From Nitrospinaceae bacterium (lineage in GTDB: Bacteria; Nitrospinota; Nitrospinia; Nitrospinales; Nitrospinaceae), in NCBI GenBank assembly GCA_965223665.1, contig OZ245011.1, positions 448,001 through 512,000 of the forward strand: 64,000 bases of DNA. The letters run 5' to 3'. The notes below the pieces were generated by a model, which did no database searches, was not told where the DNA came from, and worked only from the letters and a program-made list of their open reading frames with translations. The translations under genes were made by a program, and so were the position numbers. Below, in pieces: positions 1 to 64,000 of this stretch (position 1 is the first letter of the stretch; each line of letters starts with the position of its first letter).

Positions 1-575
1 TGTCCGGTATTTGGGGTTTAGGTCCTGATGAAATTTATGTGTGCACTCGTTTGGGTAAAATTTCACGGTTTGATGGTACTAAATGGAAGTTTATGCAATC
101 TGGAACCAATAATGATGTTGCGGCGCTTTGGGGAAGTCAGGAGGCAGGTCTCTACGCAGTAGGATTTGATGGTTTGTTCCTTCGTTATTTAAAGGAGGAA
201 GATCGTTGGATGAGATTAACATTTAATTCAAATGCTGAATTGTACAGCATCTATGGATTTAGCCCTGATAAAATTTACTTTTGTGGATCTGATGGTGTTT
301 TAGTTCATTTTAATGGATCGGAATTTAAAGAGTTGCCTTCTCCAAGTCAGGATTTTTTTCTCGATATCTGGGGACCGAATGAAGAATTTTTATTTGCAGT
401 AGGTGACGAGGGAATGATCCTCATGTTAGATGGTGATCAATGGACACGGATTGAATCCAATACTCAGGAATACCTAACTGCCATTTGGGGAACTTCAGAA
501 GAGAATATGTACGCCGTAGGAGATAATGGCCTTATCCTTCATTTTAATGGGGAGGATTGGAAAGAGGTGAATTGA
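1..575 (+). CDS. Beta-propeller repeat protein, 5'-truncated (W-G...YAVG..G.IL...G..W repeats)
   Basis: Frame is open from the window edge (SGIWGLGPDEIYV...); ~39-aa repeats such as LWGSQEAGLYAVG, IWGPNEEFLFAVG, IWGTSEENMYAVG. Confidence 0.7.
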   Translation, partial: SGIWGLGPDEIYVCTRLGKISRFDGTKWKFMQSGTNNDVAALWGSQEAGLYAVGFDGLFLRYLKEEDRWMRLTFNSNAELYSIYGFSPDKIYFCGSDGVLVHFNGSEFKELPSPSQDFFLDIWGPNEEFLFAVGDEGMILMLDGDQWTRIESNTQEYLTAIWGTSEENMYAVGDNGLILHFNGEDWKEVN

Positions 576-737
576 GAGTTTTTCGGTTCCGAATTACTAA
601 GTATTAGCTTCCCTTTTTATATCAAATCCTATTCAAATTTAATCCTTCCAAAAAACGTCCTTCCAATAATTTTTGGTGCCATTTTTTTTGTTTTTGCCGA
701 GCTTTATTAATAGGGTTTTCCTTAATATTCAATCTCC

Positions 738-775
738 TTGACACCTTGCAAAACAAAATGTTAATGTCCTAAAAT
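738..775 (+). promoter_or_regulatory. Putative sigma70 promoter(s) of the trp operon
   Basis: TTGACA at 738-743; alternative TTGCAA (746) -18 bp- TAAAAT (770). Confidence 0.45.
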
Positions 776-845
776 TAGGCACAAAATGAATAATTTTTCT
801 ATTTAAGGTTGCCCAGCTAGTTTGTTTTTTCTGGGCTTTTTTTCT

Positions 846-2342
846 ATGGTTTATAAACCCAACTTTGAAGACTTTAAAGCAAAAGTTAAAGAAGGAAACC
901 TGATTCCTGTTTATAAGGAAATTTTAGCTGATTTAGATACTCCTGTTTCTGCTTATATGAAAATTGCCAATCAAGGTTTCTCCTTTCTTCTGGAAAGTAT
1001 TGAAGGTGGGGACAAATGGGCCAGGTATTGTTTTTTGGGTTGCGGTCCTTCAACCGTAATAAGTACCAAAGGTAATACCGTTACTATTGATACCAGGGGA
1101 AAAAGCAGAACTGAGCCATTAAAAGATAAGAATCCTTTAAAAGTTTTAAAGAAACTATTATCCGAATATCAGCCGGTACAGGACGAGGGTTTACCAAGAT
1201 TCTCTGGAGGGGCAGTGGGATATATTGGTTATGATATGGTTCGCTACTTTGAGGATTTGCCAGAGGATACAGAGGATGATTTAGACCTGCCTGAATCCAT
1301 TTTTGTTATCACCGACACAATTTTAATTTTTGATAATGTGACTCATAAAATCAAAATTGTTTCTAATGCTCATGTTAAAGGAGAGGATTTAGAAAAAACT
1401 TATAAAGAAACCATTTCCAAAATTGAAGCTTTAGAGCAGAAACTTAAACAAGGGTTACCAAAATCTGAATTTTCGGATTCAAGTGACAATGCGGGTGACT
1501 CTCCTCCTATGACCTCAAATTTTGAAGAAGAAAAATTTAAGGAAGCAGTACTGAAGGCAAAGGAATATATTTTAGAGGGAGATGCAATTCAAATTGTTTT
1601 GTCTCAGAGATTAAAATTCCAGGTGAATCAGGACCCTTTTACAATTTATCGGGCGCTTAGAACTATTAATCCGTCCCCTTATATGTATTTTTTAAATTTT
1701 GGGGAATTGCAAGTTGTGGGGTCTTCACCTGAAGTATTGGTTCGCTTGGAAGGTGAAGAAGTTCAAGTGAGACCAATTGCTGGTACTAGAAAGCGTGGGC
1801 AAAATGAGGAAGAAGATGTCGCATTAGAACAGGACCTTCTTGGGGATGAAAAAGAGTTGTCCGAGCATATTATGTTGGTCGATTTAGGGCGCAATGATTT
1901 AGGCCGTATTTCACAGGTAGGTTCAGTTAATGTTAATGAGCAATTCACAATAGAAAGGTATTCCCATGTAATGCATATTGTTTCTAATGTGAAGGGAGTT
2001 TTAAAAGAAGGGTTGGATTGCTTTGATGTTTTGGAGGCTGCATTTCCTGCGGGAACAGTATCGGGTGCTCCTAAAATTCGTGCGATGGAGATCATTGAGG
2101 AATTGGAGCCTACACGTAGGGGGCTTTACGCCGGGTCGGTTGGTTATATTAGTTTTAATGGAAATATGGATACTGCTATTGCAATTCGAACTTTGTTGGT
2201 TAAAGGGAATACGGCTTATTTAGGGGTAGGAGCGGGAATTGTAGCAGATTCAATTCCTCAAAACGAGTTTGAGGAAACTATGAATAAAGGAAAAGCATTA
2301 TTAAAAGCGATTGATTTGGCAGAAAAGGGATTAATCGAATGA
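846..2342 (+). CDS. trpE: Anthranilate synthase component I
   Basis: [42 protein letters not shown] motifs; ATG 846 preferred over TTG 822. Confidence 0.97.
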
Positions 2343-2947
2343 TTTTGATGGTCGACAATTATGATTCGTTTACCTATAACCTGGTTCAATATTTAGGTGA
2401 ATTAGGCGCAGATATCCAAGTATATAGAAACGATAAAATTTCCGTGGAGGAAATCGAAAAACTCAGTCCTCAAAAAATTGTCATTTCCCCGGGCCCATGT
2501 ACACCCGTTAAGGCTGGAATTTCTAAAGAAGTTGTTAAGCATTTTTCAGGGAAGATTCCTATTTTAGGAGTTTGTCTTGGTCATCAATCTGTGGTGGAAT
2601 CTTTTGGTGGGGAAATAATTAAGGCGGATAAATTAATGCACGGTAAAACTTCGATGATATACCACGATGGTAAAACTCTTTTTAAAGGACTTCCCAACCC
2701 ATTTGAAGCGACGCGTTATCATTCATTAATAGTTAATAGAGATAACCTGCCGGACTGTTTTGAAATATCCGCAGAAACAAAAGAAAAAGAAATTATGGGT
2801 GTTCGTCATAAAGAGGTTATGGTTGAGGGAGTTCAATTTCACCCTGAATCCATATTGACTTCAGAAGGAAAAAATTTGTTAAAAAACTTTTTAGATTTAC
2901 CAATACAACCGGTAATGGCTCATGACAGCTCAGAAATATCTTCATAA
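2339..2947 (+). CDS. trpG: Anthranilate synthase component II (glutamine amidotransferase)
   Basis: [32 protein letters not shown]. Confidence 0.96.
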
Positions 2948-3935
2948 AGTAGTTGAGGGCTGCGATCTTTCTGAAAATGAAATGGTTGAAATCATGACTT
3001 TGATTATGGAAGGAAAAGTAGACCGTACTTTGCTCGGCGCGTTTTTAACTGCTCTTTCTATTAAAGGAGAATCAGTGGAAGAGATTTCGGGTGCAGCAAA
3101 AGTGATGCGAAAAAAAGCAGAAACTTTGAAAGCTCCTGAAGGTTGTGTCATCGATACTTGTGGAACCGGTGGGGATGGGGCAAATACCTTTAATATATCT
3201 ACCACTGTGGCTTTTGTGGTAGCCGGTGCTGAAATAACGGTTGCCAAGCATGGGAATCGTGCCATATCCAGTAAATCTGGGAGTGCGGATGTCTTAAAAA
3301 GTTTAGGGGTCAATATTGAAGCGGATAAATCCATTGTAGAAAAATGTTTGAATCAAATTGGAATTGGTTTTCTTTTTGCCCCAGCTATGCATAAAGCTAT
3401 GAAACATGCGGCGGATGTTCGACGTGAGTTGGGTTTTCGCACAATTTTTAATTTGCTGGGTCCGTTAACGAACCCGGCTAAGGTAAAGAATCAGGTTATT
3501 GGAGTATTTGACAAAAAATGGACGTTTCCTGTAGCGAAAGTTCTGAAAAACTTAGGAAGTCAAAGAGCTTATGTTGTTCATGGGGAGGATGGGTTAGATG
3601 AAATTACATTAACAACTAAAACAAAAGTTTGTTATTTAAATAATAATGAAATAAAAGAGTTTTATTTAGACCCGGAGAAAGAGAAATTTCCCCTATGTGA
3701 CCCTGAGGACTTAAAAGGTGGAACTGCTGAAGAGAATGCCGAAATAATAAAAGAGATTTTACAAGGGAGAGAAGGTCCAAAAGCAGATATTGTTTTATTA
3801 AATGCTGGAGCTGCTATCGAGGTTGCTGGTAAGGCGGATTCGCTATCTGATGGAATTATGGTTGCTAGAAAATCTATTAATACCGGAGCAGCAATGCAAA
3901 AATTAAATGACCTTTGTCGATTGAGTCATTCATAG
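2922..3935 (+). CDS. trpD: Anthranilate phosphoribosyltransferase
   Basis: [39 protein letters not shown]. Confidence 0.97.
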
Positions 3936-3944
3936 GAAATTATT

Positions 3945-4757
3945 ATGGCAAATATATTAGATCAAATTTTTGAATATAAAGTAGAGGAAGTTTCAACCTC
4001 GAAAAGGACAGTTCCACTTGTCGAATTGAAAGATAAAATTGAATCACAAAGACCCCCTCTTGATGTAATTGAAACGTTAAGGGACGAGAAAAAAGGTTCG
4101 CGAATAATTGCTGAAATTAAACGGAGAACTCCTTTTAAGGGAGAATTAATTAAGGAGTTCGATGCTGAATCCATTGCACGGACATACATGGAGCATGGAG
4201 CTTCTGCTATATCCATATTGACAGATTCCAAGTTTTTTGGGGGAAGCTTGCAGGACTTTGAAAACATTTCAAAAGAAACTTCTGTTCCATTATTAAGAAA
4301 AGATTTCATCCTCTCTGAGTATCAGGTTTACGAATCCCGAGCTTCCGGGGCAGATTTTTTTCTTTTAATTGCCACTTCATTAGAAAAAAACCATTTGTCT
4401 GATTTGCTTGCGTTAGGAAAAGAATTGGGGCTGGTTGCCTTAATAGAAACACACAACGAAAAGGATGTTGAAAAAGCATTTTATGCTGGAGCAACATTAT
4501 TGGGTATCAATAACAGGGATCTGACATCAGGTAAAACCAACTTGGATGTTTCGCGCAGGTTATTGAAAATGGTCAGTCAAGTTGAAGGTTTGCTGTTAGT
4601 ATGTGAGAGTGGAATTAAATCTAAATCTGAGATAGAAGAATTTGAAGGACTTGGAATGGATGCCTTTCTCATTGGAGAAAGTTTGATGACGGCAGAGAAT
4701 CGCTCCGAAAAATTAAAGGAATTAGTTGGAAATGCCAAAAAGCCAACCGTCAGTTAG
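3945..4757 (+). CDS. trpC: Indole-3-glycerol phosphate synthase
   Basis: IAEIKR.tP.KG, ISILTD, LRKDFI, GINNRDL, ESGI, LIGESLM; position in operon. Confidence 0.95.
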   Translation: MANILDQIFEYKVEEVSTSKRTVPLVELKDKIESQRPPLDVIETLRDEKKGSRIIAEIKRRTPFKGELIKEFDAESIARTYMEHGASAISILTDSKFFGGSLQDFENISKETSVPLLRKDFILSEYQVYESRASGADFFLLIATSLEKNHLSDLLALGKELGLVALIETHNEKDVEKAFYAGATLLGINNRDLTSGKTNLDVSRRLLKMVSQVEGLLLVCESGIKSKSEIEEFEGLGMDAFLIGESLMTAENRSEKLKELVGNAKKPTVS

Positions 4758-5364
4758 GGTCAAAGTTTGTGGTATGACAAACCTTGAAGATACTTTGCAG
4801 GCAGTTCAATTAGGAGTCGATGCCGTTGGATTTATTTTCTATAAAAAGAGTCCTCGTTACGTTTCCGACCGGATAGTAAAAAAAATTGTCAATGTACTGC
4901 CCCCTTTTGTAATGAAGGTGGGAGTATTTGTAAATGAATCATTGGAGCAAATAAATAAAAGGATAGAATCTTGTGGGTTGAATTTGGTTCAATTGCATGG
5001 AGATGAACCTCCAGGATTTTCTAAAAAGATTAATAGCCAGGTAATTAAGTCTTTTCGTGTGCAAAATACTGATTCTCTGACCGGATTATCCAAATATCCA
5101 GTGCAAGGATACTTATTGGATTCTTTTAAAGAGGGACAGTGGGGTGGAACCGGTAAAACATTTAATTGGAACTTAGCTAAAAAAGCCAAAAAATATGGAT
5201 CAATTATTTTAGCGGGTGGGCTTGACCCCTCCAATGTTCAAGAAGCTATTAAAAAAGTTCAACCCTATGGTGTGGACGTTTGCTCTGGTGTTGAGAAATC
5301 GCCAGGCAAGAAGGATTTTAAAAAAGTCCAACAGTTTATTGAAGCGGTACGTAAAGTTTCATAA
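4732..5364 (+). CDS. trpF: Phosphoribosylanthranilate isomerase
   Basis: VKVCG, QLHGDE, GGTG, LAGGL, DVCSGVE. Confidence 0.96.
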
Positions 5365-5374
5365 GGAGAAATAT

Positions 5375-6577
5375 ATGCAACAAACAACAATGCTTCCAGA
5401 CTCATCAGGGCACTTTGGCCAGTTTGGGGGGAAGTATGTCATAGAAACTTTAATGCCTGCTTTAAAGGAGTTAGAGCGGATTTATTATGAAGCGAAGCAG
5501 GATCCAAAATTTCAAGAGCAAGTAAAGTTTTATTGGAAGCAATATGTAGGTAGGCCTTCTCCTTTATATTTTGCTAAGAACTTAACCCAACAACTTGGTG
5601 GTGCTCAAATCTACCTCAAACGAGAAGATTTGAATCATACGGGTGCTCATAAGATTAATCAAACCATTGGCGGAGCATTATTGGCATTACGAATGGGCAA
5701 AAAACGGGTGATTGCCGAAACGGGTGCGGGTCAGCATGGTGTTGCTACGGCCACGGCGGCTGCATTGTTTGATTTAGAATGCGATGTTTTTATGGGGGAA
5801 GAAGATATTCGCCGACAGGCTTTAAATGTTTTTCGTATGAAATTATTAGGAGCAAATGTTATTCCGGTTTCTTCCGGAACCCGCACTCTTAAGGACGCCA
5901 CCAGTGAGGCCATTAGAAATTGGATCACTACCGTAGAAACTACTCATTATATTATTGGTTCAGTGGTGGGACCTCATCCCTATCCCATGATGGTAAGAGA
6001 CTTTCAAAGAATTATTGGAGATGAGGCCAGGGACCAGATTTTGGAATTAGCTGGTAAACTTCCGGATGCCTGTGTGGCATGTGTCGGGGGAGGAAGTAAT
6101 TCCATGGGATTATTCTATCCATTTATAAAAGATGAAGAAGTGAAATTAGTTGGTGTGGAGGCCGCTGGCCTTGGTATTGAAACTGGAAAACACGGAGCCA
6201 CTTTAAGTCATGGAACCGTAGGGGTTTTACATGGGATGAAAAGTTATTTACTCCATAATGACGACGGACAAATTTGGGAAGCGCATTCAATTTCTGCAGG
6301 ATTGGATTACCCAGGAGTTGGGTGTGAGCATAGCTATTTAAGAGAAACTAATCGCGCAGAGTATGTTGCAATTACGGATGAGGAGGCGTTAGAGGGTTTT
6401 AAATTGCTTTCTCGATCAGAAGGGATAATTCCTGCTTTGGAATCTGCACATGCAATTGCTCATATTGTAAAAATGGCACCCAAAATGAAAAAAAATGAGA
6501 TAGTTATTGTATGTTTATCGGGTCGAGGGGATAAAGATGTGAATCAGGTTGCAGAGCGAATTGGAGATGAATTGTGA
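5375..6577 (+). CDS. trpB: Tryptophan synthase beta subunit
   Basis: [47 protein letters not shown] before ATG 5375. Confidence 0.98.
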
Positions 6578-7377
6578 GTCGTATTAAAAAACGATTTGAT
6601 TGGTTGGGTTCAAAAAATGAAAAGGCCTTGGTGGCTTTTATTACGGCAGGGGACCCTGATTTGCCCTCTACTCAAGAAATATTCTCGATAATTGAAGAAA
6701 ATGGTGCCGATATCATTGAACTAGGTGTCCCTTTTTCGGACCCATTAGCTGATGGTCCGGTAATTCAGGCTTCTTCTCAAAGATCATTAAAAGAAGGGAC
6801 GACATTAAAAAAAATTATCCAATTGGTAAGAGATATTCGAAAGGGTTCCCAGTTACCCATTGTATTGATGACTAGCTTTAATCCGGTGTTTGTATATGGT
6901 CAGCAGGAGTTTGTCGATGATGCTGTAGAGGCTGGCGTAGATGGTGTGATTGTCCCTGATTTACCCCCGGAAGAAGCTGCAGAATTTCAGAATAAAGCAG
7001 AAGCCAAGGGGTTAGATATGATTTATTTATTGGCCCCAACTAGCACAACAGAACGAATTGATATTATTTCAAAAAAGAGTAAAGGATTTATTTATTATAT
7101 CTCTGTTACAGGTGTCACAGGGATGAGAGATGGGCTTGCAACCAACTTGGAGAAAAAAGTAGATGGTGTTAAAAACGTTACCTCTCTTCCAATTTTAATT
7201 GGTTTTGGTATTTCTGGTCCCCAGCAGGCAAAAGAAGCCGCAAAAATTTCGGATGGCGTTATCGTTGGTAGTGCAATTGTAAAAATTATTGAACAAAATT
7301 CCGATCCAAAGATACGTTTAGAAAAATTGGGGAAATTTGTCAGACAAATAAAACAAGCTCTGATTGAGGGCAAGTGA
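6574..7377 (+). CDS. trpA: Tryptophan synthase alpha subunit
   Basis: [35 protein letters not shown]. Confidence 0.98.
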
Positions 7378-7394
7378 AAAGGGGCTAAAATAAC

Positions 7395-8078
7395 ATGGCC
7401 CCAAAGATTTCAGTAATCATTCCTGCATATAATGAAGAGGCCTCGCTACCTCTAGTTCTAAAAGACCTTCCTTGGAATATTCTTCACGAAGTCATTGTTG
7501 TTGATAATAACTCTTCTGATAAAACGTCACAGGTTGCTAAAGCAAATGGAGCCAAAGTTTTTTTGGAGAAAAGGCAGGGGTATGGTAGCGCATGCTTAAA
7601 AGGAATTTCCCAATTGGATTCTCCAAATATTGTGGTTTTTCTGGATGGTGATTTTAGTGATTATCCAGATGATATGGAAGAAATATTGAAACCAATTATT
7701 TCAGACCAAATGGATTTTGTTGTGGGAAGTCGAATGATTTTAAGAGAAAGCCGGAAAGCTTTACTTCCGCAAGCTCGGTATGGAAACTTACTGGCTGTGT
7801 TTCTTATACAACTATTTTTTGGCCACAAGTATACCGACTTGGGTCCTTTTCGTGCAATTCGATATGAGTCATTAATGAAAATTGGAATGCGGGATACCGA
7901 CTTTGGTTGGACTGTGGAAATGCAAATAAAAGCGGTTAAACAAAAATTGAAAATTACTGAAGTTCCAGTCCGGTATCGAACACGTATCGGTGTTTCCAAA
8001 ATAACTGGAACCTTAAAGGGGACTATATTGGCAGGTACAAAAATAATATACACCATTCTAAAATATTTGATAATCTAA
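7395..8078 (+). CDS. Glycosyltransferase family 2 (DPM1-like)
   Basis: IIPAYNEE, VVDNNSSD, GYG, DGD (DxD), VGSR. Confidence 0.9.
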   Translation: MAPKISVIIPAYNEEASLPLVLKDLPWNILHEVIVVDNNSSDKTSQVAKANGAKVFLEKRQGYGSACLKGISQLDSPNIVVFLDGDFSDYPDDMEEILKPIISDQMDFVVGSRMILRESRKALLPQARYGNLLAVFLIQLFFGHKYTDLGPFRAIRYESLMKIGMRDTDFGWTVEMQIKAVKQKLKITEVPVRYRTRIGVSKITGTLKGTILAGTKIIYTILKYLII

Positions 8079-8114
8079 CCCCTAATTTTTAAGGTTTTCC
8101 AAAGGTTGAATTTA

Positions 8115-8900
8115 ATGAAGAAATTTTTTGCATTTTTTCTCATTTTTGGGTTTGCAGCAATTGTGGGTTTTAACTCATCTGTTTATGCAGATGACTTGAA
8201 AAATTTAATTTTGGGTCGTTTGAGTGAGGATGGGACCACTTTGGATCTTAGTGGAAAGAGAATTAAAACCTCAGGCGCAATTCAACTTGCAAAAATGGAA
8301 GAATTGAAAAATGTGAAAATTTTGCTGCTTCAAGGAAACCAGATAAAACCTAAGGGGATGGAAGCTTTGGCTCAATCACCCTATCTTTCCAAAGTCGAGC
8401 AATTAGATTTGTGGGGAAATTTATTAGGAGACCTGGGGGTTCTGGCTTTAGTTGAATCAAAGCATCTTAACTCATTGAAAATATTAAAGATTTGGAAGAA
8501 TGAAATTAGTGAAGATGGAATCAGGTTATTGGCAGATTCACAACAGTTTCAAAAGTTAACCACTCTACTTTTGAATGACAATTTGATTACTCCCGAGGGA
8601 ATTAAATCTTTATCCCAATCAAAAGGATTTCCTAGTCTCAAAGTTTTAAGTATTTTTAGAAATGAAATTGGAGATGAAGGGGCTAGGCTTTTATCCGATT
8701 CTTCGAATTTCCAAAATTTGACCCACCTTTTTTTAGGCTTAAATAATATTACTGATAAGGGAGCTGTTGCTCTAATAAGTTCAAAAAATTTTCCTAACCT
8801 ACAAGTATTAGATTTAATTCAAAATTCTCTGGGTGAACCTACAATTAAAGCTATGTTCCAATTTAATCGGGACCGAAAAGTCCAAATTGTTATCCGTTAA
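8115..8900 (+). CDS. Exported leucine-rich repeat protein (27-aa RI-like LRRs)
   Basis: Signal peptide MKKFFAFFLIF...VYA; repeats L..L.L..N.I...G...LA.S. Confidence 0.85.
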   Translation: MKKFFAFFLIFGFAAIVGFNSSVYADDLKNLILGRLSEDGTTLDLSGKRIKTSGAIQLAKMEELKNVKILLLQGNQIKPKGMEALAQSPYLSKVEQLDLWGNLLGDLGVLALVESKHLNSLKILKIWKNEISEDGIRLLADSQQFQKLTTLLLNDNLITPEGIKSLSQSKGFPSLKVLSIFRNEIGDEGARLLSDSSNFQNLTHLFLGLNNITDKGAVALISSKNFPNLQVLDLIQNSLGEPTIKAMFQFNRDRKVQIVIR

Positions 8901-8910
8901 CGAGGATCTC

Positions 8911-11100
8911 TTGGCAAATTTGGTTATCAAAAAACAAAAAATAAAGATTAGCCTGTTTTGGGTTGGGTTTGTGTATTTGAAAGTAATTGGAGTTTTTTTA
9001 TTCATTCCCACTTTATTGGTTGCATCTCAGAAAAAATTTCCTTTTCCGAGTATTGGTGATGGAAAAGAAGCTACAGAAGTAATTTTAACCCTGGTAGATG
9101 GAATAGAGGTTGATTCTGAAGGAAATATTTATTTATCTCATCGTTCAAAAAATCGGATTCGAAAAGTAAGTAAAGATGGAATCATTACAACCATTGCGGG
9201 AGATGGGAAGGTTGGCTTTCAAGGAGACGGTGGTCCCGCTTTAAAGGCATCTTTAAACTTTCCTGCCGGATTATGTCGGGATGGCAAGGGTAATTTATTT
9301 GTGGCTGACCGAAATAATCATAGGGTTCGAAAGATTGACTCTCACGGAATTATTTCCACCATAGCTGGAACAGGGGACCCGGATTGGGATGGGGATGATG
9401 GACCTGCAACCGAGGCAAAATTAAATTTCCCTTCGGATGTGGCCTGTGGAAAAGATGGAACTCTTTACATTTCTGACCGGTCTAACAACCGAATTCGTAA
9501 AGTAGATACTAGTGGAATTATTACTACTATTGCGGGTTTAGGGCCTGCAGATTTTGGGGGTGACTTTGGACCTGCTGAGGATGCTTTGCTAAAGTATCCT
9601 TTTGGAATTGAGTTGGATTTGAATGGGAATTTGTATATAGCGGACCGAGGGAATAATCGGATAAGAAAAATTAATTCCAGGGGAATCATTACTACCGTAG
9701 CGGGGGATGGAACCCATTTCTTCTCAGGAGATTATGGGCCAGCCACCCGGGCAAGTTTGGCTTACCCTACTGATGTTGCCTCTGACAAAAAGGGAAATAT
9801 TTTCATTGCAGACCGTAATAATAATCGGATTCGAAAGGTGGATAACCTTGGGATTATTACTACCGTAATGGGTTTAGGGAGGTATGAATATAATGGTGAT
9901 AATGAAATTGCTTCTGAAACCACTTTGCACCTTCCTTTTGCTTTGACGGTAAGCTCTGAGAATGAATTGATTGTAGTTGACCGGAATCATTTTCGAGTCA
10001 GGAGCATGCATTTAAATACCCATTCAGTAACCCCTGTTGCCGGAAACGGTCAGTCACTATTTCGTGGAGATGGAGGCCCAGGCTCTGGAGCCACTCTTGA
10101 ATCTCCATCTGGCATAGTAGTTCAACCCAATGGAACAGTGATATTTGCGGATAAAATGGCTAATCGACTTCGATATATAAACTCTAAAGGATTCATTTTT
10201 ACTTTTGCAGGTAATGGTAAGCAGGGGAATGAGGGAGATGGAGGGCAAGCGCGGTTAGCAGCTTTGTTTCTTCCTGATGGAATGACCAATGACAAAGAAG
10301 GAAATCTATATTTTATTTCCAATCAGGGTAATAGTTATTTGATCAGAAAAATTGACACTAATGGAAAAATAACCAAATTTGCTGGAAACGGGCGACAGGG
10401 ATATTCTGGGGATGGAGGACCGGCTTTACAAGCTTCCTTTGCTGTCATAAAAGATTTAACCACGGATGATTTAGGTAATGTTTATTTAGCTGATTCTATT
10501 AATCGAAATATTCGAAAAATTGATCCTGATGGAATAGTCTCAACAGTTGCATTGGAAAACTGGAAACTGATAAAAGACGAAGAAATTCATCCAAATGGTA
10601 TTGCAATTAATAAGGTTGGAGAAATTTTTATCTCTGATTCTGGAAGCAGTAAGATTCGAAAAATTGATAAAGAGGGTAATGTCACAACTTTTGCCGGAAA
10701 CGGTGATTTTTCAGATTCGGGTGATGGGGGACCAGCACTGGACGCAGGGATTCGGTCTCCAGGAGGTTTGGCATTTTCGCCTAACGGTGATTTATATATT
10801 GCTGAAGAAACGAGCCACCTAATTCGAAAAATAAATAAAGTGGGTATCATAAATCATGTGGCGGGTATAGGCCAAGCAGGATTTAGTGGTGACGGGGGTT
10901 CTGCAAAAGAGGCGATGCTTAAAAGCCCTTATCGTTTGGCCTTTGATGCTCAAGGAAACCTTTATTTCTCTGACCGTGACAATAACCGTATTCGAAAAAT
11001 TGATACGGAAGGTATTATTTCCACTGTTGCTGGAAACCAGAATATTGGATGGCTACAAGATGGTTTGGAAGTTCGGATTACAGTTCATAATTTCCCATGA
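8911..11100 (+). CDS. NHL-repeat protein (12 repeats, probably two 6-bladed propellers) with N-terminal hydrophobic segment
   Basis: 12 copies of ..GNLYIAD..N.RIRKID..G.I.T.AG.G...GDGG.A..A.L..P; start uncertain (TTG 8911 after GAGGA, or GTG 8971). Confidence 0.88.
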   Translation: MANLVIKKQKIKISLFWVGFVYLKVIGVFLFIPTLLVASQKKFPFPSIGDGKEATEVILTLVDGIEVDSEGNIYLSHRSKNRIRKVSKDGIITTIAGDGKVGFQGDGGPALKASLNFPAGLCRDGKGNLFVADRNNHRVRKIDSHGIISTIAGTGDPDWDGDDGPATEAKLNFPSDVACGKDGTLYISDRSNNRIRKVDTSGIITTIAGLGPADFGGDFGPAEDALLKYPFGIELDLNGNLYIADRGNNRIRKINSRGIITTVAGDGTHFFSGDYGPATRASLAYPTDVASDKKGNIFIADRNNNRIRKVDNLGIITTVMGLGRYEYNGDNEIASETTLHLPFALTVSSENELIVVDRNHFRVRSMHLNTHSVTPVAGNGQSLFRGDGGPGSGATLESPSGIVVQPNGTVIFADKMANRLRYINSKGFIFTFAGNGKQGNEGDGGQARLAALFLPDGMTNDKEGNLYFISNQGNSYLIRKIDTNGKITKFAGNGRQGYSGDGGPALQASFAVIKDLTTDDLGNVYLADSINRNIRKIDPDGIVSTVALENWKLIKDEEIHPNGIAINKVGEIFISDSGSSKIRKIDKEGNVTTFAGNGDFSDSGDGGPALDAGIRSPGGLAFSPNGDLYIAEETSHLIRKINKVGIINHVAGIGQAGFSGDGGSAKEAMLKSPYRLAFDAQGNLYFSDRDNNRIRKIDTEGIISTVAGNQNIGWLQDGLEVRITVHNFP

Positions 11101-12071
11101 CATATATACAATTACGCCTTGGATTTTTATTTGGTCTATTTTTCTTTTGTGTGAACTTTGTTTTTGTTTTAGGTTCATGGGGTTTTGATGTGAATTCCAT
11201 GATCCTTAAGGAACTTAAAAAGAGCGGGACTTATTTAAAACTCAATTATAGCGGGATGCTATATGATAAAGGAATAAAACAACTTTCAAAATCAAGGTTA
11301 TTAAGAAAAGTGAAAGTATTAGATTTAAATACCCATGAAATTAGTGATGAAGGGGCAAAAGCTTTAGCTCAATCTAAATATTTAAAAAATTTAAGATCAT
11401 TAAACTTATTTAATAATCATATTAAAGCTCCAGGTGCTAAAGCTTTATTTGAATCTGATGCATATCCTGAATTGTTAGTTTTGAATTTATGGGGAAACGA
11501 AATTGGTGCTGAAGGAGTAAGGGAGTTAGCAAATTCGGATACGATAACCCACCTTGAAATCTTAGATTTAAATGGAAATCAAATAGGAGACAAGGGGTTA
11601 GAATACTTATCCCAATCAAAAAACTTAACGAATTTAAGAGAACTAAAGTTAGGTAACAACAAGATAAGTGATGCCGGTATTAAGGCAATCGCAGATTCCC
11701 CCTTTTTAGACCGTTTAGAAGTGCTTGAGTTGGCTGATAATCAAATTGGCCCCGAAGGAATAAAAGCATTAATAGAATCGGGTCGTTTGAAAAAAATCAG
11801 ATCCCTTCTTTTAAAGAAAAATAAAATAGGAAATGAAGGTTTAAGAGTTATTTCTAAATTCGAAGGCCCTCATTTAATGGAATTAGATATCCAATGGAAT
11901 GAAATAAATAATGAAGGTTTTATTTTTTTGAGCAAAGCTCAAAAATTAAATAACCTTCAATTTTTGCGAACTTGGGGAAATGAAATTGGAGATGGGGGAG
12001 TCAAAGCGCTTCAACAATCCAAATACTTTAAAATTAAAAATCCCATTTATCCTTCAGAATCTAATGAATGA
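11097..12071 (+). CDS. Leucine-rich repeat protein with N-terminal signal/TM segment
   Basis: 27-aa LRRs (LKNLRSLNLFNNHIKAPGAKALFES); ATGA overlap with the NHL stop. Confidence 0.87.
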   Translation: MTYIQLRLGFLFGLFFFCVNFVFVLGSWGFDVNSMILKELKKSGTYLKLNYSGMLYDKGIKQLSKSRLLRKVKVLDLNTHEISDEGAKALAQSKYLKNLRSLNLFNNHIKAPGAKALFESDAYPELLVLNLWGNEIGAEGVRELANSDTITHLEILDLNGNQIGDKGLEYLSQSKNLTNLRELKLGNNKISDAGIKAIADSPFLDRLEVLELADNQIGPEGIKALIESGRLKKIRSLLLKKNKIGNEGLRVISKFEGPHLMELDIQWNEINNEGFIFLSKAQKLNNLQFLRTWGNEIGDGGVKALQQSKYFKIKNPIYPSESNE

Positions 12072-13389
12072 TTTGAACCACAATAATATTTCTCAGATGG
12101 CTAAGGATGCGAAAAATGCTGCATTGGTTCTAGCGGGTTTATCTGTTGAAATCAAGAACACTGCCTTAGAAAATATTGCTTCTACTATTGAAGCTAATAT
12201 GGATTCTTTATTGCAGGCTAATCAAAAGGATTTGGAATATGCTAAAAACGAAAATATTCCAGGTCCTTTGATAGCCAGATTAGCCTTGGATAAACCTAAG
12301 ATTTTGGGAATGGTAAAAGGAATTCGTAGTGTTTCCAAATTGCCTGACCCTGTTGGTAAATCAATGGGAGCCATTAAAATGGATGAAGGGCTTGTATTAC
12401 GAAGGGTTGCTTGTCCTATTGGAGTAATTGGAGCTATTTTTGAGTCACGTCCTGATGCAGTTCCACAAATTTCCTCCCTTTGTTTAAAGTCGGGTAACGC
12501 GGTCATTCTTAAGGGGGGGACTGAAGCTCAAAACTCAAATAAACTTCTAGTGGAATTAATTCGTAAAGGAATAATGAAATCCGGGGAAATTCCCGTTTGT
12601 GTAGTGCAGTTGATTGAAAGTAGGGCCGAGGTTGCGGAAATGCTGAAGCAGGACCAGTATATTAATCTAGTTGTCCCGCGAGGAAGCAACTCTTTTGTTC
12701 GCTATGTTCAAGAAAATACAAAGATTCCTGTGTTAGGTCATTCGGAGGGAATTTGTCATGTATATATTGATGATAAGGCGGAAATAAAAAAAGCAATAGA
12801 TATAACCTTAGATTCTAAGCTCCAATATCCGGCAGCCTGTAATGCTGTAGAGTCTTTACTAATTCATGAAAAAATTGCTTCCGAAGTACTTCCTACCCTG
12901 GCGAATCAATTAAAAGAAAAAGGGGTGGACTTAGTAGGTGATATGAGAGCCTGTAGTTTATTTCCAGAATTAAAACGTGCCAAAGAGGAAGATTGGGACA
13001 CAGAGTACAATGATTTAAAGTTATCGATCAAAATAGTAGAAACTCTGGGAGAAGCTATTAACCATATTAATCTGCATGGTTCTGGACATACAGATACCAT
13101 TGTAACTGAAGATCGAAATAACGCTGAAAACTTCATGAATGAAATTGATTCAGCAAGTGTGATGTGGAATGCTTCCACTCGTTTTGCAGATGGATTTCGG
13201 TTTGGATTGGGTGCTGAAATTGGAATTAGCACTAATAAAACCCATGCTCGTGGCCCCGTAGGATTAGAAGGTTTAGTGATTTACAAATTCAAACTTTATG
13301 GAAATGGACAAGTGGTTAAAGACTACTCAGGGCAAAACGCAAAAGAGTTTCTGCATGAAAAAATTGAAGAAGATGGGTTAGTGGATTGA
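12064..13389 (+). CDS. proA: Gamma-glutamyl phosphate reductase
   Basis: FESRP, LKSGNAVILKGG, PRG, ACNAVE, HGSGHTD, NASTRFADG, HARGPVGL. Confidence 0.97.
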   Translation: MNDLNHNNISQMAKDAKNAALVLAGLSVEIKNTALENIASTIEANMDSLLQANQKDLEYAKNENIPGPLIARLALDKPKILGMVKGIRSVSKLPDPVGKSMGAIKMDEGLVLRRVACPIGVIGAIFESRPDAVPQISSLCLKSGNAVILKGGTEAQNSNKLLVELIRKGIMKSGEIPVCVVQLIESRAEVAEMLKQDQYINLVVPRGSNSFVRYVQENTKIPVLGHSEGICHVYIDDKAEIKKAIDITLDSKLQYPAACNAVESLLIHEKIASEVLPTLANQLKEKGVDLVGDMRACSLFPELKRAKEEDWDTEYNDLKLSIKIVETLGEAINHINLHGSGHTDTIVTEDRNNAENFMNEIDSASVMWNASTRFADGFRFGLGAEIGISTNKTHARGPVGLEGLVIYKFKLYGNGQVVKDYSGQNAKEFLHEKIEEDGLVD

Positions 13390-13456
13390 AGAAAACCAAC
13401 TCTTAAATCTAAAAACTGGATCTTCAAATTAAATATTATTTATCTCGGACAGAAAA

Positions 13457-14389
13457 ATGGAATTTCCCCCCGGGAATCGCTCAGATACATCTGAAAGCAA
13501 CTTATATTCTCCAAAAATTTCACCAAAAGTAGGGCAATTCCCTCCCCGTTTTGTAATCACCCCAAAAGTAATAATTATTTTCTTTTTACTTCTAGCCGGA
13601 ACCATTTATACAACCACCCTTACAAATGGTTTTTTATATTCGATGGCATTGTTAGCTATATTGGGCACTCATGAATTTGGCCATTACTGGGCTTGTCGGC
13701 GAAATAATGTGAATGCATCCCTTCCAAATTTTTTACCAGCTCCACCATTTTTCATGATAGGTACATTTGGAGCATTTATTATGATAAAAGAACCTATCCC
13801 AAATCGGAGGGCCTTAATAGAAATAGGTGCCTCGGGACCCATCGCAGGATTTGCTGTTGCCATCCCTGTGTTAATTATAGGGTTGATAAATTCTAAAGTT
13901 TCTGCGGTTCCAGTGGCAGACCCTAATTTGGGAATTTCTTTTGGTTCTTCTTTGATTTTAATTGCGTTTACTAAATTAACATTAGGCGTAAACGCTATGG
14001 CAACCGATATGACAATCCATCTTCATCCTGTTGCTTATGCAGGTTGGGTAGGGATGTTTTTTACTGGTTTAAATTTACTACCGATTGGACAATTAGATGG
14101 AGGACATATAACTTATTCCTTATTTGGGAAAAGACATAAGCTGATAGCTAAGATATTTTTTCTTCTTTTTATTCCTTTAGGTATTTATTGTTGGGGTTGG
14201 TATGTGTGGGCACTTCTAATTTTATTGATGGGATTGAGGCATCCTCCCCTTATGGAAGAATCGATATCTCTTAGTGAGGGGCATAAAAAAATTGGCTATT
14301 TATCAATTATTATTTTCATATTGACTTTTGTCCCAATTCCTATAGGATTTCCGCTCCTTGATTTCTTAAAAGTAATTGGATTATTGTGA
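13457..14389 (+). CDS. Site-2 protease (M50 family)
   Basis: HEFGH, GP, NLLPIGQLDGG motifs; several TM segments. Confidence 0.93.
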   Translation: MEFPPGNRSDTSESNLYSPKISPKVGQFPPRFVITPKVIIIFFLLLAGTIYTTTLTNGFLYSMALLAILGTHEFGHYWACRRNNVNASLPNFLPAPPFFMIGTFGAFIMIKEPIPNRRALIEIGASGPIAGFAVAIPVLIIGLINSKVSAVPVADPNLGISFGSSLILIAFTKLTLGVNAMATDMTIHLHPVAYAGWVGMFFTGLNLLPIGQLDGGHITYSLFGKRHKLIAKIFFLLFIPLGIYCWGWYVWALLILLMGLRHPPLMEESISLSEGHKKIGYLSIIIFILTFVPIPIGFPLLDFLKVIGLL

Positions 14390-14599
14390 TCCAATTAGCT
14401 TTAAGGGCCAGTTTTATATCGGTTTTTCTAGAGCATCCCCGTGATGAGAGATTTCCTAAGTTAAGAAATTACAATAGTTTGCAGTTGCTAAGGGCATAAT
14501 TAAGAAATTAAATTCAAAAATATATTGTAACTATTTGTTTTTTTAAAGAAAAAAAATAGATTTTGTTAAATTTGGTTGGTTCTTTTAATGAAAATCGAG

Positions 14600-14627
14600 T
14601 TGACAAGAAGGCCTATTCCATGATACT
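14600..14627 (+). promoter_or_regulatory. Putative sigma70 promoter
   Basis: TTGACA (14600) -16 bp- GATACT (14622), just upstream of the structured RNA. Confidence 0.55.
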
Positions 14628-14644
14628 TTTTCGATCGATACATT

Positions 14645-14773
14645 TGGGGTGCTGAACTTCAAATGCCTAATTTTTAGGCACTTTATATCGAGAGAGTTTA
14701 AAAAGATAGCCTTGTCTATCTTCTTGGTTGCCGTCAAGACCTCTTTTCGAAAGTTCAGTATCCCATTTGTTTT
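14645..14773 (+). ncRNA. Unassigned structured RNA (sRNA or leader)
   Basis: 15-bp closing stem 14645-14659/14751-14765 with G-U pairs on + strand; internal stem 14688-14696/14741-14750; three hairpins; U-rich tail. Confidence 0.6.
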
Positions 14774-14857
14774 ATGATCCCTCTTTGATAAGCTTACCTT
14801 TTATCCATATCCTGTAATTTTTATTCGAGGTTGTCTGTGTTCTTGCGTATTTTATTA

Positions 14858-15721
14858 ATGGAGATTAACGTTCTCTGGTGGTCTCTAATCGGGTGTTTGG
14901 GAATAAGTTTAACTTTTCCATCTTTTGTGATTTCTCAGGAAATCGAATGTGATTCCTTGAAAGAACTCCCAGGTTTAGAGAAAACAGTTGGTTTAGCTCT
15001 AAAATATTCCTTAAAACCCTCAGAAAAAATGCAAAGGGATAGCTTAGAAGGAAAAAAGGTTATTCTTTTAGTTAAAAAAAATTACTATGAAATTCTTGCC
15101 CGGGAAGAACAGTTGTTAATTTCTGAAGAGGTGCAGGGTCACTTTGAAAAAGCAATTAAAAAGGCAGAAGAAAAATATGAGAATGAGGATGAGGAGGTTA
15201 CTCAATCAGCCATAACAAAATTAAAGCTGGGTTTGTCTGGAGCTAGAAATGATATAAGTGAATTCAATTATAAAAAAGATTTAGCACTAATTAATTTAAG
15301 TAAATTCTTAGGTTGTAAAAGTAAGTTGAGACCTATAAAGAGTAATATTAAATTTAAGCCTGTTGAATTTAAATACACTTCACTTGGTGCGGTTTTAAAG
15401 TCGAATTATGGGAAAAAAGCTATCGGGAAAACTAAAAATAAACCCAAAAAAATTTCATTAGAAGAAACTTTTGAGCTAGAAAGTTTGATAAGTAAAGTAA
15501 AGAGGGCGCGGAGCCAATTAGAATTGGCCAAGGAAAATCGCAAAATGACAAGGGCCTTATTGGTAACTGAAGTCGCTAATTACGATTTTGGAATAGGTAA
15601 TGAAGGCGACTTGTTTGAAGCTTTGATGATTTACACCCGAGTTTTGGTAGGTTATTATCAATCCATTTACGAATTCAACCTAGCAGTTGCTAAATTCGAT
15701 AAAGTATACCAAAGGCCTTAA
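14858..15721 (+). CDS. Short TolC/OEP-like protein
   Basis: Signal peptide; TolC-like helices (LEKTVGLALK, VKKNYYEIL..EEQL, YDFG.G...DL..A, YQSIYEFNLAVAKF); only ~290 aa; start uncertain (14831 or 14858). Confidence 0.65.
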   Translation: MEINVLWWSLIGCLGISLTFPSFVISQEIECDSLKELPGLEKTVGLALKYSLKPSEKMQRDSLEGKKVILLVKKNYYEILAREEQLLISEEVQGHFEKAIKKAEEKYENEDEEVTQSAITKLKLGLSGARNDISEFNYKKDLALINLSKFLGCKSKLRPIKSNIKFKPVEFKYTSLGAVLKSNYGKKAIGKTKNKPKKISLEETFELESLISKVKRARSQLELAKENRKMTRALLVTEVANYDFGIGNEGDLFEALMIYTRVLVGYYQSIYEFNLAVAKFDKVYQRP

Positions 15722-15731
15722 GAGCGTATAA

Positions 15732-16832
15732 ATGGATTGGGAAGAGAAAAAGTATTGGATTGGTCTAAATATGGTAGATGGGGTTGGGAAAACCACCTTT
15801 TATAGGCTGATTCGTGCCTTGGGTTGTCCAGAAGCCGTTTTTTCTGCCTCTTATTCTGATCTAATTCAAATTGATTTTGTTGGGAAAAAAACAGCCGATC
15901 AAATTTTAAACTTTGATTTTGAAAGAAATGTAGAGTGGGAAATACGTCGAATTCAAACCAAGGGAGTTGAGGTTGTTACAAGGGATTGCCCTAATTACCC
16001 CAAATTACTGAATGAAATTTACGATCCCCCTCCTGTTTTATACTGTATTGGCAAAAATTTAGGGGAAATTCCTTTGCCTTTAGCTGTAGTTGGTACTCGG
16101 ATGGCCTCCAATTACGGAAAAAATATTACCAAGATTTTGTGTAAGGAGTTAGCCTCCTACGGATTTTGTATTATAAGTGGAATGGCGAGGGGGATCGATT
16201 CATTTGCTCACCAGGCAGCACTTGAGGCAAAAGGGAATACCATTGCTGTATTGGGTTGTGGTTTAGAATATACCTATCCTCCTGAAAACCGTCATTTGAA
16301 AAATCAAATTGCTGCAAATGGGACTGTGATCTCAGAATTTCCTATGATGACCGGGCCTGACCGTGGTAACTTTCCGGCTCGAAATAGAATTATTAGTGGA
16401 CTTTCTATTGGAACCTTGATAATAGAAGCGGGACATAAAAGCGGTGCTTTGATCACGGGGCAATTTGCTTTAGAGCAAGGTCGTGAAGTATTAGCAGTTC
16501 CCGGAAATATAAACTCAAGAAATAGTTGGGGAACCAACAGAATAATTAAGCTGGGAGCCAAATTAGTTGATGGGATTGATTCCATAATTGAAGAGCTTCC
16601 CTCGCATTTTAGAGAACAGTTATTAAATCCTAAAAATGATAAGATTGAAAAAAAAGATTTATCTTCAAACGAAAAACATTTAATCTCCTTAATGAGTGAT
16701 GGAGAATGTCATATTGATGATCTCATCCAAAACAGCAATTTGTCTCCTGCGGAAGTTTCCGCTACACTGATACAATTAGAGCTAAAGGGAATCATTCAGC
16801 AAGCCGAAGGGAAAATGTTTTCTACTTCTTAA
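15732..16832 (+). CDS. dprA: DNA-processing protein DprA
   Basis: AVVGTR, SGMARGID, VLGCG, SEF, FPARNRIISG, SGALIT; C-terminal wHTH. Confidence 0.96.
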   Translation: MDWEEKKYWIGLNMVDGVGKTTFYRLIRALGCPEAVFSASYSDLIQIDFVGKKTADQILNFDFERNVEWEIRRIQTKGVEVVTRDCPNYPKLLNEIYDPPPVLYCIGKNLGEIPLPLAVVGTRMASNYGKNITKILCKELASYGFCIISGMARGIDSFAHQAALEAKGNTIAVLGCGLEYTYPPENRHLKNQIAANGTVISEFPMMTGPDRGNFPARNRIISGLSIGTLIIEAGHKSGALITGQFALEQGREVLAVPGNINSRNSWGTNRIIKLGAKLVDGIDSIIEELPSHFREQLLNPKNDKIEKKDLSSNEKHLISLMSDGECHIDDLIQNSNLSPAEVSATLIQLELKGIIQQAEGKMFSTS

Positions 16833-16858
16833 TATTTTGTGGAATAGGGCATTAATGT

Positions 16859-19105
16859 ATGGGTAAGTCGCTATTAATAGTTGAGTCGCCTACCAAAGTT
16901 GAGACTCTTAAGAAAATTGTAGGAAAAAACTTTATCATTAAAGCCTCTGTTGGGCACATTAAGGATTTACCGAAGAAAAAACTTGGGGTGGATGTCGACA
17001 ATGATTTTCAACCCGAATATATTACCATTCGGGGAAAAGGAAAAGTTTTAAGTGCTCTCAAGGCAGCCGCCAAAAAGGCTGATAATATATATTTAGCCCC
17101 TGATCCGGATCGCGAGGGGGAAGCCATAGCATTTCACATAAATAATGAAATTTCGAAATTAACTAAAGGTAAAGTCTTTCGTGTCATGTTCAATGAAATT
17201 ACAAAACGGGCTGTCACGGAAGCTTTAGAGCATCCTACAGAATTAAATTCAAATAAAGTAAATGCTCAGCAGGCTCGACGAATTTTAGATCGATTAGTCG
17301 GATATAAAATCAGCCCTTTGTTATGGAAAAAAGTCCAAAGGGGTTTGAGTGCTGGACGAGTTCAATCCGTGGCTTTAAAGATTATTTGTGAACGCGAGCG
17401 TGAAATCCAGGATTTTAAACAAGAGGAATACTGGAGTATTACCATCGACCTTAAGGGAAGTAAGGCTCCCGATTTTTCAGCAAAACTCTTAAAAGTGGAT
17501 GGTAAAAAAACCGAAATTCCCAATGAGGAAATTGCCACTTCAATTGTTAAAGCAGTTGAAAATGATAAATTTTTGCTCAAGGATATTGTTAAGAAGGAAA
17601 AAAAACGAAACCCCTCCGCTCCTTTTATTACAAGCACATTACAGCAAGAAGCTTCTCGTAAATTAAACTTTTCTCCTAAAAAGACCATGATGTTAGCCCA
17701 AAGACTTTACGAAGGTCAACCTTTGGGTGACAGGGGAACGGTAGGTTTAATTACCTATATGCGTACGGACGCAACCAGGCTGGCAAACGAAGCCTTGGAT
17801 GACATCCGTGGATTTATCAAGGAAAAATATGGAGAGAAGTTCTTGCCTGAATCACCTAATGTATATAAAAGCAAAAAATCCGCACAAGAAGCCCACGAAG
17901 CTATTCGTCCTACCGACATCACTATTGAACCGAAATCTATAAAAAGTTTTTTAGAAAAAGATTTGTTTAAGTTGTACGAATTGATCTGGTTGAGAACTCT
18001 TTCCTGCCAGATGGTTCCTGCAATTATGGATACGACTCAATTTGATATTCATGCGAGTAATCATCTTTTTCGGGCGAACGGTTCCGTTATAAAATTTGAT
18101 GGTTTTATGAAAGTGTATGTTGAAGATACCGATGAAGACTCTCCTTCAGGACTTAAGAGTAATGAAAAAATTCTTCCTGATTTGGATAAAGGAGAAGAAT
18201 TGAGTCTTCTTAAAATATTGCCGGAACAGCATTTCACTCAACCACCTCCACGTTATACAGAAGCAATGTTAGTTAAGGCGTTGGAAGAAAAAGGAATAGG
18301 GAGGCCAAGTACCTATGCCGCAATTATAAGTGTTATTCGTGATCGTGATTATGTGAGATCAGAAGAAAAACGATTGGCTCCATCTGAATTAGGGTTTTTA
18401 GTTTCCGATTTACTGGTAGAAAATTTCCCGGATATTGTGAATGAAGAATTCACCGCTCAAATGGAAAATAAATTGGATGATATTGAGGATGGAAAATCGG
18501 TATGGGTGGATGCTCTTAAATCGTTTTACACCCCCTTCGAAAAGGATTTGATCGAAGCAGAAAAGAAAATGAAGGATATTAAGAAGCAGGTTGAGGAAAC
18601 GGATGAAGTATGTGAAAAGTGTTCTAGCCCAATGATAATTAAATGGGGCAGATTTGGGAAATTTATGGCTTGCTCGGCTTATCCTGAATGTAAGAATACA
18701 AAAGAAATCAGCAAGGACGGAGATGGGAAGTCATCTGTTGAAGAAAAAGTGGAAGGCGAATGTGATAAATGTAATGCTCCTCTAGTTATGAAAATGGGTA
18801 GATTTGGAAAATTTTTGGCTTGTTCCAAATACCCTGATTGTAAATTTACCAAACCTATTAGTCTTGGTGTATCATGTCCCGAAAAGGATTGCAAAGGATA
18901 CGTTTCTACCCGACGATCTAAAAAAGGGAGAACCTTTTATGGTTGTAGTGAATATCCCAATTGTAAGTTTGTTTCTTGGGATAAACCAGTGGGAGAGGCT
19001 TGCCCAAAATGCAACAATCCTTACATGGTACAAAAATGGAAAAAGAATGAGGGGGAAAGTATTGTCTGCCCCAACTGCAAGTATAAAAAAGAAGAAGCAG
19101 CTTAA
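16859..19105 (+). CDS. topA: DNA topoisomerase I
   Basis: IVESP, DPDREGE, SAGRVQS, ITYMRTD, GIGRPSTY; C-terminal zinc ribbons. Confidence 0.98.
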   Translation: MGKSLLIVESPTKVETLKKIVGKNFIIKASVGHIKDLPKKKLGVDVDNDFQPEYITIRGKGKVLSALKAAAKKADNIYLAPDPDREGEAIAFHINNEISKLTKGKVFRVMFNEITKRAVTEALEHPTELNSNKVNAQQARRILDRLVGYKISPLLWKKVQRGLSAGRVQSVALKIICEREREIQDFKQEEYWSITIDLKGSKAPDFSAKLLKVDGKKTEIPNEEIATSIVKAVENDKFLLKDIVKKEKKRNPSAPFITSTLQQEASRKLNFSPKKTMMLAQRLYEGQPLGDRGTVGLITYMRTDATRLANEALDDIRGFIKEKYGEKFLPESPNVYKSKKSAQEAHEAIRPTDITIEPKSIKSFLEKDLFKLYELIWLRTLSCQMVPAIMDTTQFDIHASNHLFRANGSVIKFDGFMKVYVEDTDEDSPSGLKSNEKILPDLDKGEELSLLKILPEQHFTQPPPRYTEAMLVKALEEKGIGRPSTYAAIISVIRDRDYVRSEEKRLAPSELGFLVSDLLVENFPDIVNEEFTAQMENKLDDIEDGKSVWVDALKSFYTPFEKDLIEAEKKMKDIKKQVEETDEVCEKCSSPMIIKWGRFGKFMACSAYPECKNTKEISKDGDGKSSVEEKVEGECDKCNAPLVMKMGRFGKFLACSKYPDCKFTKPISLGVSCPEKDCKGYVSTRRSKKGRTFYGCSEYPNCKFVSWDKPVGEACPKCNNPYMVQKWKKNEGESIVCPNCKYKKEEAA

Positions 19106-19123
19106 CTCCAATTTTAAAATAAC

Positions 19124-20440
19124 ATGAACCCCAACATTACCGTTATTGGTGCGGGTTTAGCTGGATCCGAGGCGGCTTGGCAAGCTGCCGAGCGCGGGTA
19201 TTCCGTCCATCTTTATGAAATGCGTCCCCATCATCCAACTCCCGTTCATAAAACCGATTATTGCGCAGAATTGGTTTGTAGTAATTCCCTAGGCTCCAAG
19301 ATGGAAACTACTGCTCCTTTTCTTTTAAAAGAGGAATTACGGAATTTAAATTCTTTGATTATTCAATCGGCTGATAAGCATGCCGTTCCAGCCGGTGGAG
19401 CCCTCGCGGTAGACAGAAATTTGTTTTCTCAGGAAATTACCCAAGCAATTTCTACCCACCCAAATATAAAGTTACTAAGGCAGGAAATTATTGATATTCC
19501 TTTGGACGGGATAGTAATCATTGCTACTGGCCCATTAACTTCCCCCAGGCTTTCTGAAAAAATTTCTGAATTGATCGGTCAAGAGTATTTATATTTTTAC
19601 GATGCTTTGTCTCCTATTGTGGACGCAAACACGATCAATTACGAAAAGACTTTCTTTGCCTCAAGGTATGATAAAGGAGATGCAGATTATTTAAATTGCG
19701 GTATGAATGAAAAAGAATACTTTGAATTTGTAAGGGAGCTAAACTCTGGTGAAAAAGTCCCTCTCAAAGAATTTGAAAAGCCAGTGTACTTTGAGGGTTG
19801 TATGCCAATTGAAGAGTTGGCTGAAAGAGGACCGCAGACTTTAGCATTTGGTCCTATGAAACCGGTTGGTTTAAGGCATCCAAAGACCCAGGAACAATTT
19901 CATGCTGTAGTTCAATTGCGAAAAGAAAATAAGGAAGGTACTGCATTTAATTTAGTGGGGTTCCAAACTAAGTTAACTTATCCAGAGCAAAAAAGAATAT
20001 TTAAAATGATTCCAGGTTTAGAACATGCGGAATTTTTTCGTTTTGGATCTATCCACCGTAATACGTTTATAAATGCTCCAGAATTATTGTCTTATGATTT
20101 AAGTTTAAAAAGTCATAAAAATATATTATTTGCTGGTCAAATAATTGGTGTAGAGGGTTATGTGGAATCCTGTGCCTTTGGTCTTTTAGCATGTTTGAGT
20201 TCAATTCAAAAACTAAAAGGAATGGATTTCGTTCCTCCACCGCCAGAAACGGCTTTGGGCTCTCTTTTGAACCATGTGACTAAGAAAAGAACAAAAAATT
20301 ATCAACCTATGAATGTAAATTTTGGACTTTTCGAGGGGGTTGAAATGAGGATCCGTGATAAAAAGGTGAGAAATCGAAATGTTATTGATAAAGCCTTAAA
20401 TTGTCAAAAGGAGTGGATTGAAACTTTGCAGACAGACTAA
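19124..20440 (+). CDS. trmFO: Methylenetetrahydrofolate-tRNA (uracil-5) methyltransferase
   Basis: GAGLAGSEAA, ELVCSNS, YFEGCMPIE, GFQT, HRNTF, AGQI.GVEGY. Confidence 0.96.
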   Translation: MNPNITVIGAGLAGSEAAWQAAERGYSVHLYEMRPHHPTPVHKTDYCAELVCSNSLGSKMETTAPFLLKEELRNLNSLIIQSADKHAVPAGGALAVDRNLFSQEITQAISTHPNIKLLRQEIIDIPLDGIVIIATGPLTSPRLSEKISELIGQEYLYFYDALSPIVDANTINYEKTFFASRYDKGDADYLNCGMNEKEYFEFVRELNSGEKVPLKEFEKPVYFEGCMPIEELAERGPQTLAFGPMKPVGLRHPKTQEQFHAVVQLRKENKEGTAFNLVGFQTKLTYPEQKRIFKMIPGLEHAEFFRFGSIHRNTFINAPELLSYDLSLKSHKNILFAGQIIGVEGYVESCAFGLLACLSSIQKLKGMDFVPPPPETALGSLLNHVTKKRTKNYQPMNVNFGLFEGVEMRIRDKKVRNRNVIDKALNCQKEWIETLQTD

Positions 20441-20523
20441 ATCACTAAAAAATAAAAGAATTTTAAATTCTTTTAGAATGAGAATTTTTAAGGCTTGCTT
20501 GATGAAAAGAAAAAGAAGATAAC

Positions 20524-22818
20524 TTAAACTATACAAACTGCCAAAACTTGTTTGAGATCACAATCTCCTTGAAAAATCTTTCTTATTCCATCTTGTTTTA
20601 AAGTTCTCATTTTATCCTTAATTGCCTGTTCACGTAGGGCTTCCACTAATGCTTGCTTCATTATCATACGCTTAATATCGTCAGTGCCTTCTAATACTTC
20701 GTGGAGGCCCATTCTCCCAGAGTATCCCGAGTTATTGCAATAGTCGCAACCCTTAGCACGAAAAAGTTTTAGTTCTTTGGAATATTGAATTTTTAATTCA
20801 GGGAAATCATCTTTTCCATATTCCAAAACCAATTGCTCAAATTCATCTTTAGATGGATTGTAAGATTCCTTGCATTTTTTGCATAAAGTTCTTACTAACC
20901 TTTGGGCAACAATTAGGAGTAAAGCATCAGCAAAATTTAAAGGATTCATACCCATATCCAGCAGTCTGGTAATGGTCTCCGGAGCGGAGTTGGTATGAAG
21001 GGTGCTGAGAACCAAATGACCCGTTAAAGAAGCCTCTAAGCCTATGGAACAGGTTTCTGCATCCCGCATTTCACCAACCATAATTACATCGGGGTCTCCG
21101 CGTAAGAAAGACTTCATACATCGAGCAAAGTCTAATCCAATTTTATTAATAACTTGAACTTGCCTCAGCCCTTTTTGCGTTATTTCCACAGGGTCTTCTG
21201 CGGTCCATATTTTTTTGTCGGGGGTGTTGATATGCCCTAAAGTGGAATGCAGGGTTGTGGTTTTTCCTGAGCCCGTTGGACCTACAACTAAAATTAATCC
21301 ATAGGGCTTTTTGGCAGTTTTTTTAATTAACTCAAGATTTCGATTCGAAAATTGCATTTTCTCTAAAGGGATGGGCTTGCTTGCTGCTAATATTCTTAAT
21401 ACCGCATCTTCGTTTCCCCCAACTGTCGGACAAGTGGCAACCCGGTATTCAATTTCTTTTGTACCGTATTTCATTTTTATTTTGCCGTCTTGGGGAAGTC
21501 TCCTCTCGGCAATGTCTAAACGAGCCATGATTTTTATTCTAGATAACATGGCCTGCTTATACATAGGGGGAATTTCCTGGTAGATTCGGCAAGCGCCATC
21601 TTTTCGAAATCGGACTTGCATGGTATCTCTGCCAATACCAGGTTCAACATGAATATCAGAGATTCCCTGATCATAGGCATCGGTTAAAATTTTGTTTACT
21701 AATTTTACAATCGTGCTATCAGTTTCGCTAATGGCATTAAATTCGTCTTCACCCGAGGGTTCATCAACAGATTCAACTTCTCTCTCTACTTTTAATGCGT
21801 CCAATAAGGTGGACATTTCCTCGGTCTTGGGAAGTGGCTGGGATGGGCCTTCTGTAATTGAGCCATTAAGGAAATCCCGAATATCGGACTTTAAACTCAG
21901 TCGAAACTCAACCTCTCTTTTTGAAAAGATATGTTTTATATTTTGAATTTTTTGTTGATTAAATGGATTGTCGATTAGTATAACGACTTTGTTATTTTCT
22001 TTTTGAATTGGAACCCAAAAATTTTTCTGAAGAAAACTAATATTTAATCCTTCAAATAATGAAGAAGGTAATACAATAGAGGGGTCATAACCTGAATAAG
22101 GAATTTTGTAAAAGTTTTCAAAGGATTTTCCTAAGTCCTTCCTTGATACTTTAAGCTCTTCCAGTATAAGGGTCTCGATATCTAATTGATTTCTACGCGC
22201 TTTACTAATCGCATTATTTAATTCTTGTTCATTAATAATTCCATTATAAATTAGATAAGTAAATTTCGTGGGTTTTTGAGCCACAAACTTAGTTTGATTA
22301 AAAAAGGCTAAAGCTAAAGTTTCCCCAATAAGCTTTGCATTCTTTTCATCTTTAAAGTTAAAGGGTGCTGCATTTTTTTTGTTTACCAATTGAAGAACAC
22401 CCATTAGTTTTCCCCTATATTGAAAAGGAGAAACCAACATATTTTTTGTTTGAAATCCGGATTTTTTATCCCAGGAACTATCAAAGTTTAAATTTGGGTG
22501 ATACTTGGCGAGTTCTTTTTTTTCATAAACATTATGGATAATGATTGGCCGTTGTTCCAAAGCAACACAACCGGCTATGCTCTCAGAGGAAATAGGAAGG
22601 CGAATTTCATTAATTGTTTTCCCTGACTTCACTTTCGAGTAGATTTCGTTTTTTGATGAATCAACCGCATAAATAGTAATTAAACTCGAATTAAATAAAT
22701 CTAATATTTTAGATTTTAAATCGGTTAAGATTTGATCCACATTTTTTGCAGAATGAATTGAGTTAACAATTCGAACTAAATTATCCTGACCTTCTGTAGT
22801 TGAGCTTGAGATATCCAT
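20524..22818 (-). CDS. GspE/PilB-family ATPase with one N-terminal GAF domain
   Basis: GAF (LQLVNK...F...DE), SDIHVEP, RRLPQDG, GPTGSGKTT, EDPVE, VGEMRD, GHLVLSTLH, CxxC pair; ATG 22818. Confidence 0.93.
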   Translation of the reverse strand: MDISSSTTEGQDNLVRIVNSIHSAKNVDQILTDLKSKILDLFNSSLITIYAVDSSKNEIYSKVKSGKTINEIRLPISSESIAGCVALEQRPIIIHNVYEKKELAKYHPNLNFDSSWDKKSGFQTKNMLVSPFQYRGKLMGVLQLVNKKNAAPFNFKDEKNAKLIGETLALAFFNQTKFVAQKPTKFTYLIYNGIINEQELNNAISKARRNQLDIETLILEELKVSRKDLGKSFENFYKIPYSGYDPSIVLPSSLFEGLNISFLQKNFWVPIQKENNKVVILIDNPFNQQKIQNIKHIFSKREVEFRLSLKSDIRDFLNGSITEGPSQPLPKTEEMSTLLDALKVEREVESVDEPSGEDEFNAISETDSTIVKLVNKILTDAYDQGISDIHVEPGIGRDTMQVRFRKDGACRIYQEIPPMYKQAMLSRIKIMARLDIAERRLPQDGKIKMKYGTKEIEYRVATCPTVGGNEDAVLRILAASKPIPLEKMQFSNRNLELIKKTAKKPYGLILVVGPTGSGKTTTLHSTLGHINTPDKKIWTAEDPVEITQKGLRQVQVINKIGLDFARCMKSFLRGDPDVIMVGEMRDAETCSIGLEASLTGHLVLSTLHTNSAPETITRLLDMGMNPLNFADALLLIVAQRLVRTLCKKCKESYNPSKDEFEQLVLEYGKDDFPELKIQYSKELKLFRAKGCDYCNNSGYSGRMGLHEVLEGTDDIKRMIMKQALVEALREQAIKDKMRTLKQDGIRKIFQGDCDLKQVLAVCIV

Positions 22819-22837
22819 ATTTTCAAAATTCTGACAT

Positions 22838-25705
22838 TTATACAATACAAACGGCAAGTACTTGTTTTAAGTCACAGTCGCCTTTAAAGATTTTCCAAAT
22901 TCCATCCTGTTTCAGGGTTCTCATTCCATCCGCAACAGCTTGTACTCTTAATTTTTCTACCAATGCTTCTTTCATAATCATTCTTTTGATTTCATCCGTT
23001 GCTTCTAAGGCTTCATGTAACCCTGTTCTGCCTGCATATCCGGTATCATTGCATTTATCGCATCCCACGGGTTTATAAAGCATTAATTTTTCATTATATT
23101 TGATGTTCAGTTCGCTAAACTCATCTGGCCCATATTCATTGACAAGTTTTTCAAATTCTTCTTTTGAGGGATGATATTCTTCTTTGCAATTCTTGCAGAG
23201 AGTTTTAACTAATCGTTGGGCGACGATGAGCAGGAGTGCGTCGGCAAAATTGAGAGGATTCATGCCCATATCTAATAACCTGGTTATGGTTTCTGGAGCA
23301 GAGTTAGTGTGCAAAGTGCTGAAAACTAAATGTCCAGTTAATGATGCCTCTAGTCCAATTGAACATGTTTCGGCATCCCGCATTTCACCAACCATAATTA
23401 CATCTGGATCCCCTCGTAAAAATGACTTCATGCAGCGTGCGAAATCCAGTCCAATTTTGTTTAGTATCTGAACTTGGCGTAAACCCTCCTGTGTGATTTC
23501 GACGGGATCCTCTGCGGTCCATATTTTTTTATCAGGTGTGTTAATAAATCCCAAGGTGGAATGAAGTGTTGTTGTTTTACCTGAACCGGTCGGTCCGACT
23601 ACTAATATTAAACCATAGGGCTTTGTGGCCATATTTTTAACTAGATTAATATTTCTTTCTGAGAAGTTCATTTTGTCAAGTGGGATTGGCTTGCTTGCAG
23701 CTAAAATACGAAGGACGGCATCCTCGTTTCCCCCTACCGTTGGACAGGTGGCTACCCTATATTCGATTTCTTTCCTACCGTATTTCATTTTGATTTTACC
23801 GTCTTGAGGAAGCCTTCTCTCAGCAATATCCAAGCGAGCCATAATTTTTAATCTGGAAAGGAATGCTTGTTTATACATTGGAGGTATTTCTTGATAAACA
23901 CGACAGGTTCCATCTTTTCTGAAACGAACTTTCATTATTTTTTTTCCTATGCCAGGTTCAATGTGAATATCGGATATTCCCTGATCATAGGCATCGATTA
24001 AAATTTTGTTTACGAGCCTTACAATAGTGCTATCAGTCTCACTGATGGCATTGAAATCTTCTTCTTCAGTTGTAGTTTCTATTTCGGCTTCATCAGTTTC
24101 GCTTTGAAGAGCATCCAGTAAATCTGATACTTGAGTAGAATCTTGATCCACAGGTTCTTCTTCATAATCTTCTTCAGGAGTTACTTTTAAAAAGTCTTGA
24201 ATGTCAGCTTTTAGGCCAACCTTGAACTCTAATTCCTTTTTAGCGAAAATGAGCTTTATATTTTGAATTTTGTCTGGGTTGAGGGGGTTGTCGACAAGAA
24301 CAGTAATTTTATTTCCTTCCTTCTGAATGGGTAACCAAAAGTTCTTGGCCAAAAAATTGGTATTTAATCCAGTGAATAAAGATTGAGGAAGGACGATAGA
24401 ATCTTTATACCCAAAATAAGGAACACGATAAAACATTTCCAGAGATTTGCCCAAATCTGCACGGTTTATTTTTATGTCTTTTAATAAAATGGTTTCAATA
24501 TCCAATCCACTAATACGTGCTTTGGAAATAGCTTTTGTGAGTTCTTGTTGGGTCAATAGAGAATTGTCGATTAAATAGCTAAACTTTGTGGGTTTTGATT
24601 TATTGGGTTTGCTTTGATTATATATAGCAAGACCCAAAGAATCGGAGATGATTTCGATGCTACGCTCGTCTTGTTCAGAAAAAAAGCTTTCATTGTTTTT
24701 ATTAACTAACTGCAATACCCCCATTAATTTGTCATTGTAAATTAATGGAGAAACCAGCATGCATCGTGTTTTTTCACCTGATACCTGGTCCCAGGATTTA
24801 TCGAAAATTAAATCTGGATGGTATTTTATTAATTCGACTGGATCATTTACATTTTTAATATTTAATAGTCGCTTTTCTAAAGCAACGCATCCAGCCACAC
24901 TATTGGGAGAAATAGGTAAGCGAATTTCTTCAATGGTGTCTCCCGGTCGAATTTGGGAATAGATTTCCTTTTTGGCATTATCCACAGCATAAATTGTGGC
25001 CATCTTGGTATCAAACAATTGATAAATAGGTGCCCGTAAATCGATTAAAATTTCCTGAAGGGTTCCTGCGGAGTGAATAATATTTGATGTGGCCCGAATT
25101 TTTTCATCGATGATTTCTGCCTGCATTTTAACAATAGCGTGACCTAGACTCACTGCTAATTCTTTGGCAAGTTTTAAATCGTGATCTGAAAAGTAATTGT
25201 CGGTAGTCTTGTTAATTATTTGCAGGACTCCGACCATTCTCTTGTTGTAGGGTAGGGCGACGACCAAGACAGACTTTGTTCTATAATCCAGTTTATTATC
25301 CCAAGTTTTATCTAAACTTAAATCTGGATGGATATTTTCTAATTCTGATTGATTGTAGGCATCTTCAATATTTATGGCTTTTCCTGTTGCTGCCACATAA
25401 CCTGAAAGACTTTTTTGATTAATTTCTATTCTAATTTCTTCAACTTCGTCATTTTCTGATTTGAAATTTCTTGAGAAAAGTTGTCTTTTAGGTCTATCAA
25501 TGGCGTAAATGGTGACCTTGTCAGCTTTAAACAATTTTTTAAAATCATCGGTTAGGTCAAAAAGGGTTCTGGTTACGCTTTTAGCGGATAAAATCTTATT
25601 TATGATGGGCTTTAGTTTGTCACTTGCCCTTCGATCATAATGAGAATGAGCCGTAAAAGGTAAATTTTCAGTAGTTTTTGCTGAGGTAGGTTTGGAAGAA
25701 CGCAA
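22838..25705 (-). CDS. GspE/PilB-family ATPase with two N-terminal GAF domains
   Basis: Two GAF repeats followed by an ATPase core nearly identical to the neighbouring paralog. Confidence 0.93.
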   Translation of the reverse strand: MRSSKPTSAKTTENLPFTAHSHYDRRASDKLKPIINKILSAKSVTRTLFDLTDDFKKLFKADKVTIYAIDRPKRQLFSRNFKSENDEVEEIRIEINQKSLSGYVAATGKAINIEDAYNQSELENIHPDLSLDKTWDNKLDYRTKSVLVVALPYNKRMVGVLQIINKTTDNYFSDHDLKLAKELAVSLGHAIVKMQAEIIDEKIRATSNIIHSAGTLQEILIDLRAPIYQLFDTKMATIYAVDNAKKEIYSQIRPGDTIEEIRLPISPNSVAGCVALEKRLLNIKNVNDPVELIKYHPDLIFDKSWDQVSGEKTRCMLVSPLIYNDKLMGVLQLVNKNNESFFSEQDERSIEIISDSLGLAIYNQSKPNKSKPTKFSYLIDNSLLTQQELTKAISKARISGLDIETILLKDIKINRADLGKSLEMFYRVPYFGYKDSIVLPQSLFTGLNTNFLAKNFWLPIQKEGNKITVLVDNPLNPDKIQNIKLIFAKKELEFKVGLKADIQDFLKVTPEEDYEEEPVDQDSTQVSDLLDALQSETDEAEIETTTEEEDFNAISETDSTIVRLVNKILIDAYDQGISDIHIEPGIGKKIMKVRFRKDGTCRVYQEIPPMYKQAFLSRLKIMARLDIAERRLPQDGKIKMKYGRKEIEYRVATCPTVGGNEDAVLRILAASKPIPLDKMNFSERNINLVKNMATKPYGLILVVGPTGSGKTTTLHSTLGFINTPDKKIWTAEDPVEITQEGLRQVQILNKIGLDFARCMKSFLRGDPDVIMVGEMRDAETCSIGLEASLTGHLVFSTLHTNSAPETITRLLDMGMNPLNFADALLLIVAQRLVKTLCKNCKEEYHPSKEEFEKLVNEYGPDEFSELNIKYNEKLMLYKPVGCDKCNDTGYAGRTGLHEALEATDEIKRMIMKEALVEKLRVQAVADGMRTLKQDGIWKIFKGDCDLKQVLAVCIV

Positions 25706-25861
25706 GTTGTGCCCTAAATAAAGTTATGAATAATTCAAATAAACTATTAATGTAATTCTACTATTATGCGGATAAAATTTCAAGCTAAAACGAATAAATT
25801 AAAGGAGTTAGTGGTTTGATTTCTTGAACTTTGGAAGCAAGAAAAAAAAAGAGATTTGGAG

Positions 25862-27751
25862 TTAAATATCCAAATCGGAACAAAATGCAGCTCGCTCTTT
25901 AATAAATTGAAAACGAGTTTGAGCATCTTTGCCCATTAAACGATCCACAGTGTGGTTAGAATTTTCTAAATCATCAATTTCGACACGAATCAAGGTTCGG
26001 TTTTTTTTATCCATAGTAGTGGCTTTTAAATCAGAAGAGGGCATTTCACCAAGTCCTTTAAATCGGCCTACTTCATAACGAGTTCCATTAAGCTTGGAGA
26101 TTATTTGATCCTTTTCGTTATCGTCAATTGCATAAAATAGTTTTTTTCCTGCATCGATCCTGTATAAAGGCGGTTGGGCAATAAATAAGTTTCCATTTTG
26201 GATTAGTTGGGGCATGTATCTGTAAAAAAATGTTAAAAGCAAAGTACAAATATGCGCTCCATCCACATCCGCATCGGTCATTAAAATTATTTTTCCATAA
26301 CGAAGTTTGTTGTATTCGAATTTGGGTTCAATTCCAGTACCGATAGCAGAAATAATATTTTTTATTTCGGAGTTCGCTAAGATTTTTTCCATGGTGGCAG
26401 TTTCTACATTTAGGATTTTTCCTCTCAAAGGAAGAATCGCTTGAGTTTTTCTGTCTCGAGCTTGTTTACTTGACCCGCCTGCGGATTCTCCTTCACAAAT
26501 AAATAATTCGGATTCTTCTCGATGGGTGGAAGCACAATCCGATAGTTTGCCCGGTAAATTAAGGCGGTGAGAGATATTGGTTTTCCGGTGAACAGATTCC
26601 TTAGCTTGGCGTGATGCAATCCGAGCTTGGGCTGCTAAAATTACTCTATTTGCAATTAAATCCCCTGTGGTTTGATGATCATGTAAAAAATGTTCAAGAG
26701 AATGTTTAACTACAGAGTCTACCTGAGAAGTGATATCTGAATTTAACCTCCCCTTGGTTTGACCTTGAAACTCTAAGTCGCCCTGGAGGTAAATGTTTAT
26801 AATAGCTATTAAACCTTCCTTAACATCATCTCCCGTTAGGTTAGTTACCCCTTTGGGTAAAAGGTTTCTTCTGTCAATATAACTTCTTAGAGCTTTTGTG
26901 ATACCGTTTCTAAAACCGTTTTCGTGGGTTCCCCCGTCAATAGTTTTAATTGCGTTTGCGTAAGAATGGATAATGGTATCGGTATTTGAGGTCCAGAGAA
27001 AAGCGACTTCTAATCGCAATTGTTTATCTTCCTTCTCTATATAAAAAGGATTATCCATGAGGGTAGGTCGGCCTTCAGTTATTTTACCAATGTAATCTTT
27101 GATTCCTTCAGGATATTGAAATGTATGAGTTTTTTTGTTCTCCTTAACTATGATTTTGAGCCCTTTATTAAGAAATGCTTTAGATTCCGCTTGCTCTAAA
27201 ATTAATTTGGAATTGAATTGGATTTTAGGAAAAATCTTTGAGTCTGGAGTGAATGTAATCTCAGTACCTTTACTTCTGATGGGCTTTCCCTTCTTTAATT
27301 TAGTTTTAACCTTTCCCCTTGAAAAACTTTGGGTCCATTCAAATCCATCTCGCTTCGAAGTTGCAGTTAAGGATTCTGACAGGGCACACACCACAGCCAT
27401 ACCAACTCCATGTAAGCCACCAGCTACTTTATAGGACCCTTCATCAAATTTTCCTCCAGAATGCAGAGTCGTAAACAAAATTTCCAGGGCACTTTTTTTT
27501 GTGTTTCGAAATTTGTCTATGGGAATGCCACGGCCATTATCTCGGATTGTGATTTCTTTTTCACTTTTCAAAAATATTTCGATAGTATTGCAGTGACCAT
27601 TGAGGGCTTCATCTACTGCATTATCCAAAATTTCCCAAATTAGATGGTGTAGTCCTGTGGAAGAAGTGGATCCGATATACATTCCGGGACGGCGTCTAAC
27701 GGGTTCCAAACCTTCTAAAACCTGAATATCTTTTGCTTTGTAACTACTCAT
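25862..27751 (-). CDS. parE: Type IIA topoisomerase subunit B (topoisomerase IV ParE-like)
   Basis: LEPVRRRPGMYIG, EILDNAVDE, DNGRG, GGLHGVG, PLRGK, MTDADVDG, RFKGLGEM; short form (629 aa). Confidence 0.85.
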   Translation of the reverse strand: MSSYKAKDIQVLEGLEPVRRRPGMYIGSTSSTGLHHLIWEILDNAVDEALNGHCNTIEIFLKSEKEITIRDNGRGIPIDKFRNTKKSALEILFTTLHSGGKFDEGSYKVAGGLHGVGMAVVCALSESLTATSKRDGFEWTQSFSRGKVKTKLKKGKPIRSKGTEITFTPDSKIFPKIQFNSKLILEQAESKAFLNKGLKIIVKENKKTHTFQYPEGIKDYIGKITEGRPTLMDNPFYIEKEDKQLRLEVAFLWTSNTDTIIHSYANAIKTIDGGTHENGFRNGITKALRSYIDRRNLLPKGVTNLTGDDVKEGLIAIINIYLQGDLEFQGQTKGRLNSDITSQVDSVVKHSLEHFLHDHQTTGDLIANRVILAAQARIASRQAKESVHRKTNISHRLNLPGKLSDCASTHREESELFICEGESAGGSSKQARDRKTQAILPLRGKILNVETATMEKILANSEIKNIISAIGTGIEPKFEYNKLRYGKIILMTDADVDGAHICTLLLTFFYRYMPQLIQNGNLFIAQPPLYRIDAGKKLFYAIDDNEKDQIISKLNGTRYEVGRFKGLGEMPSSDLKATTMDKKNRTLIRVEIDDLENSNHTVDRLMGKDAQTRFQFIKERAAFCSDLDI

Positions 27752-27761
27752 AATTTTTCAA

Positions 27762-30038
27762 TTATAAAATGTTAATGATTTTTGTACGCTTTCCGACACT
27801 AATTCCCTGGCTTCCACGATTGTATACAGGAACTCCTGTCATTTTTAACGATTTGGTTTTTCCATTTTCAAATACAAGTTCCACCGTTTCCTTTTGGTTT
27901 ACGCATTTCCCAATTGCCACCTTACTTTTTCCCACGTTCATTAATTTGATGCCCACTCCTGGGCCACTTAGTTGAGTAATTTGATCCAATTTCAGCATCA
28001 GTCCCTTACCAATTTCAGAAATCAGAAAAGCATATTTTCCTTTTACAGGGGTTACCACAACCATTCTGTGATCTTTTTTAAGAGTCATGACTTTTTTTCC
28101 TGAACGGCTGGTTTCTGAAATTAAAGAATATGGAATTCTATAACCGTAACCTCCATCGTTTACCAATAGAAGCTCTTCAATTTCCTCTGAGTACTCCTCA
28201 AAATGGAAAGCACTCTGTTCCCCTTTTTGTGGAGCAAGATCCTGATCTTTGGGTTGGTCCTTGTCGAAAAGTGGGAACATTTTTAAAACTTTTTCGCCAT
28301 CTTTAAATTTGAAAAGATTTTGAATAGGTTCTCCAAAACCACTTCTGGTATAGGGTAAATTATAAACTTTATGCACATAGACCATTCCAAATGAAGTGAA
28401 AATAGCGATAAAGTTTTTAGTGTTTGTCCGAGTAATTCCTAGGAGAGAATCACCTTCCTTGAATTTTAATGTTGAAGGGTCGGGGAGGGTTTTTATTTTA
28501 CGGATCCATCCATTACGGCTTAAAACTAAAACGACATTTTCATGTTCGATAAAATCTTCTGCATTATATTCAACGGCTTCAACCGTTTTTATGAGGGTTT
28601 TGCGTTTGTCACCAAATTTGTTTTCAATTTCTTTTAGCTCTCTTGAAACTTCGGTCCAAATTTTCTTAGAAGACTTCAATATGCTTTGAATTCTTTTTTG
28701 CTCTTTTTGTTTTTCCTTTTGTTCCTGCAGAATTTTTTCGATTTCCAGGGAAACTAATCGATAAAGAGGGATTTCTAAAATTGCGTTTGCTTGATCGTCA
28801 TCTAAACGAAAAGTTTTTTTAAGTTTTCCGTTGGCCTCACTTTTTGATTTCGAAGATCTAATTAATTTTAAAGCCTTGTCTAAATTTTTAAATATGGCCG
28901 CAAAACCCGCTAGAATATGGAGTCTCTTTTCAATAATTGATAATTCGTATTTGAGGCGACGTGTGACGACTTCTTTTCTAAAATCCAAAAAGAAAACACA
29001 TATTTCTTTTAAAGATAATCGGGAGGGCTCACCGGAAGGAGTCAAGCAATTAAAGTTTAATTGGAAATTATTTTCTAATTCTGTGTGTTTGAATAAATAA
29101 GTCATTATTTTATCTGGGTCACTACCGCTTTTTATTTCTAAGACCACTCGAATCTTTTCATCGCTTTCATCACGTACATCCAGCAAAGGAGCAAGTTTTT
29201 TGGCGATGATGATGTCAGCGATTTTTTCAATGAGTCTTGACTTATTTACTCCATAAGGAATTGAAGTAATAATAATTTGATTTTTTCCACGCGGGAGTTG
29301 TTCTAAATTCCATTGGCCTCGAGTTTTTATTAGTCCCTGTCCCTTCTCATAGGCTTGGCGGATTTCAGTCTTTGAATTAAGTATGATTCCACCAGTTGGG
29401 AAATCCGGTCCCTTGATGAATTTCATAATTTGGGCTGTCGTTAAATTCCGGTTTCCTATCAGAGCAGTTAAAGCTTTTATCACTTCTGAGAGATTATGAC
29501 TGGGAAAAGAACAGGCCATACCAACAGCAATTCCTGAGGATCCGTTAATTAATAAATTGGGGATCCTCGATGGAAGAACCACTGGTTCTTTTAGAGTGTT
29601 GTCATAATTTGCACGAAATTCAATTGTATCTTTTTTTATATCACTCAACATGAAGGTGGTGATAGGGGTTAGCCGACCTTCAGTGTAACGATAGGCAGCC
29701 GGAGCATCTCCATCTAAAGAACCAAAATTTCCCTTACCATCAACAAGTGGATAACGCATTGAAAAGTCTTGAGCCATCCGAACCATAGATTCGTAGGTAG
29801 AGGCATCACCATGCGGGTGAAATTTACCCAATACTTCTCCTATTATTTTTGCAGATTTTACGGGTTTGCTATCTGATTGCATCCCCATAGAATTCATTGC
29901 AAATAAGATTCTACGGTGAATAGGCTTTAAACCGTCTCTTACATCCGGCAGAGAACGAGAGACTATGGTGGATAAAGCATAAGTTAGAAAACGATTTTCT
30001 AATTCATCTGTAATGTTTGAAACTTTTTCTTTTGCCAT
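27762..30038 (-). CDS. parC: Type IIA topoisomerase subunit A (topoisomerase IV ParC-like)
   Basis: RDGLKP, HPHGD, AAYRYTE, GIAVGM, GPDFPTGG; no GyrA-box in the first CTD blade. Confidence 0.85.
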   Translation of the reverse strand: MAKEKVSNITDELENRFLTYALSTIVSRSLPDVRDGLKPIHRRILFAMNSMGMQSDSKPVKSAKIIGEVLGKFHPHGDASTYESMVRMAQDFSMRYPLVDGKGNFGSLDGDAPAAYRYTEGRLTPITTFMLSDIKKDTIEFRANYDNTLKEPVVLPSRIPNLLINGSSGIAVGMACSFPSHNLSEVIKALTALIGNRNLTTAQIMKFIKGPDFPTGGIILNSKTEIRQAYEKGQGLIKTRGQWNLEQLPRGKNQIIITSIPYGVNKSRLIEKIADIIIAKKLAPLLDVRDESDEKIRVVLEIKSGSDPDKIMTYLFKHTELENNFQLNFNCLTPSGEPSRLSLKEICVFFLDFRKEVVTRRLKYELSIIEKRLHILAGFAAIFKNLDKALKLIRSSKSKSEANGKLKKTFRLDDDQANAILEIPLYRLVSLEIEKILQEQKEKQKEQKRIQSILKSSKKIWTEVSRELKEIENKFGDKRKTLIKTVEAVEYNAEDFIEHENVVLVLSRNGWIRKIKTLPDPSTLKFKEGDSLLGITRTNTKNFIAIFTSFGMVYVHKVYNLPYTRSGFGEPIQNLFKFKDGEKVLKMFPLFDKDQPKDQDLAPQKGEQSAFHFEEYSEEIEELLLVNDGGYGYRIPYSLISETSRSGKKVMTLKKDHRMVVVTPVKGKYAFLISEIGKGLMLKLDQITQLSGPGVGIKLMNVGKSKVAIGKCVNQKETVELVFENGKTKSLKMTGVPVYNRGSQGISVGKRTKIINIL

Positions 30039-30235
30039 AAAAAGTTTAGTAAGGATTTTTTGACAAGGAGTTAAATACGCTATTTATTGGATTGGTCTTT
30101 TGAAAAATCAAAAATGGTTTGAAAAGCTATGATTTTAATAAGAGTAAGGCTTTTGTCTATTGAGGTCTAATAAACTTACCCCTTTAGTTTTAATTACTTA
30201 TCTATATGAATTATCATAGGTAAGCCTTCATGTAA

Positions 30236-30264
30236 AGTATAAAATACCTTATATAGTGTGGTAA
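30236..30264 (-). promoter_or_regulatory. Putative sigma70 promoter for parC-parE
   Basis: Minus strand TTACCA (30264-30259) -17 bp- TATACT (30241-30236). Confidence 0.55.
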
Positions 30265-30290
30265 TAAGCGAGTAATACTATATATTGAAA
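30244..30290. promoter_or_regulatory. Tandem NrdR-box-like operators
   Basis: ATACCTTATATAGTGT (30244-30259) and ATACTATATATTGAAA (30275-30290) versus consensus acaCwAtATaTwGtgt; 31 bp start-to-start. Confidence 0.65.
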
Positions 30291-30512
30291 CTTACTTTTC
30301 CATCCATTTATTGGTTTTGCGAGACTTTAAGACAAAATAAATTAAAACTCTTTTGCTTAGAGGTCATCCTATAAATTGACCCATCTCTTAATAAACGAGG
30401 GGATCATTTCAAATTCTCCTAAGGGTTACAGATAAATATTGTCATGTTAATATAAAATTTTTTTAGTCATTTAATTTCCCTTTTCGGGGTTAAAAATAAT
30501 TTGGAGAAATCG

Positions 30513-31610
30513 ATGTCTGATCAAGATTTACAAGTAAAAGTAATGAGTGCTTTGAAAACTGTAATGGATCCTGATTTACATAAAAATATTGTCGATTTGG
30601 GTTTTGTAAAAAATATGGAAATAAAAAATGGAGTGGTTAAGTTTGATGTCGAGTTGACCACCCCTGCCTGTCCGGTTAAAGAACAATTAAAAAATGAATG
30701 CTCCGAAAAGGTGGGAGAGATCGAAGGTGTTCAATCAGTCGATGTGAATATGACTGCCACTGTGCGTCCTTCAGAACACACAAAACCCATTTTAACTGGT
30801 GTTAAAAATATTATTGCCGTTGCCAGCGGAAAAGGCGGTGTGGGTAAGTCAACAGTCAGCACTAACCTGGCTATGGCGTTAGGATTAACGGGAGCAACAG
30901 TAGGGTTGATGGATGGAGATGTTTATGGGCCGAGCATCCCAAAAATGTTGGGAATCCCAATTACTCCTCCTAAAGGCGGACCGGATAATAAGTTTTTCCC
31001 ACATGAGAAATATGGGCTCAAAGTGGTATCCGCCGGTTTTTTGACTGAAGAAGGCCAACCACTCATGTTGAGAGGGCCTATGTTAGGTGGAATTATTCAA
31101 CAATTTTTACAAAATGTTGAATGGGGAGAATTGGATTATTTGGTGATCGATTTGCCCCCTGGAACTGGAGATGTCCAATTGACTTTAACTCAACGAGCCC
31201 CTTTGTCGGGTGGAGTAATTGTTACTACGCCTCAGCAAATAAGTCTGATTGATGCTGAGAAAGGAGTAAAGATGTTCCAGCAAGTCAAAGTTCCGGTACT
31301 TGGGGTTGTAGAAAATATGAGCTACTTTTTATGCGATGGTTGCGATAAGAAACATCAAATATTTCAAAGTGGAGCGGGTCAACAGTTAGCCGATCAATTT
31401 AAAATTCCTTTATTAGGTGAAGTCCCTTTAGTTCCGGAAGTTGTGCAGGGAGGAGATACCGGAGTTCCTATCATTTTAGAAAACCCGGACTCTCCAGCAT
31501 CTTTGGCCTATAAGCAATTAGCGGGTCAAGTGGCCGCGCAAATTAGTATTAATCAATCCAAAGAGGAAGGAAAAATTGATTCCAGTTTTGAATTGGCTTG
31601 GAAAAGCTAG
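30513..31610 (+). CDS. mrp: Mrp/ApbC/NBP35 Fe-S carrier ATPase with N-terminal DUF59 (FeS_assembly_P) domain
   Basis: DPDL..NIVDLGFV, TTPACP, SGKGGVGKS, LRGPM, DLPPGTGD, VTTPQ, ENMS..CDGC. Confidence 0.93.
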   Translation: MSDQDLQVKVMSALKTVMDPDLHKNIVDLGFVKNMEIKNGVVKFDVELTTPACPVKEQLKNECSEKVGEIEGVQSVDVNMTATVRPSEHTKPILTGVKNIIAVASGKGGVGKSTVSTNLAMALGLTGATVGLMDGDVYGPSIPKMLGIPITPPKGGPDNKFFPHEKYGLKVVSAGFLTEEGQPLMLRGPMLGGIIQQFLQNVEWGELDYLVIDLPPGTGDVQLTLTQRAPLSGGVIVTTPQQISLIDAEKGVKMFQQVKVPVLGVVENMSYFLCDGCDKKHQIFQSGAGQQLADQFKIPLLGEVPLVPEVVQGGDTGVPIILENPDSPASLAYKQLAGQVAAQISINQSKEEGKIDSSFELAWKS

Positions 31611-31662
31611 TTTCAGAAAGACTGGATTGAATTTTTTTAGTAAATAGAGAAAGAAAAATTAA

Positions 31663-32004
31663 ATGAATGATAATAATGCAGAAAATCCCACTCCAAAGGA
31701 CATTAAACAAATTGATGAGATGACTTTGGGTATTACCTGGTTAGATGGACACGAATCCACTTACCCGGTAAAACTTCTTAGAGAAAAGTGTCCTTGTGCA
31801 AATTGTATTGACGAATGGACGGGGGAAAAAAAAATTCTTCCTGGTACTATTCCTGATTCCATAAAACCTTTAAAACTAAAAGCGGTTGGATTGTATGCCA
31901 TTCAAATAGACTGGAATGATGGCCATAGTACAGGTCTATACCCTCATGAGCTTCTTCGAAGTTTATGCCAATGTGGAGAGTGCACTTCAATACCATCTGA
32001 ATAA
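31663..32004 (+). CDS. DUF971 (GBBH-like N-terminal) protein
   Basis: W.DGH.S.Y....LR..CPCA.C, GLYAI.I.WNDGH.TG.Y; extra C-terminal CQCGEC. Confidence 0.88.
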   Translation: MNDNNAENPTPKDIKQIDEMTLGITWLDGHESTYPVKLLREKCPCANCIDEWTGEKKILPGTIPDSIKPLKLKAVGLYAIQIDWNDGHSTGLYPHELLRSLCQCGECTSIPSE

Positions 32005-32021
32005 TATTTAAAATAATATAA

Positions 32022-32060
32022 AAAGCCCTCCTTATAAAAATAATGAGGGCTTTGTTTTTT
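32022..32060. terminator. Bidirectional intrinsic terminator
   Basis: AAAGCCCTC...GAGGGCTTT stem flanked by A and T tracts between convergent genes. Confidence 0.75.
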
Positions 32061-32081
32061 GAAATAGGGTTTTATGAGAAG

Positions 32082-32516
32082 TCACATTCCAACCTTTTCT
32101 CGAACTTCATCCATAAGAGCGGCATCAATAACTTTTATTCCCCGATCTCTCGCAAAATTAAGAACAGTTTTTTTAGCCATTCCTCTCACGAAAAAAGGTA
32201 CTTTTTGAATTCGGTCTTTCGCTTCTTGTGTCCATTCGAAGGCTTCATCAGGAAGAGGTTTTTTGATTTCCTCCTTTCCCTGAGCTAAAGCGGAACCTAA
32301 AACACCCATAGGCTGGGTAGAAATATCAGACGCTCCACCGGCTTCCACCCCTAATTTACTAACAAATTCAGTTTCAAATTTATTGGTCAACATAGCAATC
32401 ATATGACCACATTTTTTACATTTAAATTTTAACGCAATGGCTTTCCCCTCTTCGGGCATAATGCCATCGGTTTGGGTATCCATTTGTTCATCGCAAGGTA
32501 TACAAAGAAATTTCAT
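32082..32516 (-). CDS. CxxC-CxxC metal-binding protein with C-terminal PCP-reductase (BchB/ChlB C-terminal-like) domain
   Basis: CIPC...CKKC; WTQEAKDRIQKVPFFVRGMAKK...FA. Confidence 0.8.
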   Translation of the reverse strand: MKFLCIPCDEQMDTQTDGIMPEEGKAIALKFKCKKCGHMIAMLTNKFETEFVSKLGVEAGGASDISTQPMGVLGSALAQGKEEIKKPLPDEAFEWTQEAKDRIQKVPFFVRGMAKKTVLNFARDRGIKVIDAALMDEVREKVGM

Positions 32517-32533
32517 TACTTTTCCTCACAGGA

Positions 32534-33418
32534 TTATTTTTCTAAGAATTTAATAATATTATTTACGCTGTCCTTAATGGCTTTTCCAGCCACAGAATCA
32601 GGATGCTCCGTATAAAACAATTTGCCAGATCCCGTTTGTTTCGAAACCCGAGTATCAAAAGGGATACGTCCAATAAAGGGAATTCCTTTCTTTTTCGAAA
32701 GTTCTTCCACATTTTCTCCCTCAAATAGCGTTCCTTCTTCATTACAGTGAGGACATACATAAGTTGCCATATTCTCCACTAAGCCAATGATGGGAACTCC
32801 CAATTCTGTATTTTTTGTAATAGACTTAGAGACAATATGTTGAGAAATTAGAGAAGGAATTGTTATTTCGACTACCCCTCCCAATTCCGGAATCAAATCA
32901 CGAATATTATCTATTCGATCACTTCCCGGAGGCATGTCAATTAATAGAAAATCCAATTCATCCCAAACCGTATCCGCCAATAATTCACGAAGCGCAGTAC
33001 ATTCCATAGTACTAACCCAAACTGCACTTGCTTCTTTTCCCTCGGTCCACATTACAGGTGAATCAGGGTTTGGGAGTAACATGTCCATAGACATAATTTT
33101 TATGCCACCGGCACCTTGTCCTGGATGAACGCCTTGCTCATCTACCTTTAATTTTTCTGAGTTTGAAACTCCTAGTAAATTACCTATACTGGGACCATTC
33201 AGGTCCGCGTCCAAAATCCCTACTTTATATCCTTGAGATACCAAACAGGCGGCAATATTTGCAGTAATGGAACTTTTCCCCACTCCGCCTTTTCCACTCA
33301 TCAGAGAAATTTTGTATTTAATTTTATCGAGTCTATCCCGAAGTTTCTCTCTCTGGCTAACTACCTGTTCTATAATTCCCGAACCACCGTCAGAAGCCAG
33401 ATCTTCGTAAGATTTCAT
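32534..33418 (-). CDS. Second Mrp/NBP35-family P-loop NTPase (no DUF59)
   Basis: SGKGGVGKS, DADLNGPS, DMPPG, ENMA..CPHC. Confidence 0.88.
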   Translation of the reverse strand: MKSYEDLASDGGSGIIEQVVSQREKLRDRLDKIKYKISLMSGKGGVGKSSITANIAACLVSQGYKVGILDADLNGPSIGNLLGVSNSEKLKVDEQGVHPGQGAGGIKIMSMDMLLPNPDSPVMWTEGKEASAVWVSTMECTALRELLADTVWDELDFLLIDMPPGSDRIDNIRDLIPELGGVVEITIPSLISQHIVSKSITKNTELGVPIIGLVENMATYVCPHCNEEGTLFEGENVEELSKKKGIPFIGRIPFDTRVSKQTGSGKLFYTEHPDSVAGKAIKDSVNNIIKFLEK

Positions 33419-33698
33419 TATTGAACTCCTTCAAACAATCTAAATATTTAAAATAGCTATGTCCCTATATATTTAGGTTTAATCATATATAAAATTCTTT
33501 TTATTGCAAAGGTTTAGTTTTTTGGGTTAAGGGCCTTGCCAGTTTTTCAATAGGTTTTATATTTCTATATGAAGATTAATTTTTTCCTAAAGGAGATGGT
33601 AAAGGAGCATGACTCCACCAGACAATTTAATTAAAGTAAAAAATTAGATATTCATATATAAATATGAATAAACAAGAAGTTTTTCTTGTGATTAATTG

Positions 33699-33738
33699 AA
33701 AAATTCGTTGGATCCTCACCAGCGAATTTTTCTTTTCT
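33699..33738 (+). terminator. Intrinsic terminator-like hairpin in intergenic region
   Basis: GAAAAATTCGTTGG/CCAGCGAATTTTTC stem followed by TTTTCT. Confidence 0.6.
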
Positions 33739-33865
33739 AGTTCGTTAAAACCATCTAAAACCACTTTATATTGTTTTATCCTTTCTTAATAATTCCCATT
33801 CATTCAGGTTTCAATAGTATGATTAGTTCCTTTAACACTTTGTATTAAAGCTTGTTAAATTTCAC

Positions 33866-34627
33866 ATGCGTAAAATAAAAATTATATTGGAATATGAGGG
33901 GACTCAATATTGTGGTTGGCAATATCAACCGGATAGATTGTCCATACAGGAGGTTTTGGAAAAATGTTTAGAAAAAATCACCAAAGTAAAAACGGCCGTT
34001 GTGGGTTCGGGACGGACTGATTCCGGGGTCCATGCGAAAGGACAGGTGGCTCATTTTTTAACTGAATCTAAGATGACAGAACATCAATTTCAGAAAGCTC
34101 TTAATAGTCTGTTACCTCATGACATTGTGGTTCAACAAACTAAAGAAGTAGATATGAAATTTCATTCTAGAAAGTCTGCAACCAGGAAGCTTTATCGCTA
34201 CACGATTTTAAATCGTGATTATCCTTCTGCTTTAAATTGTCGTTATTCTCATTATATTGCTTCCCCTTTAAAGATAAGTGCCATGAGACAGGCAGCTAAA
34301 GAATTCCTGGGTAAGAAAGATTTTGCTTCGTTTCAAGGAGCCGGCTGTGAAGCCAAGAGTTCAGTCAGAGAAATTTATAAATTTACAATTTCAAAGGAAG
34401 AAAACTGGATTGAAATCAATATTATTGGAAGTGGTTTTTTAAAACATATGGTGAGAAATTTGGTTGGAACATTAATTGAGGTTGGGCTGGGTAAGTGCGA
34501 TGCTCAATCTGTTAGAGCCATTCTGAAGGCGAGAGATAGAAATAAAGCAGGGCCTACAGCTCCTGCACGAGGGCTGTGTCTGGTAAAAGTAAGCTATAAA
34601 AAAGGCAAAACAAAGAAAAAAGAATGA
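33866..34627 (+). CDS. truA: tRNA pseudouridine(38-40) synthase
   Basis: YEGT.Y.GWQ, GRTDSGVHA, FL.HMVR, TAPA.GL. Confidence 0.97.
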   Translation: MRKIKIILEYEGTQYCGWQYQPDRLSIQEVLEKCLEKITKVKTAVVGSGRTDSGVHAKGQVAHFLTESKMTEHQFQKALNSLLPHDIVVQQTKEVDMKFHSRKSATRKLYRYTILNRDYPSALNCRYSHYIASPLKISAMRQAAKEFLGKKDFASFQGAGCEAKSSVREIYKFTISKEENWIEINIIGSGFLKHMVRNLVGTLIEVGLGKCDAQSVRAILKARDRNKAGPTAPARGLCLVKVSYKKGKTKKKE

Positions 34628-34705
34628 AGTCTCTAATTCCTTCCGGATAATTGCTGTATAATATCGCCTCCCAAAATTGTTAACAAAGTTAAAGAAAATT
34701 ACATT

Positions 34706-35794
34706 ATGAAAAACGAATATTCAATTGTTGTATTGCCTGGAGATGGTATAGGTCCTGAAGTCATCCGAGAAGCACAAAAAATAATCAAAGTAATCGAATC
34801 TAAACTCAACCTGAAAATTAATGCCGAAGAGAAGCTTGTTGGTGGAGCAGGGTACGATGCTACGGGCCACCCTCTACCAGATGAAACCCTTCAATCGGCT
34901 AAAAAAGCGGATGCAGTATTGTTAGGTGCTGTGGGTGGTCCCAAGTGGGAGACTATTGATTTTTCTTTAAGACCGGAAAGAGCTTTACTAGGTTTGAGAT
35001 CTCAATTGGGGTTATTTGCCAATCTTCGTCCAGCAAAGATTTTTCAAGCTTTGGCCCATGCCTCTACATTAAAGTCTGAAGTCGTAGAAGGGTTAGATAT
35101 TTTAGTGGTTAGAGAACTGACGGGTGGAATTTATTTTGGTGAACCAAGAGGAGTGGAGACCTTAAGTGACGGTTCAAAAAAAGGATTAAATACTTTAGTT
35201 TATACTCAATCTGAAGTTGAAAGAATTGCAAAGGTAGCTTTTGATGTTGCAAGAAAACGAAGTAATAAAGTTTGTTCGATTGACAAGGCCAATGTTTTGG
35301 AATGTACCGGATTTTGGCGCGAGGTAGTGACTGGAGTCCATAAGAATTATAGTGATGTTGAATTAAGCCATATGTATGTTGACAATTGCGCAATGCAATT
35401 GGTGAGATGGCCCAAGCAGTTTGACGTAATTCTTACCACAAACATGTTTGGAGATATATTGAGTGACCAAGCCTCTATGCTTACAGGATCAATTGGAATG
35501 TTACCTTCAGCGAGTTTAGGGGGGAGTACTGCAATGTATGAACCTATTCATGGAAGCGCTCCTGATATTGCTGGAAAAGATATTGCGAATCCATTAGCAA
35601 CCATCCTTTCAGTTGGTATGATGTTTAAATATTCCTTTGATCGAGAGGAAGTCAACTCGGCAATTGAGTCGGTTGTGGAATCTGTTTTAGAGGATGGTTA
35701 TCGAACTAAAGATATTATGTCTGAAGGAATGAATGAAATTGGATGTGCTGCAATGGGTGATAAAGTAGCTGAAGCTTTGGAGAAAAATCTTTAA
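34706..35794 (+). CDS. leuB: 3-isopropylmalate dehydrogenase
   Basis: [50 protein letters not shown]. Confidence 0.97.
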
Positions 35795-36801
35795 TGGAAA
35801 AGAAATTAAAATATAACGTAGCTGTTGTTGGGGCTAGCGGGGCAGTGGGAAGAACGATGATTTCCATTCTGGAGGAAAGAGATTTTCCTGTTAAGGAATT
35901 AAAGCTTCTGGCTTCAAAACGATCCGCAGGTTCCAAACTTCTATTTAAAAACCATGAAATTACTGTAGAAGAATTAAATAAGTCTTCCTTTGAAAATGTT
36001 GATATTGCATTGTTCTCCGCTGGAGCGACCATTAGTCGCGAATTTGCTCCGATTGCTGTTAAATCGGGGTGTGTTGTCATAGATAATAGCAGTGCTTTTC
36101 GAATGGATGAAAATGTTCCCTTGGTTGTACCAGAGGTGAACCCACATGCCATTGGTGAAAACCCAGAAATTATAGCCAATCCCAATTGTTCCACAATTCA
36201 AATGGTGGTAGCACTAAAACCCATCCATGATAATTATCATATCAATCGAGTTGTGGTTTCCACTTACCAATCAGTGTCAGGTTCAGGTCAAAAGGCCATA
36301 GAAGAACTAAAGAATCAGGCTGAAGATATTTTAAGTGAAAAGGCAATTGAAACGAAGGTATACCCTCACCAAATAGCTTTTAATTGTCTTCCTCATATAG
36401 ATGTATTTTTGGAAAATGGATATACCAAAGAAGAAATGAAAATGGTAAACGAAACCCAAAAAATTTTAGAGGATGACTCCATTGCTGTTTCGCCCACCAC
36501 TGTTCGAGTACCAGTATTTTATTCACATTCTGAAGCGATTAATGTTGAGGCCGATAAGGAAATTAACGTGGAAGAATTAAAAAATCTTTTATCAAATTCT
36601 AAGGGAATTTGTTTGGTGGATAATCCTGAAAATATTGAATATCCGCTAGCCACTCATGGGGCTGGGAAGGATGAGGTATTTATTGGCCGAATTCGAGGTG
36701 ATTTGAATAATCCCAAATCCGTTAATCTTTGGGTAGTTGCAGATAATTTACGGAAAGGGGCAGCACTAAATGCTGTTCAAATTGCAGAATTGCTAATATG
36801 A
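35794..36801 (+). CDS. asd: Aspartate-semialdehyde dehydrogenase
   Basis: GASGAVG, NPNCST, QSVSGSG, RVPV..SH, DNLRKGAA. Confidence 0.97.
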   Translation: MEKKLKYNVAVVGASGAVGRTMISILEERDFPVKELKLLASKRSAGSKLLFKNHEITVEELNKSSFENVDIALFSAGATISREFAPIAVKSGCVVIDNSSAFRMDENVPLVVPEVNPHAIGENPEIIANPNCSTIQMVVALKPIHDNYHINRVVVSTYQSVSGSGQKAIEELKNQAEDILSEKAIETKVYPHQIAFNCLPHIDVFLENGYTKEEMKMVNETQKILEDDSIAVSPTTVRVPVFYSHSEAINVEADKEINVEELKNLLSNSKGICLVDNPENIEYPLATHGAGKDEVFIGRIRGDLNNPKSVNLWVVADNLRKGAALNAVQIAELLI

Positions 36802-36941
36802 ATAAAACTACTTATCCTAATTAGGAAAGATAGGGTTTTTGAATTATTTGAACTAACCTCTTCTTTACAAAAGCTTTAAATGATATAAAATTAATTATTT
36901 ACTGGTATTTTCCCTGATTTATTTTCCTAGGAAAACTGCAA

Positions 36942-39221
36942 ATGGCCGATGATTCTTCAACAAACCAACCTGACGAAATAGAACCTGATAAGGATCTTAA
37001 CAATCCGTCTTCTTTTGACCTCAATCAATTTAGAGAATTGATTGTGGTTGCTAGCCAGGAGCGTAAAAACCTCCAACTTTTGGTAGAGTATTTTGACAAT
37101 CAAACCCAAAAATTGGAAGAAAAACAGGAATTATTTGAGCAGTTTAGCCGTCAATTTCCTGAGACCTTAGAAAAATTTCAATCTATAAATGAAAGCGTTG
37201 GAGAAATCAAAGATATAGAGAACCGCGTACGAGATTTCCAAAAAGTCTCCAAAGAGTTGGAATCGAGCTATCAAGAATTAAAACGTGAATTGGATAATCT
37301 CCATATGTTAAGTGAACATGTGGACCAAAAAACTAAGGCTCTTGGCCAACAGAGAGGATTGGTAGAAAAAGCTAATGAAGATGCAGGTCGATTAAATGTC
37401 CTGGTTTGGGATATGGAATCGAAAATAAAAAAGCTTAAAGAGGAAAATAAGTTAATAAAAAATACGGATAGAAATGTCAACCGACTGGAATACATGTTAG
37501 AGGGAATTAGTAAGCAGGTTGAAGAGGTTGCTGGCTTTAAAGATATGATGAAGTCCAGTAGTAAAAATGTTGACGAAATGAAAAGTGTTATTAGCGAATT
37601 GGAATCTAAGTTAGAAAATCTTAGTCAAGAAAAAGAATTCTTGGAAAGCTACGCAAAGGATACTCATGATTTAAAGGAAACTTTAGATAATGTTCAGACC
37701 GATGCAGAAAAAATCCTTGGTCAAAATCAAATGGTCCAGGAAACATATGAGACTGTCCGGAAACTAATGCAAGATATTAAAGATTTGAAAATTGAATCAA
37801 AAAATATTTCTGTCAAAAATGAAATGATTCGAAGTATTAGTGGTCGTCTGCGTGATTTAGATGGAATGGCTGTTGAGGTAGAAAACAAGATTTCTAAAAT
37901 ACGCGATGACGGTAATATGATTCAAAGGACAGAAGAAAAAATCAATCGACTAAATACCTTTCTCATTGAGAACTTAAGTAACAAAATGAATATACTTAAG
38001 GAAGAGATGAAAAATATTGAGTCGGCAAATGACAAAATGAGCCGATTTAATGTGATTGCTGGGGAAGCTGAAGAGAAGGTTAAGCGATTTCAAGAAGAAA
38101 TTAAAAAAGCTGATCGTGTTTCCGAGTTGCTCATTAAAAATCAGGAATTGATGGAAAATACCCGGTTACAAATGGAAGAAATTTCCCGTCGGCAGCAATT
38201 GGTAGATCAGGTTGATAAAAAAATAAATGATTTGAGCTCTACGGTCATAAGCCTTGATGTCAAAATGGAATCACAAATGCAACGAAAGGCTTTAATTGAA
38301 AAATTAGAAAAAAAGGTTGATGGATTGGATTTCTTTATTGAGGAAGCAAACCTGAAAATTAATAAAGTTTCTAAAAAAATAGACTACTTGGAGAAGGTGG
38401 AAGAAAAATTAAATAACCTCGATAAAATGACAGAAGATATCGATAACAAAATTCTTGATATGACTAAGCAAAATGCAGCAATTGACGATCAAGAACGGCG
38501 TATGGGTAGTTTGAATTCTAAGCTTGGCTTATTGGAAGTTGAACTGGTTTCAAAAATTAAGGACCTGGAGGATTCCAAACAAGAAATATCCAATATTGAG
38601 GGAGTTCGTGATGACCTTGGGCAAATATTGGAAAATTTTGAGAAAAAATTTCAATCCATGAAAAAAGAGGAAGAGACGGTTGGTAAAACAGAAGAGCGTT
38701 TGAAAGAAATTGATCGAATTTATAGCGATTTAAAAATGAGACAGGAAATTCTTGAGGATAAAGAAGAAAATATCACGCATGCAGAGAAGAAAATACAATA
38801 TTTAGAAACTCTGGTATCTAATGTGGAAGATAAAATTGAGAAGATCGATAAAAGCCAAAGTAAAATTCAAAAAACTCAGTCGGCTGTTAATGAACTGGAG
38901 GGTTCAATAAGTAAGTTGACATCTGAAAAGAACCGGGTGGCTAAAGAACAGGAATATCTGGGAAAAGTATCATTTAAAATTGAAAAGCTAACATCAATTT
39001 TTGAAAGTGCTGAGGCACAAATTGAAGCGTTAGATAGTAAAATAAAGCAATTGGAGCAGGCAGAGAAGCGGATGAGCGCTTTGACAATAGTTTCTGAAGA
39101 TATCAATGTGAAGATCCAAACAATCAAAAAAGAATCGGACTTTATTGATAATTTGGGTCAACAGATTGCTGAATTAAAGTTTTTATTGAAGGAAATTGAT
39201 AGCCGAAAAAAAGAAAATTAA
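36942..39221 (+). CDS. Long coiled-coil protein, function unknown
   Basis: 759 aa, E/K/L-rich heptads, no Pro after about residue 75, no Walker motif or TM segment. Confidence 0.8.
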   Translation: MADDSSTNQPDEIEPDKDLNNPSSFDLNQFRELIVVASQERKNLQLLVEYFDNQTQKLEEKQELFEQFSRQFPETLEKFQSINESVGEIKDIENRVRDFQKVSKELESSYQELKRELDNLHMLSEHVDQKTKALGQQRGLVEKANEDAGRLNVLVWDMESKIKKLKEENKLIKNTDRNVNRLEYMLEGISKQVEEVAGFKDMMKSSSKNVDEMKSVISELESKLENLSQEKEFLESYAKDTHDLKETLDNVQTDAEKILGQNQMVQETYETVRKLMQDIKDLKIESKNISVKNEMIRSISGRLRDLDGMAVEVENKISKIRDDGNMIQRTEEKINRLNTFLIENLSNKMNILKEEMKNIESANDKMSRFNVIAGEAEEKVKRFQEEIKKADRVSELLIKNQELMENTRLQMEEISRRQQLVDQVDKKINDLSSTVISLDVKMESQMQRKALIEKLEKKVDGLDFFIEEANLKINKVSKKIDYLEKVEEKLNNLDKMTEDIDNKILDMTKQNAAIDDQERRMGSLNSKLGLLEVELVSKIKDLEDSKQEISNIEGVRDDLGQILENFEKKFQSMKKEEETVGKTEERLKEIDRIYSDLKMRQEILEDKEENITHAEKKIQYLETLVSNVEDKIEKIDKSQSKIQKTQSAVNELEGSISKLTSEKNRVAKEQEYLGKVSFKIEKLTSIFESAEAQIEALDSKIKQLEQAEKRMSALTIVSEDINVKIQTIKKESDFIDNLGQQIAELKFLLKEIDSRKKEN

Positions 39222-39333
39222 TTCATTGAAATAAATTGCATCCCAATTTGTTCCTTCACATTTAATTTTTTTAAATTCCCACCTGTAACAAAAATTCCCT
39301 TAAAACATTTTGCCCAAATTTGGAGGTTCTACT

Positions 39334-40191
39334 ATGGTAGAAAAAACATTAGGCGTGATCGGTGGAAGCGGTCTCTATAGTATGAAAGATTTAAAGGTAA
39401 TTGAAGAACGGTCTATAGAAACTCCATTTGGATCACCTTCAGATAAAATTGTGATTGGCGAAATCCAAAATACACGACTGGCATTTTTACCACGTCATGG
39501 AGTGGGGCATCGTATTTCTCCCTCCGAGATAAATTACCGCGCAAATATTTACGCCATGAAAAGTTTAGGTGTTGAAAGGATTATAAGTGTTAGTGCGGTT
39601 GGAAGTATGAAGGAAGAAATTGTTCCAGGGCACATAGTGCTTCCAGATCAATTTATCGATAGGACTTTTCGCCGAACAAGTACTTTTTTTACGGATGGGA
39701 TTGTAGGCCATGTAAGTTTAGCTGAACCGGTGTGTATGGAAGCGCACAAGCATGTTTCCAAATCCGCAAAGGAAGCTGGAGCTACTGTCCATTCCAAAGG
39801 GACCTACATATGTATTGAAGGACCACAATTTTCTACCCGGGGAGAGTCTCTGGTTTATCGAAGTTGGGGGGTAGAAGTGATTGGTATGACAAATGTAACT
39901 GAAGCAAAACTCGCACGCGAAGCGGGTCTTTGTTATGTTACTATTGCCCTGGCCACCGACTATGATTGTTGGCATGTTGAGGAAGAGCCAGTGACTTTAG
40001 AAGCCGTTATGGAAATTATGCATAATAATGTAGAATTGGCTCAGAAAATTTTAAAACAGTTAATTCAGGAACCCATATTAGATAGAAATTGTGGTTGTGG
40101 AGACGCAGCAAAAAATTCTATCGTTACTGACCGTAATAGGATTCCTCAATCAGTAAAAAATGATCTTGAACTCTTGCTAGGACCGTTATGA
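39334..40191 (+). CDS. mtnP: S-methyl-5'-thioadenosine phosphorylase
   Basis: [42 protein letters not shown]. Confidence 0.95.
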
Positions 40192-41477
40192 ATCGTCATA
40201 AATCTGAAAAACTATTTGAGACTGCAAAACAATTTATTCCAGGTGGAGTAAACAGCCCGGTACGTGCATTTAAAGCCGTTGGGGGAAATCCTCTTTTTAT
40301 AGAAAAAGCTTCAGGTTCCAGAATATTTGATGTCGATGGTAATGAGTTTATTGACTATGTGGGGTCATGGGGGCCTCTTATTTTTGGACATTCTCATCCA
40401 AAAATTGTTGAGGCAATCACTCAATATGCCCAGTTGGGAACCAGCTTTGGGGCACCTACAGAATTAGAAACTACTTTAGCGAAAAAAGTGGTTGAATCGA
40501 TCCCCTCAATTGAAACCGTTCGAATGGTAAGTTCCGGAACCGAGGCAGTGATGAGTGCTATTCGGTTAGCCCGGGGGGTTACAGATAGGGATAAAATTGT
40601 AAAATTTGAGGGCTGTTATCATGGCCACGGGGATAGTTTGTTGGTTAAAGCTGGGTCAGGACTTTTGTCATTAGGGATTCCGGATTGTCCAGGCATTGTT
40701 GAAGACTTGGCAAAGAATACTTTGACACTTCCCTTTAATGGATCTTCACAAGTACAAGAATTGTTTGAAAAAGAAGGTCAGAATATTGCCTGCCTTATTG
40801 TAGAACCCGTTGGAGGGAATATGGGAGTGGTTCCTCCGCAACCGGGATTCTTGGAATTGTTAAGAGAGATTACAAAACAATACGGATCCATTTTAATATT
40901 TGATGAAGTAATCACAGGGTTTAGGGTTTCATTGGGAGGCGCTCAAAAGTTGTTTAATATTTCCCCTGACTTAACGTGCTTGGGAAAAATTATTGGAGGG
41001 GGCTTGCCAGTGGGAGCGTATGGAGGCAAAAAAGAATTAATGGATCATATTGCTCCAACGGGTTCAGTTTATCAAGCGGGTACATTATCTGGAAATCCTC
41101 TGGCAATGGCTGCTGGTAATGCAATGGTCGACCTGTTATCACAATCCGGTGTATATGATGATTTAGAGAATAAAAGCGATACTTTGTGTAAAGGATTTCA
41201 AGCTAATGTCCAGGAACTTGGGATACCGGCAAGCTTTACTCGGATTGGTTCCATGTTTTCCATGTTTTTTACCGATCAATCCATTGTAGATTTTGAATCC
41301 GTTAAAACGGCAGACTTAGAATTTTTTGCTCGTTATTTTAATGGGATGTTAGACGAAGGAGTCTATATTGCTCCTTCACAGTTTGAGGCTGGGTTTATGT
41401 CAGCTGCGCACTCTGAAGAGGATATTCAAAAAACAGTTGAAGCTAATTATAAAGCTTTAAAAAATGCAAAAAGCTAA
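40188..41477 (+). CDS. hemL: Glutamate-1-semialdehyde 2,1-aminomutase
   Basis: [47 protein letters not shown]. Confidence 0.97.
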
Positions 41478-41492
41478 TTGTAAAAAGGATAA

Positions 41493-42779
<1,287 letters not shown>

Positions 42780-42891
42780 AGTGTCTTAATTCATATATTT
42801 TTCAATAGGTTGAGTCGTCTTCACTAAATTTCAAATTGTGAAATTTAGAGGATATTTTTTAAGATAAATAATAAATTTTTTTGGTAAGGTT

Positions 42892-43191
42892 TTGAAGAAA
42901 CCCAATAAGGCTCAGACAACTTTTTATTTGAGTTTATTTATGTTTTTGTTGGTCCTTGTTGTAGCAACTTTTGGCGACAAGGGAGTGGTAACTGTTTATA
43001 AATTTAAGAGTGAACTCAATCAACTGAAAAGTTTAAATAAAAATCTCACCACAGAGAACCTAAAGCTGAAAAACGAAATTGCTGCTTTAAAATCCGACCC
43101 CTTTGCAGTTGAAAAGGTGGCCAGAGAAAAATTAAATCTGGTCAAGGCTGGAGAAGTTATTTATCAGTTTGTTCCCTCCTCAAAAAATTAG
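42892..43191 (+). CDS. ftsB: Septum formation initiator (FtsB/DivIC family)
   Basis: TM, FG..G, coiled coil, E..AR..L..VK.GE; follows eno. Confidence 0.85.
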   Translation: MKKPNKAQTTFYLSLFMFLLVLVVATFGDKGVVTVYKFKSELNQLKSLNKNLTTENLKLKNEIAALKSDPFAVEKVAREKLNLVKAGEVIYQFVPSSKN

Positions 43192-43687
43192 CCTGAAATG
43201 GCAATTAAAATTTTATTTTTACCCTTCCTGTTAATTTGTTAAAATTTAAAGTAATTTATTGAAAACAAAGGCCTTATGAAGATTTTTTTGTTTCTCATGG
43301 AAATTTTTAAAACCATTGAAAAATAGGCGCTTACACGGGTTGTTCCCTTCGATTTTGGAGTTATATGTGGGTTAAACTGCCAAAAAATCAAAAATTTCCA
43401 AGGATTTTTTCATTAACCTATTGATATTTTTGTAATAAATGGTAGAGTATATACATCCAAATAAATAGGGGGAAAACTTTGGAGGAGACAATACTCTGTA
43501 AAGAGAATCTCTGAAAAAGGGAATTAAGGTTCTTGGCGCCTTGAATCGAAAGCTAGTCAATATATTTATTTCAAGTTGCTTAAAGCATCTGGCAAATCTT
43601 ATTTCTAGCTGAAATTTCGTTTAGGTACAAAGTCCTAAATTCTTGAGAAAAATAGTTTTACTATCATTTCATTGATAAGGAGGAAGC

Positions 43688-43972
43688 ATGACCAAGCAAG
43701 ACATTATTAATCATGTTTCACAGGAAGCCAGCTTATCTCGTTCTAAAGCGGAAGAAGCAGTTGAAACTGTGATCAAATTGATTAAAGAGTCCCTGGGTCA
43801 AGGTGAACCAGTAATTTTACGTCGTTTTGGGACGTTTCAAGTGAAGCAAAAAACCAAACGGATGGGACGGAATCCAAAAACTGGAGAAGAGGCTGAAATT
43901 ACAGCCAGGAAAGTTGTGCGATTTAAGTCTGGTAAGCATTTTAAACAGGCTGTGAATGACGACGAAAATTAA
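43688..43972 (+). CDS. HU/IHF family DNA-binding protein
   Basis: MTK.D.I, FGTF, GRNPKTGE, VRFK.GK; RBS AAGGAGG. Confidence 0.95.
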   Translation: MTKQDIINHVSQEASLSRSKAEEAVETVIKLIKESLGQGEPVILRRFGTFQVKQKTKRMGRNPKTGEEAEITARKVVRFKSGKHFKQAVNDDEN

Positions 43973-43986
43973 TGCTAAGTTTATAG

Positions 43987-45024
43987 TTATAGGATAAGCA
44001 TGGCATCACCATAACTATAAAACCGGTATTTTTTTTGAATTGCCTGTTGATATGCCTTTTGAATAAGGGATGGACTGCCAAAAGCGCAAACTAATAAATA
44101 TAGACTTGATTTTGGTAAATGAAAGTTAGTTATTAAGTGGTCTGTATTTTTAAAAGTTTGGCCTGGATAAATAAAGCGTTCCGTCCAATCACCATATGGA
44201 TTTTTTCGGTTGGATTGAATATCAATTGACTCCAAGACTCGGGTTGTCGTAGTCCCTACAGAAAGAATTTTTGTTTTTTGTTGTTTTGTTTGAAAAAGAG
44301 TATTCCAAGTTTGTGAAGAAATTTGGAAATACTCTTTTTTCATTTTATGTTGAGTTATATTTTCTGTTCGAATGGGTTGGAAAGTTCCAGGTCCTACTTG
44401 AAGTGTCAAAAAAGTCATTTGAAATTTTGATTTTAGACTCTCCATCATTGAATCTGAAAAATGAAGACCTGCCGTCGGTGCGGCGATAGACCCTGGGAAT
44501 TTGGCAAATACCGTTTGGTATCTTTCCTTATCCAAAGCCTCTAATTGATCATCCCCAACATTTCTTCGAATGTAGTGGGGTAGTGGAAACCTTCCAATGG
44601 TATTCATAAGTTGTTGCACATCAACTTCATCTGAAAATTGAAGAATGCCTAGATCTTCCTTTTTTTTCAAAAAAGTCGCGCAACAATTTGGGCTAAACTC
44701 AATGACATCCCCTGATTTAAACTTTCCTAAACCCTTAACCAATATAGACCAGGTTTTTGGTTTGATTTCTTCTACCAGTAAAATTTCTGAAACTCTTTTA
44801 GTATTTTTCCAAACTCCAATGATTTTAGCGGGAAGTACTTGGGTATTATTAAAAACGAGAAGGGGTTTGGTTTTTAAATAGTTGGGTAAAGAGGAAAACT
44901 GATCGTCATAAATATTGCCTGTCTTTCTTTCTATGACCATTAAACGAGATTGCCCTCGTTCGGGACTTGGTTTTTGGGCGATTAAACTCTCAGGCAATTC
45001 GAAATCAAAATCTGATAACTTCAT
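43987..45024 (-). CDS. queA: S-adenosylmethionine:tRNA ribosyltransferase-isomerase
   Basis: FDFELPE.LIAQ, PLP.YI, YQTV, AAPTAGLHF, VGTT, TNFHLP, YSYGD; start at MKLSDF (45024). Confidence 0.96.
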   Translation of the reverse strand: MKLSDFDFELPESLIAQKPSPERGQSRLMVIERKTGNIYDDQFSSLPNYLKTKPLLVFNNTQVLPAKIIGVWKNTKRVSEILLVEEIKPKTWSILVKGLGKFKSGDVIEFSPNCCATFLKKKEDLGILQFSDEVDVQQLMNTIGRFPLPHYIRRNVGDDQLEALDKERYQTVFAKFPGSIAAPTAGLHFSDSMMESLKSKFQMTFLTLQVGPGTFQPIRTENITQHKMKKEYFQISSQTWNTLFQTKQQKTKILSVGTTTTRVLESIDIQSNRKNPYGDWTERFIYPGQTFKNTDHLITNFHLPKSSLYLLVCAFGSPSLIQKAYQQAIQKKYRFYSYGDAMLIL

Positions 45025-45111
45025 GATAAAATAAGGGTATTTATATCGGAAATTTTTGAGGTTTCTCTTTGTTTTATAAAGGTTTTTCAGCCATTTAAAG
45101 GAATTTTGAGG

Positions 45112-45140
45112 TTGACCTCTTTTTGTAAATATTATATTCT
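45112..45140 (+). promoter_or_regulatory. Putative sigma70 promoter for the c554-like gene
   Basis: TTGACC -17 bp- TATTCT. Confidence 0.55.
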
Positions 45141-45190
45141 TCGCTGACGTCCAGAGTTTAGAACAAAAACCGTAAAAGTCCAAATAGGGT

Positions 45191-46045
45191 ATGAAAACAA
45201 TGAAAAATTTTAAAACCGTAGGATTGCTATTTTTATCAGCCCTTCTTGTTTTCCTTGGAGGCGTGGATTCTGCTAATGCTAAAAAGAAAAAGATTCCTAA
45301 AAAACCCAGTTATGTTGGGGCAGCAAAATGTAATGGAAGTTGTCACGACCCTTATTACCAAGCGTGGAGAAATTCTCCACATGGCAAGACTTTTGACATT
45401 TTAAAAGCAGGTGAAAGGGCAGATGCAAAAAAGAAAGCCAGCCTGGACCCTGAAAAGGACTACACAACAGATCCAATGTGTTTACGGTGTCATACCACCG
45501 GATACCGCCAAAAAGGTGGTTTCAAACCCGCGGGCAGTAAAAAGAAAGGTAAGGATATAAGCACCAAAATTGATCCGGAAGAACCTAGTTTAGAGCAGGT
45601 AGGTTGTGAGATGTGCCACGCCGCTGCTGGAGGAGCCCAATTCCGAGTGGTTATGAAAAATACAAAGGGCGACTTTAAAAAGAAAGATACTGAGAAATAT
45701 GGACAACGTTGGGATTATGCTAACGTTTGTACGCGCTGTCATAATCACCCTAAAAACCCTCATAATGAAAAGTTAGATGCAAAATATGCTTTTGATTATG
45801 AAAAGAAAAAAGGGGAAGTCCATCCTTATGAAAAATTTCTCTCTGAAGACAATGCGGATCAGAATATTGTTGCGGATGGAAAAGTGAAAGATCGTGCAAA
45901 AGTAAAAGCGAAGTCTGAGGAAAAACCCTTGAGAATTGAAGACTTCGAAATCAACGATAAAGGAAAACTTAAATTTGTTAAGAAAACTCGCCCTTATAAA
46001 TACAGCAAAAAGAAAAAGAGAGGAAAATTTTATTATCAAAAATAA
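45191..46045 (+). CDS. Exported multiheme cytochrome c, c554 family (4 heme motifs)
   Basis: Signal peptide; YVG...CNGSCH, W..S.H, LDP.KDYT.D..CLRCHTTG, VGCEMCH, CTRCH. Confidence 0.85.
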   Translation: MKTMKNFKTVGLLFLSALLVFLGGVDSANAKKKKIPKKPSYVGAAKCNGSCHDPYYQAWRNSPHGKTFDILKAGERADAKKKASLDPEKDYTTDPMCLRCHTTGYRQKGGFKPAGSKKKGKDISTKIDPEEPSLEQVGCEMCHAAAGGAQFRVVMKNTKGDFKKKDTEKYGQRWDYANVCTRCHNHPKNPHNEKLDAKYAFDYEKKKGEVHPYEKFLSEDNADQNIVADGKVKDRAKVKAKSEEKPLRIEDFEINDKGKLKFVKKTRPYKYSKKKKRGKFYYQK

Positions 46046-46079
46046 TTTTTTCCATTATCCTATATTCAAGCCATAATTA

Positions 46080-46128
46080 ATAAGGGGGAGATCCTGGCGA
46101 GCACGGATTTCCCCCTTATCTTATTTTC
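46080..46128 (+). terminator. Intrinsic terminator
   Basis: ATAAGGGGGAGATCC...GGATTTCCCCCTTAT stem followed by T-rich tail. Confidence 0.75.
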
Positions 46129-46152
46129 AACTCTTTCTTAAAAATTCATTCC

Positions 46153-47538
46153 ATGAGCGAGAACACCTTTAAAAAGAAAATTGTATGTATTGGAGCCGGT
46201 TATGTTGGTGGCCCAACAATGACCGTTATTGCAAAACATTGCCCGGATTATAAGGTTACCGTTGTTGATATTTCTCAAGATAAGATTAATCAGTGGAACT
46301 CTGATAATTTGCCTATTTATGAGCCAGGTCTAAAAGAACGTGTATTAAAAACTCGCGGAAAAAATCTGTTTTTTTCTACTGATGTTGAAGCAGGGATTGA
46401 TGAAGCCGACATGATTTTTGTTTCCGTAAATACTCCTACCAAGACGTTTGGAGAAGGAGAAGGGCGCGCAGTAGATTTACAATATGTTGAGAAAACTGCT
46501 CGAAAAATAAAGGAGTGTTCTCGTTCAGATAAAATTGTAATTGAAAAAAGTACCTTACCTGTCCGAGCTGCAGAGACTATTGGAAAAATTTTACACTCCG
46601 GAAAAAATGGAGTGAACTTTGAAATTTTGTCGAATCCTGAATTTTTGGCCGAAGGAACGGGAATCATGGATTTGGAGGAACCGGATCGTATTTTGATTGG
46701 CTCTAAAGAAACCCCATCAGGATTAAAAGCCTGTGAAGAACTGGTGAAGGTTTATGAGCATTGGGTTCCACGAGAAAAACTTATTACTACAAATCTATGG
46801 AGTAGCGAGCTTTCTAAATTGGTAGCCAATGCATTTCTAGCGCAAAGAATTTCATCTATCAATAGTATATCAGCGTTGTGTGAGGTAACTGAGGCGGATG
46901 TGAAAGAAGTTGCGCATGCGGTTGGGCGGGATTCAAGGATTGGTTCTAAATTCCTGAACGCTGGAATTGGTTTTGGTGGCTCATGTTTTCGCAAGGATAT
47001 TTTAAATTTAATTTACTTATGTGAGCACTATGGCCTTCACCCAGTTGCAAAGTTTTGGCAACAGGTAATTAATTTAAATGATTACCAAATGGACCGATTT
47101 GTTACTCGAATATTGAGAGCCATGTTTAACTCAGTGGTCGGTAAGAAAATTGCGATATTTGGTTTTGCATTTAAGCCTGATACTGGAGATACTCGGGATG
47201 CTCCAGCGATTCATGTATGCAAAAAGCTTTTGATAGAAAAAGCACATCTGTCTATTACAGATCCTCATGCCCTGGAGAATGCTAAGAGAGATCTACAAGG
47301 TATAGAGGGTGAAGTAGATTACGAGCTTGATCCCTACAAGGCAGCGGAAGGAGCCCATGCCATTGCTTTGATGACGGAATGGAGAGAATTTAAAGACCTG
47401 GATTTCCAAAGAATTTACGACAGTATGGAAAAGCCAGCTTTTCTATTCGATGGTCGAAATCATTTAGATCATAAAGCACTTCATAAAATGGGTTTCAATG
47501 TATTTGGTGTCGGGAAACCTACCTTGGATAATTTTTAA
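46153..47538 (+). CDS. ugd: UDP-glucose 6-dehydrogenase
   Basis: [51 protein letters not shown]. Confidence 0.96.
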
Positions 47539-47581
47539 TAGACATTAAAGATTTCTCCAAAATGCCATTTTTCAAAAATGC

Positions 47582-47845
47582 TTACTTCGTCACGTTGGGT
47601 TTGTGACAAAAGGTGCAGGTTTCCATAGGTCTGTGGGGCATGATGGGTGCATCTTTTACTTTTTGGACATGACAGGAGAGACACTCTTCCACTGGAGCCT
47701 CAGGCTTATGAAAGGGTTGTTTGCTGAGAGCGGGCGCAGAGTCTAAAAATGATTTTACAATATATACAATCAATATTAGACCGAGAACTGCTGATACTTT
47801 CATGAAATTTATTTGACCGGAAAACTTGTTTTTCTTTTTTGCCAT
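47582..47845 (-). CDS. Small membrane-anchored diheme cytochrome c
   Basis: N-terminal TM; H....CLSCH...PH....CTFCH. Confidence 0.8.
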   Translation of the reverse strand: MAKKKNKFSGQINFMKVSAVLGLILIVYIVKSFLDSAPALSKQPFHKPEAPVEECLSCHVQKVKDAPIMPHRPMETCTFCHKPNVTK

Positions 47846-47857
47846 TTCAAAAAGCCT

Positions 47858-48247
47858 TTAGCCCGTTGTGTGGGCTGCAATTACATCAATTTCTATTTTG
47901 GCACCTTTTGGTAATGCCGCTACTTGAACACACGCTCTCGCCGGTTTTCCTTCTCCAAAAAACCTTTCATAAACAGCATTCATTCTTTGGAAATGTTCCA
48001 TATCTGATAAATAAACATTAGCCTTTACTACATCATTAAAGGAAAGTCCATCTGCATCCAAAATTGCTTTAATATTTTTTAAGGTCAACTCTGTTTCTTC
48101 TTCAATTTCCCTAGATAAAAAATTTCCGCTTTTTGGATCAAGTGCAATTTGTCCTGAAGTAAAAAGGAAATCTCCAATACGAATCGCTTGTTGATACGGC
48201 CCAATAGCCGCTGGTGCTTCACTGGTTTGAATTGCTTTTTTGATCAT
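47858..48247 (-). CDS. ridA: RidA family enamine/imine deaminase
   Basis: AP.AIGPY.QA, SGQI, N.VY, PARACV, LPK...IEI. Confidence 0.93.
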   Translation of the reverse strand: MIKKAIQTSEAPAAIGPYQQAIRIGDFLFTSGQIALDPKSGNFLSREIEEETELTLKNIKAILDADGLSFNDVVKANVYLSDMEHFQRMNAVYERFFGEGKPARACVQVAALPKGAKIEIDVIAAHTTG

Positions 48248-48272
48248 TGTAATTTATAAACTCCATTCAGAG

Positions 48273-49034
48273 TTAATAATAAACTTTTTCCATTTGTTTT
48301 ATTAAGGGATAGGATTTTAATTCCCTTCCCAATCGGGACAGGACTAAACGGTGAGTAATATACTCTAACTCTTTTTCAACTCCTTTGGGGATTTTTAATC
48401 GGTCACTTCTTGAAATATCAAAGGTAAGCATTTTTTTTAAATAATTCAGGGTTCCCGATTGAAGCTTAGCTTCTGCAATTTCTGAGTTTTGACAGGGTTG
48501 GCAGATAATACCTTGTTTACTGAAACTAAATCCCACCCAGGGAGATTTGGATTCTTTTTTGCAGACTAAGCATAAAGAAAGCCGTGGTTTGTAACCTGCC
48601 AACGCTAATAGGCGAATTTCAAATAATCGGCATAAATTATCCAATACATTTAATTGCATTGATGCTGATAAAGAACTGACTAATAGGTGAAATATTTCAG
48701 GTTCCGGATGTCTTTCTCCAATCATTGCCTCCACGAGTTCGATAAAATAAATTGAAGTATAAAACTTGGTGGGGTCTTCTCGAACCGATTGGTAGGATTG
48801 AATAATATCACACTGGTTTAATCGATAAATTTCTTGAGTTTCTTTCCCAAAATAAATTAGAGAAAGATAAGTCATTGGCTCTAGTGAAGCTCCAAAACGG
48901 CTTTTGAGTCTTCTTGCAGCCTTTGCAACACATTTAATTTTTCCATATGTCTCTGAAAATAGCGTGACCAGCTTGTCTGTTTCTGAAAGCTTTAAAGTGC
49001 GAAGAACAATGGCTCGTGTTTTAAAGAGGGGCAT
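48273..49034 (-). CDS. recO: DNA repair protein RecO
   Basis: AIVLR....E.DK..TLF....GK....AK.AR; zinc CxxC...CxxC. Confidence 0.93.
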   Translation of the reverse strand: MPLFKTRAIVLRTLKLSETDKLVTLFSETYGKIKCVAKAARRLKSRFGASLEPMTYLSLIYFGKETQEIYRLNQCDIIQSYQSVREDPTKFYTSIYFIELVEAMIGERHPEPEIFHLLVSSLSASMQLNVLDNLCRLFEIRLLALAGYKPRLSLCLVCKKESKSPWVGFSFSKQGIICQPCQNSEIAEAKLQSGTLNYLKKMLTFDISRSDRLKIPKGVEKELEYITHRLVLSRLGRELKSYPLIKQMEKVYY

Positions 49035-49566
49035 TTTGTTTCTGTTCAAAATCCAATAAATAAATTTTTGTTTTTAGGCCTCCAGTGTAACCGCCCAAAC
49101 TACCATTGTTCTGGATTACTCTATGGCAGGGAATAATTATTGGGATTGGATTTTTGGAATTTGCATTTCCAACGGCTCGGCAAGCTTTTGGGTTGTTGAT
49201 GGATTTGGCTAACCAGGAATAACTTCGTGTTTCTCCATAGGGGATTTGTATAAGTTTTTTCCAAACCCTTTGTTGAAAGGGAGTGCCTGACCTAAGGTCA
49301 AAGGAACAATTAAATTGTTTTAATTTTCCTTTAAAATACTGGTTAATTTGAGAAGCAATATGATTTAATTTTTTTACATTTTTTTTTGCAGGGGCTGAGA
49401 AAGTTTTATCCAAAAATTTAATATAATTGGCTTCATTATTTATTTTGGTTTGGATATTACACAACCCAAATTCTGTTGTTGCGATACCCCACTTTCCCAA
49501 AGGGGTATTAACAATAGAGAAAAATAAATAGTCTGATTTTAAGGGCGACTTGGGGATGAATAGCAT
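49021..49566 (-). CDS. ogt: Methylated-DNA-protein-cysteine methyltransferase
   Basis: GTPFQ..VW, IPYGET.SY, RAVG.A, PCHRV, GGY. Confidence 0.95.
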   Translation of the reverse strand: MLFIPKSPLKSDYLFFSIVNTPLGKWGIATTEFGLCNIQTKINNEANYIKFLDKTFSAPAKKNVKKLNHIASQINQYFKGKLKQFNCSFDLRSGTPFQQRVWKKLIQIPYGETRSYSWLAKSINNPKACRAVGNANSKNPIPIIIPCHRVIQNNGSLGGYTGGLKTKIYLLDFEQKQNAPL

Positions 49567-49570
49567 TATT

Positions 49571-50482
49571 TTAAAGAATGGTTCTTGCAGCAGAAAAAAC
49601 CATATCTAAAGAATCATCAATTTTAATTGCTCTAGTATCATTTTCTTGTATTGCCGAAATTAAATCCGAATGTTTGGTGGAGTCATAACCCGTCACGGTG
49701 GACCCAATTATAAAATTGAAATGATCATCACTGGAACCAATGGAAGCAATGTTTAATTGCTCGGAATAATTTTCTTCGTAACCGTGACCAGTGCTTATAT
49801 CTTCAATGGCATTGACTGCACCCAAAAGATGTTTTTGGATAAAAGATACCTTGATTCCAAAGGGGTAATCCTTCCGTTCAATATTTGGGTGAGGGACAAT
49901 TGAAACTCCACCCAAAGATTGTATCATAAGGGAAGCTTGTTCAGCGGTATGGTATTTTTTATCGAAAACTGAGAAATTGTTTATTAAATCATTTTGATAT
50001 TTTGGGTGAAGCCAATCCTCTGACATCGCCAAAATTAAATGCCCCTGCTCTGTACTTAACTCAAAAGCGGGATATAATTTTAAATGACCTAAACCTTGTT
50101 CGTTTAAAACTTTTGTCACTTGCCATCTATCATAAAATGACTCCAAAGTTTTTCTAAGCGGAATTTGGCCTGGTATTAAATGCTCGGTAATTAACAGAAA
50201 GTCCAAACCCACATTGGCTGCGCGAAAAGCGATTTCCTCTACAGAATAGTGCCCGTCTGAATGAAGAGAATGACAATGGGTCTCCCCTAGCTTCATGTTG
50301 GGGTTCTTTATTTTAAATTTTGTAATATTATTTTTGATTTTTTTATTTAAAAAGGAATTTCCAATTAAACCAGAAACCGGAGTTACCATTTTTGCTTTAG
50401 TTTGATATGGAATCGTAAGGTGCGCACCTAATAACCCAAGTGTGGTACCAGAAATAAACTTTAGGAATGATCTTCTGTTCAA
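49571..50482 (-). CDS. Tat-exported PHP-family metallophosphoesterase
   Basis: NRRSFLK twin-arginine signal after RBS GGAGG (TTG 50482); HCHS..SDG, TEH, HP, SDDH. Confidence 0.8.
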   Translation of the reverse strand: MNRRSFLKFISGTTLGLLGAHLTIPYQTKAKMVTPVSGLIGNSFLNKKIKNNITKFKIKNPNMKLGETHCHSLHSDGHYSVEEIAFRAANVGLDFLLITEHLIPGQIPLRKTLESFYDRWQVTKVLNEQGLGHLKLYPAFELSTEQGHLILAMSEDWLHPKYQNDLINNFSVFDKKYHTAEQASLMIQSLGGVSIVPHPNIERKDYPFGIKVSFIQKHLLGAVNAIEDISTGHGYEENYSEQLNIASIGSSDDHFNFIIGSTVTGYDSTKHSDLISAIQENDTRAIKIDDSLDMVFSAARTIL

Positions 50483-50539
50483 AAATACCCCTCCCGAATA
50501 ATAATTTAGTAAAGATTTACATTGTATCAAACTTGAGGG

Positions 50540-51817
50540 CTATTTATTCAAGAAAAAATTAACTAAAAATAAGCTGAGTAAAGGGATGTAGGTAATTAAC
50601 AATAACGCAATTATCCGAAGACCTAAAAATGGTAGTGTGGCTGAATATAGTCGAATCACCGGTTCTGAGAAACGGGAACTTGCTATAAACAAATTTATTC
50701 CAACCGGTGGGGTAGAGTAGCCTATTTCAAGGTTAGTAAGAAAAATTATTCCCAAATGAACCATATTAATATCAAAACTTTGGGCTATAGGAATAATTAA
50801 AGGGACCACCACAATTATCGCTGAAAAGATATCCATCATGCATCCAACAGCCAAAAGAAACACATTGAGGACCATGAGAAACGCGATTTTACTGTCAATA
50901 TATTCTTTCATTAAGTCAAGTAATTGCATTGGGACTTGTTCATCGACTAAGTAACTGGTGAATCCCATAGCCGTTCCCATAATAATTAAAATGGTCCCCA
51001 CCAAAATCATGCTTTTGGTCATTAATTGAGGAAGGACTTTTATCGGGTGGATATCTTTATAAATAAAAGACTCTATAAAAATTACATATACTACGGTAGT
51101 TGCGGCAGCTTCGGTAACAGTGAACCACCCACCATAAATTCCAAAAAGAACGAAAAATGGAAGAGCCACCTCCCAAACAGCTTCCTTAAGAGAAACAAAA
51201 GCTTCCTCCCAATTTATTGGTTTCCTTTCTATTTGAAATTTTGCCCCCATCCCTGTGCTGTAGAAAGCCAGAAGAGAAATCATTAGCAATCCAGGGACGA
51301 TTCCGGCTAAAAATAATTGATCCACATTCACTTGAGCAATTAAGCCATATAAAATTAAAGGAAGTGAGGGAGGAAATAATAAGCCCAGGCTTCCTGAAGA
51401 AGTCATGAGCCCCAAAGAAAAATTCTTGGAATATTTTTCTTTAAGCATGAGGGGATATAATAATCCTCCCAGCGCAATGATTGTCACCCCAGAAGCCCCA
51501 GTAAAGGCTGTAAAGAAAGCAGATGCTACTAAAACAACTAAGGGGATTCCACCAGGAATTCCGGCTAAAAGAGTTTGGGAGAGTCGTGTAAGCCTTTGAG
51601 GTGTTTTGCTTTCAGCTAAAATAAATCCAGCAAATGTGAATAAAGGAATGGCAATTAGGGTAGGGGCACTTGCCACACGATATAATTCAATAAAAATAGC
51701 CGCAGAATCGATCTCTGCATAATGGAAGGCCAATAATCCAGCCAAGCCAATCACTGCATATAGGGGCGTTCCCAGGAAGGCTAGAAACAAAATTCCTAAA
51801 ATTATTAATAAGGTCAC
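50540..51817 (-). CDS. dctM: TRAP transporter large permease
   Basis: AIPLF..AG, TGAS, GLLFPPS, LF.AG..PG, TPPVG.NL. Confidence 0.93.
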   Translation of the reverse strand: MTLLIILGILFLAFLGTPLYAVIGLAGLLAFHYAEIDSAAIFIELYRVASAPTLIAIPLFTFAGFILAESKTPQRLTRLSQTLLAGIPGGIPLVVLVASAFFTAFTGASGVTIIALGGLLYPLMLKEKYSKNFSLGLMTSSGSLGLLFPPSLPLILYGLIAQVNVDQLFLAGIVPGLLMISLLAFYSTGMGAKFQIERKPINWEEAFVSLKEAVWEVALPFFVLFGIYGGWFTVTEAAATTVVYVIFIESFIYKDIHPIKVLPQLMTKSMILVGTILIIMGTAMGFTSYLVDEQVPMQLLDLMKEYIDSKIAFLMVLNVFLLAVGCMMDIFSAIIVVVPLIIPIAQSFDINMVHLGIIFLTNLEIGYSTPPVGINLFIASSRFSEPVIRLYSATLPFLGLRIIALLLITYIPLLSLFLVNFFLNK

Positions 51818-52305
51818 TTTTGAGATTCCTTGGCATTAAATATATTCTCAAATACTCTAATAATGACTCGGACAGTGATCATTGCAAAACTAAAGGGTAA
51901 AATAGTTTGAAATATCCATACTGGAATTTCTAAGAATAACGTCGATTCTGCTTCTTTTTCTAAAAGTACAAATTGAAAGGCAGCGGCTGTTAAAAGAGTA
52001 GTGATTAAAGCAGTAACCACGTCAACCCATATTTTTACTCTTTGGCTTACTTTTTGGGGAAGAAAATGAGGCAGAAAGTCAATGGCGATATGCTTTCGTT
52101 CTCTTACCGCCAAAGAGGCTCCAAGGAAACCCACCCACAAAACAAGTTGTCGGGTAAGTATATCTGCCCATAATATTCCCCCATTAAAAAAATTTCTTAG
52201 TAAAACTTGAGTGAAGGTAAGAATCACCATTGATGACAATAAAAAAGCAATAAAAATACTTTCCATTTTGGCTATGATATTGTCGAGGGTTTTAAGAGGA
52301 CGCAT
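51814..52305 (-). CDS. dctQ: TRAP transporter small permease
   Basis: 4 TM, QV..R, W..FLGA, HIAIDF; overlaps dctM start. Confidence 0.9.
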   Translation of the reverse strand: MRPLKTLDNIIAKMESIFIAFLLSSMVILTFTQVLLRNFFNGGILWADILTRQLVLWVGFLGASLAVRERKHIAIDFLPHFLPQKVSQRVKIWVDVVTALITTLLTAAAFQFVLLEKEAESTLFLEIPVWIFQTILPFSFAMITVRVIIRVFENIFNAKESQK

Positions 52306-52445
52306 GGTTGCCAATTTAAGAGAGAATTTGCCGGAATTAGAAAATGCCAAAATTCCAGAAGGGCAGGTACTTGACTATAATAAAGGCTTTGTTTAATAGT
52401 CTCAATATTTTATTATTCATGGTTTGAATTATTTTAGGATGCATT

Positions 52446-53228
52446 GTGATTTATAGAATTGGTTATTTCTTGGGAATTGCTTTATTTATTTTATTAAATA
52501 ATCTGGTCCATGCTGAAAATAATAGGGACGATATGGTATATTTTCCTGCTGGTGAGTTTTTGATGGGCAGCCCTGAGGGAAAAGGACGAAAAGATGAAAC
52601 CCCTATGCATAAGGTTTATCTGAATTCTTTTTGGTTGGATAAATTTGAAGTCACCGGAAAAGATTTTGAAGATTTTTTAAAGCATTATCCCAAAGAACAC
52701 CCGACAATTACCGGGTGGTATGGAAGGGAAGCCCGTCCTGATATGAAAAATAAACCGGTTATCGGTTTGACCTGGAAGCGGTGTAAAAAATATTGTGAAT
52801 GGAAGGGGAAACGACTTCCTACGGAAGCTGAATGGGAAAGAGCGGCCTCAGGTTTGGAGAAAAGAGAATTTCCATGGGGAAATGAATTACCTGATTTTGA
52901 CAGAGCAAATTTTAATCGTTGCTGCTTTATAAACAAAGGAACTATTTTGCACGAAGTTGGGACCTTGGAAAAAGGTAAAACCCCAGAGGGAATTTATGAT
53001 ATGGCAGGCAACATTGCAGAATGGGTTTTTGATTGGTACGATAAAAAATATTATAAAGTTAGTCCTTATAAAAATCCAAAAGGCCCTGCAAAAGGTAAAT
53101 ACCATGTGATAAGAGGAGGGGCCTGGAATAGTCTGACGAATTATATGCGTTCTTCCTTTCGTTACGGAAATAATGATGGGCAAGAATTTTATGGAATTGG
53201 GTGTCGTTGTGCGAAGTCGGCAAATTAA
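52446..53228 (+). CDS. Exported FGE/SUMF1-domain protein
   Basis: F.MGS, E.P.H.V, RLPTEAEWE, DMAGN..EW, RGG.W, G.RC. Confidence 0.9.
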   Translation: MIYRIGYFLGIALFILLNNLVHAENNRDDMVYFPAGEFLMGSPEGKGRKDETPMHKVYLNSFWLDKFEVTGKDFEDFLKHYPKEHPTITGWYGREARPDMKNKPVIGLTWKRCKKYCEWKGKRLPTEAEWERAASGLEKREFPWGNELPDFDRANFNRCCFINKGTILHEVGTLEKGKTPEGIYDMAGNIAEWVFDWYDKKYYKVSPYKNPKGPAKGKYHVIRGGAWNSLTNYMRSSFRYGNNDGQEFYGIGCRCAKSAN

Positions 53229-53250
53229 AAACTAAATTAGAAATTATTTT

Positions 53251-54159
53251 ATGGATGATATTGAATCAAAAATAGATGCGTTGGAAAGAGACAAATTGGT
53301 TTCATTGATCCAAGAGAACGCAGTGCGTATTAAGCGTATAAAAATAAAGTTTACCAAATTTAATAAAAAAGATTCTTTAGAGCATTGGCAAAAATATTAT
53401 GAATCCTATGATCGACTTATACGCAATATTCCAAAGGAAATATTTCGGATTGAAAGAGAGGTTCGGGCAAAATTTTTAAGTGATTTGACACCCGAGAGGG
53501 TTCTAAAATTAAAGAGCTTTATTAATTCTGAAGCTCAATTGCAGTTTGAAAAGTTAGAAAAGGAATGTGGAATAGAATTTCAAAAGATGGGTCATCAGAA
53601 GGATTTTGAAGATCTAGTTCAAAAAACCCGATTAAAAGTAAAAAAAGGCATTGAAGAGCAACTAGAAAAGTGTGAACAGGTTATAAAAAAAGAAACATCT
53701 GAATCGGGAAAACTGAAAATTGATGAGGTTTGTAAAATTTACAATATCAAAGAATCAATTTTGCATGAACTCAATATTTTAGAAGTTCTCCAAGACATAA
53801 ATATTGCCATGAATAAAATGAGAGAAAAGAATGGCGGAGATTCGGTAGTTAATGAAATCCAGTCTTCTTTTAGGGAAATGCTTTCAAATATTCAAAATGA
53901 AACAGTTCAAACTTCCGGTTCTGTTGAAGCTAGAAAGCTTAGAAAAATTCAAGTGGCTCGAGAATCCTTAATGTTTAGGGACTTAATGGTTAATTGTCAA
54001 TACATGTTGAGCCAGGCAGTCTTATCCAGGCAACCTAAAAATATGGAAATAATTGGAAAAATATGGTCTAAAATAGAGGAAATATTAGAGACGGGTAGAA
54101 AAGATTGGTCTCAATATATTTCTAAATTTGAAAAATTATTTCAGTTTATTCAGGAATAA
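53251..54159 (+). CDS. Hypothetical helical protein
   Basis: 302-aa ORF filling the gap in a same-strand run; no recognisable motif. Confidence 0.7.
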   Translation: MDDIESKIDALERDKLVSLIQENAVRIKRIKIKFTKFNKKDSLEHWQKYYESYDRLIRNIPKEIFRIEREVRAKFLSDLTPERVLKLKSFINSEAQLQFEKLEKECGIEFQKMGHQKDFEDLVQKTRLKVKKGIEEQLEKCEQVIKKETSESGKLKIDEVCKIYNIKESILHELNILEVLQDINIAMNKMREKNGGDSVVNEIQSSFREMLSNIQNETVQTSGSVEARKLRKIQVARESLMFRDLMVNCQYMLSQAVLSRQPKNMEIIGKIWSKIEEILETGRKDWSQYISKFEKLFQFIQE

Positions 54160-54166
54160 TAGGCCC

Positions 54167-55153
54167 ATGATTTTTATTAAATCAAATTATAAGTTTTATG
54201 TCCTAATATTATTTTTCCTGATAAGTACTTTGGGTTCTGGCTGCACTTTATTAAATGTAAACTTAGTTCCTCCAATTTCTCCCTTAAAAGAAAAAGTAAT
54301 TTTTGGTAAGGGAAATGATAAGGTTTTATTGATTGATATTGATGGAGTAATTGGAAATAAAAAGAAGGAATCCTCTCTAGGCAGTACCACCGAAGTTGGT
54401 TTAGTCGAGAGGGTTCGTGAAGTTTTAAAAAAGGCAAAGGAAGATAATGAAATTAAGGGAATTATCCTTAGGATAAATAGTCCGGGTGGAACGGTTACTT
54501 CAAGTGATGTGATTTATCATGAATTAAAGGTTTTTAAAGAGGAAAAAAATATTAAGTCTTACACTATGATAATGGATCTTGCGGCCTCGGGTGGATATTA
54601 CATAGCACAAGCTTCGGATAAAATATTTGCCCATCCCACTAGTCTGACGGGAAGCATAGGTGTGATTGCCTTAAAGGTTAATTTGGATGAATTGATGGAT
54701 AAAATTGGCGTTGATCTTGAAGTCGTGAAATCCGGAGATAAAAAGGACTTTTTGTCACCCTTTAGGCCGCTAACAAAAGAAGAGCGGGTTTTGTTCCAGG
54801 ACACAATCGATAGTTTTCATAAAAGGTTTGTTCAGATCATTGCTAATAATCGAAAGATGCTGAGTTTTGCGGAAATTGAAAAATTGGCCGATGGACGTGT
54901 TTATACAGCTGAACAGGCATTAAACGAAAAATTGATTGATCAAATTGTATATTTGGATGAGGCCATAGAATTGGTCCAAAAAGATTTGAAATTAAATGAA
55001 ATTAAAGTAGTAACCTATCACCGCCCAGGTGATTATAAAAATAACTTGTATTCTGCTGTACCTAAAAGTCCTTCCATTAATGTTTTAAATTTTAATATTA
55101 ATCTCCTTCCTCACTCCACCGAACCCAATTTTTTGTACATGTGGATGCCTTAA
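54167..55153 (+). CDS. sppA: Signal peptide peptidase SppA (S49), lipoprotein-like
   Basis: INSPGG, AASGGYY, TGSIGV, ADGRV; LGSGC lipobox. Confidence 0.93.
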   Translation: MIFIKSNYKFYVLILFFLISTLGSGCTLLNVNLVPPISPLKEKVIFGKGNDKVLLIDIDGVIGNKKKESSLGSTTEVGLVERVREVLKKAKEDNEIKGIILRINSPGGTVTSSDVIYHELKVFKEEKNIKSYTMIMDLAASGGYYIAQASDKIFAHPTSLTGSIGVIALKVNLDELMDKIGVDLEVVKSGDKKDFLSPFRPLTKEERVLFQDTIDSFHKRFVQIIANNRKMLSFAEIEKLADGRVYTAEQALNEKLIDQIVYLDEAIELVQKDLKLNEIKVVTYHRPGDYKNNLYSAVPKSPSINVLNFNINLLPHSTEPNFLYMWMP

Positions 55154-55207
55154 GTTACCTGTTATCAAAACAATTAGAAAATTATTGTTGTTAGGATGGG
55201 TAGTAAG

Positions 55208-55236
55208 TTGACCTTGGAGAAGCTTTTACTTACCAT
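55208..55236 (+). promoter_or_regulatory. Putative sigma70 promoter
   Basis: TTGACC -17 bp- TACCAT upstream of the diguanylate cyclase. Confidence 0.55.
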
Positions 55237-55286
55237 AAAATATAGGGCCTCTTATCTATTTAAAATCAAAAGGTTACTTGTATTTA

Positions 55287-57239
55287 ATGGGAAATCCAAT
55301 TTCCGAATATCGATTTTTAATTGTTGATGACGACAATGATGATTTTTTCCTGATAAAAGAATTATTAAAGGAGGGAAAGTTTGATTTTGAAGTTGTTATT
55401 AAACAGTTATCCGACCCTAAAGATATTTTTGAGTCGTTAAGGAAAAATAACTTTGACCTTTGTTTTATTGATTATTATTTGGGGAAAAGTAATGGTATTG
55501 AGATTATTCAATCTATTAGAGATCAGGATTACACAATACCAATTATCTTGTTAACCGGAAGAGGAGATTCCGATACTGCGGTTCGAGCGATTAAAGCTGG
55601 GGCAAATGACTATTTAGAAAAATCGGATTTGTCGGTTGATAACCTTTCCAAACTAATTAATATTACCTTAAAAAGTTATAAGGAAGAAAAGCAAAGGCGA
55701 GAATTTGAAAAAGCTTTTTATAATCAGGGATTATTGTTGCAGGGAGTATCGGAAGCGGCAACCCGCTTATTGACAATACACGATCATGAATTGGGGATAA
55801 AAGAAGCTTTGTCAATTTTAGGAAAAGCTTCTAAAGTGGACTATGCTTTTATATTTAATGATCACCCTCATCCGAAAAACGGAGAGAATGCTTTTAGTTT
55901 AAAGTATTCTTGGAGCCTTAGTAATAATTGCAATTTTACAGATAGCTTACGAAATCTTTCCCATAGAAATCTTGGGATATCAAAAATTCATCAGGAACTA
56001 GCTTCGGGCCAAGTGGTAACAAAATTAATCGATGAACTTCCCCAAGGATTGGCATTACATTTTTCCAAACTGGAAATTAAATCCGTAATTTTTGTACCCA
56101 TTAAAATTGATTTTATTCTTTGGGGGACCTTATCCTTTGCGGATAGTATTGGTTATAGAGTTTGGTCCCCTGAAGAGATTTCCATTTTAAAGACCATGGC
56201 CTCCAGTATTGGAGGGAAATTAAAAAGAACCCAGGATGACCTGGCTTTTCGGTCTATTGTTCAAGGAATTTCTTCCTTCACTGGAAACGATTTTTTTCAA
56301 TCTTTAGTACGAAATTTAGCTACAGCTCTTCCCGTAAGATGCGCATTTGTAAGTGAAATTCTAGATTATTCCAAGAGTAGGTGCCGCGTAATAGCAGGAT
56401 GTAATGGGTTTGAAAATATAGAAAATTTTGAGTTTGATTTACTCAACACACCTTTTGAAGATATGTTGGCAGGATTATTTAGTTATTATCCGGACTATGT
56501 TCAGGAAATTTTTCCCAATGAAGAAATATTTAAAAAATTTCGGGCCAATAGTTTTGCAGGAGTTCCTTTTTTTGATTCAAACTCTAAAGTTATTGGTCAC
56601 TTGTCAGTTTTGGATGATAGGCCGATTGAAGATAAAAACCGAACAAGCTCCATATTACAGATTTTTGCATCTCGTGCTGGAGCTGAATTAGAGCGTAAGC
56701 GAGCGGATGAAACAATTAAAAGTTTAGCTTATTATGATTCCTTGACGGGTCTTCCAAACCGAATTTTGTTAAACGATAGAATAAACTTGACTCTGGAAAG
56801 AGCCAAAAGACACAATCAAAATTTTGCATTGATGTTTTTAGACTTTGATCATTTTAAAGAAATTAATGATAACTATGGTCACTCTGTCGGTGATTTTTTA
56901 TTAAAAAGTGTGGCAGACCGTCTTATTCAAAGTATCCGTGGTCAGGATACAGTCGCTAGACTGGGAGGCGACGAGTTTATTTTATTATTTCCTGAAATCA
57001 GTCAACCTGCTGATGCTAAACTTATTGCCGAGAAGATTCTTGAGCTAGGGCGAGAACCAATGAAAATTGAGGGCAAGCTTATAAAAATATCATTTAGCAT
57101 TGGGATTGCTATTTTTCCATTTGATGGAAATGATTCTAAAGAACTTACCTTAAATGCAGATCAGGCCTTATACATTGCTAAAAATAATGGGCGGGATTCC
57201 TACCATTTTGCTTCTTCTAGTCTATTAACGTACAAATAA
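55287..57239 (+). CDS. Diguanylate cyclase, REC-GAF-GAF-GGDEF
   Basis: REC (VDDD, FIDY, LTG, LEK); two GAF-like domains; D.LTGLPNR, RGQD I-site, GGDEF. Confidence 0.92.
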   Translation: MGNPISEYRFLIVDDDNDDFFLIKELLKEGKFDFEVVIKQLSDPKDIFESLRKNNFDLCFIDYYLGKSNGIEIIQSIRDQDYTIPIILLTGRGDSDTAVRAIKAGANDYLEKSDLSVDNLSKLINITLKSYKEEKQRREFEKAFYNQGLLLQGVSEAATRLLTIHDHELGIKEALSILGKASKVDYAFIFNDHPHPKNGENAFSLKYSWSLSNNCNFTDSLRNLSHRNLGISKIHQELASGQVVTKLIDELPQGLALHFSKLEIKSVIFVPIKIDFILWGTLSFADSIGYRVWSPEEISILKTMASSIGGKLKRTQDDLAFRSIVQGISSFTGNDFFQSLVRNLATALPVRCAFVSEILDYSKSRCRVIAGCNGFENIENFEFDLLNTPFEDMLAGLFSYYPDYVQEIFPNEEIFKKFRANSFAGVPFFDSNSKVIGHLSVLDDRPIEDKNRTSSILQIFASRAGAELERKRADETIKSLAYYDSLTGLPNRILLNDRINLTLERAKRHNQNFALMFLDFDHFKEINDNYGHSVGDFLLKSVADRLIQSIRGQDTVARLGGDEFILLFPEISQPADAKLIAEKILELGREPMKIEGKLIKISFSIGIAIFPFDGNDSKELTLNADQALYIAKNNGRDSYHFASSSLLTYK

Positions 57240-57307
57240 AAATATTGTTGACTTTCCTTGGTTTTCCCCTTAGAAATGAGACTATTTCATAAAATAGGGA
57301 ACCCAAA

Positions 57308-57979
57308 ATGTTTATTTTAAATTCCATTAATATTGGAAAGTCTGCGGAAGTTCCATACGACGGGAATAAAACCTTCCGGTCTTCAATATTAAAGAAGCCG
57401 GTTAATGGAAAAATATTTGTAGATGCTTTAGGTTTGGATGGAGACTCAGTTACCAATAAATCCGTTCATGGTGGAGTTGACAAAGCCATTTGTTTGTATT
57501 GTGAAGACCATTTCCCTTATTGGGAGAATAGAGTTCAACAAAATATTAACCCTGGAGCATTTGGAGAAAACTTTACTATTAAAGGAATAACTGAAGAGGG
57601 GCTTCAAATTGGTGATAGCATTCAAATAGGAGATGTTGAATTACAAATTTCACAACCTCGACAGCCCTGTCAGAATTTGGTTAAAAAATTTGGCGTTCCT
57701 AAACTAGCACAAATGATAACAGCAACTGGTTTCTCAGGTTTTTATTGTCGTGTTATCCAGCCAGGATGGATAGAGTCCGGGATGACATGCAGTATAAATG
57801 AAACAACAGGTGAAAAAGTTACTCTGTCTGAAGCAAATAGAATTTTTTACAAAGATAAGGAAAATATAGAAGCTATTAAGAAATTATTAAGTATAGAAGC
57901 CCTTTCTGATAGTTGGCAAGGTTATCTAAAGGAGAGACTCAATAAATTAATCCCAAATGAGATTTCCCATAAGAGTTAA
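57308..57979 (+). CDS. MOSC domain protein (YiiM-like)
   Basis: HGG.DKA, GAFGEN, SQPRQPC, G.Y.RV...G; C-terminal 3-alpha domain. Confidence 0.92.
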   Translation: MFILNSINIGKSAEVPYDGNKTFRSSILKKPVNGKIFVDALGLDGDSVTNKSVHGGVDKAICLYCEDHFPYWENRVQQNINPGAFGENFTIKGITEEGLQIGDSIQIGDVELQISQPRQPCQNLVKKFGVPKLAQMITATGFSGFYCRVIQPGWIESGMTCSINETTGEKVTLSEANRIFYKDKENIEAIKKLLSIEALSDSWQGYLKERLNKLIPNEISHKS

Positions 57980-57991
57980 AAATCATTCCTG

Positions 57992-58564
57992 ATGAGTTCC
58001 CTTTTTCCTCCGGTACAATCCCTAGAACAATGGACGTCTGAATTAAAATTATTATTGAAACCAGATGTTAATACAGAAGTTGTGCATTGCTTATTTTTTC
58101 ATTTGGTGGACTTGGGTATGTTTAAAAAAATCGGGTTAAATGATTGGACACTCGCAAATGAAAAATATGAAAATGAGGATTCCATAAATAAATTGCTAAG
58201 CGCAGAACTGCAAAAATATAGTGATACCCCCGAGGGATTTGCAATTGGATATTTTATCTCTGAGTGCGTTGATCCTACACTGCCATATTTTTTAAAGGAT
58301 ACAAAAGTAAGAATTAAACCAGCTAAGAAGAAAGCTCATCTTTCGAAAAGTTCTGACTTAAGTAATCTTCAAATAGTAAAAAAATATGGAAAGCAGGTTG
58401 AGGAATTTATTGAGTTTGAAAAAATATGCACAGAGAAATTAGTAGGCCCCAATACTCCAAAAGGGAATGCAAGAAAGATTTTCAATTATATCCTGCCCAA
58501 AATTCAAAAAAAAGTTACTCCAAGACCTTGGGAACAGTTGAGCCGCAGACGTCATAAAAAATGA
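57992..58564 (+). CDS. Hypothetical protein
   Basis: 190-aa ORF in a same-strand run; no motif recognised. Confidence 0.6.
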   Translation: MSSLFPPVQSLEQWTSELKLLLKPDVNTEVVHCLFFHLVDLGMFKKIGLNDWTLANEKYENEDSINKLLSAELQKYSDTPEGFAIGYFISECVDPTLPYFLKDTKVRIKPAKKKAHLSKSSDLSNLQIVKKYGKQVEEFIEFEKICTEKLVGPNTPKGNARKIFNYILPKIQKKVTPRPWEQLSRRRHKK

Positions 58565-58645
58565 GTTAGAAAATAAATGATTTTGGTGTTTCGGTTTAAA
58601 TGGGATAAAATTTCCCCTTCATTTTACTCTTGAGAAAGTGTTTTC

Positions 58646-60049
58646 ATGGACAAAAAAAATGTTGTCATAATTGGTGCTGGCCCTGGAGGATATACTGCCG
58701 CTTTTTTAGCTGCAGATAAGGGTTTAAATGTCACATTAATAAATGAGGAAAAGTCTTTAGGAGGCGTTTGTTTGCAAAGGGGTTGTATTCCTTCTAAGGC
58801 TTTGCTGCATGCGGCAAAATTGATAACTGATGCAAGAGATGCAAATGAAATCGGTTTGAATTTTTCTTTAGAAAGTTTGAATTTAGAAAAACTTAGGGCT
58901 TGGAAAAATCAAGTGGTAAAAAAAATGACTGGAGGGTTAGCGCAGCTTTGCAAACAACGTGGCATAAATTATGTTGTTGGTCGAGCTCAATTTGTCAATT
59001 CGAGTGAATTGAAGATTATTGGTGGCGATGCCATCAAATTTGATTATGCCATCATAGCCGTTGGCTCAATCCCTCACATTCCTGAATCTTTTAATGATAT
59101 TAGCACTAGAATAATGGATTCCACTTCAGCATTAGACTTAGAAGAAATTCCAAATCGATTGTTAGTTGTCGGGGGAGGGTATATTGGTTTGGAAATGGGG
59201 ACGGTTTTTTCTTCTTTAGGCACAAAAGTTAGTGTTATTGAAATGATGGACGGGCTACTCCCAGGGGTGGATCAAGATTTAGTAAGAATTCTTCAAGTGC
59301 GTTTGAGAAAAGAGTTTGAATCGATTCTCCTGAAATCAAAAGTTTCCTCGATTACAGAAATCAAAAATGAATTAGAAGTTTCCTTTGAAACCGAGTCAGG
59401 AATTCAAAAACAGAATTTTGACCGTGTTTTGATTTCAATAGGAAGAATACCGAATAGCGAAAACTTGGGTTTAGAAAATACTGGTGTTGGAATTGATAAA
59501 AAGGGATTTATTACTGTTAACGAACATTTACAAACACATGAATCATCGATTTTTGCTATAGGTGATGTTATTGGCGGTGCTATGTTAGCCCACAAAGCAG
59601 CCCATGAAGGAAAAAAAGTTGTAGAATATATTTTGGGTCATACAACAAACAAAACTAATTCAAATACTGTCCCAGCAGTGGTATTCACAGATCCAGAAAT
59701 TGCCTGGTGTGGGGTCACGGAGGACCAGGCCAAGGCCGATAATTTGAACTATACGGTTGCCAAATTCCCTTGGGGAGCATCCGGGCGTGCTACGGCAATG
59801 AGCAGGAATGATGGACAAACCAAATTAATACTAGAAAAAGAAACAGGGATTATTTTGGGAGTGGGAATTGTGGGGGTGGGGGCCGGAGAGCTTATATCAG
59901 AGGGTATTCTAGCGGTGGATCAAAAAATGACAGGGAAAGATTTAGCTGAAAGAATTCATCCTCATCCAACCTTATCTGAAACTATTATGGAAGCCGCTGA
60001 AGTTCATGAAGGTTTTCCTACGCACATTTTTAAGAGGCCGCGCAGGTGA
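58646..60049 (+). CDS. lpdA: Dihydrolipoamide dehydrogenase
   Basis: GAGPGG, GGVCLQRGCIPSK, GGGYIGLE, AIGD, HPHPTLSE. Confidence 0.96.
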   Translation: MDKKNVVIIGAGPGGYTAAFLAADKGLNVTLINEEKSLGGVCLQRGCIPSKALLHAAKLITDARDANEIGLNFSLESLNLEKLRAWKNQVVKKMTGGLAQLCKQRGINYVVGRAQFVNSSELKIIGGDAIKFDYAIIAVGSIPHIPESFNDISTRIMDSTSALDLEEIPNRLLVVGGGYIGLEMGTVFSSLGTKVSVIEMMDGLLPGVDQDLVRILQVRLRKEFESILLKSKVSSITEIKNELEVSFETESGIQKQNFDRVLISIGRIPNSENLGLENTGVGIDKKGFITVNEHLQTHESSIFAIGDVIGGAMLAHKAAHEGKKVVEYILGHTTNKTNSNTVPAVVFTDPEIAWCGVTEDQAKADNLNYTVAKFPWGASGRATAMSRNDGQTKLILEKETGIILGVGIVGVGAGELISEGILAVDQKMTGKDLAERIHPHPTLSETIMEAAEVHEGFPTHIFKRPRR

Positions 60050-60074
60050 ACAAAATAAATTCTATTTAACAAGA

Positions 60075-61082
60075 TTAGGACGCTGGTTTGGAGTGAGTCA
60101 ACATGTCCTTAATCCCCCCAATGGAACTCAAAATTCCAGTTGCTTCATAAGGTAGATAAATTACTTTGTTGTCCTTTCCCGTTACCATTTCACCTAAAGT
60201 CTCTATATAGCGGACCGCTATTAAATAATTGGCCGGATCTGTGTCAGCATTCTTTAAAGAAGCTGTAATTTTTTCTATGGCTTCTGCTTCCGCCTGAGCC
60301 ACCTTTATTCTTGCTTGAGCCTCTCCCTCTGCCTTTAATATGGCGGCTTGTTTTTCACCCTCAGCTCTATTGATTTCGGATTCTTTTACGCCTTCAGCCT
60401 GCAAAATAGCTGCCCGTTTTTCACCCTCGGCTTCTAAAATGGATGCCCGACGGTCTCTTTCCGCTCGCATTTGTTTTTCCATAGCATCCTGGATATCTTT
60501 TGGGGGGTTTATATCCTGAAGTTCTACTCGATTTGTTTTTACACCCCACTTGTCCGTTGCATCATCTAAAATGCCGCGCAATTTATTATTGATTGTATCC
60601 CGAGAGGCTAAACACTCATCCAAATCCAATTCCCCAATAACATTTCTTAAAGTTGTTTGAGTCAGTTTTTCCAATGCCTCGGGAAGATTGAAAATTTCGT
60701 ATACGGTTTTGAATGGATCAATAATTTGAAAATACAAAAGGGCGTTTATTTCAATACCAACATTATCCTTAGTGATTACATTTTGCCTGGGAAAATCATA
60801 AACAGTTTCTCTTAGGTCAATTTTGCTGATAATGGATTTGTAGACATATGATTTTCCGCTTCCGGGGTCTATTTGGGTGTACCTCCAATGAATTTTTCTT
60901 GGAACATCTACTAAAGGAATAATTAAATTAATTCCACTATTTAAGGTCCTATGATACCTTCCTAATCGCTCAATAACCATGGTCTCGGCTTGTTGAACAA
61001 TAATAAAACCCTTGGAGATAAAAATTACAACTAAAAATATTATTGCTCCCGCAATTATTAAGGTGGGTTCCATATTTTCCAT
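60075..61082 (-). CDS. SPFH/band 7 (stomatin/QmcA-like) protein
   Basis: ERLG, IDLRE, ITKDN, TTLR.VIG, QMRAER.RRA..AEG. Confidence 0.93.
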   Translation of the reverse strand: MENMEPTLIIAGAIIFLVVIFISKGFIIVQQAETMVIERLGRYHRTLNSGINLIIPLVDVPRKIHWRYTQIDPGSGKSYVYKSIISKIDLRETVYDFPRQNVITKDNVGIEINALLYFQIIDPFKTVYEIFNLPEALEKLTQTTLRNVIGELDLDECLASRDTINNKLRGILDDATDKWGVKTNRVELQDINPPKDIQDAMEKQMRAERDRRASILEAEGEKRAAILQAEGVKESEINRAEGEKQAAILKAEGEAQARIKVAQAEAEAIEKITASLKNADTDPANYLIAVRYIETLGEMVTGKDNKVIYLPYEATGILSSIGGIKDMLTHSKPAS

Positions 61083-61093
61083 GAATCAGCCTT

Positions 61094-61531
61094 TCAATTA
61101 ATTTTTTCCACGTAAACCGTGGCTCCTTCAATTTTTTTTACCACAACTTCTTGATTTTTTTCGATATCAAGATTATCTAGAGATTTAGCCCGCCAATCCT
61201 CTCCATTGATTTGAACACGGCCAGAATTTTTTAGGTTTTGAATTTTTTCAATGACGTTTGCAGTTTTTCCTTCGAGAGCAGAAACGCCATGCAGTCGTTT
61301 TGAACTTGATCTATACAATAATTCCTTTAGTTTAGGACGGAATCCAAAAAAGAAAATTAACGAAATGACGGCAAATGAAATGGTTTGAATTTCTAATTCA
61401 TAACCTAACCATGTAGCAATCCCCCCAGCGAATGCTCCCATTCCAAAGCTGGCAAGGCTGAATTCCATGGTTAAAATTTCTAAACCAAACAAAACTATTC
61501 CTGCAATAAACCAATAGTGTACGGGTTCCAT
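61094..61531 (-). CDS. Short NfeD family protein
   Basis: 3 TM plus OB-fold (G.V.I.GE.W.A); pairs with SPFH gene. Confidence 0.9.
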   Translation of the reverse strand: MEPVHYWFIAGIVLFGLEILTMEFSLASFGMGAFAGGIATWLGYELEIQTISFAVISLIFFFGFRPKLKELLYRSSSKRLHGVSALEGKTANVIEKIQNLKNSGRVQINGEDWRAKSLDNLDIEKNQEVVVKKIEGATVYVEKIN

Positions 61532-61662
61532 AAAAGCACCAACGGATTTTAAGGAATTATTATTTATTTTAACAATGAGCTAAAAAGTCATTAGTCAAAA
61601 ATTTCTGCAAAGTAGCTTATGATAAAAAAAGAATTTTGTAAAAGAAATATTTTTTAAAAAAT

Positions 61663-61944
61663 TTATATATCTATTATGTCATCATCCTTCGGTCTTTGGG
61701 GAGACCGTTGAAAATTCGGATTTTGTGGGAAAGGAAATTTTGAAGTGGGAGACATATGATTTTGTTTACGTCTGCCAAAAAGATTTGCAATCCAGGTAAC
61801 CACACCACCACCAATGGCAATAAAAAGAAATGTAACCCCAAAAAGAAAAAGTGCGGCAACAGCCATAATTATGGTAACAAAAAGGATGATTTTGGTCCCA
61901 AGTGGCATTTGCCTGAAAGGGTGATTCGAAGAAAAAATAAACAT
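61663..61944 (-). CDS. Small hypothetical membrane protein
   Basis: Hydrophobic hairpin and DDDIIDI tail. Confidence 0.6.
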   Translation of the reverse strand: MFIFSSNHPFRQMPLGTKIILFVTIIMAVAALFLFGVTFLFIAIGGGVVTWIANLFGRRKQNHMSPTSKFPFPQNPNFQRSPQRPKDDDIIDI

Positions 61945-62002
61945 TAGTGATCCTAACGGAATAATATTTTATAATAGGTCAAATTTAACCTAATGAGACT
62001 TT

Positions 62003-62212
62003 ATGGAAAAAGATATTTTTATCATTGATTGCTCAAATTGCGGAGCAAAAAACAGGGTAAAATCTTATTCTCCTGATAAGATTCCCGTATGTGCGAAATG
62101 TCGGACCCCATTGGTTGAAAAAGATAAAAATGAAGCCCATGCCAAGTATGCTAAAAACTTGAAAAATTTTTATAATTTACCTGACTTTGGAGCACGTCCC
62201 CCAAAGTCTTAA
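62003..62212 (+). CDS. Small zinc-ribbon protein (TrxC N-terminus-like)
   Basis: CSNCGAKNRV...PVCAKC..PL. Confidence 0.7.
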   Translation: MEKDIFIIDCSNCGAKNRVKSYSPDKIPVCAKCRTPLVEKDKNEAHAKYAKNLKNFYNLPDFGARPPKS

Positions 62213-62241
62213 AATTAACCTTATTGTATCGAAAAATCATA

Positions 62242-62532
62242 ATGGATGAAACTGTTCAAATTATAGACAATATATTGAAAGAAAAGTTAGATGCTCAACA
62301 CGTTGAAATTATTGATGAAAGTTATCTACATCGTGGTCATAAAGCCGCAGGAGGGGGAGGGCACTATGCGGTGGTTGTTGTGTCTGAAAAATTTAAGAAT
62401 GTTAACTTAATTGATCAACGCCGGCTGGTGTATTCTGCACTCGACGATCAAATTAATGGGACCCCTAAATTAATACACGCGTTGCAAATTAAAACTCTGA
62501 CTCCGGAGGAGTGGAAAAGTATCAAAAACTAA
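62242..62532 (+). CDS. bolA: BolA family protein
   Basis: DES..H.GH, GHY...VVS..F, R.VY.AL, IHAL. Confidence 0.93.
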   Translation: MDETVQIIDNILKEKLDAQHVEIIDESYLHRGHKAAGGGGHYAVVVVSEKFKNVNLIDQRRLVYSALDDQINGTPKLIHALQIKTLTPEEWKSIKN

Positions 62533-62934
62533 TTTCAAACTTGGTTTTTCTAAAGGGATATAATAAAAATTTAACTTTCCCCGAAAAATCGATTCCTTTT
62601 CCTCAATATAGTAGGCACGATTTTTCCAGTATAGTAGTCCAGCCTCTAAATCCATTTTTATAGGCTGACCTAAATTTCCTGCGTATCCTACTCTTGTATG
62701 ACTTACCCAATATCTTCCCACCAAAAACGGATCTTCAGTAGCTCCACAAAGGCCAATATGTTTTTTGAAAAAAGCATTAGCAACGTAAGAAGCTTCATTA
62801 ATATTTGATTGAAATGAAATGTTTGTTACAGGAGAAACAACATTACTTTTTTGCGTGCAACCTATTCCAAAGAATAGAATAATAAGAATCGAATGTGTTT
62901 TAAATCTAGAAGCTAAATTGATAAACAATCTCAT
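62470..62934 (-). CDS. Hypothetical lipoprotein
   Basis: Signal with FGIGC lipobox-like motif; RBS AGGAG-like context; 3' end overlaps bolA. Confidence 0.55.
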   Translation of the reverse strand: MRLFINLASRFKTHSILIILFFGIGCTQKSNVVSPVTNISFQSNINEASYVANAFFKKHIGLCGATEDPFLVGRYWVSHTRVGYAGNLGQPIKMDLEAGLLYWKNRAYYIEEKESIFRGKLNFYYIPLEKPSLKLVFDTFPLLRSQSFNLQRVY

Positions 62935-62992
62935 TTTCTACTCTTTTAGGAGAATCTAAGGATAATTTAATTTTGTAGTATTGGGTATTTAA

Positions 62993-63472
62993 TTATTCAC
63001 GATATATTTCCAGTTCCTCACAATTTTTTAAATTTTCGGATTCCATAAGTGCTTTTATTCCACTATTTGTAAACTGATTTTTATATAGATCTAATTTAAG
63101 CAATTTTTTACTGTTAGGCGATTCTGCAAAAGCTTTTGCTCCCTCATCTCCAATAACATTTCCAAAGAGGGATAAATATTTTAACTTGGGAAAATTAGAT
63201 GAATTCGCTAGTGCAATGGCACCATCATCCCCAATTTCATTATGGTTCAAATTTAATGTTTCCACGTTTATTAAATAGGGACAATCTGCAATTGCCTCCG
63301 CACCTTCATCACTGGCTTGATTAGCAGAATAGGTCAGATTTTTTACGGTTTTTAATTCTTCACATTTACAAAATTCGAAGGTTCCTCGTAGACCTATATT
63401 TTTATCTCTAAGATTGAGAATGGTTCCATCCTCACTTATAGATGCTTTAATTAATTCTTGAATCCGGCTCAT
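62993..63472 (-). CDS. Short cytoplasmic leucine-rich repeat protein
   Basis: 27-aa LRRs (LNLNHNEIGDDGAIALANS); RBS GGGAG. Confidence 0.85.
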   Translation of the reverse strand: MSRIQELIKASISEDGTILNLRDKNIGLRGTFEFCKCEELKTVKNLTYSANQASDEGAEAIADCPYLINVETLNLNHNEIGDDGAIALANSSNFPKLKYLSLFGNVIGDEGAKAFAESPNSKKLLKLDLYKNQFTNSGIKALMESENLKNCEELEIYRE

Positions 63473-63557
63473 ACGTTACTCCCAAAGTACAATAAATGTT
63501 TGTTTTTATGGTCAGGAGTATCTTATCAAAATAGAAAAAAAATGAGATAAAAACTTT

Positions 63558-63590
63558 AAAAAAATCGGCAGAGGAATTGCCCTCTGCCGG
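63558..63590 (-). terminator. Intrinsic terminator
   Basis: CGGCAGAGG/CCTCTGCCG stem followed by a T7 tract on the minus strand. Confidence 0.85.
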
Positions 63591-63609
63591 AATTAAGGAT
63601 TAAAAGAAT

Positions 63610-64000
63610 CTATAGCAGGGGTTCTAAAAATAATCCTTCGTTTTTCCACTTGGCTATATCCTCCTTTGTTGGAATGGGAGGAATCGGTTTTTTGGTTTTT
63701 CTTTTACCCAGGGGATCGTGAAACGTTCGCGCATAAGCTTCGGCTTTCCACAAATAAAGGTGCGGAAACATTGTTCCCCATGGACCCATTGCCGTTCCAT
63801 CAATTCCTCTGGTGACTCGGCGATAGTATAACTCATCGGGCCAGTCCTTAAGCACTTTGTCCATGTGGTCAGGCATTTTATCTGTATCTGGTCCATTCGG
63901 ATCCCTGAAATCAAATGCGCCTGTCATCATAGGAATTCCGTTAGCCCCATGACAAACTGCACAATTGAGTCCTTCAGTCGCGGGTTCCTTGCCTTCAAAA
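63610..64000 (-). CDS. Cytochrome c domain protein, 5'-truncated
   Basis: Frame is open to the window edge; CAVCHG heme motif near 63950-63965 and G..GTAM.PW distal-ligand motif. Confidence 0.85.
   Translation of the reverse strand, partial: FEGKEPATEGLNCAVCHGANGIPMMTGAFDFRDPNGPDTDKMPDHMDKVLKDWPDELYYRRVTRGIDGTAMGPWGTMFPHLYLWKAEAYARTFHDPLGKRKTKKPIPPIPTKEDIAKWKNEGLFLEPLL

Follow-up and report, generated by a model that had tools for sequence, protein, structure and literature searches.

A small RNA family of the Nitrospinota and its putative antisense target, the translation initiation site of a remote gene that encodes a lysine-rich, possibly histone-like protein

The window, a stretch of 64,000 nucleotides from the genome of a Nitrospinaceae bacterium (the host genome, G000), contains a structured element in a gap of 440 nt, flanked on the 5' side by an M50 peptidase gene (13457-14389, +) and on the 3' side by an OEP-like gene (14831-15721, +), which forms a + strand run with dprA and topA. 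An earlier note on this DNA had listed here a TTGACA promoter, a closing stem P1, a P2 hairpin, a helix P3 enclosing two further hairpins and a U-tail, and all of these lie where it had placed them. The small RNA (sRNA) gene and its parts, including the Shine-Dalgarno (SD) and anti-SD segments discussed below, are as follows.

14600-14605, + strand: -35 hexamer TTGACA; TTGACN is present in 77/77 homologues (57 TTGACA and 2 TTGACT among the 59 parsed)
14621-14629, + strand: extended -10 element TGaTACTTT, 15 nt past the -35 hexamer, recognised by the sequence pattern TGnTAnnnT
14636-14773, + strand: putative sRNA transcript of about 138 nt, with its 5' end predicted about 7 nt past the -10 element
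14645-14659, + strand: 5' arm of the closing stem P1 (RNAfold); 9/14 P1 pairs changed on both sides, with 96.7% of cells paired across 77 homologues
14664-14680, + strand: P2 hairpin TGCCTAA-ttt-TTAGGCA, variable in sequence with the pairing kept; 7/7 pairs compensatory
14688-14696, + strand: 5' strand of P3, SD-like (AAAGAG type), masking the anti-SD; 3/6 modelled pairs changed on both sides
14703-14722, + strand: P4 hairpin, an optional branch seen in the fold; 6/6 pairs compensatory where it is present
14716-14752, + strand: antisense stretch facing the end of the target 5' UTR, its SD, AUG and codons 2-6 (BLAST and pairing)
14722-14739, + strand: P5 hairpin, containing CTTGGTTGCC(A/G)TCAAG as its invariant core and an apical loop complementary to a start codon; 4/5 stem pairs invariant
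14741-14750, + strand: 3' strand of P3, CTCTTTTCGA, the anti-SD; in 98-100% of 55 cognate pairs it is base-paired to mRNA AAAGGAG
14751-14765, + strand: 3' arm of P1, a terminator-like end with the U-run (RNAfold and pair counts in homologues)
14766-14773, + strand: U-run TTTGTTTT after P1; a T-rich tail is found in the 59 parsed homologues

In the minimum-free-energy fold P1 is a helix of 15 bp that closes a multibranch structure, inside which lie P2 and a P3 junction (14688-14696/14741-14750) surrounding the two hairpins P4 (14703-14722) and P5 (14722-14739). The + strand folds at -46.8 kcal/mol compared with -25.0 +/- 3.6 kcal/mol for 200 dinucleotide shuffles, none of which is as good (RNAfold, z -6.1). 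The fold of the - strand is likewise good (z -5.5), so that folding energy alone cannot pick the strand. Other evidence decides for a + strand RNA. P1 is rich in G-U pairs across the homologues (29 U-G and 23 G-U at two neighbouring positions), which would become A-C mismatches on the - strand, and the promoter and U-run are conserved on the + strand. A consensus scan of the window reports a promoter-like site consisting of TTGACA, a spacer of 16 nt and GATACT (10/12 positions), and the pattern TTGACN-N14-16-TGnTAnnnT lies upstream of 76/77 homologues (59/59 of those parsed first and 17/18 of the rest), the one exception ending in C for T. At the other end, the nine nucleotides past P1 include 5-9 T in the 59 parsed homologues and at least 7 T in 52/59. 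The predicted length of the RNA in relatives is about 92-134 nt, with copies of about 105 nt in family f2.

The helices are supported by covariation. In 77 copies realigned to a covariance model, an alignment that is fitted to the model structure and thus biased towards it, standard pairs occupy 94.6% of cells, compared with 84.5 +/- 0.4% for shuffled partners and 45-61% after sliding of the 3' partners. Changes on both sides are seen in 25/38 pairs where 15.6 +/- 1.7 would be expected and 0/500 shuffles reach 25. Helices P1 to P4 all contribute to this count, P5 adding none (0/5) because its stem never varies. Compensatory swaps are plain in the raw sequences, for instance GCCTAA/TTAGGC versus GCCCT/AGGGC in P2. 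Not every branch is obligatory: P4 occurs in about one third of homologues (gaps in 51-52 of 76 distinct rows) and P2 is absent from one homologue, G025, both hairpins coming and going by indels.

The covariance model, built from an alignment of 30 copies, was used to search 120 Nitrospinota genomes. Its match in the host genome, C1:462646-462772 (window 14646-14772), scores 111.5 bits. The sRNA is found in 84/120 genomes with the host genome counted, and in 48/57 of those of high quality, nearly always once. All 84 carriers belong to one order, in which, leaving out the host genome, the element is present in 17/20 genomes of family f1, 56/70 of f2, 5/6 of f3 and 5/5 of f4. The model finds it in 0/18 genomes from five families outside the order, and a second search with laxer filters in four genomes of the sister-order family f5 detected no sRNA. 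BLAST recovers the element in 35/61 relatives. Two genomes hold two copies; in one of these, G009, each copy sits at the end of a contig and the two contigs together make up one neighbourhood, so that the pair probably represents a single locus. A repeat or mobile element was considered and set aside, given the single copy in the 4.35-Mb host genome. A 21-nt core pattern, taken with one genome per species, leads mostly to Nitrospina, Nitrospinaceae, Nitrospinales or Nitrospinota among the matches listed, and the other carriers listed are scattered over unrelated taxa at the level expected by chance.

The gene order Aldedh-like, M50, element, OEP-like, DprA is kept across the order, as judged by tblastn of the loci of relatives. 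Conservation of the element itself ends, in BLAST matches at the primary locus, at query positions 179-187, which correspond to the U-run, with one exception reaching 200; the spacer between the U-run and the OEP-like gene is not conserved. Rfam gives no match at gathering score in the whole window, in agreement with the failure of the earlier note to assign the structure to a known family, and between 14380 and 14860 with E values up to 10 it returns only chance-level hits to FasX (E 4) and STnc210 (E 5.8). It gives none in the target locus described below, nor, among relatives, in 15 loci of the sRNA and 5 of the target. On these comparative grounds the element is a genuine and so far uncatalogued small RNA gene of Nitrospinota. 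That it constitutes an independent + strand gene with its own promoter and an end formed by a stem and U-run, as the earlier note had proposed in speaking of a stand-alone RNA, is strongly supported by its conservation, its covariation and the conserved promoter and terminator signals, which together predict that the gene is transcribed. Among sequencing runs, four from one study contain the stretch as contigs, and no RNA run is listed for it.

The element has a second match in the host genome, the sole one below E 0.1, which is inverted and covers 37 nt at 89% identity (BLAST, E 7.8e-7). It coincides with the SD, the ATG and the opening codons of a gene at G000:C1:2446522, 1.98 Mb away and outside the window. 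The open reading frame there encodes 66 amino acids (MATKKKAKKKAVKKK...) composed of Lys/Ala-rich pentapeptide repeats, and across genomes the gene encodes a Lys/Ala-rich protein of 40-100 amino acids that starts with MATKKK. The inverted match is likewise found by BLAST in most relatives. The 5' region of this putative target is present in 86/120 genomes (f1 18/20, f2 54/70, f3 6/6, f4 5/5, f5 2/4 with weak matches, other families 0/14). Since both loci occur in nearly every genome of the order, their co-occurrence is not discriminating: nine genomes show only the sRNA, nine only the target and nine lack both, the majority of these being incomplete MAGs. The decisive feature, which the earlier note had missed, is that the element is antisense to the site where translation of this distant lysine-rich gene begins.

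Both loci were taken from 59 genomes, of which 55 could be parsed as cognate pairs, the four dropped being G033, G039 and G051 (target) and G101 (sRNA); G051 shows the pairing between sRNA and target in a separate check. In 55/55 pairs an unbroken duplex of 17-29 bp with Watson-Crick and G-U pairs spans the AUG. Positions -13 to +14 of the mRNA are paired in 75-100% of the 55 pairs, and both partners are near-invariant from -12 to +12; in the host genome 34/35 positions are paired, from -19 to +16. The energy of the duplex is -52 to -70 kcal/mol compared with -30 to -37 kcal/mol for mononucleotide-shuffled targets, and in the seven pairs tested cofolding yields a net gain of -13.6 to -23.7 kcal/mol over the separate folds. 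In the sRNA ensemble only the apex of P5 is free with p >= 0.9 (UGCC, or UUGCCG in the host genome; 4-6 loop nucleotides). The antisense stretch is for the most part paired internally, the anti-SD strand being held by the SD-like strand of P3, so that productive pairing needs strand exchange. In the predicted fold of the mRNA the AUG region lies in the loop of a small hairpin and the SD is mostly free. Duplexfold additionally pairs the 3' arm of P1 with the loop of a conserved hairpin at the 5' end of the mRNA, a lead towards a possible second contact at this site. As a side observation, the 5' arm of P1 (GGGGYGCUGAAC) resembles the loop in the target UTR (GGGCGCUGAA) and the 5' strand of P3 resembles an SD.

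Several features indicate selection on this pairing. The synonymous sites of target codons 2-4 are frozen (A in 55/55, C in 54/55 and G in 55/55 genomes), and codon 5 varies (12 G, 43 A). A genome of the sister-order family f5 that lacks the sRNA carries a MATKKK gene with another start region, ATGGCCACC, which is devoid of TCTTG. The partners also vary together: at mRNA position -6 an A accompanies a U in the sRNA in families f2-f4 and a U accompanies an A in genus g4, and in f3 the mRNA sequence AAGACA accompanies UGUCUU in the sRNA. Counted against this reading, most pairs in f1 are mismatched at position -6. Cognate partners form 1751 paired cells as opposed to 1729.7 +/- 7.7 for permuted partners, with 6/2000 permutations as high, although the sequences are related, so that this number overstates their independence, and the co-variation signal is a modest one. 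Antisense pairing accounts for the roughly 28 frozen nucleotides around the start of the target.

The target protein itself matches no Pfam family and no meaningful NCBIfam family, including the curated models PF07382 (HC2) and PF07432 (Hc1) of Pfam, and its exact sequence is absent from the protein collection searched. In a language-model look-up its neighbours are unnamed small proteins of bacteria that are rich in Lys, and the nearest cluster with any Pfam family carries PF07382 in 17% of its members (score 0.92), which is a weak lead. The protein is extremely hydrophilic and basic and lacks the N-terminal domain of Hc1. Its composition, together with this lead, suggests a basic protein similar to histone H1 or Hc2, which may act in the compaction of DNA.

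What is found is an intergenic element that has, as far as sequence signals go, its own promoter and terminator, and within it a conserved segment that is antisense to the translation initiation region of a gene at another locus. The element is probably a trans-encoded antisense sRNA that blocks the translation of a histone-H1-like protein, and we infer that it represses rather than activates and that pairing starts with a kissing-loop contact. According to this model the sRNA would be made on the + strand from its own strong promoter of the sigma-70 type and would end at the P1 stem and U-run. The GC-rich loop of P5 (UGCC, anti-start) would then contact the complementary loop of the mRNA hairpin that presents the AUG, from where pairing would spread into a duplex of about 28-35 bp over the SD, the AUG and codons 2-5 while displacing the SD-like mask formed by the 5' strand of P3. 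The ribosome would thereby be excluded, and the long duplex would probably attract cleavage, with decay of the mRNA as a probable outcome. The basic protein would be made only once the level of sRNA drops. The strong consensus promoter suggests that the sRNA is abundant by default, in which case the protein would appear when sRNA synthesis falls. No Hfq gene was found in the host genome, which is 98.6% complete, in a search to which control genomes responded, and this fits a chaperone-independent mechanism by long duplex or kissing loops. A more elaborate scenario, conceivable as a whole yet doubtful, takes the system as a self-masked antisense switch for a histone-H1-like compactor. The sRNA would have arisen by inverted duplication of the target 5' region, with a 5' half that mimics the mRNA (the SD-like strand and the P1 arm similar to the UTR loop) and a 3' half that is complementary to it. 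The kiss at the AUG would set off strand exchange that stops translation and at the same time unfolds the protective hairpin at the mRNA 5' end, and the system would gate nucleoid condensation in dormancy or starvation in the main nitrite oxidisers of the ocean, in parallel to, and independently of, chlamydial IhtA/HctA.

Other explanations have been considered for the same data. The earlier note had offered, as an alternative, an attenuating leader of the run it called TolC-like/dprA/topA, and its conserved position upstream of these genes does hold: the element is oriented like the OEP-like frame 57 nt downstream, and the order of Aldedh-like, M50, element, OEP-like and DprA genes is preserved order-wide. 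A cis-acting leader of OEP-like/dprA/topA, with P1 and the U-run as a conditional terminator, is distinctly unlikely all the same, since the element keeps its own consensus promoter in 76/77 copies, conservation stops at the U-run with a diverging spacer to the next gene, another promoter-like site (14785-14813) lies between element and frame, and Rfam yields no riboswitch or leader family for it. This reading would moreover leave unexplained the antisense match of 28 invariant nucleotides to the distant gene, a complementarity that does explain the core. The idea that the - strand encodes a small protein, a truncated MATKKK paralogue in the frame 14585-14737, is scarcely credible. This strand mimics the SD, ATG and first four codons of the target and in the window has a 50-aa frame with a TTG start, but among 59 homologues the frame, read from the codon equivalent to ATG, is open for just 4-64 amino acids with lengths that differ by non-multiples of three, this codon is ACG in G000 and G001, and P2 and P4 are gained and lost through indels; substitutions fit paired helices with + strand G-U pairs, and the promoter and U-run serve the + strand.

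The remaining alternatives accept the RNA and differ in what it does. The sRNA could have another primary role, for instance in binding a protein, as a decoy, or by activating or stabilising the target mRNA, with the complementarity being a relic of inverted duplication or put to non-repressive use. The internal pairing of most of the antisense segment, the loose likeness of the 5' half of the sRNA to the sense strand of the mRNA 5' UTR (too weak for BLAST, which gives no such match) and the second contact that duplexfold proposes at the mRNA 5'-terminal hairpin all speak in its favour. It is nevertheless unlikely, as a relic with diverging flanks would not stay unchanged in sRNA and mRNA alike throughout four families, pairing over SD and AUG is the classical geometry of repression, and the mostly free SD in the predicted mRNA fold leaves nothing obvious to activate. 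A module resembling type I toxin-antitoxin systems, in which the small basic protein is harmful and the antisense RNA acts as antitoxin, would agree with the small target frame, with the long antisense duplex on its start region and with the reported lethality in E. coli of overproduced histone-like proteins such as HctA (PMC3469542). It is very unlikely given that the two loci are 1.98 Mb apart, neither adjacent nor overlapping, that the product is hydrophilic and basic and no membrane peptide, and that both loci are single-copy, syntenic and present order-wide instead of patchily; mechanistically it would be a sub-case of the antisense sRNA model.

The sRNA described here is a new family of a well-known kind. 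Judged by the titles listed, the literature search found no sRNA of Nitrospinota and no relevant work on histones in Nitrospina. The RNA family, with its 84 genomes, covariation and promoter and terminator signals, comes with a specific target and is a candidate for a new Rfam family. Nitrospinota perform much of marine nitrite oxidation. If the target compacts DNA, the system would point to a regulated nucleoid state in slow-growing chemolithoautotrophs and would be the second, independent case of an sRNA acting on a histone-like protein after IhtA and HctA of Chlamydia.

Among known regulatory RNAs, 6S RNA (RF00013) resembles the element in size class, in having its own promoter and in its abundant structure. 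However, the element lacks the long interrupted helix with a central bubble and matches no 6S model, and a canonical 6S gene is located elsewhere in the host genome (G000:C1:3955157-3955334, 89.7 bits against a cut-off of 46.4), so that the reduced 6S-like RNA contemplated in the earlier note can be dropped. CopA/CopT, RNAI/RNAII and OxyS/fhlA are pairs in which the partners meet by complementary hairpin loops before long or two-site pairing ensues, as is predicted for the sRNA and its target here. The plasmid kissing-loop antisense RNAs are encoded in cis, on the strand opposite to their targets, whereas here the sRNA gene is located on the chromosome about 2 Mb from its putative target. DsrA is Hfq-dependent and acts on several targets by short imperfect pairing. 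In the present case, by contrast, no Hfq gene is found, there is one long genomic match and the duplex is far longer. DsrA of Escherichia coli is reported to regulate hns, which encodes a nucleoid-associated protein, by mRNA pairing (PMC5766208), and is thus a second precedent for an sRNA that controls a nucleoid protein.

The closest parallel is IhtA, a trans-encoded sRNA of about 105 nt whose loop 1 is reported to occlude the AUG of hctA by a G/C-rich contact of 6-7 nt, the first 31 nt of hctA being frozen across species (PMC3469542, PMC4355289). Both are trans-encoded RNAs of about 100 nt with a hairpin loop complementary to the start-codon region of an mRNA for a small basic histone-like protein, G/C pairs flanking the AUG matter for IhtA and the loop UGCC/GCCAU faces AUGGCA here, and the frozen beginning of hctA (about the first 30 nt of the frame) has its counterpart in the invariance of the present target from -12 to +12. 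IhtA lies between sctC and tRNA-Thr in Chlamydiaceae, whereas the present element lies between M50 and OEP-like genes followed by dprA and topA; it has three consecutive stem-loops as opposed to a multibranch of 4-5 helices closed by P1 here, and forms a duplex of 6-7 nt that makes no contact with the SD as opposed to an unbroken duplex of 17-29 bp that includes it. HctA (Hc1) moreover has an N-terminal domain, and the target here is a pure Lys/Ala repeat. An orthologue of chlamydial IhtA was rejected as an explanation, the carriers of the motif being Nitrospinota and locus and architecture being different. Going by the published description of IhtA, we read the likeness as convergent and not homologous, which would make the Nitrospinota sRNA a functional analogue of IhtA with a longer antisense contact that extends to the SD.

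The start region of the gene for the Lys/Ala-rich MATKKK protein (G000:C1:2446522), which is antisense to the sRNA and lies 1.98 Mb from it, is preceded by a 5' UTR that is highly conserved throughout the order.

G000:C1:2446452-2446521 (L002 1449-1518), outside the window: 5' UTR of the target mRNA

A -10-like element of the type TAGAAT/TAAAAT is followed by a hairpin, ATATTTGG-GCGCTGAAAC..-CCAAATAT, which probably forms the extreme 5' terminus of the target transcript. The loop of this hairpin, GGGCGCUGAA, is similar to the 5' arm of P1, the closing stem of the sRNA, and the 3' arm of the sRNA should therefore be able to pair with it; this second pairing site is included in the duplexfold prediction. 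The terminator scan flagged a local hairpin, CATTTG...CAAATG (window 14641-14665), that the sRNA can alternatively form at its 5' end and that would compete with P1. It mirrors the arms ATTTGG/CCAAAT of the UTR hairpin of the target, a likeness that may hint that the sRNA arose from a duplicated target 5' region.

In the sister order, a genome that lacks the sRNA carries a gene (L247, G061:C54) for a 30-aa MATKKKAKKK... protein with a different start region, ATGGCCACC, that lacks the TCTTG hairpin. The Lys-rich protein family appears to predate both the sRNA and the frozen start region.

Two relatives' genomes contain two sRNA copies each. Those of G009 (G009:C11:144124-144248, L010, and G009:C38:6178-6302, L159) are both located at contig ends and split the neighbourhood, one retaining the upstream Aldedh-like and M50 genes and the other the downstream OEP-like and DprA genes; the pair is probably a single locus broken by the assembly and not a duplication. 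The other genome, G071, has a contamination of about 5%. In the window, positions 8833-12071 encode a 755-aa NHL/beta-propeller repeat protein and then a leucine-rich-repeat protein of 324 aa. The ORF that comes after them (11980-13389, a weak Aldedh match) overlaps the leucine-rich-repeat gene by 92 nt as listed, and its true start is therefore probably further downstream.

An Hfq gene was not detected in the whole source genome (98.6% complete), and five control genomes responded to the same search. The same genome encodes a canonical 6S RNA (RF00013, 89.7 bits) at G000:C1:3955157-3955334 (L251), outside the window.
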